A program made the translations under genes and the position numbers. Positions 1 through 64,000 of a DNA stretch of 64,000 bases are shown here, one piece after another. The notes beneath the pieces were generated by a model that saw only the letters and a list, made by a program, of their open reading frames with translations, searched no databases and had not been told where the DNA came from. The number at the start of each line of letters is the position of its first letter. Within the stretch, counting starts at the first letter, position 1. Source of the stretch: Octopus sinensis (taxonomy: Eukaryota); contig NC_043007.1 of the NCBI RefSeq assembly GCF_006345805.1, positions 28,272,001 through 28,336,000 on the forward strand, written 5' to 3'.

Positions 1-986
1 AGTGCATTGACAAACCAAAAGATAATGATCATGAAAAATTATATAGTGGCAATAATGGATTGTTTCCTTGACAGAAGAATGGTTTGAATAAAACACATTC
101 ATTGGCAGAAACAGCACAGTGCCAAACTGAATTTGGTTCAAGTTATCAACCAACAAGTTTTGTTGGGTAGGAAGGAATTATAAAACATTTGCTTCCATAG
201 TAACAAGAGTAAACAAAAGAGAGTCTTTAGCAAAAACTCAACAAACACATCCAAAATTTAAAACTAAATCACAGAATTCAAACTGATTTTTAACTAGCAC
301 ATATACTGTTGTTATTTTCTGACCAATAAATATTATTTTGAATTTAATTCTGCTTTAATGAAATAATTCAGATCAAAATAACCATATGTAGTCATAATGA
401 ATGTAACTAAATCTCACGTTACATGTGAGACACTATAGTGACCAATGTGTCATCACAATTTCTTATTTAAACAATATTAATAAACATGTCATGACTGCTA
501 CATCACAGAATTCATTTATACACAGTGAACTACATATATTCCAGGAATATACTTCAGATCCAAGTATACCACATTTCATTCTTACAAATGTATAAAATAT
601 ATGCATGCATGCACATTTATGCATTGCAAGTACGATATTTAGAAAATATCTAATGTTTAATAAGCATGCTATTCTTAGTTTTTTATGACCATTTTACAGC
701 TATTCAGAAAAAGAAAATTGTTATGGCTTCGTGTATGCGTGAATTATGCAACAGAATGAGTCACAGTTCTAAAGTAAAACAGTACCCTAAGAATCACATC
801 TGCCATCTACATACAAAAGGGGAGAACTATTTTCTATCTGCCTTCAATGTGCCAGTTACTTTCAGACAATCCCAAAACAAAAAATCAAAAAACAAATTCT
901 GTTGGACAAGCTCTGGGAAATGGCATGACTATCAAATTGGCTCGTTCAATGATTGCCTGTATGTCTTCCCCCATAATTAATAATAA

Positions 987-1892
987 CTAGCAGTATAACC
1001 CGGCCTTGCCCGGGATTAAGTTACGGTTATTAAGCTAATCAAGTTCTTTATTTCAAACCAAACTAAGTAATATCGATGTCAAATTTGGGCGAAATCCGTT
1101 GAAATTGGTTATATCATATATATATTGTATATATATATTATATATATATATTATATATATAAAATATAATATAATATAAATATATATGGGCAACGACACG
1201 AACACACATACGTACATACACCTATTGCATGTTTTGTGCATGCATAGATGTTCATAAACAGAAATGAATGGAAAAAATGTTGTTGAATTTATAGATTAAC
1301 ACTCGCACGATTTTCACTAAGAAAAAAAATCGTTTTTTTTTTTGCATGGAATCAACTACTCTGGTATCCTAATATGCTACAAAACCCTATTTGTGGTCCA
1401 TGAAACGGTGTGGGGTGTGGTGGAAGCCTCGGAAATTGTACCTGTGTATATTGTGTAATTCACTGACAAATTGTTACCTCTTTCTTTCTTTGTTGTTAAA
1501 TACATGGATTCTCAACAAAACACTTTTTTACTTGGCGTAAAATAAAAACAAAACTCTTTCGCACCCAAAGTAATGTGTGTGAGAGAGAGAGAGAGAGGCA
1601 GGGAGAAAGATGAACGATTTAAAATAAATAAATGATTTAAAATAAATATATTGTAATTGTTGTGTGAGAAAGTATAATACTATGATTATAAAATATAGTG
1701 TCTTTCAAAAATATCCTGAATTTGAACACTATATCTCGTGTTTAAGAAAAAACAAAACATTTTACATTTTATTTTTATGAACGTCGTCACTTACTCTCTC
1801 TCTCCCTCTCTCACGTCCTTCTCATGAAACTCTCTGCCGCCTTCTTCCAAGATTGTGCCATTCTTTTCCATCTGTGCCTTTAGTAGAAAGGA
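987..1892 (-). mobile_element. Non-autonomous Helitron-like element
   Basis: Minus strand begins A|TCCTTTCTACTA and ends with hairpin CCCGG-gcaagg-CCGGG followed by CTAG|T. Internal part is homologous to 44040-44520. Confidence 0.7.
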
Positions 1893-1900
1893 TTATTATT

Positions 1901-2085
1901 AAGATGTTAGCAAACCAGAGAAGATGCTTAGTGGCATTTTGTCCGTTTTCATATTCTGAGTCTAAATTCCACCAAGGTTGACTTTGCCTTTCATCTTTTG
2001 GTGGGGCTTAATAAAATAAGTACTAGTTGGGTACTGGGGATTCATGTAACAGACTAATCTCAAAATTTCAGGCCTTATGCCTACC
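1901..2085 (+). mobile_element. tRNA-derived SINE, degenerate
   Basis: Shares ttctgagt(t)caaattcc..gactttgcctttcatc with the copies at 2528, 6225, 6425, 36426 and 45470. Confidence 0.65.
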
Positions 2086-2523
2086 AGTTTCGCATAACAA
2101 GCCCCAGCCCATTCAAAAGTACCTTGGATCCTAGGGCGACCTGCTGTGCTTGAGGAGACCTAATGAGTTAAGTACATTAACATCAAAATGAAAATCAAAT
2201 GGTAATTGTAGTTGTGATACTCATGCCAGTGACACGTAAAAAACACCATCCAAACGTGGCAGATGTCAGCGCCGGCTTGACTGGCTTGCATGCCAGTGAC
2301 ATGTAAAAACCACCAACTGATCATGGCCGTTGCCAGCTTCCTCTGGCCCCTGTGCTGGTGGCATATAAAAAGCACCTACTACACTCTCAGAGTGGCTGGT
2401 GTTAGAAGGGCATCCTGCTGTAGAAACACTGCCAGATCAGACAGGAGCCTGGTGCAGCTTCCTGGCTTTCCACACCCCAGTCATGCTAGCATGGAAAACA
2501 GACGTTAAATGATGATGATGATT
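2086..2523 (+). mobile_element. RTE LINE 3' UTR/tail
   Basis: Colinear with 42180-42625; ends catgctagcatgg...(GAT)n. Confidence 0.8.
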
Positions 2524-2527
2524 ATTA

Positions 2528-2750
2528 TTAAGGTAGTGAACTGGCAGAATCATTAGCACACTTCACAATATGCTTAGCAGCATTTCTTCTGACTTATCAT
2601 TCTAAGTTCAAACTCTGCCAGGGTCAACTTTACCTTTTATCCTTTCAGGTACAATAAAATAAGTACCTGTTCTGCAGTTGACATAACTTACTTGACCCCT
2701 GCCTCGAAATTTTAGGCTTTGCACCTATAGTAGAAAAGATAATTACTATT
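2528..2750 (+). mobile_element. tRNA-derived SINE
   Basis: Head aaggtagtgaactggcagaat, B-box-like gttcaaa, tail cctatagtagaaaagat-(TAT)n. Confidence 0.7.
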
Positions 2751-2754
2751 ATTA

Positions 2755-3045
2755 TCTATTCTTTTAATCTCGGGTTTTGTTGTAATTCCTGGACTCTTGC
2801 ATGCACAGCAGGCTTGCTACCTGCAGCCTACGGCACTATGCTATTCATTCTTTTCAGCTATCTAATACTTTCCTGATTATTCTGGCTATGCCAAGGAGGC
2901 AAACCTTTTGTAACAGTTCTACTGGACACTCTATTCCAATTTCTTTTGCCTTCTGATACTGTTCCCAAGAACCCAACAATAATTGGCACGATCTTCACCT
3001 TCTTCAGTTTCCATAGCCGGGTTATTTCATAATTAAGGGGATTAT
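2755..3045 (-). mobile_element. R4/Dong-like LINE 3' fragment
   Basis: YEITRLWKLKKVKIVPIIVGFLGTV is the restriction-like endonuclease C-terminus; abuts (TAA)n. Confidence 0.65.
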
Positions 3046-3046
3046 T

Positions 3047-3345
3047 AGTATTGAGTGAGAGAGTAGTGCATGTCATCAAAGTGACACTGGAGTAAAATAT
3101 ATAAAGCCCAGTATACCCATCATGACTACCCCTCTGATAAGGGTACACCAGGCACATGCATCACAACCATATGTGTGCAACATGGTGATCTCACATCAAG
3201 GTAAACAGCACATGACCTTGCAGGTGGGACCAAGTTAGAATTTTCTTCAGGTCAAGTAGCCCCTCCTGCTCAAAAGGTCCCTGAATAAAGGTCACTTAAG
3301 GATGTTGAATGAAACACCCGTTTCCAAGAATTATTCAAACTCTAC
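3047..3345 (+). repeat. Dispersed repeat, partial copy of 24005-24497
   Basis: Reverse-complement homology to 24250-24497. Confidence 0.7.
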
Positions 3346-3346
3346 A

Positions 3347-5830
3347 TTATTATTATTGCTTTTATTACTTTGTCATGCAATGTAAATGGAAAATGCACAG
3401 GAGTTTTTAGTCATCTGTCAAATCACTACAAGGACCTCGGACAGACCATAATTTCCTTAAAATGTGTGCAATACCTAACAAAGCTGATTTTTGTACAACA
3501 CCAATCTCGCATGGTATTCTCAACTGCTTTAAGAAGTCTTGAAGTTTCAGTGGGATTGATCTGAATGCCCTGATCACAACTGGTATCACCTCTACTTTCA
3601 GTTTGGAATACTTGCAGACTTTTTCTTGCAATATTCATGTCATCTGGTATGGCCAAATCAATGATCTGACAGTATTTGTCTTTCTTGTTCAATACAACCA
3701 TATCTGGTCAGTGATTCTCAATTACCCTATCAGTCAGAAAATCATAATCCCAGAATGTCACTGCTTTCCTAACTTCCAGCATTACATATTCTAGGTACAT
3801 ACTCATACCAGTTCTTTGTTAGTCTGTATTGCTATTTACAATAAAAAGCCAATGTAAGTACAAATGGCACTTGTATTCTTTTTGCATAAGGCTCTCACAT
3901 CTACTTACCAAGTAGGTTACATTTTCAACATCCTTTCCACAGAGTCTGCATTTCTGGGTGTCAGATGTTTTGTAGATATTACTCTTCACCAAAATGATAG
4001 CAAAAATTTAATTTGCTCCAGTGCTGCAATTATAAGGCTTTTAGTGGTAGGCTTTAAATTGCCTTGCTTAAGCCATATCCATAATGTTTTTTATCCTTGA
4101 TAATCTGTGCATTTCTTTCAAAATGACCATGCATTCTCATTTTCTGAATACTTTTTCTCTTCTCTTCAACTCTTTGGCTAAAAGGTCCCTTACCAAAGAT
4201 TTCACCTGCATTTATATCCATATCTTCTGCTGCATATTGTAGCAGCCCTTCTTCACAGTTTACCAAATATTCTACATTCTCCTTTCACTCCTTATACAGT
4301 AATCTACATAGTAGAGACATCTACCATCATTCTTTCTTTTTGTGTACAATCTATTTATATTTGCATTCGAATATAAAGCTCTATACAATGTCATTAACTT
4401 TTCTGTCTTTTTATCCAGCTTTGAATTTTCTTCTCCAGTCCACCTGAGGATGGATACACTCTAGCTGACCACTGCAGCTACCCAAATATTCATTGCAGTG
4501 AATAGATTTCTCACATTCAGGCTGGATTTTAAAGTCATTTTTACTCTATTTAAATACATCTCCCTGATATTTTCTTCCATTTCTGCATGTAAAATATCCA
4601 GTTCTAAAATCCCCAAATACTTCTATCCACTATCATCTAGTTCCTTAAGGGTTTCTTTCAATGGTAGCCATAATCCATTACACACAGCTTTCTTCCCTCT
4701 TTTTATATTGAGTTCAGAGCACTTCAAAATCTTAAATTCCATACCGATGTCGCTACTACATACTTGGACTGTTTTAACCAAATAATCTTTCAGACTTCCC
4801 CAACAGTTTCAGGTCATCCATTGACAGAAGATTGTTTAAGAATGGTCCCTTCTTTCCCCATTGGTAACCGATTTCAACTTTCCTAAGTGTCAGTGTTATA
4901 GGCATAAGTGCTATAACAAACTGTAAAGGGGAAAAGAAGTCACTTTGAAAAATACTCCTTTTAATTTCTACTTCTCCAAGGAATACATTGCTTACCAGGC
5001 CACAGACACGTTGGTATGATGTTTTTTACAATGCCTCAAAACTGTCTTATTGATAACCAGGTGATCCTTGGTACCCTGAAATCTCTTCCTACAGCCTTTT
5101 CTTTTCCCTTGGTAATATTTCTTCTTATAAAAGCAAAGTATATGCCTTCTCCATAAATATTCCAGTAAGTACTTTCCATTATGTTCAGGCATGCTATAGG
5201 ATGGTAGTTTCCCACAACTTTCCCCCTACCTGCATCTTTCAAAAGGGAACCGCATCTGTCTGGACACATTCTTTCAATTGAGTTGCCAGTCTTTCATGAA
5301 CCACATTTTATCTCTTGAACCAAAAGCCATAGATCTCATCTGGACTGGGAGTTTTCCAGTTTAGTTTCTTGGCCATTTGATTCTTCACATCAACTGTGCT
5401 TATGGTAATAGCTTTGTCTCTATTTCTTCTTCACAATTCTGTCTTGATGGTTTCTATTCCCTTGGTATCTCTTCTATGCATCACAGTGTTTCCTCATATT
5501 CCATTCCAGAACTTTCTGACATTGAAAACACATTCTTTTCCATTCAAAAGTTTCCACAGCTTCCTTTCAGTTTTGCTCTTTCATGATATTCAAGAAGTGC
5601 CACAGACTCTTACTTCATCCCTTTGTGTTTAGCTGTGGGAACGTTTTGTAAGTAATATATTGCTTAAAATGGTTATCTGGAGCCAAATCCCTTCCCCTGT
5701 TAAGGGGGACTTGAGACATGTTGGTCAAGAGACCTTCACCAAAATTGCTTCCAGTTTCATTCATGCCATTAACTATTTCATTATTGTTTAGCATTATGAT
5801 TCCATGAGAATGGTTTATGGGGTTTTCCCA
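3347..5830 (-). mobile_element. Decayed R4/Dong-clade LINE (RT plus restriction-like endonuclease)
   Basis: NYHPIACL, GTKDHLVINK, LSMDDLKL (RT) and PDMVVLNKKDKYCQIIDLAIP (PD..D RLE); many frameshifts; 3' end at (TAA)n. Confidence 0.8.
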
Positions 5831-5879
5831 TGAATATTTTTATTGAAATACCATCTCTATATAACCTTACCAGGATAAA

Positions 5880-6215
5880 TTATTATTGTTCCTGTGTGCC
5901 AGGCTGTGTTGTTGTTACTGCTACTACTGTTATTGCTCCTGTTTCCTTTTGTTACTACTGTCACTGTCAGATATGTTACTACTGCCTTGGTTTTCGTAGT
6001 AGAGGTGCAGTTGTGGAGTAGTTGTTGTTGAGCAACAGTTCTTCCATGTGCTTCTTGAGGGGGGGGGGAAATGCTGGTAGCAGTACTTTTTTAAATGCTC
6101 CTGTGGTGTTGAAGATGGAGTAGTGGTGAAGATGAAGGTAGTGATGGAGTAGTGGTGGTGGTGATGGTGATTATTATTATTAATATTAAAAAGGAGAGGC
6201 AGAAAAGGAGGAGGA
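5880..6215. repeat. Degenerate trinucleotide low-complexity tract
   Basis: Runs of TGT, TAC, GTG and TAT. Confidence 0.6.
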
Positions 6216-6224
6216 AAGTTGACT

Positions 6225-6615
6225 AAAAAGGGGCACACCAGACATAATGCTTGCAACATTTCTTCCAGCTTTATGTTTTGTGTTCAAATTCTGCCAAGGT
6301 CGATTTTTGCCATCATCCTTTTGGGGTCAATATAATAAAGTACCAGTCATATAACTACGACTGATGTAATCGACTAAGCCCTTCCTTCTAAAAACTACTC
6401 ATTGCTTACCAAATTTGAAACTATTAAGGTGACAGACTGGTAGAATCATTTGTGAATGGGATATAATACTTATAGGCATTTCTTCCAGTTTTACATTCTG
6501 AGTTCAAATTCTGCCAAGGTTGACTTTGCCTTTCATCCTTTAGGATTGATAAAATAAGTACCGGTTAAACACAAAAGTCAATGTAAGTTGTGCCTATATT
6601 AGAAAGAATTATGAT
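6225..6615 (+). mobile_element. Two tandem SINE copies
   Basis: gttcaaattctgccaaggt...catcctt occurs twice. Confidence 0.65.
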
Positions 6616-7599
6616 TATTCTAATTAATATTATTATTATTTTGTATTAAGTGTGGGGGCTTCATCTGTTATTAAAGCTTGATCAAACTCCATCTTCAGCA
6701 CTCCCAAGCCACCAGCCTGTTCCACATATGACATTAATATATATTGGAGTCTAGGCTATTTGGATGAGAGAGTGTGACAGGTGACACAAGCCCATACCAC
6801 TTAAAACAAATTCATTGTGTAGGTACTTTGAATACAAATTGAAAGTCCTATGATGGCAGGAACAAGCAGAGTGTTGCTGGAAGTTCCTAGCCAGAGTCTT
6901 ACATATAGGTGGCACAGAGGGTGATGGCCATCACTTTGTGGAATCCAAAAGCATCTGCAAGATTCATATTTTCCTTTGTGTGGCAAGCAATCCTATCTAG
7001 GTGTAACACTACTTCTCTGATATCGGAGGTGGAGTGAGAAAAGGAACCCTAAAGAAAAGTCTTGCTTTCAATAAGCTTGGCATTAACTGCAGATATTTCT
7101 GGTAATCTAGTTTATTACAGTTGAGATAAAAATAAGAAAAAGAAACATGCTCATCTTTGGTTGTTGGACTGTAAGAATTTAATAAGACAGCAAAGACAGT
7201 CTAGAATGAAAAATAATACTAACTGCAAAGGTAACTGGTTCCTATGATATTGATATTGCTGTTCTGAGTGAAACCAGGTTTGTAGACACTGGTGAATGAG
7301 AAGTTTGGAAGAGGCTATACATTTTTGGGGGAGTGGAAAGCCGGCAAATAAATCAAGAATTTATGGTGTTGGCTTTGCTATTAAATCAACTCTACATTGC
7401 ATGTTGCCATCCATCCCTCAAGCTGTTGATTAGCATCTCATGACATTCCGTATACCCATAGGCAATTCCTCATCACTGCACATTATCAGTGCATATACAC
7501 CTACTTTTTCAGCATCCAAACAAGAACACATCTACTCTGAATTACAGACAGTTGTCAATAAAATTTCATATCATGACAAAGCCATATTAATGGACAATT

Positions 7600-8025
7600 G
7601 GATCTTTTCGGTTTGACCGGCAGTTTTTTCTAGCGGTGTCATATGAAATTGTCACCTATAATTATGACCCTAGTATCGATCTATTGCATTTCAATCTGTT
7701 TTAAGGTTAGGGTTAGTTAGGGTTAGGGGTGGGGGGAAAGGTATCTTTATTTATTCAGAAATGTAAATAAACCCAATCTGTTTCTTAAACGAGGGACATA
7801 TTCATACGGCACAGAATGTTTTCACCTCAATAGACGTCATTGATTGGTTGAAATTGCAGAAATTGAAGAGAAAAAACAATAAATATCTTACAAACTATAG
7901 GATTTTCTCAATAAAGCCAAGAGAAAAAATGTTTTATAAATACATTCTACTAGTATACGAAGTTTAAAAGTGTTTAGTTACGTGGAAATTATTTTAAAAA
8001 ACTGCCGGTCAAACTGAAAAGATCC
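7600..8025. mobile_element. MITE, 30-bp TIR, 8-bp TSD (Merlin-like)
   Basis: TIR GGATCTTTTC(G/A)GTTTGACCGGCAGTTTTTT; TSD GGACAATT at 7592-7599 and 8026-8033; removing it restores the host LINE motif. Confidence 0.9.
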
Positions 8026-8179
8026 GGACAATTTTAATGCCAGAACAGATAACACACACAGTGTGATCAAAAGTAATAGGAAAACATGGAACATGAAAGA
8101 TGAATGCAAATGGTTTATGACTGCTGTCAACAGTTTGGTCAATCACAAAAAAAAGTGTTTCAGCAAGCAGATAAATACA

Positions 8180-8897
8180 AAAAAACCACATGAAACATTG
8201 GAGCTCACAGAGGTGATGACAAGGACTGAGAGCTCTGGCAATACGCTGTGTGGGAGAAGACTTGTCAGGCCAAATGAAATTATAGTTGTGGCCATGCCAG
8301 TGTCATGTAAATGGCACCTGTGAATCGTAGTCGTTCATTGCCAGTGCTGTATAAATGACACCCATGCATCATAGTTGAGGTTGTTGACGGTACTATGTAC
8401 ATGGCACCTGTGAATTGTTGCAGTTGATGCCAGTGCCATGCAAATGACACCTGTGCATTGTAGTCATGGTCATTGAGGGTATCCTGTACATTGGCACCTG
8501 GGAATCATGATCGTTGGTGGTTCCATGTCAACAGCACCCATGAGTTGTAGTTATTGCATATGGCACCCATGAATTGTCATGGTCACTGCTGGTGCCATGC
8601 AAATGACACCTGTGCATTGCAGTTGTGGCCGTTGCCAGGACAATGTAAATGGCACCCACTTGTCAATCATAGTCATGGTTGTTGCCTACATCATTTAAAT
8701 GGCACCTGTGCTGGTGGCACATAAAAACATCCATTACATTCCTGGAGTGGCTGGTGTTAGGAATGGCATCCAGCTGAAGAAACCCTACCAAATAAGACAA
8801 GAACCTGGTGCAGCTCTCCATCAACTCCAGTCAAATTGTCTAACCCATGCTAGCATGGAGAGCAGACATTAAACAATGATTGTGGTGATGGTGATGA
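8180..8897 (+). mobile_element. RTE 3' end with degenerate ~42-bp tandem array
   Basis: Repeated atggcacctgtg units at 8290-8720, then the conserved tail. Confidence 0.75.
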
Positions 8898-9029
8898 AAA
8901 CATCACCAATCTGCTAAGTGGCACATGCTTGACTATATCATAACTAATAGCAAAGATTGCATTGACTTCAGATGAACCAGAGCTCATAAAACTATTGAGT
9001 GTTGGATCACAGAATGGTTTACACTAAGG

Positions 9030-9343
9030 AAGCGCTGGCCAACCTGAGGCTTTTTGCAACCTGCTTGATACTTTCTTGAAGTATTGTGTTTAATTTCAAA
9101 ATAGTTTCATTATTGTTAGTGTAAAATTGTTTGTGTAAAACATTTGTTTCAAAATTAAAATTTATAAATGGCAATAAAGCAATAGCCTACAATTTTATAA
9201 TTTTAAACAAACGAAAAGTATGAAAAATTCTTGATTCTGTAATTTGATTATTTGACTATTAGAGCATAAAGTATACAAGCAGCCCTTAAAAAACTTTCTC
9301 TGATTAAAGTGGCCTGCTATGTAATTTGAGTTGGCCAGACCTA
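9030..9343. mobile_element. hAT (Buster/Charlie-type) MITE
   Basis: TIRs aagcgCTGGCCAAC / taggtCTGGCCAAC; 8-bp TSD CACTAAGG with central TA at 9022-9029 and 9344-9351. Confidence 0.85.
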
Positions 9344-9931
9344 CACTAAGGTGTTTACTAAACCATATGCAAAGAGGCCACTGAGATCTAATATACCTCC
9401 AAGAATAATTGTGCCTTCTTCAAAAAAATTCAGAAATAACAAAGTATTTTGAAATGTTTGTAAATTCAAAACTTGAGAATATAGATGAAAGCAAAGATAC
9501 TGAAGTTTTGTGGCATAATATTCAAGACAGTGTCACATCATCTGCTGAAGTTCTAGGATTCATCAAATGCAAGACAGGTTCAATAAAGATGATTCTCAAA
9601 TCAAACCTCTCCTAGAAATTGTGCAGAGAAAACACAAGCCATGGATTTCAAACAATAACTCAGATTCCTATACATCTCCTCTAAGATGTAAGATGAAAAA
9701 TTCTTGGTGGGCAAAAAAAAAAAAGCCCCAAGAATTGGAACAGGCTGCTAACTTGCAGCCTGAGAGCATTGCATGACAATATGAAAGGTGTATTTGGTCC
9801 AAAAAAGGGCAGCACAGAACTATTCTTCCTAACAATGGGTCAAAATACTTAAGTAGCAAAGATGAAAAGAGAGGCTGAATACTTGAAATCTGTATGAAAT
9901 CAAGAATCCACTACCAATCCTGAAGAGATCA

Positions 9932-11508
9932 ACATCATCATCATCATTATCATTTAACATCTGCTTTCCATGCTAGCATGGGTTGGATAGTTTGACTGAT
10001 GACTGGCAAGCCAGGAGGCTGCACCAGGCTCCTATCTGATCTGGCAAGGTTTCTACAGCTGGATGCCCTTCCTAACGCCAACCACTCCGAGAGTGTAGTG
10101 GGTGCTTTTTATGTACCACCAGCATGGGAGCCAGTCAGGCAGCACTGGCATCGAACATATTCAAATGGGGCTTTTTTATGTGCCACCAGCATGCGAGCAA
10201 GTCATTGACCACACTTGAATGGTGCTTTTTAAATGCCAGTCAGGTGACACTGGCATCAGTCATGCTCAAATGGTACATTTTATGTGCCACGAGCATGGGT
10301 GCCAGTCAGGTGGCACTGGCATTGACCACACTTAAATGGTGCTTTTCATGTGCCACCAACATGGGTGCTAGTCAGGTGGCACTGACATCGGCCACGACTA
10401 TGATTGATTTCACTTGACACAAAAGATCTTCTCAAGCACATTTAATAGGGCCAGTTATGTGACACTGGCATTGGCCATAGCTATGATCTCACTTGGCTTG
10501 CCAGGTCTTCTGAAGCACAGCATATCTCATACAGTTTATTGTCTCTTTGAACATTACAGCTTGCTGTCTCATTGTGAACACTACAACCTATTGTCAATGT
10601 GTGGATCCTATTGTCAATGTGTGGAGGGTCTTGATCACTTGTCATAGCCTTTGTAAAGCCCAACATTGAAAGGTCATGCTTCATCACCTCATCCCATGTC
10701 TTCTTGGGTCTACCTCTTCCATGTTCCCTCCACTGTTAGAGTGTGAAACTTCTTCACACAACTGCCCTCGTCCATATGCAACACATGACCATGCCAGCAT
10801 AGTCATATCTCTTGCATACCAGATCTGATGCTTTTTATGTCCAACTTTTCTCTCAGGGTGCTTACTCTTTGTCGTGTATGCACACTGACATTACACATCC
10901 AGTGGATCATACTAACTTCATTTCTTTCAAGCCTACACATGTTCTCAGTAATCACAGCCCATGTTTCACTGCCATGTAGCATAGCTGTTTGCAGACATGC
11001 ATCATACAATCTACCTTTCTCTCTGAGTGAGAGGCCCTTTGTTACCAGCAGAGATAGGAGCTCTCTGAGCTTTGCTCAGCTTATTCTTATTCTTGCAGCT
11101 ACACACTTCTACTAACTTGGTCACTTTGGTAACGGAAGCTATCAACTACTTGATTTTTCTCCTTAGCAAATAATGCAGTTTGTTTTCTGTACATCATTGC
11201 TGTTTATTGCTCCTGTGCACTTGCCACATATAAAATAACTATCTTCCCCGTTAACCTTCCTTTGATATTGCTGCACCTCTTAAGTGTCTGTATTTTACAC
11301 CAGGTACATCTTATAGAGTTTCTACCTATGCCTTTTCTACAGACTGAACAGGCCCATCTACTTGACTGGATTTGTGATTTGTCTACCTTTCTACTTACTA
11401 AGACTTTGGTTTTTGTTAGATTGACCTTAAGGCCCTTTGATTCTAGACCTTTCTTCCATACTTGAAATTTCTTCTCTAGTTCTGGTAGTGACTCAGCTAT
11501 TAGAGCAA
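9932..11508 (-). mobile_element. RTE-PHD LINE, 5'-truncated
   Basis: YDAC..AMLHGSETW and Cys-rich motif; (CAT)n tail at 9932. Confidence 0.9.
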
Positions 11509-11509
11509 C

Positions 11510-12265
11510 AACAGATTGTACTGTTCAAAGAAACAAGAAGCCACAGTGTTCACAAAAAGACAACAGGTTGTAGGATCCACACATTGACAATAGGTTGCAG
11601 TGTTCACAATGAGATGACAGGTTTTAGGGTTCACAATGAGATGACAGGCTTTAGTGTTCACAATGAGACAGCAAGCTGTAATGTTCAAAGAGACAACAAG
11701 CTGTAGTGTTCACAGACAACAGACTGAAGTGTCTACAGAGGTACAGACTTGACTATCCAGAGATGACAACAGACTAGTATCCTCAGGATCAACAGACTTG
11801 TATTCAAAGACACAAAGTAAATTGTTAACTGATAAAATTATCTCTACAGAGATAACAAACTTCAGTTTCCATCAAAGCAATAAATTGTAATGTTCATGCA
11901 CACAAACTGAAATGTTCAGACACAAAATAAACTGAAGTTGTGACTGAGATAACAGACTGTAGTGTTACAGAGTAGACATAACTATAATTTTCACAGAGAC
12001 AAGACATTAATGTCATAGACACCTAACTAGTATTACAGACATGACACTGTCATGATAAAAAGGCAACAGACATTAGTGTCATTGATATAACAAACAGGAC
12101 ATTTCACAAAAACAGACTGTAGTATTTATAGAGGGAACAGACTATTATTCTCAGGGAAAACAGACTGCAGTGTCTACAGATACACTTTTATTCCATGCCA
12201 CAACAATAATAATCTGTTGCCACAAAAACAACAGGTTATATTGTCCCAAACACAGCAATAAGACT
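11510..12265. repeat. Degenerate ~25-27-bp minisatellite
   Basis: Recurrent gttcacaatgagatgacagg and cagactgtagt units. Confidence 0.7.
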
Positions 12266-12359
12266 TTTAGAGCTTTCTGGTTATATTTATTTGATCTTAA
12301 AACAATAACATTTAAAACTAGTATACATAGAACAGAGGTGATATAATTTTATAACTCAC

Positions 12360-12490
12360 TGTGGATGTTAATCCAATTTTAGAAACAACAACTCCTTTGA
12401 GTCGTCTAAATTTCTTCTGAACTGCATGTGAAGAGATACTGGCAAGTCTATCGCGGAAGCTAGCACTATTGGGTCGAAGATATTTAGTGA
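12360..12490 (-). CDS. RhoGEF coding exon 6 (DH-to-BAR linker); gene continues beyond the traced region
   Basis: ttcag/gtgagt-bounded, 131 nt; (V)TKYLRPNSASFRDRLASISSHAVQKKFRRLKGVVVSKIGLTST, resembling the post-DH KY..KL..HS..KK.xR segment of DNMBP/ARHGEF37/38; phase 1 matches exon 5. Confidence 0.85.
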
Positions 12491-12647
12491 CTGAAAAATA
12501 AAAGTTTAACAACATTTACATTATTTAAAAAGTTACAATAGATATTTTTGTAAATTGGCAGAAATAGTTGTTTGGTGGACTAATGAAGTTAAGCCTTTAG
12601 GTGGATTTCATATTCAGATCCTGGTGAGCTCTACTTTGTCTTTTAAC

Positions 12648-13751
12648 TATCATCATCATTGTTTAATGTCCGTTTCCCATGCTAGCATGGGTTGGACAGT
12701 TTGACCAGGGTCTGGGAAGCCAGGGGGCTGCACCAGGCTCCAGTCTGATCTGGCAGTGTTTCTACAGCTGGATGCCCTTCCTAACGCCAACCACTCCATG
12801 AGTGTAGTGGATGCTTTTTACATGGCACCGGCACAGGTGGTAGGGGAGGCTGGCAACGGCCACGATTGGTTGGTGCTTTTTATGTGCCACCGGCACAGGT
12901 AACACAACTACAATTTCCATTTGATATTTATTTTGATGTTGATGTACTTGACTCAATAGGTCTCCTCAAGCACAGCAGGTCACCCTATGATCCAACGTAA
13001 GCACAGCAGGTTGTTCTGCAATCCAAGGTACTTTGGATGGGCTGGGGCTATGCAAAACTGATGCAGGAAACAGCCATGAACTCACATTATTTGTCAGGTC
13101 TTTGCAGTCACAGCATATCTCCAGAGATCTCGGTCTTTATTCATTGCCTCTGTGAGGCCCAACGTTCGATGGTCATGCTTGACCACCTCATCCCATGTCT
13201 TCCTGGGTCTACCGCTACCTCAGATACCTTCAATTGTTTGGGAGTGGCACTTCTTCACACATCTCTCCTCATCCATCCGTAGTATATGACCATACCAGCA
13301 CAAACGTCTCTCTTGCACACCACATCCGATGCTTCTTATGTCCAGCATTTCTCTCAGGGCGCTTACACTCTGTCGTGTGTGCACATTGACATTACACATC
13401 CAGCGGATCGTGCTAGCTTCATTTCTTTCAAGCCTATGCATGTCCTCTGTAGTCACAGCCCAGTTTTCACTGCCATAAAGCATGGCAGTTTGCACACATG
13501 CATCATACAATCTACCTTTCACACTGAGCAAGAGACCCTTTGTCACCAGTTGGGGTAGAAGCTTTCTAAACTTTGCCCAAGCTATTCGTATTCTATTGGT
13601 GACACTCTCTGAGCATCCACCTCCACTACTAACTTGGTCACCTAGGTAGCGGAAACTATCAACTACTTCTAGTTTGTCACCCTGGAGTATGATGGAATCT
13701 GTTTTCTGAGTATCTGTGGTATCTATTGCCCCTGTGCATCTGCTGCACACG
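12648..13751 (-). mobile_element. RTE-PHD LINE, 5'-truncated
   Basis: ORF 13220-13750 (RYLGDQV, WYGHILRM); (CAT)n tail. Confidence 0.9.
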
Positions 13752-13904
13752 AAAGGACAGAAATAACATAAATAAAAGACCTACATTAAAGCCAACAGAC
13801 TATAACTTTGTGAAATATCACAGAAAATTCTATATAATCGCGTAATCTTCTGTAAATAACACCCATACATCCTGCAAATATTGTATCATCTTAGAAAAAG
13901 AAAG

Positions 13905-16900
13905 AACATCATTATCATTTTTGTCATTTAACATCCGTTGTCCATGCTGGCATGACTTGGACAGTTTGACTAGGATTGGCAAGCTGGAAGGCTGCACCAG
14001 ATTCCAGTCTGATTTGATGTGATTTCTATGGCTAGATGCCCTTCCTAATGTTAACAACTCTGAGAGTGCAATGAGTAATTTTACATGCCACCAGTATGAG
14101 TGCCATTTGTGTAACACTGGTACCTGCCATGACTGCAATTTTGCTTGGCTTGATGGGTCTTCTTCTCAAGTATTACATAATGCTAAAGGTATCAGTCACT
14201 GCCTCTGTGAGGCCAAAAACTCAAAAGGCGCTCAGCCACTTAGCCTCTATGAGGCTCAATGCTTGAAAGGTGCTTTTTACGCACCACCAGCATAGGTACC
14301 AGTAATGAGACACCAGGATCAGCCACAACAATGATTTCACTTGGTTTGACAGGTCCTCTCAAGCACAGCACACCACCAAAGGCCTCAGTTACTAGTCATT
14401 GCCTCTGTGAGACTCAAAGTTTGAAGATCATGCTTCACCTCCTTGTTCCATGTTTTCCTGGGTCTACCTCTACCACAGGTTCCTTCCACAGTTAGAGACT
14501 GGCATTTCTTTACACAGCTGTCCTTGTCCAAGTGCTTCACCATACTAGTGCAGTTGTCTATCTTGCACACCACGTCTAACACCTCTCATCCCCAATTTTT
14601 CTCTCAAAATTTTTACACTCTGATGAACATGCACACTGTCATTGCACATCCAGTGAAGCATACTTGCTTCATTTCTTTCAAGCCTACGCATGTCCTCAGC
14701 TGTCACAGCCCATGTTTCACTGCCATGTAGCATAGCTGTTCACACACAGGCATCATACAATCTGCCTTTCACTCTGAAAGAGAGGCTCTTTGTTACCAGC
14801 AGATGTAGGAGCTCTCTGAACCTTGCCCAACCTAATCTTATTCTCACAGCTATGCTCTCGGAGTATCCACCTCCACCACTAACTTGGTCACCTAGAGAAC
14901 AGAAGCTATCTACTACCTCTAGCTTACTCCCATAGCAGTTGATGGAGACCATTACCTGTACATTTTCAGTGTTTATTGTACCTGTGCATCTTCCACATAC
15001 AAAAGCTATTTTCCCTATTAACCTTCCTCTGATATTGCTGCACCTTTTATGCATCCAAAGTTTACCCTGGGTGCATCTTATGGAGTTTTACCTATGCCTT
15101 TTCTGCAGATTGAGCAGGGCCATCTACCTGAAAGGATTTGTGATTTGTCTGCCTTCCTACTTTCTAAGGCTTTGGTTTTTGCTAGGTTAACTCTAAGCCA
15201 TTCAATTCTAGACTTTGCTTCCATACCTGAAACTTCTTCTCTAGTTCTAGTAGTGATTCAGTTATAAGAACAAGGTCATCAGCATTGAAGAGCTCCCAAG
15301 GACAGCCTGTCTTATTGCCTGGAGGACTATGATGAACAAGAGGGGGCTGAGGACTGATCTTTGGTGGACCCCCAATTGTACCCTGAATTCTTCGCTGTAC
15401 TCGTTGCTAACTCTCATCTGATTGGTAGTGTCCCTGTACATGGCTTGTACAGCTCTCCACAACCCAACCACTTGTCTATCCCTAGTTTCCATATTGACAA
15501 CCAGATAAGGGATTGGGGGACCTTGTCGAAGGCTTTCTTGAAGTCAACATAAGCTATGTATTTCTCTTGAAGCTACCTTACCAGAAATAAAACATCAGCT
15601 ACCTTACCAGAAACTAAACCCGAATTGCATCTCATCTAGACTGACTTTCTCTTTAATTAGTTGGGCTATGACTCTCTCCCTGTAACTTTCATCATGTGAT
15701 TCAACAATTTGATAACTTTGTAATTACACTTGTTAAACAGAGAAATTGAGGCGAATATAAAAATAGTTATTGTAGCCTAATTTTGAGGTGCTGATTTCAG
15801 ATCAAAACCAGTTTTCACTCATCACCTCTAGTTTTTGAGATATACATTACTGATTTTGTGACAATCCACGTAACCACATATATGATAAATTTTTATTTTG
15901 TTTTCCAGATTTTTGTGATACAGATGATACATCTCTACAATGGCTTCAAAACATCGAGGATGCATCAACAAGGTAAATTCATTCTCCGAAATACGAGGGG
16001 ATTTCACAACAGTTGCGCAACAATTACTTCCCTCCTGAGAACTTGCTACTTCCATTACTTTGACTGTAAAATTGAAGATCAGGACAAATCTTGGACCCCA
16101 CACATCTGTTGTAAACTCTGCTACAATGGACTGACTGCAGGGCAAGAAAGCAACCTTCAACTTTGCTGTCCCGGTGGACTGGAGAGAGCTACAAAACCAT
16201 GCAGATGTAAGAGGTTTCATTGCTTCTTCTTGAAAAACAATTCAAATATTCCAACCTTTTCTCAGCTATGAAACCTGTTCCCTACTCAGATTATCTTCCT
16301 GTCCCTACACCCCCACCAAATAAGGACCTTTTTCTTTCATCAGATGAAGAAATGCCTTCAGAGGGAGATCCTGCCAAGTTGATCTCTTCTGAAGACAACA
16401 TTTCTGTTGTTTATTCAGGAGACACTGGACCACACAGGAAGACCAGAATGACCTTGCCCATGATTTGTATCTATCTAAGCAGCAGTCAGAGCTCCTGGCA
16501 TCCCAGCTTAAGCAGTGGAACGTGGTCAAGGCAGATGTAAGGATCAGCAGTTTCAGGACATGGAACGAGGACTTTGCTTCATTCTTAGACATGGGAAACA
16601 GGTTGTGCTGCTGCACAAATGTCCCTGGTTTGTTTAGCTTTCTTGGTTTCCCACACAATCCCTCAGACCGGCATCTTTTCATAGACTCTTCCGAGCAAAG
16701 TTTGAAGGCTGTGCTCCTGCACAATGGGAATAAATACCCCAACATTTCCATTGCCTTCTGAGTCCATCTGAAAGAGTTGTATGACAATATGGTACTCCTT
16801 TTGGAAGCTGTCAAATATAACCGGTACCAGTGGAGTCTCTGCGGGGCTTCAAGGTCATTGAGCTCCTTATGGGTATGCAAGCAGGCTTCACAAAGTACTG

Positions 16901-18820
16901 TTGCTTTCTTTGTCTCTGGGACACTACAAGCAGGACTGGGGATCTAGGAGCACTTTCATGCCTGGTGAACACAGTGTCCAAGAAAATTATCTGGTGGACA
17001 TAAACAAGGTGCTTCTTTCTCCTCTTCATATCAAGCTTGGTTTAATGAAGAATTTCATGAAAGTCATGGATAAAAGTGGTGCTACCTTCCAACGCTTGTG
17101 CACTCTGTTCCCACTTCAAGTTCTGCTAAGCTCAAGGAGGACATCTTCATTGGACAAGGACTTTGCAGAGCTTCTTACCTTAAAAGAACTGAATGCATGA
17201 GAAGCATTAAAGTCAATCTGCCATGGCTTCCTTGGTAACACATGGGTACTAGATTACCAAGAGTGTATTGAGAAGTTGTTACAGTCTTATGAAGATATGA
17301 GATGTCGAATGTCACTGAAAATTCACTTTTTCCACTTCAACCTCTTCCCTCCAAAGCTCAGAGCAGTGAGTGATGAGAATGAAGAAAGGTTCCACCAATA
17401 TATTACTAAGATGGAGAGCAACTACCAAAGCAAGTGGAACCCCAGCATGATGGGGGACTTTTGAGGCAAAGCACACAAGATCATTAAAAAAACTCACTTC
17501 TGTCTGCTGTACTATGATTTGTGTGTATTGTATTAATGTCCATCAATGTCCTGTATCTATGCTGTATTTTTTCTGTAATATGCCTTTGTAACAGATGAAA
17601 TAAACACATATTTTGAATTTATATAAGGTATAATTAAAATGGGATATGGGAAAACAAAACAAAAACAAAAACAGAGGTGATAGAGCAAAACTGTTCAGAA
17701 AATCAAATTCACCACATCAAAATTAGTAAAAAGCACTGATTTACATCCTTGCCTCAGAGCAAAAATAATTTTTGTAAATCAATGTTATTTCTATCCAAGG
17801 CATCACCTTTACCTTTGTACCAGTTGACTATGGTGCTGCTACACCAGTCATTGGGTATGACTCCTTCATGAACCACTTGATTTATAAAACGAATGACTAG
17901 ACCATAACCCACACCACCAGATATTTTAAGCATCTCAGTGGTGATTCCTGATGGGCTGAGGAATTTCCCTATCTTCATATCCTTAATTGCTTTATCTACC
18001 AAGGTACTGTCGATTCGGGTAGCTGGTCCCTAAACTGGGTCAACATATGGCAGACTCTGCTCCTCCCATTCATTCTCCATGTTCAGCAGTCTTTCATAAT
18101 GGCATTTCCAAGCCTCTTTCTTTGTAGAATTATTAAATGCAAGTGCACCATCATCCATGCTGTCACATTTCTCTCCCATAACATCACAATTTTCTCTTAC
18201 ACACTGTCTTACAATCTGAAACACTTCAGTTCTTTGGTCCTCACGTCACTAAACATAGGCAAACTTCTTTTCTGCTTCTCCCTTGGCTAGGTATACTCGT
18301 CTCTAAGCTTCCCTTCTGGTTATTTAATATAGTTCCCCGCTACCCCTACTCTTCCAGGCCTTCCAGCCTGTTTCTTTATTCTAATGGCCCTGTCTACAAC
18401 ATTGTTCCAACATCACATTGCCCTAGGTCTTAATGGGACTCTGCACCATCTGCAGATTTGGTCTATGGCACTCAGTAGAGCTGTTCCACAGGAATTCCCA
18501 GTTGCCCTCTGTGTCACAAGTGTGTAGCTCCTCTTCCCTTTCTAACCATATGAATGGTCCTTAAGCTTCAAAATCCTTCTTTTCTAGATTAGTCTGCTTC
18601 TTGGCATCCTTCTGGCCTGGAGTCTGAAGTCACTGGGGGGGTACATTTTTCACCAAGGAGGGTCTTAACATTTAAGAGCAACCATGCATCCCACTGTCTG
18701 GTGAGAATCTAATTGATCTGGCTAACACAGTCACCTGACTGGTAGGTTATCAAGTGAATGGTAGATTATCAGGTGGCTGGTTGGTGTTGCAGATCAATAG
18801 GTTATTTACATCACAGAACA
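13905..18820 (-). mobile_element. RTE-PHD LINE interrupted by a Chapaev3-like transposon
   Basis: RT fragments at 14385-15720 and 17788-18800 rejoin at DRNNY. Confidence 0.9.
15727..17784 (+). mobile_element. Chapaev3-like (CMC superfamily) DNA transposon, decayed transposase
   Basis: 3-bp TTA TSD (15724-15726, 17785-17787); CACT../..AATG ends; motifs LFIDSS.SLKAVLLHNGN, GMQAGFTKYCCFLCLWD, PLHIKLGLMKNF, SLKIHF..SDE.EERFHQ. Confidence 0.85.
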
Positions 18821-19124
18821 TTGGATAATGGGATGCTAACTATTTAAACAAGTCTGACTGGAAAGTTAAACAACAATTACTCTTCTACTCTTATGTAAAT
18901 TGGTGTTGTGCTCATACCTGACTACTTACTATTCTCTTTTTTTACTTCTCTTCTAACATGGTCACAGTTTTTTCAGAAGAAAAAGTTTGTGGGTTCAGCA
19001 TCAGATAATGTATGATATATGTGACTCTGACATGACAATACACCTAAAGGCATTTGTTTGCCATATGTTGCTTCTATTTCACATTTAGAGCCATTCGTAG
19101 CATCCTTGGGTAGCAGCCATTTAG

Positions 19125-22100
19125 CATCATCATTATCATCATTTAACATCCACTTTCCATGCTGGCATGGGTTAGATGGCTTGGCTGAAAACTGGTAAGC
19201 CAGAGAGCTGTGTCAGGTTCCAATCTGATTTGGCAAGGTTTCTACAGCTGGATAAGCTTCCTAACAACAACCTCTCAAAGAGTGTAGTGGGTGCTCTTAA
19301 CATTCCACCAGCATGGGTGCCACTGATGTGACACTGGCATCGGCCATGACTACAATCTCACTTGGCTTGACAGATCAATACAAGCATGGTATACTACCAA
19401 AGGTATTAGTCAACTGTCACTGGCTCCATGAAGCCAAATGCTCGAACATTGCATTTTATGAGCCACTGGCACAGGTGCCAGTCAGACACCACTGGCATTG
19501 GCCACAACTACAATTTCACTTGGCTTGACAGATCTTCTCAAGCACAGTTTAACACCCAACTTTTGAAGGGTGCTTTATATGTGCCAGTTACACAACACTG
19601 GCATCAGCCACAACTACAATTTCACTTGGCTTCTCAAGCACAGCATATCACCAAAGATCTTGGTCACTTGTCATTGTCTCCATGAGGCCCAATATTTGAA
19701 GAACATGCTTCAACAGCTTGTCTACCTCTTCCACAGGTTCCCTCCACTGTTAGAATGTGGCACTTCATCACACAGCTGTCCTCCTTCATATGCATTACAT
19801 GACCATACACATAGTTGTCTCTCTTGCACACCATGTATAACACCTCTTATCCTCAATTTTTCTCTCGGACACTTACACTCTGTTGTGCATGCACACTGAC
19901 ATTACACATCCAGCAGAACATACTAGCTTCATTCCTTACTAGCCTGTGCATGTTCTTGGCCACCACAGCTTATGTTTCACTGCTGTGTAGCAGGGCTGTT
20001 TACATGCTGGCATCATACCTTTTACTCTGAGAGAGAGACCATTTGTTACCAGCAGAGATAGGAGCTCTCTTAGCTTTGCCCAACTAATTCTTATTACAGC
20101 AGCTATGCTCTTGGAGCATCCACCCCCCACTACTAAGTTGGTCACCTAGGTAACAGAAGCTATTGATTACTTCTAGTTTTCCCCTCTGCCGTGTTATAGG
20201 ATCTATTTTCTGTACATTTTTAGTGTTAATTGTACTTGTGCACCTTTCACACATAAAAACTATCTTCCCTGTTAACCTTCCTCTGATATTGCTGCACCAT
20301 TTATGTGTCCATAGCTTACACTGGGTACATCTTATGGAGTTTCTACCTACGCCTTTTTACAGACTGAGCAGGGCCATCTCCCCGAAAGGATTTGTGATTT
20401 GTCTGCCTTCCTACTTACTAAGACTTCGGTTTTTGCTAGGTTAACTCTAAGGCCCTTTGATTCTAGACCTTGTTTCCATACCTAGAACTTCTTCTCTAGT
20501 TCTGGTAGTGATTCAGTTATAAGAACAAGGTCATCAGCATAGAGGAGCTCCCAGGGGCAGCTTGCCTTATTGCTTGGAGGACTATGATGAACAAGAGGGG
20601 GCTGAGGACTGACCTTTGGTGAACCCCTACTTGTACCCTGAATTCTTTGCTATACTCATTGTCAACCCTCACCTTACTGACAGTATGCCTGTACATGGCT
20701 TGTACAGCTCACACCAACCACCCATCTAGCCCTAGTTCCTGCATTGACCACAATATAATGGAGCAGAAGACCCTATCAAGGGCTTTTTCCAAGCCAACAA
20801 AAGTCAAGTATCGAGGTTTATCTTTGGCTAGGTATTTCTCCTGCAGCTGCCTTACCAGAAATATAGCATTGGTGGTGCTTCTCCCTGGCACAAAACCAAA
20901 CTGCATCTCATCTTGACTAACTCTCTCCCTAATTAGTTGGGCTATGACCTTCTCAATGATTTTCATCACCTGATCCAACAATTTGATACCTTTGCAATAA
21001 TTTCTATCCAAGGCATCACCTTTACCTTTGTACCAGTTGACTATGGTGCTGCTACACCAGTCATTGTGTATGACACTTTGTAAACCACTTGGTTAACTAT
21101 ACAGATGACTAGACCATAACCCACATTGCCAGATATTTTAAGCATCTCACTAGTGATTCCTAATGGGTCATATCCTTAATTGTTTTATCTACCAAGGTAC
21201 TGTCGATTCAGATAGCTGGTCCCTCAGTTGGGTCAACATTTGACAGACTCTCCTCCTCTCATTCATTCGCTTTATTTAGTAGCCTTTCATAGTGGCATTT
21301 CCAAGCCTCTTTCTTTACAGTATCATTAAATGCAAGTGAACTGTCATCCCTGCAGACTCAGTTCTCTCATATGACATCGCAATTTTCTCTCATACACTGT
21401 CTTGCAATCTGGAACACTTTAAGTTTCTGGTCCTCACAGCACAGAACATTAGCAAACTTCTTTACTGCTTCCCCTCTGGCTAAGTATACCTGTCTCCTTG
21501 CTTCCCTTCTGGCTATCTAATATAGTTCCCTACTACCACCAGACTGCCAGTCCTTCCAAGCCTGTTTCCTTTTTCTAATGGCCCTGTCAACTACATTGTT
21601 CCACCACCATGTCACCTTCAGTTGAGAGGAGACTTTGCACCAGCCACATATCCCTCAACAAGTTGTTCCAAAGGAACCTCCAGTTGTCCTCAACATTATA
21701 TGTCACTATATCCTTCTCTTTTTTGTCAAATGCTTTAAGTAATATGTCTCTGAATCTCTGTCCATTCAGAGGATCTTTAAGCTTCCAGACCCTTCTTTTC
21801 TACACTGGTTGTCTTCTGGGCAGCCATTTAGTCCTGATCTTGAAATCGCTGGCAACTAACCTATGCTGGGGAGGGCATGCATTCTTCACCTGAGAAAGCT
21901 TTGGCCTTTATAAGCAGCCATCATTCCCCATTTCCTGGTGAGAATGTGGTCAATTTAACTAGTGTGCCCACTGGACTGGTAGGTTTCCTCAAGTCAGTTT
22001 TGCATATCATAAGGTCTTTGCATCACAAAACTCCAGCAGCTTGGTTCCCTCCTCATAGCAGGAACCAAATCCGTTGCCACCATGCACACCATGGTAACTA

Positions 22101-22830
22101 CCAGAATGTTGTCCAACATTCCCATTGAAGTCACCAGCCATAAAGAGAAGGTCCCTGTCATTCATCGATGAGGTAGTCTGCAAGGGAGTGTCATAAAACC
22201 AGTCTTGCTGTTCATCAGGTAGACCTGGTTGAGGGGCATAGGCAGAGATAATGGTTGCTGTTCCATGTTACAGCACCATTCTAAGCTTAAGTATTCTATC
22301 ACAAACTCTGACTACCTCAATTATCTTATCGACCCACTTCTCCACAAGGAGTTTGCCCACACCCCAAACTCTATCACTTTTCCCCTCTCAGTAAATCTTA
22401 TACCTATGCTCTTTGCCTCTCCACATTATTTCTTGGATGCAGCTAAATCTACAGGTCTCTGCTCAAGCATCTCAACAATCTCACCAGACCTACCTTTCAA
22501 TGTACTCACATTAAGTATGCGAACTCTAAAGGTGTGGAGGGGAGGCGCTGGGGAGACACAGGGATTGGGGACATAATTTTGCATCTGAAAAGAAAGCACA
22601 CATGTACATTTTTGTTACATTTACTAAGAGATAGTCACTAGATATGGATGGAAACAGGAGAGAGGGTACCATATAGGTAAGCATTAGAGGTGCTAGGAGA
22701 AAAACTTCTGGTAGAGGTTAGATGAGGAAGATTTCCAGTGCAGGTGGTGGGGGGAGGGTGCACTGAAAACAACGAAACACCTTGGCTGCCTCATTCCCTA
22801 GCAATGTGAAGTGTCCACAAACAAAGCAAA
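19125..22830 (-). mobile_element. Near-full-length decayed RTE-PHD LINE
   Basis: EN start LNVSTLKGRSGEIVEML near 22520, QFGFVPGRSTT, LYADDL, Cys-rich insert, tail. Confidence 0.9.
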
Positions 22831-23519
22831 AGCTGCTAATTAACATTCAACATGGGAAAGCAAAGATACAGACATAATATGAGTGAGTGAAAATGTAGTA
22901 GGCAACAAAGCGAATATATATAGACATCAAGAGAGAGGGGGGGAGAGAGAAAGAGAGATATGAAATTTTCAAGAATTAGGGCTACAGTAGAGGAAACAAT
23001 AGAACATTTGGATAAGAGAGTGGGTAACAAAACAAATGAAGAGATTAAAATTAACAAGATTTATGGCTACAGTAAACAAAATCGAACATTTGGGTTTCTT
23101 AACTTTGCTATAATATACAGTATAGGATAGACAAAGTTTTATAGATAAAATGGGTGAATAAATACTAATAATAATAATAATAATAATAATAATACGAGTG
23201 CTATAAACTGAAACAGAACTGAACATTTGGATTTCTTTACTATAACATATCACATGAAATAGACAAAGCTTTATAGGTAAATAGATAAATAAATGAATAA
23301 TAATAATAATAATAATAAGAGCACTGAAAAGTATGCTAGGTTGGACAAACAAAAGTTATCTGAACATTTTTCTTTGTAATGTTCACTTCATGAGGTATCA
23401 CAAATATGAGGTAGAGGAACTTAAGGGCGTTAATTTATAGGGTGCAGCAGTGATACCCTTGTGACCAACCCAAAATGGCTGAGATGCCCTATTCCCTAGA
23501 TAAGGCAAAGTAAAACACA

Positions 23520-24000
23520 CAGCAGCTTCACTGTCATATAATAGCACTGATTCAACAGTTGCAATGAACAGCTGGATTTTGATTTGCCTGCGTAATTTAG
23601 AGTGGCAGACCTTCTTTAGTTTGTGACATGCTGTCCATGCTTGAGCCTTCCTGATCTTGATGTCTGCTTCTGAACTGCTCACCCAAACACCTAAGTACTT
23701 TATGGAGACGTGCCAATCGATAGTGAGAAGATCAGGCAAAGAGGACCGTAACTATCTGGTCACTATATGGAAGCATCCAAATTAGTCTTGTGGAATCCAC
23801 TTTATGGTGATGTAAAAAGAGGAAAATGCCACAATTACAGTGACAACTTGATCACAGACACTGGCATGGAATGTATCCAAGACCTTCATGTTGCACTGAA
23901 AAGTGTGATGAGTGGACTTTGTTACTGTGGCCCAGGTTGGAACCCAGTTATCGTCGTCGTCATCGCCACCACCATCGTCGTCAGCATAGTAGTAGTAGTA
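23520..24000. mobile_element. LINE RT 3' fragment with inverted 5' part
   Basis: Minus-strand KYLG..VESVLLY (23520-23702) abuts plus-strand SEKIRQR..LSGH..LVLWNP..KRGK (23703-23930). Confidence 0.65.
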
Positions 24001-24004
24001 ATAA

Positions 24005-24497
24005 ATACCCTGATGCAGAACCACACAGTGGCTCTCATGGCTTCTGATCTTAACTGATTGGAAGTGTTATCATGTACATTGTTTTGTGTTGGTATAAAAG
24101 ATGGGCTACAGCAAATATTCTGCTCAATACCACAGATTTGCTTGTCAGTTGTTTGACCATAATCACTTGAGAATGTCTCTTGGCGGCTGACGATATGTGC
24201 ATCTCTGATCATGAGCAGAAGTAGTGGGGGAGCATCATAGCCATGTGTGGAGAGGAATTCTTTGGGGTTTGAATAATTTACCTCTGGAAACATGGGTGTT
24301 TCGTTCAACATCCTTAAACAATCCTTATTCAAGGACCTTTTGAGCAGGATGGGCTACTCGACCTGAAGAAAATTCTAACTGGTTGTGATGCATGTGCCTG
24401 GTGCACCCTTATCAGACGGGTATATGATGGGTATACTGGGCTTCATATATTTTACCCCAGTGTCACTTTGATGGCATGCGCTGTTCTCTCACTCAAT
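24005..24497 (-). repeat. ~490-bp non-autonomous repeat in TAA-rich flanks
   Basis: Homologous to 3047-3345; bounded by (TAG/TAA)n and (TAA)n. Confidence 0.7.
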
Positions 24498-24500
24498 AAT

Positions 24501-24535
<35 letters not shown>

Positions 24536-24551
24536 TACTTATAATAATGCA

Positions 24552-25192
24552 ATCATCATCATCATCATCATTTAATGTCCATTGTCCATGCTGGCAGGGG
24601 TTGGACAGTTTGACCAGAGCTGTAAAGTTATGGGGCTGCACCAGACTCCAGTCTGATTTGGCATGATTTCTATGGCTGGATGCCCTTCCTAACACCAACC
24701 ACTCTGAGAGTGTAATGGGTGCTTTTATGTACCACCAGCACGGGTACCAGCTGTGACACCAGTATCTGCCACAACTATGATTTCACTTGGCTTGATGGGT
24801 CTTATCAAGCACAGTATATTGACAAAGGTCTGGGTCATTTGTCATTGCATCCGTGAGGCCCAACACTTGAAAGGTGCTTTTTACATGCCACCAGCATGGG
24901 TGTCAGCTACATGATAGCAACAACAGCCATAACTATGATTTCACTTGGCGTGACAAATCTTCTTAAGCATGACTTATTACCAAAGGTCTCAGTCACTAGT
25001 CATTGCCTCCATGATGCCCAACATTCGAAGATCTTGCTTAACCACCTCATCTCATGTCTTTCTGAGTCTCTCTCTTCCATAGCTTCCTTCCACTAATAGA
25101 GATCAGCACTTCCTCACATAGCTGTCCACAGCCTATGCATCACCTGACCATACCAGTGCTGTTGTCTCTCTTGCACACTACATCTGATGCCT
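24552..25192 (-). mobile_element. RTE 3' fragment
   Basis: (CAT)n tail and C-terminal RT homology. Confidence 0.85.
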
Positions 25193-25644
25193 AGCCCAAT
25201 TAAACTAATAACTATTTTTATAATCATAAAGCTTTCTGTTTAATGTTTTAATTCTTCAATTGAACTATACAAATACTAATATAGAGTAATACTAACTTGA
25301 TTATAGAAGTGAACCTTGATTTTGTCCCCCAATCTTTTTTTGTCAATGCACAATAGATCGATATGATCATAAAAACCATATTTGATGCAAGAAGATGAGA
25401 AAGAAAATGAGAAAAAGGAAGTGGGTTGCCGTCTCTGTTGCTACCAGTCCCTGAACTTGTTAAGAAGTGAGAGTCTAAAACTCACAGCAAATACATGTAA
25501 GAACTAGTTTCACTCTCCAGCTGAAGTCAGTTCACTGTTTTTGATACAAATATATAAAAATAAATGTTACCACATCTGTCTCATACAAATATATGATGTG
25601 AAATCAATTCTAGTTTAACAAAACAACAAAAAATTTGTATTTAC

Positions 25645-25750
25645 CAATTTCCTTTGCTCGTATACTCTCATTCACATTATTGGCAACATTCTTCATGCAA
25701 AAGTGGGCTTGGTCCAGTTCTCTGAAGTCAATATGATTCTCTTCAGTAAC
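25645..25750 (-). CDS. RhoGEF coding exon 5
   Basis: tag/gtaaat-bounded, 106 nt; VTEENHIDFRELDQAHFCMKNVANNVNESIRAKEI(V), the DH C-terminal helix with the NE motif. Confidence 0.92.
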
Positions 25751-26514
25751 CTAAAAACAAGGTTCTTTTGATAAGATAATCCACACAGTTCATATATGCT
25801 AAGAAAAGACAACAGTAGCATAAAATATAGAAAAGAATTATAGCACACCAGGAAAGAAATAAGATAGGTCACTTAATATTAACATGATGCATGGCACGTT
25901 AGTGTGACATTTAAAAAAATTATAACTGGCTGTTATATAACATGGGAAATGGTAATACAATGCAGTAGTACAATACATTGGATGACAGATAATTTCAAAC
26001 ATTGAAAAACAAAGATTTAATACTTCAGAAAGTTGTACATAAGACCTAATCTACAACTGAAGATTCTCATGACTCACCTTTTGATCAGGGCATGTCAGCT
26101 ACATGAATTAAACAAAAATACTAAAACAAATTTTCTTTAGAAAATTAATGAATGGCAAGTGTAATCACCAGATATCTAAATAAAATATTCTAAGACAAAG
26201 CAAGGCCAACATCAAGTGGGTAGGCCTTGAACTGTTTTTTTTTTTAAACTTTTAAAAAGCTACTGAGGATAGGGCCAATTAGTTTACTTATTCAGAAAAA
26301 AATGGTAGTGAACATTTAGGATAACTGCTGTTGCACATTTAGTCAATATAATACATCTGTCCAAACTTTGTCGACTGATATTCTATTTAGTGAAATTCCA
26401 GTTGGGGTTCACACCCTCTATGCTGAAACTTCAATATCTTATCTATTCAACAATGTCACAGTACAGAATAAATATATGAAATTAAGTGTTGCCAATAGTA
26501 AAATTAAGGCTCAC

Positions 26515-26664
26515 CTCTAGCAGAGATTCAAGTAATAAATGATATTTAGTGATTCTTTGTACAGGCTTTGTTAGCAAGGAATTTAGAGCAATTATTTGAT
26601 TTGTGTTCTGGTAATGATCGGTTAACTGCTTGATTTTGTCCAAAATCAGAGGATGCTGTGCTAC
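26515..26664 (-). CDS. RhoGEF coding exon 4
   Basis: tag/gtgagc-bounded, 150 nt; VAQHPLILDKIKQLTDHYQNTNQIIALNSLLTKPVQRITKYHLLLESLLE, with the DH CR3 motif PVQRITKYxLLL. Confidence 0.95.
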
Positions 26665-27135
26665 CTAAAGAGAAAAACAAATTTCAATTAAACCACAATT
26701 TGTACCATGGTGTTAATTTCTCCCCAATTTATGGTGTCCGTTCGTGCAATATTTATTCTAAATTCAAGTTTCTGACACTGAAACTGCTTCATTATGTGCA
26801 ACCACCACTGTGCCACCAACCAGGATACAAACTTATTTTGGCCACTACCACCAACATCAATAACAACTTAAAAGAGAGATCATCATAGTATTAGTAGGCA
26901 TCAAGTGAGTATTAATAGGAGAGAAGCAGTTTGAGTCGGTTGGTGGAGTGAAGATTATTGCTGGAAATGGAGTAGAGCTGAGTGAAGTGGTAGAGCTGTT
27001 GCTAGCAATAAAACAAGGAAAAATTCAAAGGATTAAGAAAAAAAATAATAGAATTATCGAGCTAAATGTTTTGACACAGGATACATCTTAAAATAATCAT
27101 TCAAATTATACAGTTGTATCGTCCAAGAGACTTAC

Positions 27136-27227
27136 CTCACTTTCATATTCCAGGGCAGAAGCGATGTTGACACAATAATAAGAATATACACTTTCTAAAT
27201 CCTTTGACACTTCCAGGAAACACTGAC
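27136..27227 (-). CDS. RhoGEF coding exon 3
   Basis: cag/gtaagt-bounded, 92 nt; (G)QCFLEVSKDLESVYSYYCVNIASALEYESE, with the DH YxxYCxN motif. Confidence 0.9.
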
Positions 27228-27486
27228 CTGTGAGATTGGAAAAATTACCATCAAAATCAACATTTGATAGAGTTAAATTTCAACTATTATTTATGACAAT
27301 GTAATATGCCGGAAACCTCAGTAGCTTCAGAGGAATGAGATGTATATGGCCTACTAGGCAAGCAATATTAATGTATAACTGTGTAAGTATTGAGAAAAAC
27401 CTATAATTTGAAAAAGCAACAGCATCTCAATGGGGTAGGGTAATACATGCAAAAGAAACACACACACACATATTATATATATATAC

Positions 27487-28612
27487 GTGGAAACTGGGGA
27501 TAGACAAGTGGCTGGTAAGAGCTGTACAAGCCCTGTAAAGGGATGCTGTCAGTAAAGTGAGGGTTGGCAACAAGTATAGTGAAGAATTTCGAGTAGAAGT
27601 AGGGGTTCACCAAGGATCAGTCCTCAACCCCCTCTTAATTCATTATCGTCCTCCAGGCAATAACAGAGGAATTCAAAACAAGCTGCTCCTGGGAGGTGAC
27701 CTTGCTCTAATAGCCAAGTCCCTGCCAGAACTGGAGATGAAGTTAAGGGTGTGGAAGCAATGTCTAGAATTGAAGGGTCTTAGGGTTAACCTAGCAAAAA
27801 CCAAACTCTTAGTAAGTAAAAAGGCTGTCAAATCACAACCCCCTTCAGATAGATGGCCCTGCTCAATCTGTAGAAAAGGCATGGGTAGAAATTCCATACG
27901 ATGTACCCAGTGTAAGCTATGGACACATAAAAGGTGCAGCAATATCAAAGGAAGGTTAACCAGGAAAATAGTTTTTGTGTGTGGTAGATGCACTGGGGTA
28001 ATAAACACTGAAGATGTACAGAAAATAGATTTCATCATATGCCAGGGGGAAAAACTAGAATTAGTTATTTGCTTCTGCTACCTAGGCAACCAAGTCTGTA
28101 GTGGAGGTGGTTACTCTGAGAGTGTAGCGACTAGAGTAAGAATAGCCTAGGCAAAGTTCAGGGAGCTCCTACCTCTGCTGGCAACTAAGGGCCTCTCGTT
28201 CAGGGTGAAAGGTAGACTGTACAATGCATGTGTGCGAATTGCCATGCTACATGGCAGTGAAACATGGGCCTTGGATGCTAGTATGATCCACTGGATGTGT
28301 AATGTCAGTGTGCATACAGAGTGTAAGCACCCTCAGAGAAAAGTTGGGCATACGAAGCATCAAATGTGGTGTGCAAGAGAGGTGACTGCACTGGTATGGT
28401 CATGTGTTATGTATGAATGAAGACAGCTGTGTGAAGAAGTGCGATTCTCTAACTGTAGAAGGAACCTGTAGAAGAGGTAGACCCAGGAAGACATGGGATG
28501 AGGTAGTGAAGCACAACCTTCGAACATTGGGTCTCACAGAGGCAATAACAGGAGACCGGGACCTTTGGAGATACGCTGTGATTAAGACCCAGCAACTAAA
28601 GTGAGATTGCAC
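27487..28612 (+). mobile_element. RTE-PHD LINE fragment starting at (TA)n
   Basis: ORF 27557-28150: GVHQGSVL, WPCSICRK..CTQC..HKRC..CGRC. Confidence 0.9.
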
Positions 28613-29391
28613 CAACATCCTCAACAATTAGCTGGAGAGGATTTTTAAAATGAAAATATCTGAAATAAATTTGACTGCTCTCACAAATGAGAATACTAAA
28701 AATGAACCTGACCACTCTCAAAAATTAAGTGAAAACACTGGAAAAATATTCCATAATCCTTGTGCAGTACCTGATCGATCCCAATGATAGTCATGCAATG
28801 TGAAGTGGGGTATGTGGAGTGTGTTTGTAATGCTGTGTGTGTGTCGTCTGCAGTGGGAACAGGAACCTTTTTTAATTTATCCACTGATATAATGTCTTTA
28901 CAACCTTTAAGATCTATGGTGAAAAATTTATCCATGCATGAAAGAAAATGGAAAGGATCTGCATACGGTACTGTTAACAGAGGTTTAACAACATTGTTGT
29001 GTACTAAAATGCGAGTCCAAGAAATAAGCTTCCTTCAAGGGAGAGCTAGAAATGCAATTGTCAAGTAGGTAAGAAGTTTTAAACAGGAGCGATATATTCA
29101 AAATTGGTAAAAAATTGTTGAGGATAAATTTAATTTACTATTGTTACTGAATATGTTTGTGTTATTTAATTTCTGAGCGGTTTTGCAGCCATTTGTTTAT
29201 GTAGTTTGATTTCTTTATCCATCAGGTTCTACTAAGATAGAGATGCGAGAAAAATTAATAATAGAGGAACGAAAATAGAGAAATGCTACCATAACTTACA
29301 TGGAAACTATGAGCATGCTTTCAAGGGAGATAATCAGAGAAAGACTTGAAAGTCAATGTAAGATCGTAATACTTCATGTAAAGTAAAGTAA

Positions 29392-29570
29392 AACAAGAGC
29401 ACTCAGTGAGTGCAAACCTCTGCCAAGGCAACACCAATGTCCTCTCAACGGTTAACCGAAGATTATTTTTTAAACGAGGATATCTGAAATAAAATCGACC
29501 GCTCTCGCAAACGAGAATACTAAAAATGAACCCAACCGCTCTCAAATGGAAAAATAATCCAAATATATAT
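29392..29570 (+). repeat. Helentron/HINE-like repeat end; related segment at 28635-28760
   Basis: Starts ACAAGAGCACTCAG; gagaatactaaaaatgaacc unit shared with 28689. Confidence 0.4.
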
Positions 29571-29918
29571 ACTGAGTGAGCGAGAGGTAAAGGGAGAGGA
29601 GATTAAATACAAATACAGTGAAGAAGTAATGAGAGTAAGAGCCATGACAGAGGGAGTGAGAGAAAGAAATGACAATGTGAAAAATGAAACAAAGGAAAGA
29701 GTAAATAGGAGCAACAAGCTAACTGAAAGTCTTGTTTGATCCAATAAGTTGGCAACTGATCAAGTATAACTGAAGTGGAAATCCTGAAATGAAAAGATCG
29801 TATTCATAGCATTTAATGATTAGTTTTTATCTGTATTGCATGAAAGACCAGAGCTAAACAAAAGTAAGAAATCACAAATGAGAAGCAGAAAAAAAAATTA
29901 ATAAAATAATTCACTTAC

Positions 29919-30048
29919 CAACAATTTGTTGGTCAAAATCAAATCCTCTCACATTTTTGTTCAGAAGCTTTAATAATTTCTCAGAAGTTTCACAAATGTT
30001 TTCAAAGTTTAAGAAAAGTCGGTCAATCGTAACTCCTTCAGAATTGAA
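29919..30048 (-). CDS. RhoGEF coding exon 2
   Basis: AG/GT-bounded, 130 nt; FNSEGVTIDRLFLNFENICETSEKLLKLLNKNVRGFDFDQQIV(G), with the DH LFxN motif; phases match adjacent exons. Confidence 0.9.
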
Positions 30049-30151
30049 CTAAGCAGTTGATTAACAAAACAGAAAACAGAATTGTCATAAACAACATTCA
30101 TATATTTAGCTGACTGGGTTTATAGACAGATAAATGGTTAAATAAAAAAGA

Positions 30152-31530
30152 TCATCACTATCATCATCATTTAACAACCGTTTTCTATGCTGGCATGGGT
30201 TGGACGGTTTGACAGGAGCTGGCCAGACTCCAGTTATCTGTTGTAGCATGGTCTGGATACTCTCCTAATGACACCCACTTCACAGAGTGTGCTGGGTGCT
30301 TTTCACGTGCCACTGGCATAGATCACCAGCACAAGTGCATTTCATGTAACCCTGGCACCTATGAAGGTCAAGCCTGTTCGTATGGATGACAGTGACTTAA
30401 CTTAGCTTGATGTATCTCTCAAGTACAGCAAATTGCCACAACACTTGGTCCCTTATCATTTCCTCAGTGAGGCCCAGCATCTGAAGATCCTTTCTCACCA
30501 ATTTGTTCCACATATTCCTGGGTCTACCCCTTCCACAATTAGAGATTGACACTTCTTTATACAGCTGTTCTCATCTATACACATCCTATGACCAAACCAG
30601 TGCAGTCTTCTTTCTTGCACACACCATCTCATACTCCATACACCCAGTCAATGCATGCACACTGACATTACCCATCCAATGGAGCATGCTAGCTTCATTT
30701 CTTTCAAACCTTCACAAGTTCTCTGTAGTCAAAGTCCATGTTTCACTGCCCTGTGATACCACTACAACTTTTATGTGTCCAAAGCTTGCAATGGGTACAA
30801 CACCCATCTTACATATTGAGCAGGGCCATCTCCTCGAAGGGACTTGTGATTTACCTGTTTTCTTACTTACTAAGACTTTAGTTTTTGCTAAATTAACTCT
30901 AAGGCCTTTAGATTCCAGGCCTTGTTTCCACACCTGAAATTTCTTCTCCAGGTCAGGTAGTGATTCAGCTGTAAGAACAAGGTCATCAGTGAAACAGAGC
31001 TCCCAGGGGCAGCCAGTCTTGAATTCTTTTGTTAAGGTCCAGAGGATCCCTCTCAGTTGATTACAGCAGCCAAGTGGTACTGCAGATAGGGAAGTGATAA
31101 GTGTTGCAGGACGAGAATTGGGGGGAATGCTTGATGGATCAGGGCCCCATACATACAAGCATACTAATTGATTTTAGAATATCATTATTCATTGTGATAG
31201 ACAAGTCCTCTCGACTTCAGCAGATTGTCAGTCATCTCAGTTCTTTGTCATCTCCTCCATAATGCTCAGCATCTCGAGATTTTCCTTCAATACTGCAGCC
31301 CTTGTCTTCTTAGGTCTCCCTCTTCCACAAGTTCTATCCACTTTAAGTGATCATCATTACTTTATGCAACTGTCCTCACCTGGATTCCTCTAATACCTAA
31401 CTTTTTTCTCAATACATTAGTACTTTGTCACACATGCACACTAACTTTGCACATCCAGTGGAGAATACTAGCTTCGTACCTCTCTAGTCTTCATATGTCC
31501 CCTGCACTCAGGGCCCATGACTCACATTTA
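30152..31530 (-). mobile_element. Old RTE fragments with internal deletions
   Basis: GCPWELCFTDDL, WPCSICK fused to GSETW; tail. Confidence 0.75.
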
Positions 31531-31706
31531 TATATTCATGTGAATTATGTTGTAATTAATTTAACAATGGAAACTTTTTTTAATTTCTGAATATTGTGCC
31601 TTTGTCAGATCGGTTTTGACTCTCAGTTATTCTATTTTTTATACGTACCATGAAGTATAGAAAAAAAAAGAAATAGAAAATATACAGAGTATTAAATAAT
31701 AATTAC

Positions 31707-31862
31707 TTTGTCTGCATCAGAAGGCTTTAAAAATATATCAACACAACACTTTAGGTCACTGACATAGTTAGTTTCAGTATCAAGTATTTCTTGTATCAAA
31801 CTTTCCCGTTTTTTTTTACGGTTCTCTGTTTCACACTCTTTCTTTGTATCATCAACTGACAT
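31707..31862 (-). CDS. RhoGEF (DH domain; DNMBP/ARHGEF37/38-like), coding exon 1
   Basis: Encodes MSVDDTKKECETENRKKKRESLIQEILDTETNYVSDLKCCVDIFLKPSDADK (DH CR1 motif ExxxTExxY). Acceptor ttcag at 31893; in-frame stop upstream of the ATG; donor gtaatt, phase 0. Confidence 0.9.
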
Positions 31863-31997
31863 TGTGACACACAAGCAGTCATTTCAAGACATCTGAAATA
31901 TAAATTCACTTTATTAATTTTGGGCACAAAACTAGCTATAGGAGACAAAGAAGTTAATTGGAACCTTTTTTTTTAGTGGAGAACTTAAACAGTAACA

Positions 31998-32770
31998 ATC
32001 ATCATCATCATTTAACGTCTGCTTTCCATGTTGGCATGGGTTGGACAATTTGACTGAGGACTGGCAAACCAGATGGCTGCACCAGGCTCCAATCTGATCT
32101 GGCAGAGTTTCTACAGCTGGATGCCCTTCCTAACGCCAACCACTGAGAGTGTAGTGGGTGCTTTTACGCGCCACCAACACGAGGGCCAGTCAGGCAGTAC
32201 TCTCTTTCTCCCATTCATTCACTTTATTGAGCAACCTTTCATAGTGGCGTCTCCAAACCTCTCTCTTTGCAGCCTCATTTAGTGAGTGAACCATCATCCA
32301 TGTGGACACATTTCTCTCCTACAACATCACAATTCTCTCTCACGCATTGTCTTGCAACATGAAATACCTCAAATCTTTGGTCCTCACGGCACAGAACATT
32401 GGCAAATTTTTTCTTATCTACTTCTCCTCTGGCTAAATAAACCTGTCTCCTAGCTTCCCTTCTGGCAGTCTGATACGATTCCCTACTACCACCATTCTTC
32501 CAGTCCTTACAAGCCTGTTTCTTTTCTCTAATAGCCCTGTCAACAACATTGTTCCACCACCACGTTATTTTGGGTTGAGAGGGGACTTTGCACCATCCAC
32601 AGATCTGGTCGGTGGCCCTTAGCAGGTTGTCCCATAGGAACCTCCAGATGTGAAGCTATATCCCCTTCTATTTCGTCAAAGGCTTTGAGTAATACGTCTC
32701 TAAATCTCTGTCCATTCGCAGGATCTTTAAGCTTCCAGACCCTTCTCCTCCATGCTGGTCGTCTTCTCAC
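31998..32770 (-). mobile_element. RTE: 3' tail joined to linker-region fragment
   Basis: Tail at 31998-32198 joined directly to sequence homologous to 39900-40440. Confidence 0.75.
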
Positions 32771-33723
32771 CATCATTGGTATCATCACTTAACAACTGGT
32801 TTCCATGCTGGTATGGACTGAGGACATCATTAAGTTTCAATGTCTATTTTGGTACCGTTTCTATAACTAGATGCCCTTCCTAGCATGCCAACCACTTTAT
32901 AATGTGTACTCAGTGCTATTTTCATGGCACTGGCACTAGAGAGGCTTCCAAGTAATTCACAAAAACAGAAATGTCCCCTTCACTGAGGGGATGCTGGAGG
33001 GAGGAGCAGTAAAGGTGGGGTGGGGGTAGAGCTTTTTTCCAGGTGTTAAGAGACTGAAGCATAACAGAAATAGAAAGGCACAGGTGTTACATTTTCAAAT
33101 TTTCTAAATTAAATGAAGTTTTGACCTTTTAGGCCCTGTTAGTTATTCAACTGGTACTTATTTTATTTAAGGGTTGATAATATAAGAACCAGTTGAATCT
33201 GTAACCAGTTCAGTTGATCATACAACTGGAATGATGATCCATTTCCTTTAGTTTTTGTTTACTTATACACATCAGCAAATGAGCCAATGAGGTAACCTCA
33301 GTGTGGTTGTTCAATTTGCTAGAAATGAAAGTCAAATCACCCTCACACTATGCTCTATGTCCTACATCTTCAATAAAAATACAGACTGGCTCATTCTGGC
33401 CTGACCTGAGTTTAAACTGAAGGACATTTGTTGTAACGAATGTAAACACAGAAAAACTTCATGAAATATATGTAAAATATCATGAAGGTTATAAAGATCG
33501 CCATGAAAAATATGTAAAATGTACTGTCACAAGATAAGGTAATTGGTTGATCGTAATCAAAATTCAGAGTTGCATCGATACACCAAAACTGAAAGCAATC
33601 TGAGCAAAATTAAATGGAAGCTCATTTTATGAATCAGTTTAACAAGACCCCATATGGATATAGCATATGGCATGCTGGTTAAAACGAAAGAAGGCCCATA
33701 TATATACATATGTATGTATATGC

Positions 33724-33767
<44 letters not shown>

Positions 33768-33769
<2 letters not shown>

Positions 33770-33967
33770 TGGCCACTGCCAGCCTTCCCTGACACATGTG
33801 CCGGTGGCACATAAAAAGCACCTATTACACTCACGGAGTGGTTGGCGTTAGGAAGGGCATCCAGTTGTAGAAACACTGCCAGTTCAGACTGGAGCCTGGT
33901 GCAGCCTCCTGGCTTCCCAGACTCCAGTCGAACTGTTAAACGGACGTTAAACGATGACGATGATGAT
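33768..33967 (+). mobile_element. RTE 3' tail within (TA)n
   Basis: Conserved tail plus (GAT)n; TA repeats on both sides. Confidence 0.8.
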
Positions 33968-34362
33968 ATATATATACATACATATACAGATATGTATGTA
34001 AATGCATGTATGTGTGTGGTAAATGAAAGATGGAAGATGTAATATATGAGAATTTATATTATTAATAACAATGTGTTTTGACACAGCTAGCATCGATCCC
34101 TTAAGAGTGGGACACTTAATATATACGATGGACTTCTCTCAGGTTCTGTCTCCAAATTCACTCACAAGGCTTTGATCGGCCCAAGACTATAGTAGAAGAC
34201 ACTTGCCCAAGGTGCCTTGCAGTATTTGTCAAGTAATTTCCGTAAAATGTTTTTATTTCTTTAAATTTCTTTCCTTTTTTTTTTTTCAGCTGATTTTTTT
34301 AAAGACATTAGCCTACAATCTTAAATGTTACACAAGTTTAATGGTATAAACTTTATCAGGAG

Positions 34363-34675
34363 TGTGGTATTATGAGCCAGGCTGTATTGTAGGGAAGGAT
34401 CAGAAGTGAGGAAGTAGACATGTCCTTTCAGAAGTGGGGCCTGTGGGTCCCACCGGTGGGCATGCTGGGTCAGCAAGGCATGAAGAGTCAGTCAGCGGCA
34501 AACAGCGCATCAGAGCAGACATGTTAGACTGTAAAACAATGGATAGCACACGTTGAGTGAATCTTACAGATCGAGACAGAGCACATGGATGTTGAAAGCG
34601 ACCCTTTCCTGGACCGACAGGTAAGACTACCAGATTTCTCTCATTGCTTCCATCTTTTTCCTCCTTCACATCACA
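34363..34675 (+). repeat. 5' LTR
   Basis: Direct repeat of 43123-43451. Confidence 0.95.
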
Positions 34676-34708
34676 AGCTATTTCAGCTCAAAAAGAAAAC
34701 AAAAAAAA

Positions 34709-37700
34709 TGATGGGTATGGTCCATGTTTCGAATGAGATGGTTAGGCCATTTTGTGGTGAGGGAGGTGTCACCGCTTGGCTGCAAAAACTTAAGTTGGTG
34801 GCAAGACTCCAAAGTATAGATGACCTAGCGAGTTTCATACTGTTGTATCTTGATGGAACGGCGTTGGCACTATACCTGGAAATGGAGGAGAAGGACCAGT
34901 TAAGTGCAGAGAAAATAGAAGGCCAGCTGATGGAGACTTTCACAGAAGGGCTCATTTATGGCATATGGTCGACTGGGGAAAGCGAAGTGGATGGGTGAAC
35001 AGGTCGATGTGTTTGCCAATGAAATCAGATTGGCGAGACTCGTGCGATATAGAGATGATGCATTGGAACAAACTGTTAAATTAGCATTTGTGACAGGATT
35101 TCCTGACCATGTCTCAGTTGAACTGCAAAAGCTGACACAATATTCACTCCATGGCAATGGGAGAGGTAATATCTTGGGCCAGAGCCATCGTCTCGTGTTG
35201 CAGGATGACACCTTTAGCAGCAACTGCAACAATGAGAAGGGGTCAAACAAAGAGTGGTGGAGAGGGGTCGAACAAGGAACGTGCACAACCCTTGAAAGGG
35301 CAGTGTTTTCGGTGTCAGGATTTGCACATGGTGAGAAACTGGAACCCAGGCAAGGAACCCAGGCCTGGAGTAATTTGCTATCGATGCAGACAAATAGGCC
35401 ACATCGCTAGTGAATGTGTGCAGGGAAACGGTCTAAGAGAGACTACTGCACTGGTAGTCATCCCATCAAAAGAATAGAGGTGAGTATACAGTCACTGCCA
35501 GTAGTAGAAGTCGTGGTGAACAGAAAGGTATCACGAGCCCTCATGGACACAGGCTGCTCAACAACCCTAATGACTCTGAAGGTGGTAGAAGAATGGAGTG
35601 GAGTGAGTAGTGTAAGGGCTGTTGATTGTATGGAAGTTGAATGCAGATGAAGTAGCGATGTGGAGATGGTGGTACAAGAAACAAGATTGAGGTTGCATGT
35701 GATCATGATCAACCACGTGGTGGATGGAATTGATATGGTGATGGGGATGGATGCCATTGCCTGTTTAGTGGGTGCCATGGTCAATGAAGTTGGTGTAGCA
35801 TTTGGTGATGCACTGTGAGTCTGCAACAGGAGAGTGGTGAGAGCTGTGAAGAAAAATATGCTGCACATATCACAGACAAAGATTTTCAAGCTGCATTCGA
35901 TGGCTGGACAGGGAGATCCTCTCACACTGAAAAATGCAGTAGACTGCTATCAGCATACCCTGAAAGGGGATGCCAGAAGCGAGTTCAAAGGAGAGGTGGA
36001 CTGGTGGATCAAAGAAGGTATTCTGATTCCTTGGAATGAGGAAGTGGAGAGTGGAGTGCTACCACTGATGATAGTGGTGCAGCCAACAAAGCATAATGTC
36101 AGGCCAGTACTGTATTTCTGAGAGCTGAACGACCACATATTGTGCCATACGGGCAGCAAAGCTATGGACATTGGCAGCAAAACCTTGAGAGAGTGGAGGC
36201 AGATGACAGGAGCCTCCACAATTGTCAATTTGAAGTCAGCATACTTGCAGCTGCATGTGGCTGACAGACTGTGGAGATACCAGTTAGTAAGGTATAAGGG
36301 ACAGACATACTGCCTGACCAGGTTGGGATTCAGGCTAAATTCAGCAAAGAAGATTATGACGACGATTCTCAAAACCATCCTGGGAAAGGCAGACAAAGTG
36401 AAAAAAGGCTCCCAATTCCTATATTCTTTTCTACTCTGGGCACAAGGCCCGAAATTCTGGGGGAGGGGATCAGTCGATTAGATCGACCCCAGTACGTAAC
36501 TGGGACTTAATTTATCAACCCTGAAAGGATGAAAGGCAAAGTCGACCTGGACGGAATTTGAACTCAGAATGTAAAGACAGATGAAATACCGCTAAGCATT
36601 TTGCCCAGCGTGCTAACATTTCTTCCAGCTCCCCGCCATCCACCAATTCCTATATTGATGACATCCTGGTGGATGAGAGCACAGTGTTGGCAAAGGAGGT
36701 CATAAGCCACCTGAAGAGTTTGGGGCAAACTGCCAAACCACCGGAGGCGATGGAAGGAGGAGCTACAGAGAGACAAGGCTGGCATGTTGGTGTTTTGGAG
36801 AGGGAATGAGATCCCAGAACTGGACTCCAAGATGAGTAGACAGGAACTGTTTTCTATGTGTGGGAAGCTTCTGGGACACTACCTGATTGCAGGATGGCTC
36901 CAGACAGCATGCAGCTTTATCAAGAGGTGAGCTAAAGGAGTGATAACGTGGGCGAGAAGACAACTGCCATGATGCAAGAAGTCTTGGAGAGAATGACTGT
37001 GGAGGACCTAGTAAGAGGAAACTGGTATGTGCCCAAGTTGAAGAATGGGATCATGTGGTGTGATACCAGCAGCATGGCAACGGGAGTTGTCCTGGCAATT
37101 GGAGGTGTTGTGGTGGAGGATGCGGCCTGGCTTAGGAAGAAGAACGACTGCAACCACATCAATGTGGTGGAGCTGGATGCTATGTTGAAGGGGCTGAGCC
37201 TGGCCCAGAGGTGGGGGCTGAGCCTGGCCCTGAAGTGGGGGCTGCGTACCATTGAGATCTAGACCAATTCAGCCACTGTACTAAGATGGATAGGATCAGT
37301 GGTCACCAGCAAGTGGAGGGTATGAACCAAAGGTAGCACAGAGATGCTGATAAAACACCATTTGGTAATTCTGGGCAAGCTAGCCACCGAGTTTAACCTG
37401 AGGCTGAGTGTGGTTTTTGTGCTCTCTGAGAGGAATAGAGCGGACGTCCTGACCAGAATAAAGAAAGCCTGGTTGCAGGTGCCAGAGGATCTGGAGCATG
37501 GAGTGGCTACAGTATGTCAACTGAGTGACTTGGAGCTAAGGAGATTGCATACCATGCATCACATGGGGGTGGACAGGACCTTGTTCCTAGCCAGAAAAGT
37601 TGACTCGGATGTGACCAGACAGCGTGTGCAAAGAGTAGTTGAGAGCTGTGACAGGTGCCAGTCCTCTGTCCCTGCTCTAGTGTGCATGAGGCAGGAAGCA

Positions 37701-37917
37701 TTCCAGTGGAACACAACTGGAAACAACTGGCAGTGGATGTGATGCAGGGGACATACTTCTCGATAGTCAACTGCAGACCAGGATGGTTGGCCATATGGAG
37801 GGAGATGAAGATGGGGACCATGGAGGAAATCACAAGAATACAAAATGAGATATTCCTAGAATGAGGCTCCATGGATTAGCTGCTTATAGACAATGGCACT
37901 GTTTTTCGTTCAGAGGT
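34709..37917 (+). pseudogene. Gypsy gag-pol (frameshifted, with stops); integrase resumes at 42626
   Basis: ORF fragments at 34585, 34958, 35151, 35414, 35834, 36140, 36948, 37344, 37655 and 42612. Confidence 0.85.
36426..36642 (-). mobile_element. SINE inserted into the Gypsy YIDD motif
   Basis: 14-bp TSD CCAATTCCTATATT at 36412-36425 and 36643-36656. Confidence 0.9.
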
Positions 37918-40900
37918 CCAAAGCGAGCTAAGAATTACTCATTTCATTTCTTTCGACTCCTTGTACTACATTCGCCACTAACACTTAAAATGTATTATCT
38001 ATTTACTAACTGTTTGTTTTTTCATGAGCTAACTGTTGATATTGTCCCCCCAAATATAATTTTTTCATTTTAGTCCTATCTCGTAAAGCTTATTATGATA
38101 ATTATTCGTCTCTGTATGATGATAATTTGTTCGTTTCTCTATTATTCGTTCCTCCTCGTTCAGTTCACATTCTTATTTCCCATAATTTGTACTGTCCCCT
38201 ATCAAACCCCGATTGCTTAATTCTTCTCATTCCTAGTTCCATGTATCTCCCGCTCTGTCCCGAATCAAAACTTCGCCATTCACGGTGTGCCCGCCCTTTC
38301 CCACCCCCACCACCAATACTGGATATCTCTATATTTACACCATCTACACCGGATATCCCTTCTCCCACCACCATTACATGTGTCTATTCTTCCAACCCCT
38401 CCTCCTCAATATGCTATTTCACTATGTACTCACTATGTATTACCCTTGATTCTCTTCCCTATGACGGATGCAGCTAGCGCAGCTGCTCATCAACCGTCCC
38501 ACTTAACCAGTTATCTTACGTTTCTTTCCGTTTTGAAATCTGTCACCACCTCAACCGGTTATCTCCTTTTACAGTCTCCTCCCTCACTCATGATATCCTA
38601 CGTTTCATTGTCTAGAAGCTGCCACCACCCCTACCTGTTATCGCTTCTCCTAACTCCCCCTCTTCACTGATGCTGTTCCCTATATTACCTGCACTCTCTC
38701 TCCTCCATTCTTCCCCCACTTTCTCTCCCTCTCTCTATCTCTCTTCTCTCTGCCGGAACCCTTCCCCGCCGCAATGCAACCAGTTTTCAGCTGAACCCCC
38801 CTCCCACCCCCCACCCAACACTGGAATATCCATGTCTCTGCTACGCTGCTTAAAACTAAGTCACTCAATGACTATAATGCTTGCTTAGAATGTTACTAAC
38901 ACCTGGAATATCAGTATTTCTGCCACACAACTTACATCTACATCATCAATGACCTTAATGCTTATGCTTACAACGCTGCTAACACCAGCTCCTGCCTACA
39001 GCAGGGGCCACAACTTTAACATGCCTAAATGCTTGAATGTTGTCAGGTCGGAAGAGAGAACAGATGAAAAATGCCTAAAAAACGATCACCACAACAACCT
39101 CTTCTTTTCAGGCGCTGAATTGCATCCTTCCTCCTCCTCAAACCTCACCCCACATTACCTTCCCAGTTTTCAGAGTTGGCACTGTCAATGTTGGTACACT
39201 GAAAGATAGATCTAGTGAGATTGTAGAAATGCTTGAAAGAAGACAGGTTGATGTATACTGCATACAAGAGGTAAGATGGAGAGGTGCTTCAGCTAGGGTC
39301 CTCACGGGCAAGGCACATAGATATAAAGTCTTCTGGCAAGGTAACATGGATGGTGTAGGGGGTGTAGGCATTCTCCTTGCGGAGAAATGGGTGGATAAGG
39401 TCATAGAGGTTGTCAGGGTTTGCGATAGAGTGCTCAAGCTCAGGTTAGTCCTACAGAACAGCACAGCTACGATTATCTCTGCCTATGCTCCACATGTTGG
39501 GCTACCAAATGATCAGAAGGACCACTTTTATGATACCCTTCTACAGGCTACCTCAAAGACGGGTGGCAAGACCTCATCTTTGTGGCTGGAGACTTTAATG
39601 GGCATGTTGGGCAGGAATCGGGTATCTTCACTGGGGTACATAGTGGCTATAGTATTGGCACCAGAAATGATAAGGGAACTAGACCACTGGATTTCTATGA
39701 TGCATGTAACCTTTTAATCTGCAACACTAACTTCAGGAAGCCAGACTGCCACCTCATAACCTATCAGTCAGAGGACTCCGCTAGCCAAATAGACAGCAGG
39801 ATGCAGGATTGCTCTTAAATACAAAGACCCACCCGGGTGAAGAATGTACACCTCAGCATAGGATAATCATTAGTGACTTTAGGCTTGAGGCCAGGATACC
39901 AAGAAACAGACCAATCTAGAAAAGAAGGATTTGGAAGCTAAAGAACCCTTCACATGGTCAGAGATTTAGGGACATCCTCATCAAGAAATTTGATGAGAGG
40001 GAGGAGGAGCTACAGACGTCGAACATAGAAGGTAGCTGGAAATTCCTACAGGACAGTTTGCTGAGTGCCACAGACCAAGTCTGCGGATGGTGCAAAGTCG
40101 CTTCCAGACCTAGAGTTACGTGGTGGTGGAATAGTACAGTAGACAAAGCCATTAGAGCAAAGAAACAGGCCTGGAAAGCCTGGAGGGATGGGGGTAGCAT
40201 GGAACTGTACCAGGTAGCCAAAAGGGAGGCTGGGCGGCTGGTATACATAGCCAAGGGTGAAGCAAAAAGAAGTTTGCCAATACCCAGCGACGTGAGGACC
40301 AAAGAACTGAGGTATTTCGGATTGCTAGATAGTGTGTGAGAGAAAATAGTGATGTCACAGGAGAGAAATGCGTCCGCATGGATGATGGTGCACTTGCTTT
40401 CAATGTTTCTAAAAAGAAAAAGGCTTGGAGAAGCCATTATGAGAGACTGCTGAATGTGGAGAATGAATGGGAGGAAGAGGGCCTGCCAAATGTTGACCCA
40501 GTAGAGGGACCAGCTATCCGAATAGACAGCTCCCTAGTAGTTAAGGCAATTAAGGGTATGAAACCAGGTAAAGCCCCCGGCCTATCAGGAATCACTGCTG
40601 AGATGCTTAAAACATCTGGTGGTGTGGGCTATGGCCTAGTCACCCGCATTGTAAACCAGGTAGTTCATAATGGAGTCATACCCAATGACTGGCGTAGCAG
40701 CACCATAGTCAACTGCTGCAAGGGTAAAGGTGATGCTCTAGATAGAAATAACTACAGGGGTATTAAACTGTTGGATCAGGTGATGAAGGTCACAGAGAGG
40801 GTCATAACCCATCTCATTAGGGAGAGAATTTGCTTAGATGAGATGCAGTTCGGTTTTGTGCTGGGTAGAAGCACTACTGATGCCATATTCCTGGTTCGAC

Positions 40901-42625
40901 AACTGCAGGAGAAATACCTAGCTAAAGATAAACCCCTCTACACAGCTTTCGTGGACTTGGAGAAAGCCTTTGACAGAGTCCCCCGATCCCTTATCTGGTG
41001 GTCAATGCGGAAACTGGAGATTGACGAATGGCTAATAAGGGCTGTACAGGCCCTATACAGAGAGGCTGTCAGCAAGGTTAGGATTGGCAGTGAGTATAGT
41101 GAAGAATTCCAGGTAGAAGTAGGTGTCCACCAAGGTTCAGCCCTCAGTCCCTTTTTATTCATCATAGTCCTCCAGGCAATAACAGAGGAATTCAAAACAG
41201 GTTGCCCCTGGGAGCTTCTCTATGCTGATAACCTGGCCCTCATAGCAGAATCACTACCGGAACTAGAAAAGAAATTTCAGGTGTGGAAGCAAGGTTTAGA
41301 ATCAAAGGGCCTTAGAGTAAATGTAGCAAAGACCAAAGTTATAGTAAGCAGAAAGGCGAACTCATCACACACCCCCTCGGGCAGGTAGCCCTGCTCGATC
41401 TGTAGGAAAGGTGTAGGTAGAAACTCCATAAGATGTACCCAGTGTAAGCTATGGACGCATAAGAGGTGCAGCAACATCAAAGGGAAATTAACTGATAAGA
41501 TAGCTTTCATGTGCGGCAGATGCACAGGGACAATAGATACCACAGATACTCAGAAAACAGATTCCCTCACACTCCAGGGGGAGAAACTAGAAGTAGTTGA
41601 TAGTTTCCGCTACCTGGGTGACCAAGTTAGTAGTGGAGGTGGATGCTCAGAGAGTGTCACCACTAGAATACGAATAGCCTGGGCAAAGTTTAGAAAGCTC
41701 CTACCCCTACTGGCGACAAAGGGTCTCCACTCAGAGTGAAAGGTAGATTGTATGATGCATGTATGCAAACCGCCATGCTTCACGGTAGTGAAAACTGGGC
41801 TGTGACTGCAGAGGACATGCATAGACTTGAAAGAAATGAAGCTAACATGATCCGCTGGATGTGTAATGTCAGTGTGCACGCATGACAGAGTGTAAGCACC
41901 CTGAGAGAAATGCTGGACATAAGAAGCATCAGATGTGGTGTGCAAGAGAGATGCTTGCGATGGTATGGTCATGTACTGCAGATGGATGAGGAGAGATGTG
42001 TGAAGAAGTGTCGCTCCCAAACTGTTGAAGGTATCAGGGGGACAGGTAGACCCAGGAAGACATGGGACGAGGTAGTCAAGCATGACCTCCGAGCGTTGGG
42101 CCTCACAGAGACAATGATGAAGGACCGAGATCTCTGGAGATATGCTGTGACTGCAAAGACCAGGGCTGTTTCCTGCACCAGTTTCGCATAGCCCCAGCCC
42201 ATTCAAAGTACCTTGGATTGCAGAATGACCTGCTGTGCTTGAGGAGACCTATTGAGTCAAGTACATGAACATCGAAATATCAAATGGAAATAGTAGTTGT
42301 GATACCTGTGCTGGTGGCACGTAAAAAGCACCATCCGAACGTGGCCGATGCCAGCTCCGCCTTGACTGGCTTCCGTGCCAGTGGCACGTAAAAAGCACCA
42401 TCCGATTGTGGCCGCTGCCAGCCTCCCCTGGCACCTGTGCCGGTGGCACGTAAAAAGCACCCACTACACTCACGGAGTGGTTGGCGTTAGGAAGGGCATC
42501 CAGCTGTAGAAACACTGTCAGATTAGACTGGAGCCTGGTACAGCCTCCTGGCTTCCCAGACCCCAGTTGAACCGTCCAACCTGTGCTAGCACGGAAAACG
42601 GACACTAAACAATGATGATGATGAT
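37918..42625 (+). mobile_element. Full-length RTE-PHD LINE nested in the Gypsy integrase
   Basis: About 1.2 kb of 5' UTR; EN (VNVGTLK, CIQEVRW, GDFNGHVG); RT ORF 40336-41388; PHD insert; C-terminus at 42191; (GAT)n tail. Confidence 0.95.
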
Positions 42626-43122
42626 GTACTGGGAGAAATGCAAGACAAGTGACATGTATATGTCGCCTAGGACAGGACAGGCTGATGAGTCAGTGCCACA
42701 CAGGGCAATATTCAAGTACAAGTGGAGACATTCATGTACTGCATCATCACATCCCACAGAAGAGATAGAGCATGCCTTTGTACAGGTCAGGAAAGAAGTC
42801 TGGGTTAAACTCCCAAATGCGCAGTGCACATCACAGTAAATTCGAGGAACAATGTGTCCATAGATGGCATGCCCTGACACGTTTTGGATGTGTGCAGGAT
42901 CATCACTGCGACAGAGGATGGGGCCAACAGTAATGGACAAGAGGATGAAACCAGCAGCAACATGCCAGAAACTGAGGCCAGTCCGGAAGTTACACGGGGG
43001 TCACACAGAGAGCAGTGCCCTCCTTACTGGTTGCGAGACAAGTTAAGGTGTGTGGTCAGGGTTGAGGAGAGGGTGTGGGCAGTTTGGTTGGTTGAATGAT
43101 CTTCAGATCTGGGGGGAGGGTG

Positions 43123-43451
43123 TGTGGTGTTATGAGCCAGGCTGTGTTGTAGGGAAGGATCGAAAGTGAGGGAGTAGGCATATCCTGTCGGAAGTGGGGC
43201 CTGTGGATCCTACCAGAAGGGCCGCGGTGGGCATGCAGGGTCAGCCAGGCATGAGGAGTCAGTTGACAGTAAACAGTGCATCAGAGCAGACATGTTAGAC
43301 TGTACAGTGACAGATAGCTCACATGGACATTGAGTGAATCTTGCAGATGGAGACAGAGCACGTGGACATTGAAAGCGACCCTTTTCCAGACCGACAGGTA
43401 AGACTACCACAGTTCTCTCTTTGCATCTGTCTTTTTCCTCCTTCACATCCA
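43123..43451 (+). repeat. 3' LTR
   Basis: Direct repeat of 34363-34675, preceded by the PPT. Confidence 0.95.
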
Positions 43452-43899
43452 AGGAGTTTTGTCTTTTGTTGTCTGGGGAGAGTCATTTTTTTTAGTGCCT
43501 CACTTTTTTAGCACACTCACTGGTAAGTTTCCACTCATTTACTTATTTATTTTATCCTAAAATTTTTGGTATGTCTTGCAACCTTTGCAAATCCGAGCTG
43601 CGTTCTTTTGTTTGTTTGTGCACATGTGTGCGCATACACATGTATGTATGCATGTAAGTGCGTGTATGCATGTATATATGTGTGTACGTTTGTATGTATC
43701 TATTCTGCATATTCGTGTTTGTATGTTTTTATGTGTGTGTGTGTGTGTGTAAGGGAAGTAATGTGAACAGTGCAGAAGTAATTTGAAATCGATTTAAGAT
43801 TACAGGGAGATAATTCGAAATGGGGGTAACTTGAAGTCTTTGCACCGGGACTCTGAGGAATGTATGTAGTGTAGTGTATTAATTTGTGTAACTTTATTC

Positions 43900-44520
43900 T
43901 TAATTTTGCGGTTCGTTTCGCTTGCTCGGGACACCCGAGTGTATTTTTATAATTTCTTGGCTTGTTTTGATTTCATTATCAAACCCACAGTAACAGGAAT
44001 ATACCCGTACATTTTTATATTTCGATTAAATATTTGGTAAATTTTTAGATTAACACCCGCACGATTTTCACTAAGAAAAGAAAAAAAACTCGATTTGTTG
44101 TTTTTTTGTTTTTTTTCGTGGAATCAAGTCCCTGACCTCCTAAAATGCTGCAAATCTTTTATTTTGGTTCGGAAACCCCCTCCCTCCCATCCCGGAATCA
44201 TTGGGAATTTTTTTTTTTTTTCGTTGAATGAATTCCAGTGACCCCCTATAATATGCTACAAAACCCTTTTGGGGGGTCCGAAAAACGGGGTGGGGTGGGG
44301 TGAGGTGGAGGTCTCTGAAATTTCACCCCCACCCTCATAAAAATTTTAAATAATCGCGCCCAAACTAATTTCTGGGGTGGGGGAGAAAGATGAATGATTT
44401 AAAATAAATATATCTTAATTGTTGTGTGATAAAGTATATATATTCTGATGATAAAATATAGTATCTTTCAAAAACATCCTAAATTTATAGACTATATCTT
44501 GTGTATTTAAGAAAAAAAAA
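43900..44520 (-). mobile_element. Helitron-family relic related to 987-1892
   Basis: Shared blocks gcacgattttcactaagaaaa, atgctacaaaaccct and ggagaaagatgaa. Confidence 0.65.
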
Positions 44521-45769
44521 ACATTTTACAGAAATAAATTTTCCAGTGTGAAATACATGGTTCGTTATTAAGGCGCCGAGGGGTATACCCATCGGCGCCG
44601 ACCTTTTATTCCAAACCAAAATAAGGGATTTGCAACATATTGGGAGGTCAGGGTACTTGATTCCATGCAAGTTTTTTGTTATTTATTCCAATGTTGTAAT
44701 ATTGACACAAAACTGGAGGAAGGCCAAGTTGTTTTCTTATCGATCGTCAGTTTTCAGAATTAAACCATCTTGTACAAGATCTTACATATTTACCTTTCGG
44801 GCATGGATTTGTTTGCCTCTATTGCTTGAATTACATTTACATTGTGTGGGGCCACGGATGATATAAAAATATCGAGGAGGTCTTAACATCACCAGCACAC
44901 CAGTAACAATATCATAAAGGATTGTTCGAGAATAAAAAGTTGAAATTCGTTAGATTTATTTGGGATACAGACATTGTTTAATTGTAATTTAATTATTTAT
45001 ATAAATCTTTCAGTCAGGAACAAAAAACAAGCTGCCCATCAAGCGAGTAACACCCAGGTTGAGTAGTTTCCTGTCGTATCAGCAGGTTTAAACTTGAAAC
45101 ACGCATTTGTTTATTAATAAAACATTAATATTGTTAATTACAGCATGTAAGACGGTTTTAATGGTAATTGTTATTATCATGTCCAAGGTAAAGTGTTTCG
45201 TTAATTATAAAATTAATAATTATAAAACATAAAATCAAATTTTCAAACAGTAAGTTTGATATTTGAAAGAAATTGCTGTGATAAAAGAAAAATCCCACAA
45301 ATGGTTTCAATACAGTTTAAACAGAAAGATTTGGAAGAATTAGATGAAAGTTCTCCGATAATTTCCTTTTGTGTAAATAAATGTTTATTTTAAATTATTC
45401 GCCGTCAAAGTTCAACTGGAATCTAACCCGAATAATCGCATTATATTATTACAGTAAAAATATTATTGTGAGTTCAAATTCCGCCGAAGTCGACTATACT
45501 TTTCACCCTTTCGGGGTCAATAATTAAGTAGCAGTCAAGTACCGGAATCGATATTTGCCCATCCCCTCAAAAAATGCTGATGCCAAAATTTGAAATCGTT
45601 TATTGTCATTGTTTATTTATTTATAAAGGAAAGAAAAAAGTGGATAATGAGAGAGAAAGAAAGAAAAAGAGCAATAGAATTAATTACTGTAAATAGAATT
45701 AACAGTTTTGGCTAATTAAGGTTGTGACATAAAGTAAAAGTTAGAAAAATAAGAGAGAGAAAAACTTAC

Positions 45770-45900
45770 CAACTTCTCTGGAAAAGATTAAAATACGAGA
45801 AAATTGTAGAAAGTTCAAATAACCGGAACCAACAAAACAATATGTTTCGGCTAAAATACAATGTCCAGTAAAATGATTCGTTAATTAGGCTTAATAATGA
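45770..45900 (-). other. Putative non-coding first exon of the RhoGEF (5' end approximate)
   Basis: Strong donor TG|gtaagt at 45769 in repeat-free sequence next to a CpG-containing promoter-like region. Confidence 0.45.
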
Positions 45901-46350
45901 CTGCAAAACTGCTTTTCTACTTAATTTATTGCAGAATTTTCTTTCTCTTACGTGGAAACGAATCTAATTTTATCACAACACAACAATTTCTTTTTTTCTT
46001 TTTGCTATTACTCTTTCACTCCCTCTCCCGCTCTGTCTCTCTATCTTTCTCTTTTCCCTTCCTCTCTCTCCTTCTCTCTCTCTATCTTTCTCTTTTCCCC
46101 TCCCTCTCTCTTCCTTCGTCTCTTACACCCATCTGGCTCGTTGTTGTTATTTTCCTATATTTCGTCATTTGGTAATTTTGTATTATTTACATTCACCTTG
46201 TAGGTCAGGTCTAAACTTCGATTGGCAGGCGGTCGAAATAGCATTCGCTACCTCACGAGGGAAGTAAATTACCAGAAATTGAGTAGTTGTTCCCTTCTCT
46301 AGTGATATTTTTTATTCAAAACATTTAATTCCGCGCCCTTTTAGGGAACA
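45900..46350. promoter_or_regulatory. Putative promoter region
   Basis: Unique sequence with retained CpGs, a CT-rich tract, ATTGG (CCAAT) near 46221 and an E2F-like TTCCGCGC near 46329. Confidence 0.35.
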
Positions 46351-46936
46351 TTTTTACTATATTACAATTAGTAATGAAAAAATACCCAGCATTTTAATTA
46401 TCGAGAACGATACATTTTATCGACAGGATTTTTGACTATTGGGCATTAACTGTGAAGGTCCATATTACTCAGTTTATCGAAAGAGTACAGAGATTTCGAA
46501 AATAAACAGTTTTAAAAAAATTACTCTAAAAATAAGCTAAGGAAAAAAGAAATCATTAAATATATAAACAAAATAAAGAGCTCAAGCATTTTGCTGAGTA
46601 TATTTACTAGCTCGTTTTTCCTGTCTTGGGAAATCAACAGGATAATCCACTTGGTCCTGCACTGCATATTGATAATATAGCTAATTTCAATTTCCTATGT
46701 GCTTGCTTGTTGATACTTGCTTAGGGAAATCCCCAGACAAGCTGCATACAACAGCAAAGTTGATTGAAGAAATTAGTTTTGAAGCAAATGATTTGGATCA
46801 CCAAATTATTCTCTCCATCATGGTTCCTCCCACTCAGTATGGATTGTCTTAGAATTCCAATTTCCAAGCACACTTTTGAAGAACACATCTCTCTTTTTAA
46901 GGTATGAAAGCTCAATCAATTAGCCAGAGATGTCAT

Positions 46937-47357
46937 CAGCACTGGATTAACCATTAAGCAAAATGAGCACATGCTTAGGACTCAAGAGAAGGAGAGGGCA
47001 CCACAGAACTGGTAAATGGTTTATGGTACAAAGTAATCACTTTAAACTTGCTAAAATAATATTCGGGGTGCCTTATCTCTACTAAGTATAGAAGCAGATG
47101 TGTTACGTGAGATTAGTTTTGAGAATTTGATCAAAGACTGCAATTAAAAAAAGTGGGAAAAAACTTTTCAAATCTAAATAAAGTGGAAGTAGACAAAAAT
47201 AAACATTATTTTCCTTCTTACTGTTAGTTTTAATTCATTTTGAAAAATGAAAATTTATACTATGTTTATTATTATTTATATTTTGAATTCCATATATATG
47301 GGGGCACCAAAATCTTTTAAACACATAGGACCTCTATGGGTCTTTAATCCGGCTCTG
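46937..47357. mobile_element. hAT-type MITE
   Basis: TIR CAGcacTGGATTAA / CAGagcCGGATTAA; 8-bp TSD GATGTCAT at 46929-46936 and 47358-47365. Confidence 0.85.
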
Positions 47358-47679
47358 GATGTCATCAAGGCTTTTTGTATTCTTAGGAATTATTTACCTA
47401 TTCTTAATTTTGTTTACATTCTGAGATCATGTCCCTAGTTCAGATTCTCATTTTGCTTCCAACTCTTTAATGAAAGATCGGTTGATACTAAGCTCACTGA
47501 TTCAGATGTCTGGGTTTATGAAAATCCTCCTCTTTAATTCTCCCTTGCTTCCTTTCTTCCATTCATGTTTGCTCCTTTTTGGTGTGTAGCATTTTCTCCT
47601 TCCTACAGCAAGAAATTTAATGTTCAAAACAAGAGGAAAATTAAGCTTATGTTGCATTTGATTCAATGTATCATTATAA

Positions 47680-48710
47680 GATTCTGTGACCATTAAGATA
47701 TGCTGAAAACCCAAGCTGTCACATGTGCAAATGAATGTTGAACAGACCATTATCTCATCTCCTCCACCATGAAAATGAAGATTCCACAAAAAAGGAAACA
47801 CCAAAATCAGAACAGCAGCAAGAAATTTAATGTTCAAAAATTTCAGGATGCTAAATGATTCCAGCAAAATCCCCAAGAATATCTGCTCAAAACCAACCAA
47901 AAAATTCCATCATCACCACCTGCAAAGAAACACTTGGTTTCAAGACCAGGGGACATCAAAAATGGTTTGATGAAAATTATGAACAGCTTCAATAACTCAA
48001 CAACAAAGGAAATGCCTTCTTTGATTCTTCAATGCATGATCAGGCTCCTCTCAAAAGTGATGATATCACCACCTTTAAATCTAATGTTGCTGTCAATGCC
48101 AGATGGAAGAAACACTTTGAAGATTGGTAAGATTTTGTTTAGCTTAATAGATAAGCACTTCCCCCCATACAAAAAGGTTTAGCAAAATATTTAATAGGCA
48201 TACCCCAAAAATTTCCTTTAGCTGTGCACCCAATGTAAAAAAGATTTTAGTAGGTAGGCCCACACCTGAGATAGAGGCAGGATACTCATGTAGGAATAAG
48301 AACAACATATCCACTGAATGGCCATTGTAAAATAGAGATTGTTGTATATGAGACAGAGATAAGACCAAATGGGAAACCAAACATGTGAAAGAACATGGAA
48401 ACAACTGAAGAGCCCTTCAAAACCCACTATAACAACCATAATTCCTCCTTCAACATCCTGGAAAGATGTTACACCACAACCCTGACCAAGCACGTATGGT
48501 TATTGAAAGAAAGTACCACTGAATACAGCATAAAATGGAAGATTCTGCAGAACTGTAAAGTATACTTCAACAGCAGTAGGAAGTGCAGATTATGCTCAGC
48601 TGAGAAAAGAGCAATTATAAAGAGCACCCAACTCCCAGGCATTTACCTGAATATCAGAAGTGAAATTTTTAATCCTTGCCCAGATGAAAGGAAGTACATC
48701 CTATCATAGT
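47680..48710 (+). mobile_element. Penelope-like element relic (RT thumb plus GIY-YIG endonuclease; start approximate)
   Basis: IGK..FSLIDKHFP, KISFSC.PN, FKTHYNNH.SSF, LTKHVW.LK, IKWKIL, CRLCSAEK, LNIRSE..C. Confidence 0.75.
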
Positions 48711-51710
48711 TGCATGCCCCATCATGATTATAACCACTAGTCTCCCAACTTCAGCCCTCTACCAATACCTGGGAATTCCACAAAGAGTTTGATCAGAACA
48801 TACACTAACACACCCACAAATAAACACACATGCCCCAACAAGGCAGACACCTACCCAGACTTTTATTCATACCCCTAATATAAGCTGCCTTACATATTGT
48901 ACCCTACACACACTGCAGGCACACATAAGGCCCCACGAAAGAAAACATACTAATGAACACAGATGTGTATGCCCCACCCCCCGCCTGCAAAGGTTATACA
49001 TATAGTACCACTACACACATTCCATTTCCACAAGAACACCAACCTTAAAGACACATTTCCCTATATCTTGATTGGTTTATGTGAGGTGACTGACTACTTT
49101 TGCACAGCCATTTTTGGTGGTTGTCCCGCTTATTTCCCTGTCATTCAGAACCCTACTACAAAATATAATTGGGTATGGAAGTGATTCCAGCAGGGTCAAT
49201 GTTTCATCTGTAAAAAATGCTTATAAGTTAGCAATTAGTAGAAATTTAGAAAAATTTAATGTGGCCAGAGACTTTTGCACGGTACCGTATAGTTTAAGGA
49301 AGATGAATGCTCTCAGCTGGAGTGTTGTTACTTGCAGGACCAATGGTCCAGAAAACAACTGTATCAGAAATAGAAAATATGTAGCAGCAGAAACCCTGAA
49401 AACAAGTGTACAACATATAGTAAATCCCTTTCAATTTAAGAAACTGGTATTTCCATTCTCAGTTCACCAAATGCTTGCTACATCTCTATGACATTGACAT
49501 ATCCATATTTATATTTAATTTAATACTAAGACATTTTAATTTTATATTTTCATGTATTGAGGAACATCATTTTGGGTGTCTTCGTGTAAAAGTGCTGGGT
49601 AAGTGGTAGATTGGAAGAAAAGACAATTCTTGTATGGATTTATTCTGCCTGTAACAGAAATGTCACAAGCGGTTCACAGCCAATATTGTTGAAAATTGCA
49701 CTTGGCAGATGTATTTTTACTTTTGGTAATTTACTGAGTAGGTTTACCCAAAAAATGAATTGGTGTGATGGAAGGACTCGACAAGACCAGTTGTTTGCAG
49801 AATAAAGCATTTATTGTGAGAAGGAAGATTGAAAGCTACAGGTATGGTTGTGAAGTTAGAATAGTCTTGAAACATCGTAGAATATGTAGTAGTGGTCTTA
49901 GTTGATGATCTTGCAGATAATTAAAGATTAGAGCTGTGCAAGTTTGAAAAGATGTTTAATGTACATAATTATGAATGGCTGGAGTTTACTAGATACAAAG
50001 GACACTGACAGAAGATTGAGCTTAGGGGAAAAGATTAAGTGAATGTGATGAAGCTATGAAAACTATGAAGAAGAATGAGAACCAAAAGGAATATAATATA
50101 GAACAAAATAAAAGAACAAGACAGATGTGAGAATCTGTCATCATCATCATCATCATCATCATCATGCTGATCTTCCTTGGATTAATGTTCAGTTTGGAAA
50201 TAAATGAAGGATTAGAGATCATCATCAAACATGCATGCTCAATTTCTTTATTGGTTGGAGAAAATGCCAGGACACAATAGGTCCAAGAACTGCATCATGC
50301 TCCAATGTCTGTTTCTACAGCTGGATGCGCTTCCTAAGGCCGATGACTTTACAGCATGTGCTGGGTACTGTTTCATGCCACCAACACTATCAAGTCCACC
50401 ATTCAACATGCAAGACTACAAACCCTGAGGGTTGTAGGAGCCGATTTTATGCTATGGGATGAGAGAAGTGGGGGTACAGAGCCAGTTCTTGAAGAATGGT
50501 TGCCCACATTTAGTTGGAGAGAGAGAAAAAACAAGGAGGAACTGTGAAGGGAAGGATAGGAGATAAGATGTCTAGGTGGTCCCATGAGTCACAAGGTAAG
50601 TGAAAGTGGGTGAGGCTATTGCATGATTGAAATTAAAGAGTTACTGTATGCTCCCCACAACTCTAGAATACCCAAACTGAAACCTAAACACTGGATGCAA
50701 TTTAATATCATAGCCAGGACAGTAGTAATAGCAGTATTTGTAACAGTGGTAACAACAATAGTATGAGCAGCAGAGAATGGGATCTAGTTGAGATAATTGC
50801 TTCCATAGTATGAACGTATGTTATTGGACATACCTCATGTTAATTTCGTCAGCAATACTCCTCTATGTTGGCTTAGGGCATGATGGAAATGGGTATTAAT
50901 CTACCCTTACAAAAATCTATCTAATCCATAAGTGGGAGACTGACAGATGCTACTATTCCAGATCAGAACAGATCTGGGAATAATGGTAATTAAGGGGTGA
51001 CTATAGGTTTCCCACAACTCCAGAACTCCCGAACTGGTGCCTCAACACCGTATGTAGTTTAATGTCATACTAAGGACAGTTGTGACGACAATGATAACAG
51101 TGATAATATAACAACAGTGGTAACTTTTATGTCATCTCATTAATGGTGAAGGCAAAAGGAAACCACTCTAGGATATATCCTAAGTTTAGTCATGGTATAG
51201 AGAGTGTTGTAGAAGGTTCACATACACAGGACCTGCCCAAGGGCAGATCATTACTAGACAAACTGCAGTAATAAATTCGCCTTACTGATATTGTATTAGT
51301 TATTGACATACTTACACTTTGTTATTATCCAAAAGCCTCGCTTTTGACTTCGCTCTTGTACAGACACTACGAATCCTGCATTGAACAGAGATTTATCCTT
51401 TACCAAGTTTTCTTTGATGTGATGGAAAGTTGTAACACGGCTAATAGAAATTCACTGTGAAGAATCTTGAAAAAGCTGGAGTTCCCCCACCTAAGTTTGT
51501 TCATGTTTGTCCAACTACACATTAGTAAGAAGGCCTGCTCCAAAAATTGGCCTCACAGAAATTTGGTTTTTCAAAAAATAGCATTCCAAAAATTTTGGAT
51601 TTCATAAAATCTGGATTTCCATTTTTGTACAATTCGATTTTCGAACCTTGGATTTCGACAGTGAATTTCGAACCTTGACCTCATGAAATCTGTCTTCTAT
51701 CAATTCGGTG

Positions 51711-51745
<35 letters not shown>

Positions 51746-51749
51746 GTGT

Positions 51750-51985
51750 ACCAATCCGACCGTGGCCGTTGCCAGCCTCGCCTGGCACCTGTGCAGGTGG
51801 CACGTAAAAAGCACCCACTACACTCACGGAGTGGTTGGCGTTAGGAAGGGCATCCAGCTGTAGAAACATTGCCAGATAAGACTGGAGCCTGGTGCAGCCT
51901 TCTGGCTTCCCAGATCCCCGGTCAAACCGTCCAACCCATGCTAGCATGGAGAACGGACGTTAAACGATGATGATGATGATGATGA
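51750..51985 (+). mobile_element. RTE 3' tail within (TA)n
   Basis: Nearly identical to 54893-55132. Confidence 0.85.
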
Positions 51986-52012
51986 TATATATATATATAT
52001 ATATATATATAT

Positions 52013-52591
52013 GGTTATCAGTAATAATATAGGGTGAAATTAATTAATTTGGAATAATCATTAATTTCACCAAGTAGATTTCGGCATGTAAAAGCCTCAT
52101 TCGAGGAAAGTTTAAGTAATACTAAGTAATTAAGGGTTTAGCAACGATTTGCCTCACCACACACCGAATTTAGAAATAGCAGTCAAAGAGTTATAGCTAT
52201 TCTTTCTACTAAAAGGGAGATCTTTAATATACAATTATTCATAATTGTAGTGTCCTACGCTGATGAGAAAAAAAGTTGGGTAAGACATAATTATCTAATT
52301 CTTATGCTTTCCTAAAACTTAATTTCGAAACGTACGTCCAACCCATGCTAGCATGGAAAGCGGACGCTAAACGACGATGATGATGATGATGATGACGTCC
52401 GTAGGTGACTTAAAATTGTATGATAGATTGCCGTCATTTCTTTCTCTCTTGCCTGTCTGTGTTTGCCTTTCAAGTGCTGTGGTTTTACTGAGATCTCCCC
52501 TTTAGTAGAAAGAATAGCTATAACTCTTTGACTGCTATTTCTAAATTCGGTGTGTGGTGAGGCAAATCGTTGCTAAACCCTTAATTACTTA

Positions 52592-52595
<4 letters not shown>
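52013..52595 (+). mobile_element. Non-coding hammerhead-bearing element (Penelope pLTR/retrozyme-like) with 105-bp inverted repeat
   Basis: Inverted repeat 52119-52223 / 52491-52595 (1 mismatch); (TA)n on both sides. Confidence 0.75.
52254..52405 (+). ncRNA. Type I hammerhead ribozyme, interrupted by an RTE tail (52340-52394)
   Basis: CCTACG-CTGATGA-GAAA..TTTC-GAAA-CGTACG-TC-CGTAGG after removing the insert and one copy of ACGTCC. Confidence 0.8.
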
Positions 52596-52633
<38 letters not shown>

Positions 52634-52636
<3 letters not shown>

Positions 52637-52980
52637 ATCATTATAATCATCATCATCGTTTAACGTCCGCTTTCCATGCTAGCATGGGTTGGATGATTTG
52701 ACTGACATCTGGCGAACCAGATGACTGCACCAGGATCCAATCTGATCTGGCAGAGTTTCTACAGCTGGATGCCCTTCCTAACACCAACCACTCCAAGAGT
52801 GTAGTGGGTGCTTTTACATGCCACCGGCATGAAGGCCAGTCAGGTGGTACTGGCAATGACCACGCTCAAATGGTGCTTTTTATGTGCCACCTGCACAGGA
52901 GCCAGTCCAGCTGCACTGGCAACGACCTTGCTCGAATGTTTTTTCATGTCCCACCAGCACAAGTGCCAGTAAGGTGACAC
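52634..52980 (-). mobile_element. RTE 3' tail
   Basis: Conserved tail with (CAT)n. Confidence 0.85.
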
Positions 52981-53020
52981 AGATACATATATATATGCAT
53001 GTACATATATATGTATGTAT

Positions 53021-55132
53021 ATATTCCTGGTAAGGCAGCTGCAGGAGAAATACCTAGCCAAAGATAAGCCCCTGTACCTGGCTTTCGTTGACATGGAGAA
53101 AGGTTTTGATAGGGTCCCCCGATCCCTTATCTGGTGGTCAATGAGGAAACTAGGGATAGATGAATGGCTGGTGAGGACTGTGCAAGCCATGTACAGAGAT
53201 GCCGTAAGTAAGGTTAGGGTTGGCAACATGTACACAGAAGAATTCAAAGTAGAGGTTGGGGTCCACCAGGGTTCAGTACTCAGCCCCCTCCTATTTATCA
53301 TAGTACTCCAGGCAATTACGGAGGAATTCAAGACAGGCTGTCCCTGGGAGCTCCTCTACGCTGACGACCTTGCTCTTATTGCTGAGTCACTATCAGAACT
53401 GGAGGAGAAGTTCCAGGTGTGGAAGGAGGGTTTAGAATCAAGGGGCCTTAGAGTCAACCTAGCTAAAACCAAAGTACTAATAAGTAGAAAGGTAGACAAT
53501 CCACAAATATCTTCAGGAAGATGGCCCTGCTCGATCTGTAGAAAAGGTGTAGGTAGAAACTCTATAAGATGTACCCAGTGTAAGCTATGGACACATAAGA
53601 GGTGCAGCAATGTCAAAGGTAGGCTAACTGGGAAGATAGTTTTTGTATGTGGCAGATGCTCGGGAGCATTAACCTCCGAAAATCTGCAGAAAACAACTTC
53701 CGTCACTTTCCAGGGGGAAAAACTAGAAGTAGTTGATAGCTTCCGTTATCTAGGTGACCAAGTCAGTAGTGGGGGTGGGTGCGCTGAAAGTGTAACTGCT
53801 AGAATAAGAATAGCCTGGGCAAAGTTTAGGGAGCTCTTACCTCTGCTGGTGACTAAAGGCCTCTCGCTCAGAGTAAAAGGCAGACTGTATGATGCGTGTG
53901 TACGAACAGCCATGCTACATGGCAGCGAAACATGGGCTGTGACTGCTGAGGACATGCGTAAGCTCGTGAGGAATGAAGCCAGTATGCTCCGATGGATGTG
54001 TAATGTCAGTGTACATACTCGACAGAGCGTTAGCACCTTGAGAGAAATGTTGTACCTAAGAAGCATCAGTTGTGGTGTGCAAGAGAGACGATTGCGCTGG
54101 TATGGTCATGTGGCGAGAATGGATGAAGATAGGTGTGTGAGAAAGTGCCAATCCCTAGCAGTTGAGGGAACCCGTGGAAGAGGTAGACCCAGGAAAACCT
54201 GGGACGAGGTGGTGAAGCACGACCTTCGAACTTTAGGCCTCACTGAGGAAATGACCAGAGACCGAGACCTTTGGAAATATTCTGTACGTGAGAAGACCAG
54301 GCAGGACAAGTGAGCCCAGCCCACTTATGAATGCCTTTCCTCCCTTGGACACAAAGACCGGTTGAGGCAAGCGAAGTCGATATAGAACCTCATCCGACGA
54401 CAGACACCCATCCCAACCCCCCATGCTTGCGAAGACATGTTGGGGCAAGCGAAATCGAAACCGAATTGAACCAGCCAGGATCCCTGGCCTGGTGGTACGT
54501 AAAAAGCACTATCCGACTCGGGGCCGTGGCACGTAAAATACTCCAATGCGACCGTACGACAGGCACCCATGCCAACCCCCTTTGCTTGTGAAGACATGTT
54601 GGGGCAAGCGAAATCGAAATCGAATTGAACCAGCCAGGATCCCTGGTCTGGTGGTACGTAAAAAGCACTATCCGACTCGTGGCCGTGGCACGTAAAATAC
54701 TCCAATGCGACCGTACGACAGGCACCCTTGCCAACCCCCTTTGCTTGTGAAGACATGTTGGGGCAAGCGAAATCGAAATCGAATTGAACCAGCCAGGATC
54801 CCTGGTCTGGTGGTACGTAAAAAGCACTATCCGACTCGTGGCCGATGCCAGCACCGCCTCGACTGGCTTCCGTGCCGGTGGCACATAAAATACACCAATC
54901 TGACCGTGGCCGTTGCCAGCCCCGCCTGGCACCTGTGCAGGTGGCACGTAAAAAGCACCCACTACACTCACGGAGTGGTTGGCGTTAGGAAGGGCATCCA
55001 GCTGTAGAAACATTGCCAAATTAGACTGGAGCCTGGTGCAGCCTTCTGGCTTCCCAGAACCCCGGTCGAACCGTCCAACCCATGCTAGCATGGAGAACGG
55101 ACGTTAAACGACGATGATGATGATGATGATGA
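53021..55132 (+). mobile_element. Young 5'-truncated RTE-PHD LINE with uninterrupted RT ORF
   Basis: Open frame to 54313 (LYADD, PHD, YLG, RGRGRPRKTW); CpGs retained; (TA)n flanks. Confidence 0.95.
54400..54843 (+). repeat. 159-bp tandem repeat (~2.7 copies) in the LINE 3' UTR
   Basis: gaagacatgttggggcaagcg at 54431, 54590 and 54749. Confidence 0.9.
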
Positions 55133-56385
55133 TATGTGTATTTATAAATGTATGTATATATATGTACATGTATGTATATATATATCTATATTTCAAATAT
55201 ATTATACTGCACCAAGAACCACTTTTTATTATTCTACTATATATATATATGTATGTGTGTATGTGTATATGTATGTATGTATGTGTGTGTATGTGTATAT
55301 ATGATATGTATATATATATATGTGGTCACTGTTACTACGGCAACAGTGAGAGAATTAAAATAGTGGAGGTGGGGGCAATTACAATTTCTCAGATCCTTAA
55401 ACAGTCACTCCCGCTGGCAGTGGTATGTCTTAGGGAAGGAAAAATTTATAAAAAGAATTTTTTTTCTCTGTGAACAGATCTGATTTTGATTAGTCAAAAA
55501 ATTGATGACGTTTTACCTCAGTAGTCAAGCTTGTCGCCATGCTTGATTGGTTTCCCTACAAGATACAGTTATGGGTTAGGTCTAATTCTGATTCGTTAAA
55601 AAATTGATGACGTTTTTCTTCCGTGGTCAAACTAGCCACCTAACAGGATACAATTATGGGTCAGATCTAATTTCGATTCGCTAAAAAATTGATGACGTTT
55701 TTCTTCCGTGGTAAAACTTGTCGTTCTGCTTGGCTGGTTTCCTAAACAGGATACAGTTGGGGGTCTTTTCCTTAGAATCGTTGAAGCTTGGTTTTGATTG
55801 GTTTGGAATTATATGACGTCAGTGAACAGTGCAAGAGTACTGACTTAACTGATATAAACCCAACAATCACTAGTTGACTAAAATTACGACAACCAAGAAT
55901 CACTACTGTTGCTCCCATCGGAACACAAGGTAAAATCTATAATGAACTCCTGCACTACACTTGACAAAACAGTAAGGAACGACTTACACCTTATAATATA
56001 TTTTTCGCCTTTTCAAGAACATGGATTCTATTGAATGTATATAGCATGGATTCTATTGAATGTATGAAACAATTATGAACTATTCCATTATACTCTTTAT
56101 TATTAAAAAATTCTTTTTGGTAAGGTTCGTTATTTCAAGAGCCGAAACATGTAAAAATTAAAATTTATCTAATATAGTGGCATTTTCAAACTTCTTTTTT
56201 ACAAATATATACCCACTCGTATACGATCTAATCTTATTATAAATATATATATATATATATATATCACAATCAAGGAACGGCCATAATAGGCCTTTCACCC
56301 ACTAGAAATAACAGCCAAAAGCTTCAACCGCAAAATAACATCAATTCCGTAAACCAGGAGAAAATTAAAAAACATTTACCCTGTA

Positions 56386-56492
56386 ATTTCTTATACGATG
56401 CACCGTTTCATCTACTGGTTAATGGTAAACTAACCTGATTAAATTAAATCAAGCCAATCTACCATAAGCCCTTAGATTCATCAGTAAGAAAT
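56386..56492 (-). ncRNA. Type I hammerhead ribozyme (mirror copy)
   Basis: Reverse complement of 56517-56623. Confidence 0.85.
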
Positions 56493-56516
56493 AGCCAAGT
56501 CGGTTCCGACTTGGCT

Positions 56517-56623
56517 ATTTCTTACTGATGAATCTAAGGGCTTATGGTAGATTGGCTTGATTTAATTTAATCAGGTTAGTTTACCATTAAACAGTAGATG
56601 AAACGGTGCATCGTATAAGAAAT
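56517..56623 (+). ncRNA. Type I hammerhead ribozyme
   Basis: ATTTCTTA-CTGATGA-ATCTA..TAGAT-GAAA-CGGTGCATCG-TA-TAAGAAAT; predicted cleavage after A56615. Confidence 0.85.
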
Positions 56624-56861
56624 TACAGGGTAAATGTTTTTTAATTTTCTCCTGGTTTACGGAATTGATGTTATTTTGCGGTTGAAGCTTTTGGCTGTTA
56701 TTTCTAGTGGGTGAAAGGCCTATTATGGCCGTTCCTTGATTGTGATGTTGAACTTAAAAATGGTCTATGACTATTTAATTTTTTCCCACTAGGCCGCTGG
56801 TGGCAAAAAAATTCTACAAAATTTTTTGCCACCCTATATTGATTATATATATATATATATA

Positions 56862-59048
56862 TGGTGGATTCTCTCATCGAAGACGATGAATGAGGGTTCA
56901 TTAAATAACCTTCAACAATTCCTAAGCCCTGTGACACCGCATGTGTACCTTCAATCCAGCAGATGTCTTGCACACTTTCTCGCAAATGGTATACCTGCAT
57001 GTATTTGTTGGTTCAAAATGTCTTCTCAGGTGGACAGCTAACCCAGCTTTGCTTCGTGCTTGGAACCCACAGTGACACACACAATCATTGTTTGGTGGAT
57101 TTTGCTGATGTGTTGCTTTCAAATTTGCACAAAGGGCGTCCCTATGACGAAGGCAGTTACTTTCAAATTCTCTAGTCTTTAGAAAACACATTTTCCTCCA
57201 TTTGCTGCAATCCCTTGCTGCACTCTCCCAGGAGCTCAGAGCAATGTCACAACGCTTCAGATTGTCTTTTAGTTTGTCCTTGTAATGAAGAAGAGGACGC
57301 CCTGTTGGACGGGAAGAATTTGTCAATTGCCCATAAGAAAGCTACTTTGGAACTCTTGAGTCATCCATTCTTACGAGATGACCAGACCACCGCATTTGTA
57401 TCTTAAGCCTTACGATTTGACAATTGCTTTATAGCCTTTTCGACCTCCGACATGGATGGACTGTCAGCAAGATTCTCGATGGTTGGCTTCTGAGGAAGAT
57501 TATCAATCACTTCCTGATCCACTGTCGATTCTCTGTTTAAAACATTTGAAAAATGTTCAGCCCAGCGCTTAGTAATCTCTTTCATATCGGTGAGGAGAGT
57601 GCCATCTGACAAAAATATTGGAGAGGCCCCCTTTGAAATGGGACCAAAGACACCTTTGACATTTTGGTAGAAAGATTTAAAATCGCACTTATCTGCTGCA
57701 TCTTGTAAGGACTGGGCTTTCAACTTCCACCAGTTTTGTTTCATTTCCCGGAGTCGAGATTGTGCCAACTTTTTGGACATTCGAAAAGCCTTGTGTTTCA
57801 CTGAAGAATTTTTGTCAGTAATCCACACTTGATGGGTTTGATGCATGTTTCTGAGCAAAGGGAGGATGGTTGGATCATTTTCATCAAACCAATCTTGGTT
57901 CTTCCTTCGAACATAACCTAATGACTCTTTGGCAGAGTCATACACTGCAGTTTTAAACTCTGACCAAGATGCCTCAATGTCATTCCCACATATAATGGAG
58001 GACAGCTTTTCGTCAGTAACCGTTTGAAACGAGTGCATGGTCTCCTTAACCTTCAACTTGTCCACATCAATTCTCTTGATGAGAGAACTACGTTGATTTC
58101 AAACAGGGCATTTGATTTTCATCTTGATTGTGGAGCAGATCAATTTGTGATCTGACCAACATTTCCCTATACTGTAAGAGCATGTAAGAGTTACATCTTG
58201 TCTATCAGAACGACATACAATGACATAGTCAATGAGATGATAATGATTAGACCGGGGATGCTTCCAACTGGCTTTCTTGCAATTAGGTAGCTGAAAGTGA
58301 GCAAAAGCTCAAACTCACTGCAAAGAGACAATAAAAGAACACTGTTTGAGTTGACTTTACCAATTCCGTGTGAACCAATGACATTGCTCGAAGATTGTGT
58401 ATCACTACCTACACGAGCATTGAAGTCACCTAAGACAAACAGCTTATCTTGAATCGACACCTTGTTAATCTGTTCACGTAAAGAGGAGTAAAAACTTTCT
58501 TTTAGCTCATCAGATGAATTAAGTGTAGGTGCATAGCAACTAAAAAATGTGGCATATTTGTCTTTTCCTACCGCAACACGCAAGGACATAAGTCTGTCAT
58601 TTATACCAACAGGCAGAGAGTCAAGATTTTTGGCAATATCACTTCTGATGGCAAAACCAACACCAGATTCACGTTTCTCAGATCTTGCTTTTCCTATCCA
58701 ATAGAAAGTGTACCCACCTTCAACTTCCTCTAACTGTCCCGTATCAGCAAACCTGGTTTTGGAAAGAGCTGCAATACCAATTTTATGATGCTTCAACACA
58801 TGTGCTATGATAGTGGTTCTTCATTCAGGGTTCTTTTTGTTATCTTGGAGTGTTCTCACATTCCAAGACACAATGAACATATTTGTTCCATGTATTTTCT
58901 TTCTACTTTTGATTTGGGTGCAATATTGGATGCCCAGACATCTGCACCTGATGACAGAGACAAGAGCAAGTAAGCAATGTTTAGGTCATTTTTTATAGAC
59001 CCCCTCCCCATGAAGAGGAAAGCAGTGCCATCCTAAAAAGGGCTGCTT
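56862..59048 (-). mobile_element. RTE LINE with C-terminal C2H2 fingers; RT core deleted
   Basis: EN (ALSKTRF, GVGFAI, GDFNARVG) and linker to KQLSNRKA, fused to RWSGHLVRMD..GRP..HCGFQARSKAGLAVHLRRH..ICEKVCKTSAGLKVHMRCH; (TA)n at both ends. Confidence 0.9.
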
Positions 59049-59079
59049 TATATATATATTATGTTGCCATTATAAAGTT

Positions 59080-59730
59080 ATCAATAATGACAGCAGCAGC
59101 ATTAACAACAGAAACAATGAGCAGCAGCAGCAGATGCAGCAGCACTATGAAGAGCAATAGCAGCTTCAGTTGAACAAGCAGCAACAACAGCACCAACAGC
59201 AGTGGCAGCAACACTGACAGTGGCAACAACAGCAGCAGTAGCAGTAACAACAAACTCTCTAGATTTAAAACACCACCAACGACAACATTGCCTGGATTAA
59301 GAGTAACAACAGCAACAGCAGGAAGAGGAGAACAACAACAACAACAATAATAAATGCAACAAAACAAAAAATGAAAATAAAACAAAATCCAACAACAATG
59401 CCAGCAAGGATGCTTCGTGATCAAAAAGCCGTAAGAATTGAGGCTTTAACATTGCAAGAATAGTAACAACAACAACAATGGCAACAGCAGAATTACGACA
59501 ATAGCAACAACCACAGCAGCCAAAGCCACAATAACCAGAGTAACAGCAAGAACAAGCACATTAACAAAGCAGCAATAACAACAACAACAGCAACAGCAAA
59601 ACAACAATAAGAAAACCACTGATAATGAAAACAGTAGAAATAATAATAGAATTATGGATGGCCAACTAATACAACCGCAACAATATAAGCAATAAGAACA
59701 ACAACAGCAACAACAACTGTACTAATAACA
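59080..59730. repeat. Degenerate (CAA/CAG)n tract
   Basis: Trinucleotide low complexity. Confidence 0.8.
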
Positions 59731-60257
59731 TTAAAAGAGGAGTAGTTATATTTAGACAGTCTTACTTTCACTTTCGGGTGACTGTCACAGATTCCATGTT
59801 TTTACACATGTATCATGTAAGTAGAGTGAACAAATCTACCAAGGCATGGCTCAGTATATAATGTAGTAAGAATCCAAGTGTTCCAAAGGTATAGGGTTGT
59901 TGGAATAAATGTAAGGAATTCTACATTGGATGGAAAGAATATTTATATTTGTGTTGAGTTAATATTTAACACCATTCCTATTGGAATATCAAAACAATAA
60001 TGATCACAACACAACTTATTAGTGAAGTGTCTTTTATACAATCTACTTCAGGTGTTCACATTCAGTTATGCCTCATATCACCCTACAAATAAGCAAATAT
60101 TTATACACAGTCTTTAAAATTTTATTTATCATTAATTTCAAACACTGAATTTTCACTCTTATTATTTTATTATTCCCAGAGAATATTTTATAGGGATAAC
60201 TCCAACATTTTAAATTATTTTGTACCAGTTTGTACCGAGGAATGGACTCCCATCAAT

Positions 60258-60487
60258 ATGGGCAGCGATTATTCAAAGAATCGGAAGTTGAAACAGAGAA
60301 AAGTGTCAAGCAAAGTGCAACCATCTGAACCAAGTCACTCAGTTGTTATTAGTGAGGCCAGTTATGGCTTGTCTGAGAGCAATAATGTGGCAAATTACAT
60401 TACTGACAAACAAAAGGAACTCGTTCTAGAAACATGGAAAATAGTCCAGTGCAACATGACCAGAGTTGGTGTTGTGATGTTCATGAA
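60258..60487 (+). CDS. Globin (globin X/neuroglobin-like) with N-terminal extension, first coding exon
   Basis: MGSDYSK...ITDKQKELVLETWKIVQCNMTRVGVVMFMK covers globin helices A and B (A12 Trp, B6 Gly). Donor AA|gtaagt at 60488 is phase 2, the conserved B12.2 intron position. Acceptor cccag at 60179. Confidence 0.85.
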
Positions 60488-62151
60488 GTAAGTTATAAAC
60501 TGTATATATTCTATATTATGTGTGTATGTCATATACATACATATATACATGTACACACATGCACACGCACACACATTTTTATTTTGTCATATGCTCAGTT
60601 ACCTGATATCAGATTTTCTATCAGAAAAGGTTGATAGCCCCTTATTTACCTATAATGTATATGTGTCTGCATCTTTGCATAAACTGTATGTATGCCAGTG
60701 TGTAGCTGATATGTGTGTGAATATATTTATGAGATATATATGTACTTCTAAATGGATAGGCATATGGGTGGAAATGTGTGTCACCTTTCATTATTGTTAT
60801 TTAGATGACTTCATCCATAACTCACACTGCCTTTTTTCTCTCTATTGAAGCCAATTTTGAACTCCTTTAGAAAATTATGTTGCTATTTCTCATAGATCGA
60901 GTTATCACCCCCTCGCTGGTTCTATTCCGCGTGCTATATATGTATCTGTTGGTATGTGAAATATGCACAGGTATAGCAGTGAAGGCAATAACATCATCAT
61001 CGTTTTATATATATATATGTAAAGACCATGCAATACAAGGTAATGAGAATTAGTCTCAGGTACATCACACAGCCCTTACAATAAATATAAATATTACATA
61101 TATGTGCCAGAGGGAAAAAGAGAAAACAGAACGGAGTAGAATGTTTAAGAGAAGATTTATGGATATGTTAACATGTGTGTGTGTGTGTGTGTGTACGTCA
61201 TGTATATAGAATAATAGACAGGCTGTCATGAGAACAAAATGTATGTGTATATAGGCATGGATGTATGCATGTATGTTAAGTACATATAGGAATAGCAATG
61301 AAGGAGAGAGTGAAGGAGTCAAAAAGTTAGAAGAATGAGTTGGTTGCTGTACATGTTGTATGTGAAGTTGTGGCTGTAATGCTGCCTTGGTCACTTGGTA
61401 CAGGAGTTTTTGCAAGTTGTATATCTGCTGTTGATCCAAGGTGAAGTAATTCATGAACAGTGAGGTGTTGGAACCAGGATGAGTTGCTTGTGAGCTGTGT
61501 ATGTAGAGATAATGTTGACGAAGTTAAGAATATGATGGTGGCGACGAAGAAAGAGATCACCATAATGGTGTTGGACGAAGTTGGTAAGTCTCAACATGGC
61601 TACTGTCACTGGAACTGGCTGTATCTTGTGTGGTCAGTGGCTAGACCTCAAAAGGTCTGGAACCAAATCGTTGAGATGAGGAATATCAGGGTTTTTATAA
61701 GGAGCTATAGGCTCAAAACTGAATTGAGAACAGACTTTCTCCCGTGATTTTATTTAGAAGCTCTGATTGATTATACGCTGCAAATTGATACAACAAAGTA
61801 AGAGACAAATTGCACCAATACCAACCAATCAGAGTAGTGGACACAACGGGATCCAAGTAGAGGCCAAAGGCTAGCTGTTACCTGCTATGTTTGAATGCAT
61901 GTGTATATAATAAAGGGGAGAGAGGAATTTCACTTGAGTGTTCATTACATATATATATGTACCATGAGATGTGCTATATATATATATAGCACATCTCATG
62001 GTAGATGTCTATCTTTGATGGTATGTAAATATATACACATTTATGCGTGCATGTATGCATCTATGTAAGTGCACATATGTATATATCTGTACCTAATCTT
62101 TTGTGATTATGGGTATTGGTATATAAATATTTACTCTTACATATATATATA

Positions 62152-62314
62152 CACGCAGGAGTGGATGTGTGATAAGTAGCTTGCTTACCAGCCACACAGT
62201 TCCAGGTTCAGTCACGCAGTGTGGCAACCTGGGCAAGAGTTTTCTACTATAGCTTTGAGCCGACCAAAGCCTTGTGAGTGGATTTGGTAGACAGAAACTG
62301 AAAGAAGCCTGTTG
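62152..62314 (+). mobile_element. tRNA-derived CORE-type SINE within (TA)n; minus-strand fragment at 34126-34222
   Basis: A/B-box-like head, CORE-like cctgggcaag, tail gtagacagaaactgaaagaagcc. Confidence 0.75.
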
Positions 62315-62354
<40 letters not shown>

Positions 62355-62913
62355 CGAGCAAAATGACCCCTGTCCAATGGACGGTGCAGAGTTGTCAAAC
62401 ATTTAAACCAAATTTCCTTAAAACAATTTGTCTGACCGTCCTATAGGCCTCTCCTTTGAGAAACACTGATGTAACCTAAATTTGAGACACCAGTAAGCTT
62501 GGCAGGAAAGAAACATGCCTTTAAACAGTACAAAAACAACAAAAAGTGGAAGGTGCAGTTATGTACAGGTTGACAGAAGAAAAGCTGGACAAAAATGATG
62601 CATGAAAATGGGTTAGGTGGAGGTAAATCTAGAGGGACAAGCATGATGATTTTTTTTGCGCAAACTGCACATGCATTTTTCTCGTGTACGCATAGTATCA
62701 ATCACAACAGCTGATGTACTTGCACATACAAATGCACATTCCCACGGCTTTATCAATCGCATTCTCACCTAGAATCAATTTTTGTAATTTTTTCAAGACT
62801 TATACACACCATAATACCGTCGATATCTACATATCAAATTTGAGCACAATCGGATGGAGTATCCAAGAAGACACACAAATAGACAGACAGAATAGATTTT
62901 ATATAATATATAG
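62355..62913 (-). mobile_element. Non-autonomous Helitron-like element
   Basis: Minus-strand 5' end ctatatattatataaaatct followed by (GTCT)n; 3' hairpin gtcca..tggac then CTCG|T. Confidence 0.55.
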
Positions 62914-63032
62914 GCTTGAAATGAGGAAAAGATGGACATCCAACAGCTGATGAAGGGTCGTTCTTTATGTTACTTGTCATGTTTTCCATTTGTTTCTCTT
63001 GTTGTTTGCATATTCAACTCATTTGTTTTCAT

Positions 63033-63490
63033 TCTTCATGTTGTTTACAATTTGTGATAACCTGTACTCATATCAGCATATATATATATATATGTCAGTA
63101 AGGTGAGGGTTAACAACGAGTACAATGAAGAATTCTGAGTAGGGGTAGGGGTCCACCAAAGATCAGTCCTCAGCCCCCTCTTATTCATCATAGTTCTCCA
63201 GGCAATAACACAGGAATTCAAGACAGGATGCCCCTGGGAGCTTCTCTATGCTGATGCCCTTACTCTAATTGCTGAGTCACTATCAGAACTCAAGGAGAAG
63301 CTTCAGGTGTGGAAGCAAGGATTAGAATCGAAGAGCCTTAGAGTCAACCTAGCTAAAACCAAAGTCCTAATAAGTAGGAAGGCAGGCAAACCACAAATCC
63401 CTTCAGGTAGATGGCCATGCTCGGTCTGTAGTAGAGGCGTAGGTAGAAAATCTATAAGATGTACCCAGTGTTAGCTATGGACACATAAGA
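63033..63490 (+). mobile_element. RTE-PHD RT fragment
   Basis: Homologous to 53205-53599; starts at (TA)n. Confidence 0.85.
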
Positions 63491-63732
63491 ATATTATTAT
63501 TGATTAGGATTAGAATTGAAAGTAAAATTTCCACTTATTTCTTATTCTTATTTTCTAAAATTTTTGTTGCGTCTTGCAGCATTTTCAATAGTAGTGAGTG
63601 TGTAAAATTGTAAGAAAATGACTCACCTCAGACACAACAGAATAAGCTTCAACACATGAACTCACATAAAGAATTTTGCAAACCAAATCCAAAAACGAAA
63701 TATGTATGTATGTGTGTGTGTGTGCGTGTGTG

Positions 63733-63781
<49 letters not shown>

Positions 63782-64000
63782 ATGTATGGTGGTTGTTTAC
63801 TCCTTATGCAAAGTTTGACCACTTCCTGTACCTACACCTTAACGCCATCATTGTATCTGATGTGGCTTTTTAAACCAGACAATGTTCTGAAAAGACACCC
63901 ACATAGATTGCATATCCGATTTGGACCACCAAGAGCTGCAGATAAGTTCTGATCTTTGTGGATCTTAAAATGTCTTTTGAGGCCTCCGTTAGATTTGTGA

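Follow-up and report, generated by a model that had tools for sequence, protein, structure and literature searches.

Two fold-back insertions with long stem II hammerhead motifs in the Octopus sinensis genome: probable products of two distantly related Penelope-like element families

The window analysed here, 64,000 nt of Octopus sinensis DNA (GCF_006345805.1 NC_043007.1:28272001-28336000), holds two (TA)n-flanked fold-back insertions, element A near 52.3 kb and element B near 56.5 kb, each made of head-to-head arms with a one-sided tail of about 100 nt and each bearing a type I hammerhead motif (Table 1). A LINE 3' part, which we take to be RTE-like, lies between them, and the decayed remains of a Penelope-like element (PLE) lie upstream at 48 kb. 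The inverted repeat of B measures 241 bp with 1 mismatch; its short arm starts, at the 5' end, 19 nt ahead of the hammerhead core, and its long arm continues alone for 97 nt (56747-56843). In A the inverted repeat is 105 bp, also with 1 mismatch; the tail-bearing arm consists of the 105 nt common to both arms plus a 106-nt tail, and (TA)n tracts adjoin the tail-bearing arm (51985-52012) and the short arm (52593-52633). An inverted, 5'-truncated copy joined at its 5' end and a one-sided tail are thus found in 2/2 elements, the tails of 97 and 106 nt standing against the 30-40 bp reported for PLEs. Since the arms of B differ at only 1/241 positions and both have at 56542 the rarer allele (about 8% of the depth in run X1), they probably arose from one template in one event. 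One contig in run X8 ends at the short-arm end of B and continues into (TA)n, and 19 contigs in run X1 depart from the reference within 10 nt of that end. For both elements a target duplication is unreadable within the (TA)n tracts. The window contains no head-to-tail tandem hammerhead units.

Table 1. Coordinates of the features discussed, counted from the first letter of the window
Feature	Position	Strand	Remarks
Decayed C-terminal part (linker + endonuclease) of a Hydra-clade PLE	48123..48706	+	relatives align there
Tail-bearing arm of element A	52013..52223	-	truncated before ribozyme
Terminal 12-bp hairpin of A, then CTATATT	52026..52071	-	hairpin 52071-52033, z -4.6
Short (tail-less) arm of element A, ribozyme-bearing	52224..52595	+	begins 36 nt upstream of core
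Hammerhead A, type I	52254..52405	+	stem III interrupted
Insertion in hammerhead A, 61 nt	52340..52400	+	3' tail of local LINE family, (GAT)n end
17-nt motif common to A and B	52527..52543	+	15/17 identical; counterpart 56690-56706
LINE 3' part, source family of the insertion in A	53030..55132	+	RVT_1 frame, E 3.7e-22
Short arm of element B	56263..56503	-	inverted copy without last 97 nt
Inverted twin of hammerhead B	56386..56492	-	core at 56484; descriptor match
Long arm of element B	56506..56843	+	begins 19 nt upstream of core; (TA)n next
Hammerhead B, type I	56517..56623	+	fold and descriptor match
Inner stem II helix of B, 19 bp	56544..56587	+	paired 56544-56562/56569-56587, uninterrupted
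Terminal 12-bp hairpin of B, then CTATATT	56799..56840	+	hairpin 56799-56833, z -4.6

Hammerhead B combines an 8-bp stem I (56517-24/56616-23), a core at 56525-31, a stem II span at 56532-56599 followed by GAAA (56600-03), and a stem III of 4 bp closed by a tetraloop (56603-14), with cleavage predicted after A56615. A descriptor allowing a long stem II returned two complete type I matches in the 64 kb, at 56525 (+) and 56484 (-), the second being the inverted twin, which differs from B by one base in the 7x7 loop; a stricter descriptor, passed by both, gave 0 matches in 50 block shuffles. The stem II span is 68 nt, as a preliminary description of this DNA had put it, and the inner hairpin proposed there is indeed a 19-bp helix, with 14 Watson-Crick pairs, 5 G-U pairs and 0 mismatches in the window copy, in a layout of 5 bp, a 7x7 internal loop, the 19 bp and a 6-nt loop. 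This stem II reaches -27.1 kcal/mol (z -6.7), equalled by 0/500 shuffles. Forcing the ribozyme fold costs 1.9 kcal/mol for B alone and 2.8 within the whole long arm; the pairing probability of stem III in the nearest-neighbour ensemble is near zero, and the palindromic helix III region is able to dimerise through a 12-bp self-duplex of -17.5 kcal/mol.

Is the extension of B maintained for the sake of its RNA structure? The ribozyme strand of the extension folds at -27.1 as against -11.8 for the opposite strand, and its appositions comprise 5 G-U and 0 A-C (one-sided p 0.03), or 7 to 0 when two polymorphic changes are counted (p 0.008), both values coming from a post hoc wobble test. The extension does look selected, in a strand-specific manner, for pairing as RNA. 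Among the variants of family B, the relatives of this element in sequencing runs, the commonest one within the inner helix, at 56548 (56-72% of depth in three runs), breaks one pair, and the majority allele of the helix has one A-A mismatch. No two-sided change was seen in this helix, which is not less variable than its surroundings (4 variable sites in 44 nt vs 11 in 192 nt downstream). Pairing in the proximal part of stem II is also disrupted by variants at 56595 (36-42%) and 56599 (8-32%), except where the opposite bases have changed as well; these opposite bases fall outside the stretch where family B variants could be listed. The 16 positions of core and stem III at 56600-15 have no listed variant, which is not significant alone, about 1 being expected, and no listed joint removes the stem II extension. 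Possible splice sites downstream of both ribozymes were also considered and set aside, no joint supporting splicing.

Hammerhead A has a stem I of 6 bp (52254-59/52400-05), a core at 52260-66, and a stem II span at 52267-52326 followed by GAAA (52327-30). The 60 nt and the pairings attributed to this stem earlier are borne out, but its fold is weak (-9.7 kcal/mol, z -2.3, 14/500 shuffles equally good), and with a slightly better fold on the antisense strand (-11.2) there is no strand asymmetry favouring the ribozyme. The layout runs from 4 bp through short helices split by 2x2, bulge and 1x1 loops to an 11-nt loop. A feature absent from the preliminary description is a 61-nt insertion at the cleavage region. 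It matches, at 95%, the 3' tail of the LINE that ends at 55132, and a 6-bp target duplication has its second copy inside it (52334-39 = 52395-400); judged by its sequence, it is a retroposon insertion. Before this event the hammerhead was complete, with a stem III of 2 bp and a palindromic tetraloop whose helix III region would form an 8-bp self-duplex of -9.8 kcal/mol. The idea that the insertion simply destroyed ribozyme A was dropped, since the duplicated bases can rebuild stem III; they leave the motif formally complete, stem III then having 4 bp and enclosing a 61-nt loop, in a conformation 6.0-12.7 kcal/mol less stable than the best fold.

What do the two elements have in common? The preliminary description regarded the ribozymes as unrelated members of a possible structural family marked by a long stem II. 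Unrelatedness holds for the ribozymes and for their extensions, whose local alignment scores were reached by 165/300 and 156/300 shuffles, respectively. The 3' ends of the elements, at 1/300, are an exception; the whole elements show weak similarity (global 9/500 shuffles, local 34/300). The data do not support a structural family of A and B with the stem II extension as its defining trait, because the extensions are unalignable, their layouts differ, no two-sided change occurs in the inner helix of B, and the commonest variant there breaks a pair. As to the matching architecture claimed at the same time, the palindromic stem III, the inverted repeats and the (TA)n neighbours stand, whereas the layouts differ and the GCTATTTCT matches are not equivalent, one being the 5' strand of stem I in B and the other lying 128 nt downstream of the cut in A. 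The true counterpart of that likeness is the 17-nt motif at 52527 and 56690, which precedes the terminal hairpin by 99 nt in A and 93 nt in B; when as many as 2 mismatches are allowed, it is confined to the four arms of the two elements. Comparison of the terminal hairpins themselves shows 7/12 pairs identical, 5/12 changed on both sides and 0 broken, and the next 7 bases, CTATATT, are the same in both. Non-simple perfect hairpins of at least 12 bp number 3 in the window, and 2 of them are these tails; a fourth hairpin match is the inverted repeat of B itself. The hairpin together with CTATATT may be considered a candidate start signal for reverse transcription, and the two elements are probably kin. 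The kinship rests on two short signals, with n=2.

Could the long stem II nonetheless be a homologous functional module of one ribozyme family comprising A and B, such as a domain for docking or protein binding? Such a module would suit the probable kinship of the elements, their spans of 60-68 nt in comparison with at most 24 nt in the published descriptor (PMC4209133), the strand-specific pairing constraint on the B helix and the retention of the extension in all listed joints of family B. It is, however, made unlikely by the lack of sequence similarity between the extensions, by their different internal-loop layouts and the weak fold of A, and by the majority mismatch in a B helix devoid of two-sided changes.

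The closest likenesses are found among PLEs, as far as the cited parts of the literature extend. With the hammerheads of animal PLE pseudo-LTRs (Cervera and De la Pena 2014, PMC4209133), A and B share type I topology, the CUGANGA/GAAA/UH core, a palindromic helix III, a U-rich 5' flank, close pairs of motifs on opposite strands and, for family B, high copy number. In contrast to them, neither has an extra base after A9, stem III of B is 4 bp, and the 10.1-11.1 pair, G-C in A, is A-U in the window copy of B, where a C11.1 variant is common in the family and its partner lies outside the stretch with variants listed. The descriptor in that paper admits a stem II of 3-7 bp with a loop of 3-10 nt, at most 24 nt, in agreement with the earlier statement that minimal retroelement hammerheads usually have a short stem II; spans of 68 and 60 nt exceed it, and the alignment rows examined include none from cephalopods. 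Rfam gave 0 matches in the 64 kb at gathering score and, up to E 10 in 51900-57000, 33 matches without any hammerhead family. Hydra-clade PLEs target (TA)n and carry type I hammerheads with a 3-4 bp stem III near their 3' end (PMC8557442); A and B resemble them in target, inverted truncated copy and, apart from its length, tail, and B also in its 4-bp stem III, but the Hydra hammerheads described there have a short stem II (7 bp + 8 nt in Hydra-1_Obim). In the parts of that supplement covered, the 3' end of Hydra-1_Obim does not, by eye, look like A or B. Of four short A/B motifs three had no match there and the fourth a single one outside the Hydra file, line breaks possibly hiding others; the A/B end motif and the opening bases of Hydra-1_Obim are alike but run in opposite orientations, a likeness that we attribute to chance. 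The (TA)n target is shared with Naiads and so is not diagnostic of the Hydra clade, and the short motifs were not found in the cephalopod Naiad consensus files, which hold half-core hammerheads (the ends of Naiad_Ovul and Naiad_Esco being covered in part).

Whether a published model already covers such a stem II has a divided answer. Spike-moss PLE-X1 hammerheads offer a precedent for a long helix II region, with 9 bp + 35-nt loop in PLE-X1_sMoe (53 nt by our own count) and 4 bp + 29-nt loop in PLE-X1_sTam (File S2, PMC8557442). They differ from A and B in coming from a plant and from endonuclease-less, rDNA-targeted elements, in deviating according to their authors, and in falling short of 60-68 nt, and they show no sign of kinship. 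The stem II spans of A and B lie beyond the animal descriptor and have no Rfam match, and what PMC13725137 calls a 'long helix II' is, in the part consulted, 6-8 bp. The published papers covered yielded no long-stem-II hammerhead from a cephalopod; further papers may describe long-stem variants. Non-autonomous hammerhead-bearing PLE derivatives and PLE hammerheads with a long loop II are already described, and A and B belong to no new kind of system.

We infer, with a probability of about 0.72 that takes in the mechanism and the role of the extension outlined here, that two PLE families, distantly related to each other, gave rise to A and B as short insertion products containing only the pseudo-LTR region. 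This PLE reading is supported by an arm geometry that in 2/2 elements is the one described for a PLE unit by Craig et al. (2021, PMC8557442), namely an inverted 5'-truncated copy, a one-sided tail and a microsatellite target. Further support comes from the anole Poseidon element PAc, in which two reverse transcription start sites, the start lying in a stem-loop, define a tail of 30-40 bp, targets are AT-rich and uncut RNA is the template (PMC11167929), and from the stem III and (TA)n target of Hydra-clade PLEs combined with the presence of a Hydra relic in the window. A PLE protein would bind uncut RNA and nick both strands of a (TA)n tract; reverse transcription would be primed at two internal sites, one behind the terminal hairpin and CUAUAUU and one about 100 nt upstream; and the two cDNAs, running toward the 5' end of the RNA, which lies 19-36 nt ahead of the hammerhead core, would be joined head to head into a fold-back with a one-sided tail. 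The hammerhead would be the usual PLE type I ribozyme, and its distal stem II, outside the catalytic core, may have arisen independently in the two families or have lost all recognisable likeness between them. The extension of B would be held in paired form on the RNA strand, most likely to prevent its 60 additional bases from misfolding the junction. If transcribed from the pivot outwards, B with its 4-bp stem III could cut as a monomer; in read-through transcripts it would be buried in a 241-bp duplex and A-to-I edited instead. The PLE reading is weakened by the lack of an RT and GIY-YIG endonuclease frame attached to A or B at these two loci, by tails of 97-106 nt rather than 30-40 bp, by the weak whole-element similarity, by the missing strand asymmetry in the extension of A and by the pair-breaking variants of B.

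The relic at 48 kb was proposed earlier as a possible source of mobilisation. Its relatives, found by a full protein scan, align to 48123-48706, and the longest of them, P0135, displays by eye a C-terminal endonuclease without CCHH, a CxCx5C linker, CxxC, CxH and DKT; 11 consecutive residues of the relic are, again by eye, identical to Hydra-1_Obim. By these protein likenesses the relic is a Hydra-clade PLE, and this (TA)n-targeting, hammerhead-carrying clade is a plausible class of mobiliser for A and B. The relic itself shares no sequence with either, alignments of its 3' flank to A and B giving scores reached by 43-189/300 shuffles, and a relaxed core search found no credible hammerhead behind it. 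Its own clade motifs are decayed; Pfam matched 0/2 of its frames, and a word-index protein search with it returned 0/23 candidates.

Family B is very abundant and high-copy: members occur in 4/4 runs searched, all of them assembled contigs that carry no information on RNA ends, and one run alone has 13,001 contigs matching 340 bases. It is possible, though on balance we doubt it, that A and B are ORF-less, retrozyme-like mini-elements, with a unit of about 490 nt in B, which would be mobilised in trans by a PLE protein recognising the terminal hairpin and would have no autonomous parent with the same pseudo-LTR; this would be a sub-case of PLE mobilisation. Animal non-LTR retrozymes, which are non-coding, type I and high-copy, have been proposed to be non-autonomous PLE derivatives (PMC7229834; bioRxiv 10.64898/2026.07.22.740005), and non-autonomous pseudo-LTR derivatives have precedents. 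In the parts of these sources covered they form head-to-tail tandems, carry canonical or minimal hammerheads and produce circular RNA, whereas the window copies are head-to-head fold-backs. A tandem arrangement is hinted at for B by one X8 contig (depth 5.5), in which the tail end at 56844 is followed by 157 other letters and then by 56512 in the same direction, a period of roughly 490 nt; these 157 letters may be flank between two insertions in one TA tract. The abundance of the family would also fit mini-elements, as would the fact that neither stem II nor the tail of A or B holds the start of an open frame, unlike in anole PAc, where the ORF starts in stem II (PMC11167929). However, 5'-truncated copies of autonomous PLEs look identical, and what stands of the non-autonomous retroelement put forward earlier is a ribozyme-bearing retro-insertion with PLE anatomy, but not its non-autonomy.

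Do the ribozymes matter for this spread at all? They might be dead passengers, spread regardless of cleavage, with extensions that arose by local fold-back duplication. Core mutants had no effect on anole PLE insertion in vitro (PMC11167929), 8/9 retrozyme dimers tested in the part of the retrozyme literature covered did not cleave, sequence 5' of the cleavage site is kept in the copies, A has put up with an insertion at that site, and B is sequestered, the fold-back disfavouring ribozyme B by 133 kcal/mol, and apparently edited in its core. We nevertheless consider this improbable, given a perfect core and all three stems kept in two diverged families, an extension with G-U but no A-C appositions, and no common core variant. 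The editing concerns one RNA-type contig in which 9/12 A are read as G over 56583-56612, with 0/9 behind a G; family B appears to be A-to-I hyper-edited. This reading comes from a few contigs of low depth, all in one run for which RNA status is a guess and DNA of the same individual is missing. RNA is recorded for 0/20 runs, which has no bearing on expression.

Helitron ends combine a terminal hairpin with a short conserved motif. A 3'-terminal hairpin with such a motif, together with long inverted repeats, could point to DNA fold-back or Helitron-like elements unrelated to PLEs that hold a chance or captured hammerhead. This is highly improbable in view of the complete hammerheads in both families (0 in 50 shuffles) and of inverted arms that have no tail and are not equally long in A and B, which suits truncated cDNAs but not terminal repeats of a fixed kind.

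An abundant family with a perfect core is missed by Rfam and lies outside published stem II limits, so that earlier ribozyme searches would have passed it over, a blind spot that may render ribozyme counts in such genomes too low; statements that some PLE clades lack hammerheads may likewise be based on counts that are too low. A broader picture, which we consider rather unlikely as a whole, would have abundant ORF-less mini-PLEs of ~490 nt in octopus-like genomes carrying monomer-active hammerheads with a 60-70-nt stem II outside the animal descriptor and Rfam, captured by (TA)n-targeting PLE proteins via the covarying 3' hairpin and CUAUAUU, with A-to-I editing of the fold-backs by the host destroying the core; the same blind spot could then explain the Naiad half-core hammerheads, and PLE ribozymes would be undercounted. 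The covarying hairpin offers a testable candidate RNA signal for the start of PLE reverse transcription, so far known from one in vitro system, and ribozyme B, with its 4-bp stem III and removable 56-nt extension, would make an easy construct for studying protein-free cutting by an animal PLE hammerhead.

A few other matches deserve mention. Genome-contig and viral-contig collections gave 0 matches to family members, and 15 core matches in metagenomes were set aside as chance, stems I and II coming to 0-1 bp in 15/15. Two other sites that match CTGATGA..GAAAC, 20537 and 30989, fail the stem test and resemble LINE coding sequence, and the Rfam microRNA matches are a product of the long inverted repeat.

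Elements A and B, two fold-backs that each carry a hammerhead core, are best explained, with a probability that we put at roughly 0.7, as pseudo-LTR-only insertion products of Penelope-like elements (PLEs), which would have arisen by two-site priming of reverse transcription at a nicked (TA)n tract, a terminal hairpin plus CUAUAUU being the putative start or recognition signal. Each lies between (TA)n runs and consists of two head-to-head arms; the preliminary description had an adjacent inverted repeat and a (TA)n neighbour. A one-sided tail, 97 nt long in B and 106 nt long in A, extends a single arm of each, and in the three core-bearing arms the core lies 19, 19 and 36 nt from the arm start. 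At its end each element has a perfect 12-bp hairpin with CTATATT directly behind it; the window holds just three non-simple perfect hairpins of at least 12 bp, and these are two of them. Over 241 bases the two arms of B show a single difference, and they have a minority allele in common, which fits descent from one recent event. The PLE insertion unit of Craig et al. 2021 (PMC8557442) has the same anatomy but a shorter published tail (30-40 bp). In an anole PLE (PMC11167929), two RT start sites bound the tail, reverse transcription is primed within a stem-loop, the target sites are AT-rich, and uncut RNA serves as the template. Small hairpins were also seen at or beside the pivot of both fold-backs.

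Positions of features in the window
Feature	Position	Strand	Remark
24-bp direct repeat	47606 and 47816		upstream of the PLE relic
PLE relic	48123-48706		decayed C-terminal part
Fold-back A	52013-52595
Pivot hairpin, A	52230-52249
Core of ribozyme A	52260	+
LINE-tail insertion in A	52340-52400		61 nt, 3' of stem III palindrome; absent from the preliminary description
Insertion with 6-bp duplication	52334-52400
Splice-like signals, A	52405-52475
LINE 3' part	53030-55132
159-bp tandem units	54397-54844		three units
Diverged 85-102-bp units	55456-55764		three to four units
Fold-back B	56263-56843
Core of inverted twin of B	56484	-
Pivot hairpin, B	56498-56511
Core of ribozyme B	56525	+
A-to-G runs, X8	56583-56612 and 56670-56830
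Splice-like signals, B	56630-56707 and 56630-56792

A type I hammerhead descriptor permitting stem II up to 150 nt, run over the 64-kb window, gave two complete matches, B and its inverted twin, and found the core of A with stem I out of reach; a stricter setting gave no match in 50 block shuffles. The plain pattern CTGATGA-N40-70-GAAAC occurs five times in the window against 0.33 expected, three of the five being the cores of A, B and the B twin. Rfam returned nothing over the window at gathering score, and hammerhead families were absent from the 33 weak matches between 51900 and 57000. The stem II spans first reported, 68 nt for B and 60 nt for A, proved correct. In B (stem I 8 bp, stem III 4 bp with a tetraloop), stem II comprises a 5-bp helix, a 7x7 internal loop, a 19-bp helix and a 6-nt loop, and none of 500 shuffles folds as well (z -6.7); in A (stem I 6 bp), it is built from short helices, and 14 of 500 shuffles do (z -2.3). 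The layouts are alike in length alone and the extensions (distal stem II) do not align, their score being reached by 156 of 300 shuffles, so the observation holds for cores and spans but not for a common architecture. The GCTATTTCT matches paired in the preliminary description sit at non-equivalent positions in A and B.

Are the two hammerheads then unrelated, as was supposed? Their extensions agree with that, but for the last 60-70 bases of A and B the alignment score exceeds that of 299 of 300 shuffles, and the 12 pairs of the terminal hairpin comprise seven identical, five altered on both sides and none broken. A 17-nt motif, 93 and 99 nt upstream of this hairpin, is confined in the window, at up to two mismatches, to the arms of A and B. 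A and B are thus probably distant kin, although the comparison is of two sequences and whole-element similarity, which speaks against kinship, is weak (score reached by 9 of 500 shuffles globally and 34 of 300 locally). A homologous, functional stem II extension common to both would suit this kinship and the similar spans, but is unlikely given extensions that cannot be aligned; under the PLE reading, the long stem II would be growth tolerated outside the core, with pairing retained in B.

A and B would work like PLE pseudo-LTR hammerheads, although they fall outside the minimal PLE descriptor (stem II of at most 24 nt; PMC4209133) and differ from Hydra-1_Obim, whose stem II is short (PMC8557442). 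The latter paper lists two spike-moss PLE hammerheads with long helix II regions, one of 53 nt, and hammerhead-bearing non-autonomous PLE derivatives have already been published. No account of these cephalopod-type long-stem-II forms was found in the literature searched. The published non-autonomous derivatives also provide a precedent for an ORF-less mini-element, instead of an autonomous PLE, as the source, a sub-case of the PLE reading that we hold less likely than not.

The frames of the relic, a decayed PLE, have no Pfam match and resemble GIY-YIG-labelled clusters. They have 2,710 relatives at E 0.001 or better; relatives align across the relic, the longest among those listed has an RT and Hydra-clade marks, and by eye the relic tracks Hydra-1_Obim closely. 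Taken with the editing-like A-to-G runs described below, this points to an octopus as the probable host. Since Hydra elements combine a (TA)n target with hammerheads of 3-4 bp stem III (PMC8557442), the Hydra clade is a fair candidate for the mobiliser class of A and B, but Naiads share the (TA)n target. A Hydra-clade PLE would suit the proposal of mobilisation by a Penelope such as the relic, but the 3' flank of the relic aligns with neither A nor B, and no credible hammerhead was found behind it. A 24-bp direct repeat lies upstream. By eye, a GAAA at the Naiad_Obim 3' end (PMC8557442 File S5) is flanked by two half cores that resemble those of hammerheads and whose pairings interleave; the motif may be permuted or nested.

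The insertion in ribozyme A matches the 3' tail of the LINE ending at 55132 with 95% identity, recurs in sequence at more than 10 further places in the window and is accompanied by a 6-bp duplication. Removing the insertion gives a normal hammerhead fold for A. When it is present, the duplication still permits a stem III of 4 bp enclosing a loop of 61 nt, which costs 6.0 kcal/mol relative to the best fold for the ribozyme alone and 12.7 for the whole arm. Because this rebuilt stem III is possible but costly, ribozyme A is probably crippled yet not formally destroyed, and since the duplication restores the stem, the ribozyme may persist in a form whose loop III is 61 nt long. The LINE tail sits a few bases from the hammerhead cleavage site, with 5-base microhomology at the 5' junction. 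The LINE 3' part holds a 427-codon open frame with RVT_1 and, below cut-off, a PHD-like finger, then the 159-bp tandem units, then a (GAT)n tail; many fragments of the tail are scattered across the window. The diverged units at 55 kb have a AAAAATTGATGACGTTTT motif in common.

A stretch of B is present in 20 of the 24 listed sequencing runs, from five organisms. Four of the 24 were compared, for family B alone, at 80% likeness, giving 13,001, 5,356, 1,257 and 54 matching contigs; contig depth is not copy number, but family B most likely has to be very abundant. The original interpretation is supported in part, for PLE-type insertions with an abundant B but not for a stem II family, given the unalignable extensions. 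After removal of four rows at 4% in run X8 alone and merging of two same-site rows, 26 variant rows left 21 sites; the first row lies 36 bases in, and the outermost 30 or so bases at either reference end carry no row. Four of the sites belong to the inner hairpin of 44 nt, and another 11 are spread over 192 bases downstream. None lies within 56600-15, the 16 bases that make up core and stem III, which is weak evidence because only about one was expected. The ribozyme fold of B lies 1.9-2.8 kcal/mol over the best fold, with stem III barely populated in the model, and B could cut as a monomer, or as a dimer via the 12-bp palindrome. That both ribozymes are dead is judged improbable.

Covariation was not found in the inner helix of B: none of its four listed variants is two-sided, three preserve the pair by one-sided change, and the commonest (56-72% of depth) gives an A-A mismatch (+4.7 kcal/mol). 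Pair retention in 3/3 is not significant, as 24 of 38 possible transitions would retain it. The common variants 56595 and 56599 would break proximal stem II unless 56536 and 56532 also change; these partners, at which covariation would be most telling, lie in the end zone for which the variant table has no rows. A joint deleting just the extension is not among the contig joints listed; one rare joint deletes 48 bases, GAAA among them. A better sign of selection than variant pairing is strand asymmetry in the B extension (-27.1 vs -11.8 kcal/mol by strand), whose inner helix has five G-U against no A-C (p 0.03; 7 vs 0 and p 0.008 counting two polymorphic changes; post hoc test); the same wobble test gave no such asymmetry in A. 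Donor-like and acceptor-like splice signals seen by eye downstream of both ribozymes were rejected, being supported by no contig joint; the putative introns, about 70-80 nt (or 160 nt), are near the 75-bp Penelope intron.

A-to-G runs that avoid A behind G are the pattern of A-to-I hyper-editing. In one loose contig end of run X8, presumed to be RNA, 9 of 12 A read as G over 56583-56612, two within GAAA; none of the nine follows a G, and two of the three spared A do. This contig, at depth 5.5, hints at hyper-editing of family B, which would be expected because the read-through transcript forms a duplex whose computed stability exceeds that of the ribozyme fold by 133 kcal/mol. The tail of this contig is almost unaltered, with two differences, and from its end at 56844 the contig passes through 157 other letters to the ribozyme start at 56512, suggesting a possible tandem unit or circle of about 490 nt. 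Several X8 loose ends show such A-to-G runs.

Follow-up and report, generated by a model that had tools for sequence, protein, structure and literature searches.

A palindromic insertion with two predicted hammerhead ribozymes in Octopus sinensis has the features of a retrozyme family with paired fixed ends

The palindrome is part of a longer insertion in a (TA)n run

The window, a stretch of 64,000 nucleotides from the Octopus sinensis genome (contig NC_043007.1; genome size 2.72 Gb), contains an inverted repeat with two 241-nt arms at 56263-56503 and 56506-56746, which are separated by a TT spacer and differ at a single mismatch (56418/56591). The original prediction had described a 484-bp palindrome at 56263..56746, and its arms, 2-nt spacer and one mismatch were all re-found, confirming that the palindrome is real. 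The element, however, does not end where the palindrome does. The palindrome is part of a 583-bp insertion (56263-56845) whose right arm extends 99 nt beyond it, and both this tail and the surrounding (TA)n target had been missed. The features of the insertion are given below, with positions inside it in the coordinates of the family's repeat unit and with its two kinds of outer end called site A (unit 489) and site B (unit ~390).

56243..56262, no strand: left remnant of the (TA)n target
56263..56845, no strand: whole retrozyme insertion, 583 bp; two 5'-truncated arms head-to-head, unit 390>150 (-) and 147>489 (+)
56263..56503, minus strand: left (inverted) arm, unit positions 150-390; outer end at site B, no tail
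56386..56492, minus strand: mirror type I hammerhead; core from 56484, predicted cut after 56394
56503..56506, no strand: 5'-to-5' junction; the TT spacer is native unit sequence, with a 1-nt overlap at 56503
56503..56845, plus strand: right arm, unit positions 147-489; outer end at site A, with tail
56517..56623, plus strand: type I hammerhead; stem I 56517-56524/56616-56623, predicted cut after 56615
56525-56531 (CUGAUGA), 56532-56536/56595-56599 (stem II base) and 56600-56603 (GAAA), plus strand: core of the plus-strand hammerhead, with a near-palindromic stem III
56747..56845, plus strand: tail, 99 nt, unit 391-489, between end sites B and A
56846..56862, no strand: right remnant of the (TA)n target

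Flanked by (TA)n runs on both sides, the insertion follows the rule of its family in pairing a site A end with a site B end, and its 99-nt tail contains a 12-bp hairpin at about 56798-56832. The copy is perfectly palindromic because both arms stop at unit 147-150. It differs by ~1% from the family majority sequence and is young, and the private change in the left-arm hammerhead (56418) falls outside the ribozyme core.

Remnants of other elements surround the insertion. Directly to its right lies a LINE remnant on the minus strand (56860-58820), a broken endonuclease-to-zinc-finger frame with weak Pfam matches, and another LINE remnant with an RT frame (PF00078) occupies 52973-54313 on the plus strand. 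The left flank (55329-56250) resembles, at about 70-93%, the 3' untranslated end of a Penelope-like element (PLE) family encoding a 781-aa RT/GIY-YIG protein; an intact relative carries a hammerhead core of the U3-A8 type, and in the window this core has degenerated. A plus-strand fragment at 47859-48709 looks by eye like a decayed PLE-like thumb/endonuclease region; it is without a Pfam match, and 150 relatives were scored in the genome. In addition, a second hammerhead-bearing inverted element lies beside (TA)n at 52119-52595, with 105-nt inverted arms, CUGAUGA at 52260, GAAA at 52327 and a palindromic stem III. A short GAT-tailed repeat has inserted at its cleavage site, splitting off the 3' half of stem I (~52400), and relatives of this element were found at loci L131, L018 and L122.

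The palindrome had also been placed about 3.5 kb upstream of a globin coding exon. The distance is correct, but the globin identity is only weakly supported. A globin-like first coding exon, with a Met-Gly start and a GT donor at its end, is present at 60258-60488 on the plus strand; all seven of its PDB matches were globins at weak E values (0.13-0.34), a Pfam search gave no globin match for it and the Atlas returned unnamed clusters only. We found no link between the insertion and this exon, and a LINE remnant lies between them.

Each arm carries a predicted type I hammerhead

A descriptor scan of both strands across the whole window returned three hammerhead matches, two of which lie in the palindrome. 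As had been predicted, a full type I hammerhead was found on each arm's own strand, and in both, stem I is 8 bp long and the base of stem II 5 bp, the remaining parts being CUGAUGA, GAAA, CGGUGCAUCG and GUA. Descriptor and fold together recovered the parts that a type I ribozyme requires (a CUGANGA core, GAAA and NUH, plus three stems of which stem I is open), and the fold of a single arm had a z score of -4.5, none of 200 shuffled sequences being as stable. The third match, at 24187, was weak, with a stem II of only 2 bp. Covariance models, which had been put forward as a check on the ribozymes, did not recover them: the Rfam search gave no match in the window at gathering score, and a hammerhead model was absent from its 22 matches at E<=10, likely because stem II holds a 68-nt insert. 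We also considered and rejected a pre-miRNA reading, as all Rfam miRNA matches were far below gathering and were generic hairpin matches.

Across 88 loci of the family, compensatory changes were found in stem I at pairs 164/264 (TA in 64 loci, CG in 19) and 168/260 (AT in 82, GC in 4), and pairs 165/263 and 161/267 also changed in compensating fashion. In stem II, pair 180/239 showed such a change (AT in 75 loci, GC in 10). Pair 176/243 at the foot of stem II was rejected as a case of covariation, being broken in 37 of 87 loci (AT 50, AC 19, AA 9, TT 9). Positions N7 and H17 varied across the 88 loci, and the core contained no locus-fixed change in 728 cells compared to 495 in 29,686 cells elsewhere, a difference that is inflated because loci entered the set through exact motif matches that include part of the core. 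Two divergent relatives retain the core with a different stem I sequence. Judged by stem covariation, which is partly biased by the motif-based choice of loci, the ribozyme fold is kept in the family.

The calculated energy of stem III is weak when it stands alone (-1.2 kcal/mol) and strong when it forms a self-dimer (-19.5 kcal/mol), in agreement with the dimer model set out in the relevant section of PMC4209133. Hammerhead cleavage in the window copy would probably need a dimer. A Xenopus preprint describes cleavage in only one of nine retrozyme dimers, and the in vitro section of PMC11167929 reports insertion without a need for hammerhead cleavage.

The insertion belongs to a large family of non-coding retrozymes

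A genome-wide copy search, which the original prediction had called for, uncovered a large family. The core 20-mer had 854 exact matches in the genome compared to 0 for its reversed control, and the stem-III 16-mer had 3,294 compared to 1; by our own count the first 100 stem-III matches form 34 clusters, which suggests roughly a thousand loci. When the right arm and tail were used as the query, 1,700 first-look candidates were obtained, and all 40 that were scored were 97-100% identical. The tandem unit of the family has a period of 485-489 nt and occurs in arrays of up to 13 pieces. It is non-coding, with 36.8% GC and a longest ATG-initiated ORF of 26 aa, and no RT or GIY-YIG ORF was found in or attached to any family locus examined.

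On these sequence characters, the window palindrome belongs to a ~489-nt non-coding, hammerhead-bearing family of non-LTR retrozymes. The predicted retrozyme or Penelope-like lineage, with its inverted arrangement, is borne out by the features of the family. The narrower reading of the palindrome as inverted Penelope pLTRs had to be abandoned because no RT/GIY-YIG ORF, and hence no ORF-bearing element, is attached to the family loci examined. Likewise, we rejected an identity as an autonomous EN+ PLE, since an RT plus GIY-YIG ORF between pLTRs was found neither in nor next to the family loci examined. It had also been missed that the palindrome is an ordinary insertion of a large family in which the head-to-head form is the rule. 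No RNA record was listed as containing the family; contigs of one run, which is RNA by guess only, match it, but such contigs are uninformative on transcription and on circles. A bacterial promoter scan stayed at chance level, using a bacterial model that is inapplicable to this genome.

Inverted insertions pair two fixed ends and point outward

The geometry of the insertions was scored at 51 loci chosen by position, comprising every one of the 24 clusters of the 20-mer on chr1, its first 7 on chr2 and 20 of 29 further clusters of the 16-mer, the latter being weighted toward single-motif loci. Among these were 35 simple inverted insertions, 15 insertions with one orientation and one complex, internally duplicated locus. 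Site A (unit 489) was paired with site B (~390) in 33 of the 35 simple inverted loci; one of the remaining two looks B/B, the other has an eroded end, and no A/A locus was seen among the 35. Such pairing in 33 of 34 loci, the eroded locus being dropped, has a probability of P = 2e-9 under an independent 50:50 choice of ends. Insertions with one orientation end at A or at B, and up to five of them display, by eye, a tiny opposite arm that ends at A. All 64 single-switch junctions were divergent, with the arms pointing outward. In nine further chr1 clusters, the ends of which lie outside the scored set, the stem-III motif positions ran minus-then-plus wherever both strands occur. TA-rich flanks were present on both sides in 38 of 50 loci, on one side in 10 and on neither side in 2. 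A similar end pairing was found in two further sets of loci, 9 picked by hand and 28 biased by the query, and a single true B/B case, L160, departs from it. Symmetric about its centre and ending at unit 391 on either side, this palindrome (L160:2104-2764) alone clearly breaks the A/B rule; it may have arisen through fold-back or through an error of assembly.

The longer arm was the A arm in 12 and the B arm in 21 of the 33 A/B loci, and both arms exceeded one unit in 18 of them. Symmetric junctions were found in 9 of 64 loci, compared to about 2.7 expected (p = 0.0016), and, among the loci chosen by position, in 4 of 35 (p = 0.06). The window copy belongs to this rare symmetric class within the family and, given that symmetric junctions are somewhat enriched, may have arisen by fold-back. 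Overall, the family displays the traits of PLE-type insertion, namely an inverted 5'-truncated copy, a tail at one end and an AT-rich target. Cleaved linear RNA was rejected as the template, with only 2 of 128 arm stops falling at unit 257-263; 14 of 128 stops fell in unit 256-285 (p = 0.026), an interval that was picked post hoc, and the linear-template reading was not accepted.

Several related loci were observed alongside. L207 holds the same insertion twice, and its 3.1-kb gap is without an ORF and looked like an internal duplication; L196 and L197, ~26 kb apart, have the same layout, and both cases represent local or assembly duplicates. A second retrozyme family (L196:5760-6870, L197, L104) has a unit of about 535 nt and a different hammerhead, and shares short tail-region motifs with the window family. 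Its insertions have the same head-to-head layout with two end sites (A/B) in (TA)n. Furthermore, a 68%-identical relative of the window family with an intact hammerhead (L228:2045-2483) has an end equivalent to site B in (TA)n.

Each insertion tends to carry a single haplotype

Divergence between units was 0.66% within an arm (349 pairs) and 0.63% between opposite arms (201 pairs), compared to 2.9% between loci (32,744 pairs). We counted rare alleles in alignment columns with at least 3 units, leaving out L207 and pieces with <85% identity or <41 nt. Thirty-two rare alleles were fixed in all covering units, 23 of these across both arms, in 20 of 61 loci; a further 25 were partly shared and 196 occurred in single units. 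The arms of the window copy share two rare alleles, one of which is absent from 214 other units. For an allele to be fixed across an array a single-unit bottleneck is needed, and a monomer circle is therefore the simplest source; homogeneous multimer transcripts, gene conversion or assembly polishing could alternatively give rise to shared haplotypes. The 25 partly shared alleles indicate some local duplication. An excess of single-unit changes is expected if the units of an array were born together, and some of the singles may be sequence errors. In addition, we looked for a mark of A-to-I editing in the templates, which was rejected for want of a clear signal among the 32 locus-fixed rare alleles (5 A>G, 8 T>C).

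Comparison with known systems

Metazoan non-LTR retrozymes, as characterized by Cervera and de la Pena 2020 (PMC7229834) and in the preprint of Li et al. (10.64898/2026.07.22.740005), resemble the window family: their tandem units are non-coding, low in GC and a few hundred nt long, each holds one type I hammerhead, and the copies are dispersed in the thousands. Unlike these, the window family mostly consists of two head-to-head arms inserted in (TA)n, its two fixed end sites lying 99 nt apart, and the window copy itself is without tandem same-strand ribozymes. The word 'inverted' is absent from the main text of PMC7229834, and 'tail' is absent from that of 10.64898/2026.07.22.740005.

The EN+ PLEs (Penelope/Poseidon, Neptune, Nematis and Naiad), in the portions of PMC8557442, PMC11167929 and PMC4209133 devoted to them, share the inverted 5'-truncated copy, the tail at one end, a microsatellite or AT-rich target and a type I hammerhead whose stem III is palindromic. 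Pairs of hammerheads with one ribozyme on each strand, spaced by 100-700 bp, were already noted in PMC4209133. In contrast to the EN+ PLEs so described, the window family is without an RT or GIY-YIG ORF and has a tail of 99 nt, not 30-40 bp. It further differs in its long stem II and in arms of up to many whole units, and no homologous autonomous pLTR was found for it among 79 PLE loci.

MITE and foldback DNA transposons resemble the window family in their long inverted repeats, TA context and high copy number. Such an identity was rejected since a common terminal inverted repeat at both ends was not found; instead, the termini of the window family differ (A versus B), arm lengths and centres vary between copies, and the unit occurs in direct tandems. 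In L1 twin priming, two cDNAs made on opposite target strands result in an inverted insertion, as we propose below for the window family. In an L1 twin-priming product, the second start varies and the two arms cover separate, non-overlapping stretches of a single RNA, whereas the arms of the window family overlap in sequence, contain repeats of whole units and begin at two fixed positions.

Earlier publications already cover retrozymes, the hammerheads of PLEs, inverted copies and one-sided tails. We found no description of strict A/B pairing or of two-armed retrozyme arrays in the library searched or in the two animal-retrozyme papers. The terms 'retrozyme' and 'ribozyme' are absent from the main text of the octopus repeat annotation PMC13282606.

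A proposed mechanism of insertion by a Penelope-like enzyme

We propose that the insertion was likely written by a trans-acting PLE RT/GIY-YIG enzyme that made two cDNAs, one per target strand (probability about 0.7). Tandem arrays elsewhere would be transcribed, self-cleaved and circularised to yield a ~489-nt RNA, a step taken over from the literature. A PLE protein, probably a dimer, would then bind the 99-nt tail and nick both strands of a (TA)n run, the target at which the insertions are observed. Two reverse transcriptions would start on opposite strands, at unit 489 and at ~390 respectively; in the loci themselves the arms are oriented outward and the ends paired, and the reading of these ends as RT starts is borrowed from the PAc in vitro result. 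Each RT would circle the putative template for a variable length, which would leave the tandem units seen in either or both arms with the haplotype that they share. Finally, the two cDNA ends would be joined, and in the window copy both may have stopped at unit 147-150, giving the palindrome and its one-sided tail. We hold more tentatively, at just under even odds, a concerted version of these events in which a PLE dimer on one retrozyme circle launches two concurrent rolling-circle reverse transcriptions, one per tail edge, on opposite TA strands.

Several of the steps have published counterparts. According to the biochemical sections of PMC11167929, a PLE protein cuts and extends both strands of AT-rich DNA and is predicted to dimerize, and two internal RT start sites bound the genomic tail. 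The passages of PMC8557442 on insertion structure describe an inverted 5' copy with a 30-40-bp tail often at one end only, and ascribe the tail to endonuclease resolution. Circle-templated tandem cDNA was proposed, and PLEs were named as candidates, in the part of PMC7229834 dealing with mobility. In the octopus genome itself, intact RT plus GIY-YIG ORFs of 775-781 aa are present, and a GIY-YIG PLE at C29, inserted in (TA)n, has an inverted copy and a ~55-nt tail that is confined to one of its ends. A young GIY-YIG PLE of high copy number (L227-L230; G000:C16, C29), with an inverted 5' copy and a one-sided tail of ~55 nt, carries, by eye, a CUGAUGC-type core variant in its terminal repeat and is a possible partner. 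A search of 79 PLE-endonuclease loci revealed no autonomous PLE that has the unit or the tail in common with the family; these loci sample few of many families and comprise 30 loci found with the decayed PLE fragment, 30 with Pfam GIY-YIG, 16 longer stretches and 3 of a second young PLE. The short end of this second young PLE was likened to site B, a resemblance too weak to claim.

As a rival for the window copy, we weighed fold-back, whereby a site-A cDNA would have snapped back at unit 147-150, copied itself and been cut by the endonuclease at site B. The near-perfect symmetry, the 2-nt loop and the two rare alleles common to both window arms are consistent with such an event, as are the symmetric junctions in 9 of 64 loci, the symmetric L160 with both ends at 391 and the endonuclease resolution given as tail source in the corresponding passage of PMC8557442. 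However, 55 of the 64 junctions are asymmetric, and because the A arm is the shorter one in 21 of 33 loci, the B arm cannot in general be a copy of the A cDNA. Insertions with one orientation end at A or B, and an A/B pair would require a second precise event in addition to pure fold-back, which we regard as unlikely. It is more doubtful still that the insertions are truncated pLTRs or linear multimers of an unseen autonomous PLE whose units arose through later unequal crossing-over, with no circle. Local amplification of pLTR-derived repeats has been proposed in the relevant part of 10.64898/2026.07.22.740005, and local duplication would fit the 25 rare alleles that only some units have in common within a few arrays, but single-unit changes (196, some of which may be errors) far exceed these, no PLE ORF lies at any family locus examined, and in 18 of 33 loci both inverted arms hold arrays while their fixed ends are intact.

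Almost identical arms with repeats on both flanks are also what a fold-back read or a mis-joined repeat would produce, and the centre of the window palindrome is bridged by none of the contigs listed. An assembly artefact is nevertheless very improbable because the window copy has two unlike flanks and its ends conform to the A/B pairing of the family. In addition, 64 loci share the layout with varied junctions, and palindrome-crossing joints, as other head-to-head copies would give, are present in contigs of the short-read runs X1 and X2. We give least credence of all to a host-selected dsRNA/ribozyme switch controlling the downstream globin-like gene. The exon, of weak globin identity, is 3.5 kb away and read-through RNA would be double-stranded, but the low divergence from the family majority (about 1%) marks the copy as young, and it is one of roughly a thousand loci, sitting in a microsatellite between other transposon remnants.

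Predicted fate of the window copy and significance of the family

Read-through RNA from either strand should, by prediction, fold into a hairpin of 241 bp in which both ribozymes are blocked: forcing the hammerhead in such RNA would cost 133-135 kcal/mol, compared to 1.8 kcal/mol for an arm alone, and the sequestration that had been anticipated is borne out by this calculation. The related suggestion that transcripts started near the centre would self-cleave stands, in the fold calculation, for starts at about 56494 or later but not for earlier starts. Sequestration applies to most family insertions and does not imply a special role. The window copy has one ribozyme per strand, and two consecutive same-strand hammerheads were not found in it; without these it cannot release a monomer, and we predict that it makes no circle and is a dead-end insertion. 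It is an ordinary copy, for which a host function is not indicated.

Retrozyme mobility and the inverted one-tailed insertions of PLEs are posed as open questions in the pertinent parts of PMC7229834, PMC8557442 and 10.64898/2026.07.22.740005. The young octopus family ties both questions together through the pairing of two fixed ends, the outward orientation and the one-haplotype arrays of whole units in both arms, and it provides the existing in vitro PLE assay with a 489-nt template, two predicted starts and a TA target. If the concerted reaction is true, it would account jointly for the inverted copies of PLEs, the tail on one side and the tandem arrays of retrozymes, and most insertions would be born as dsRNA-forming hairpins that damp their own ribozymes. 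While the window copy alone is ordinary, the pattern of its family is a testable clue to how retrozymes move.
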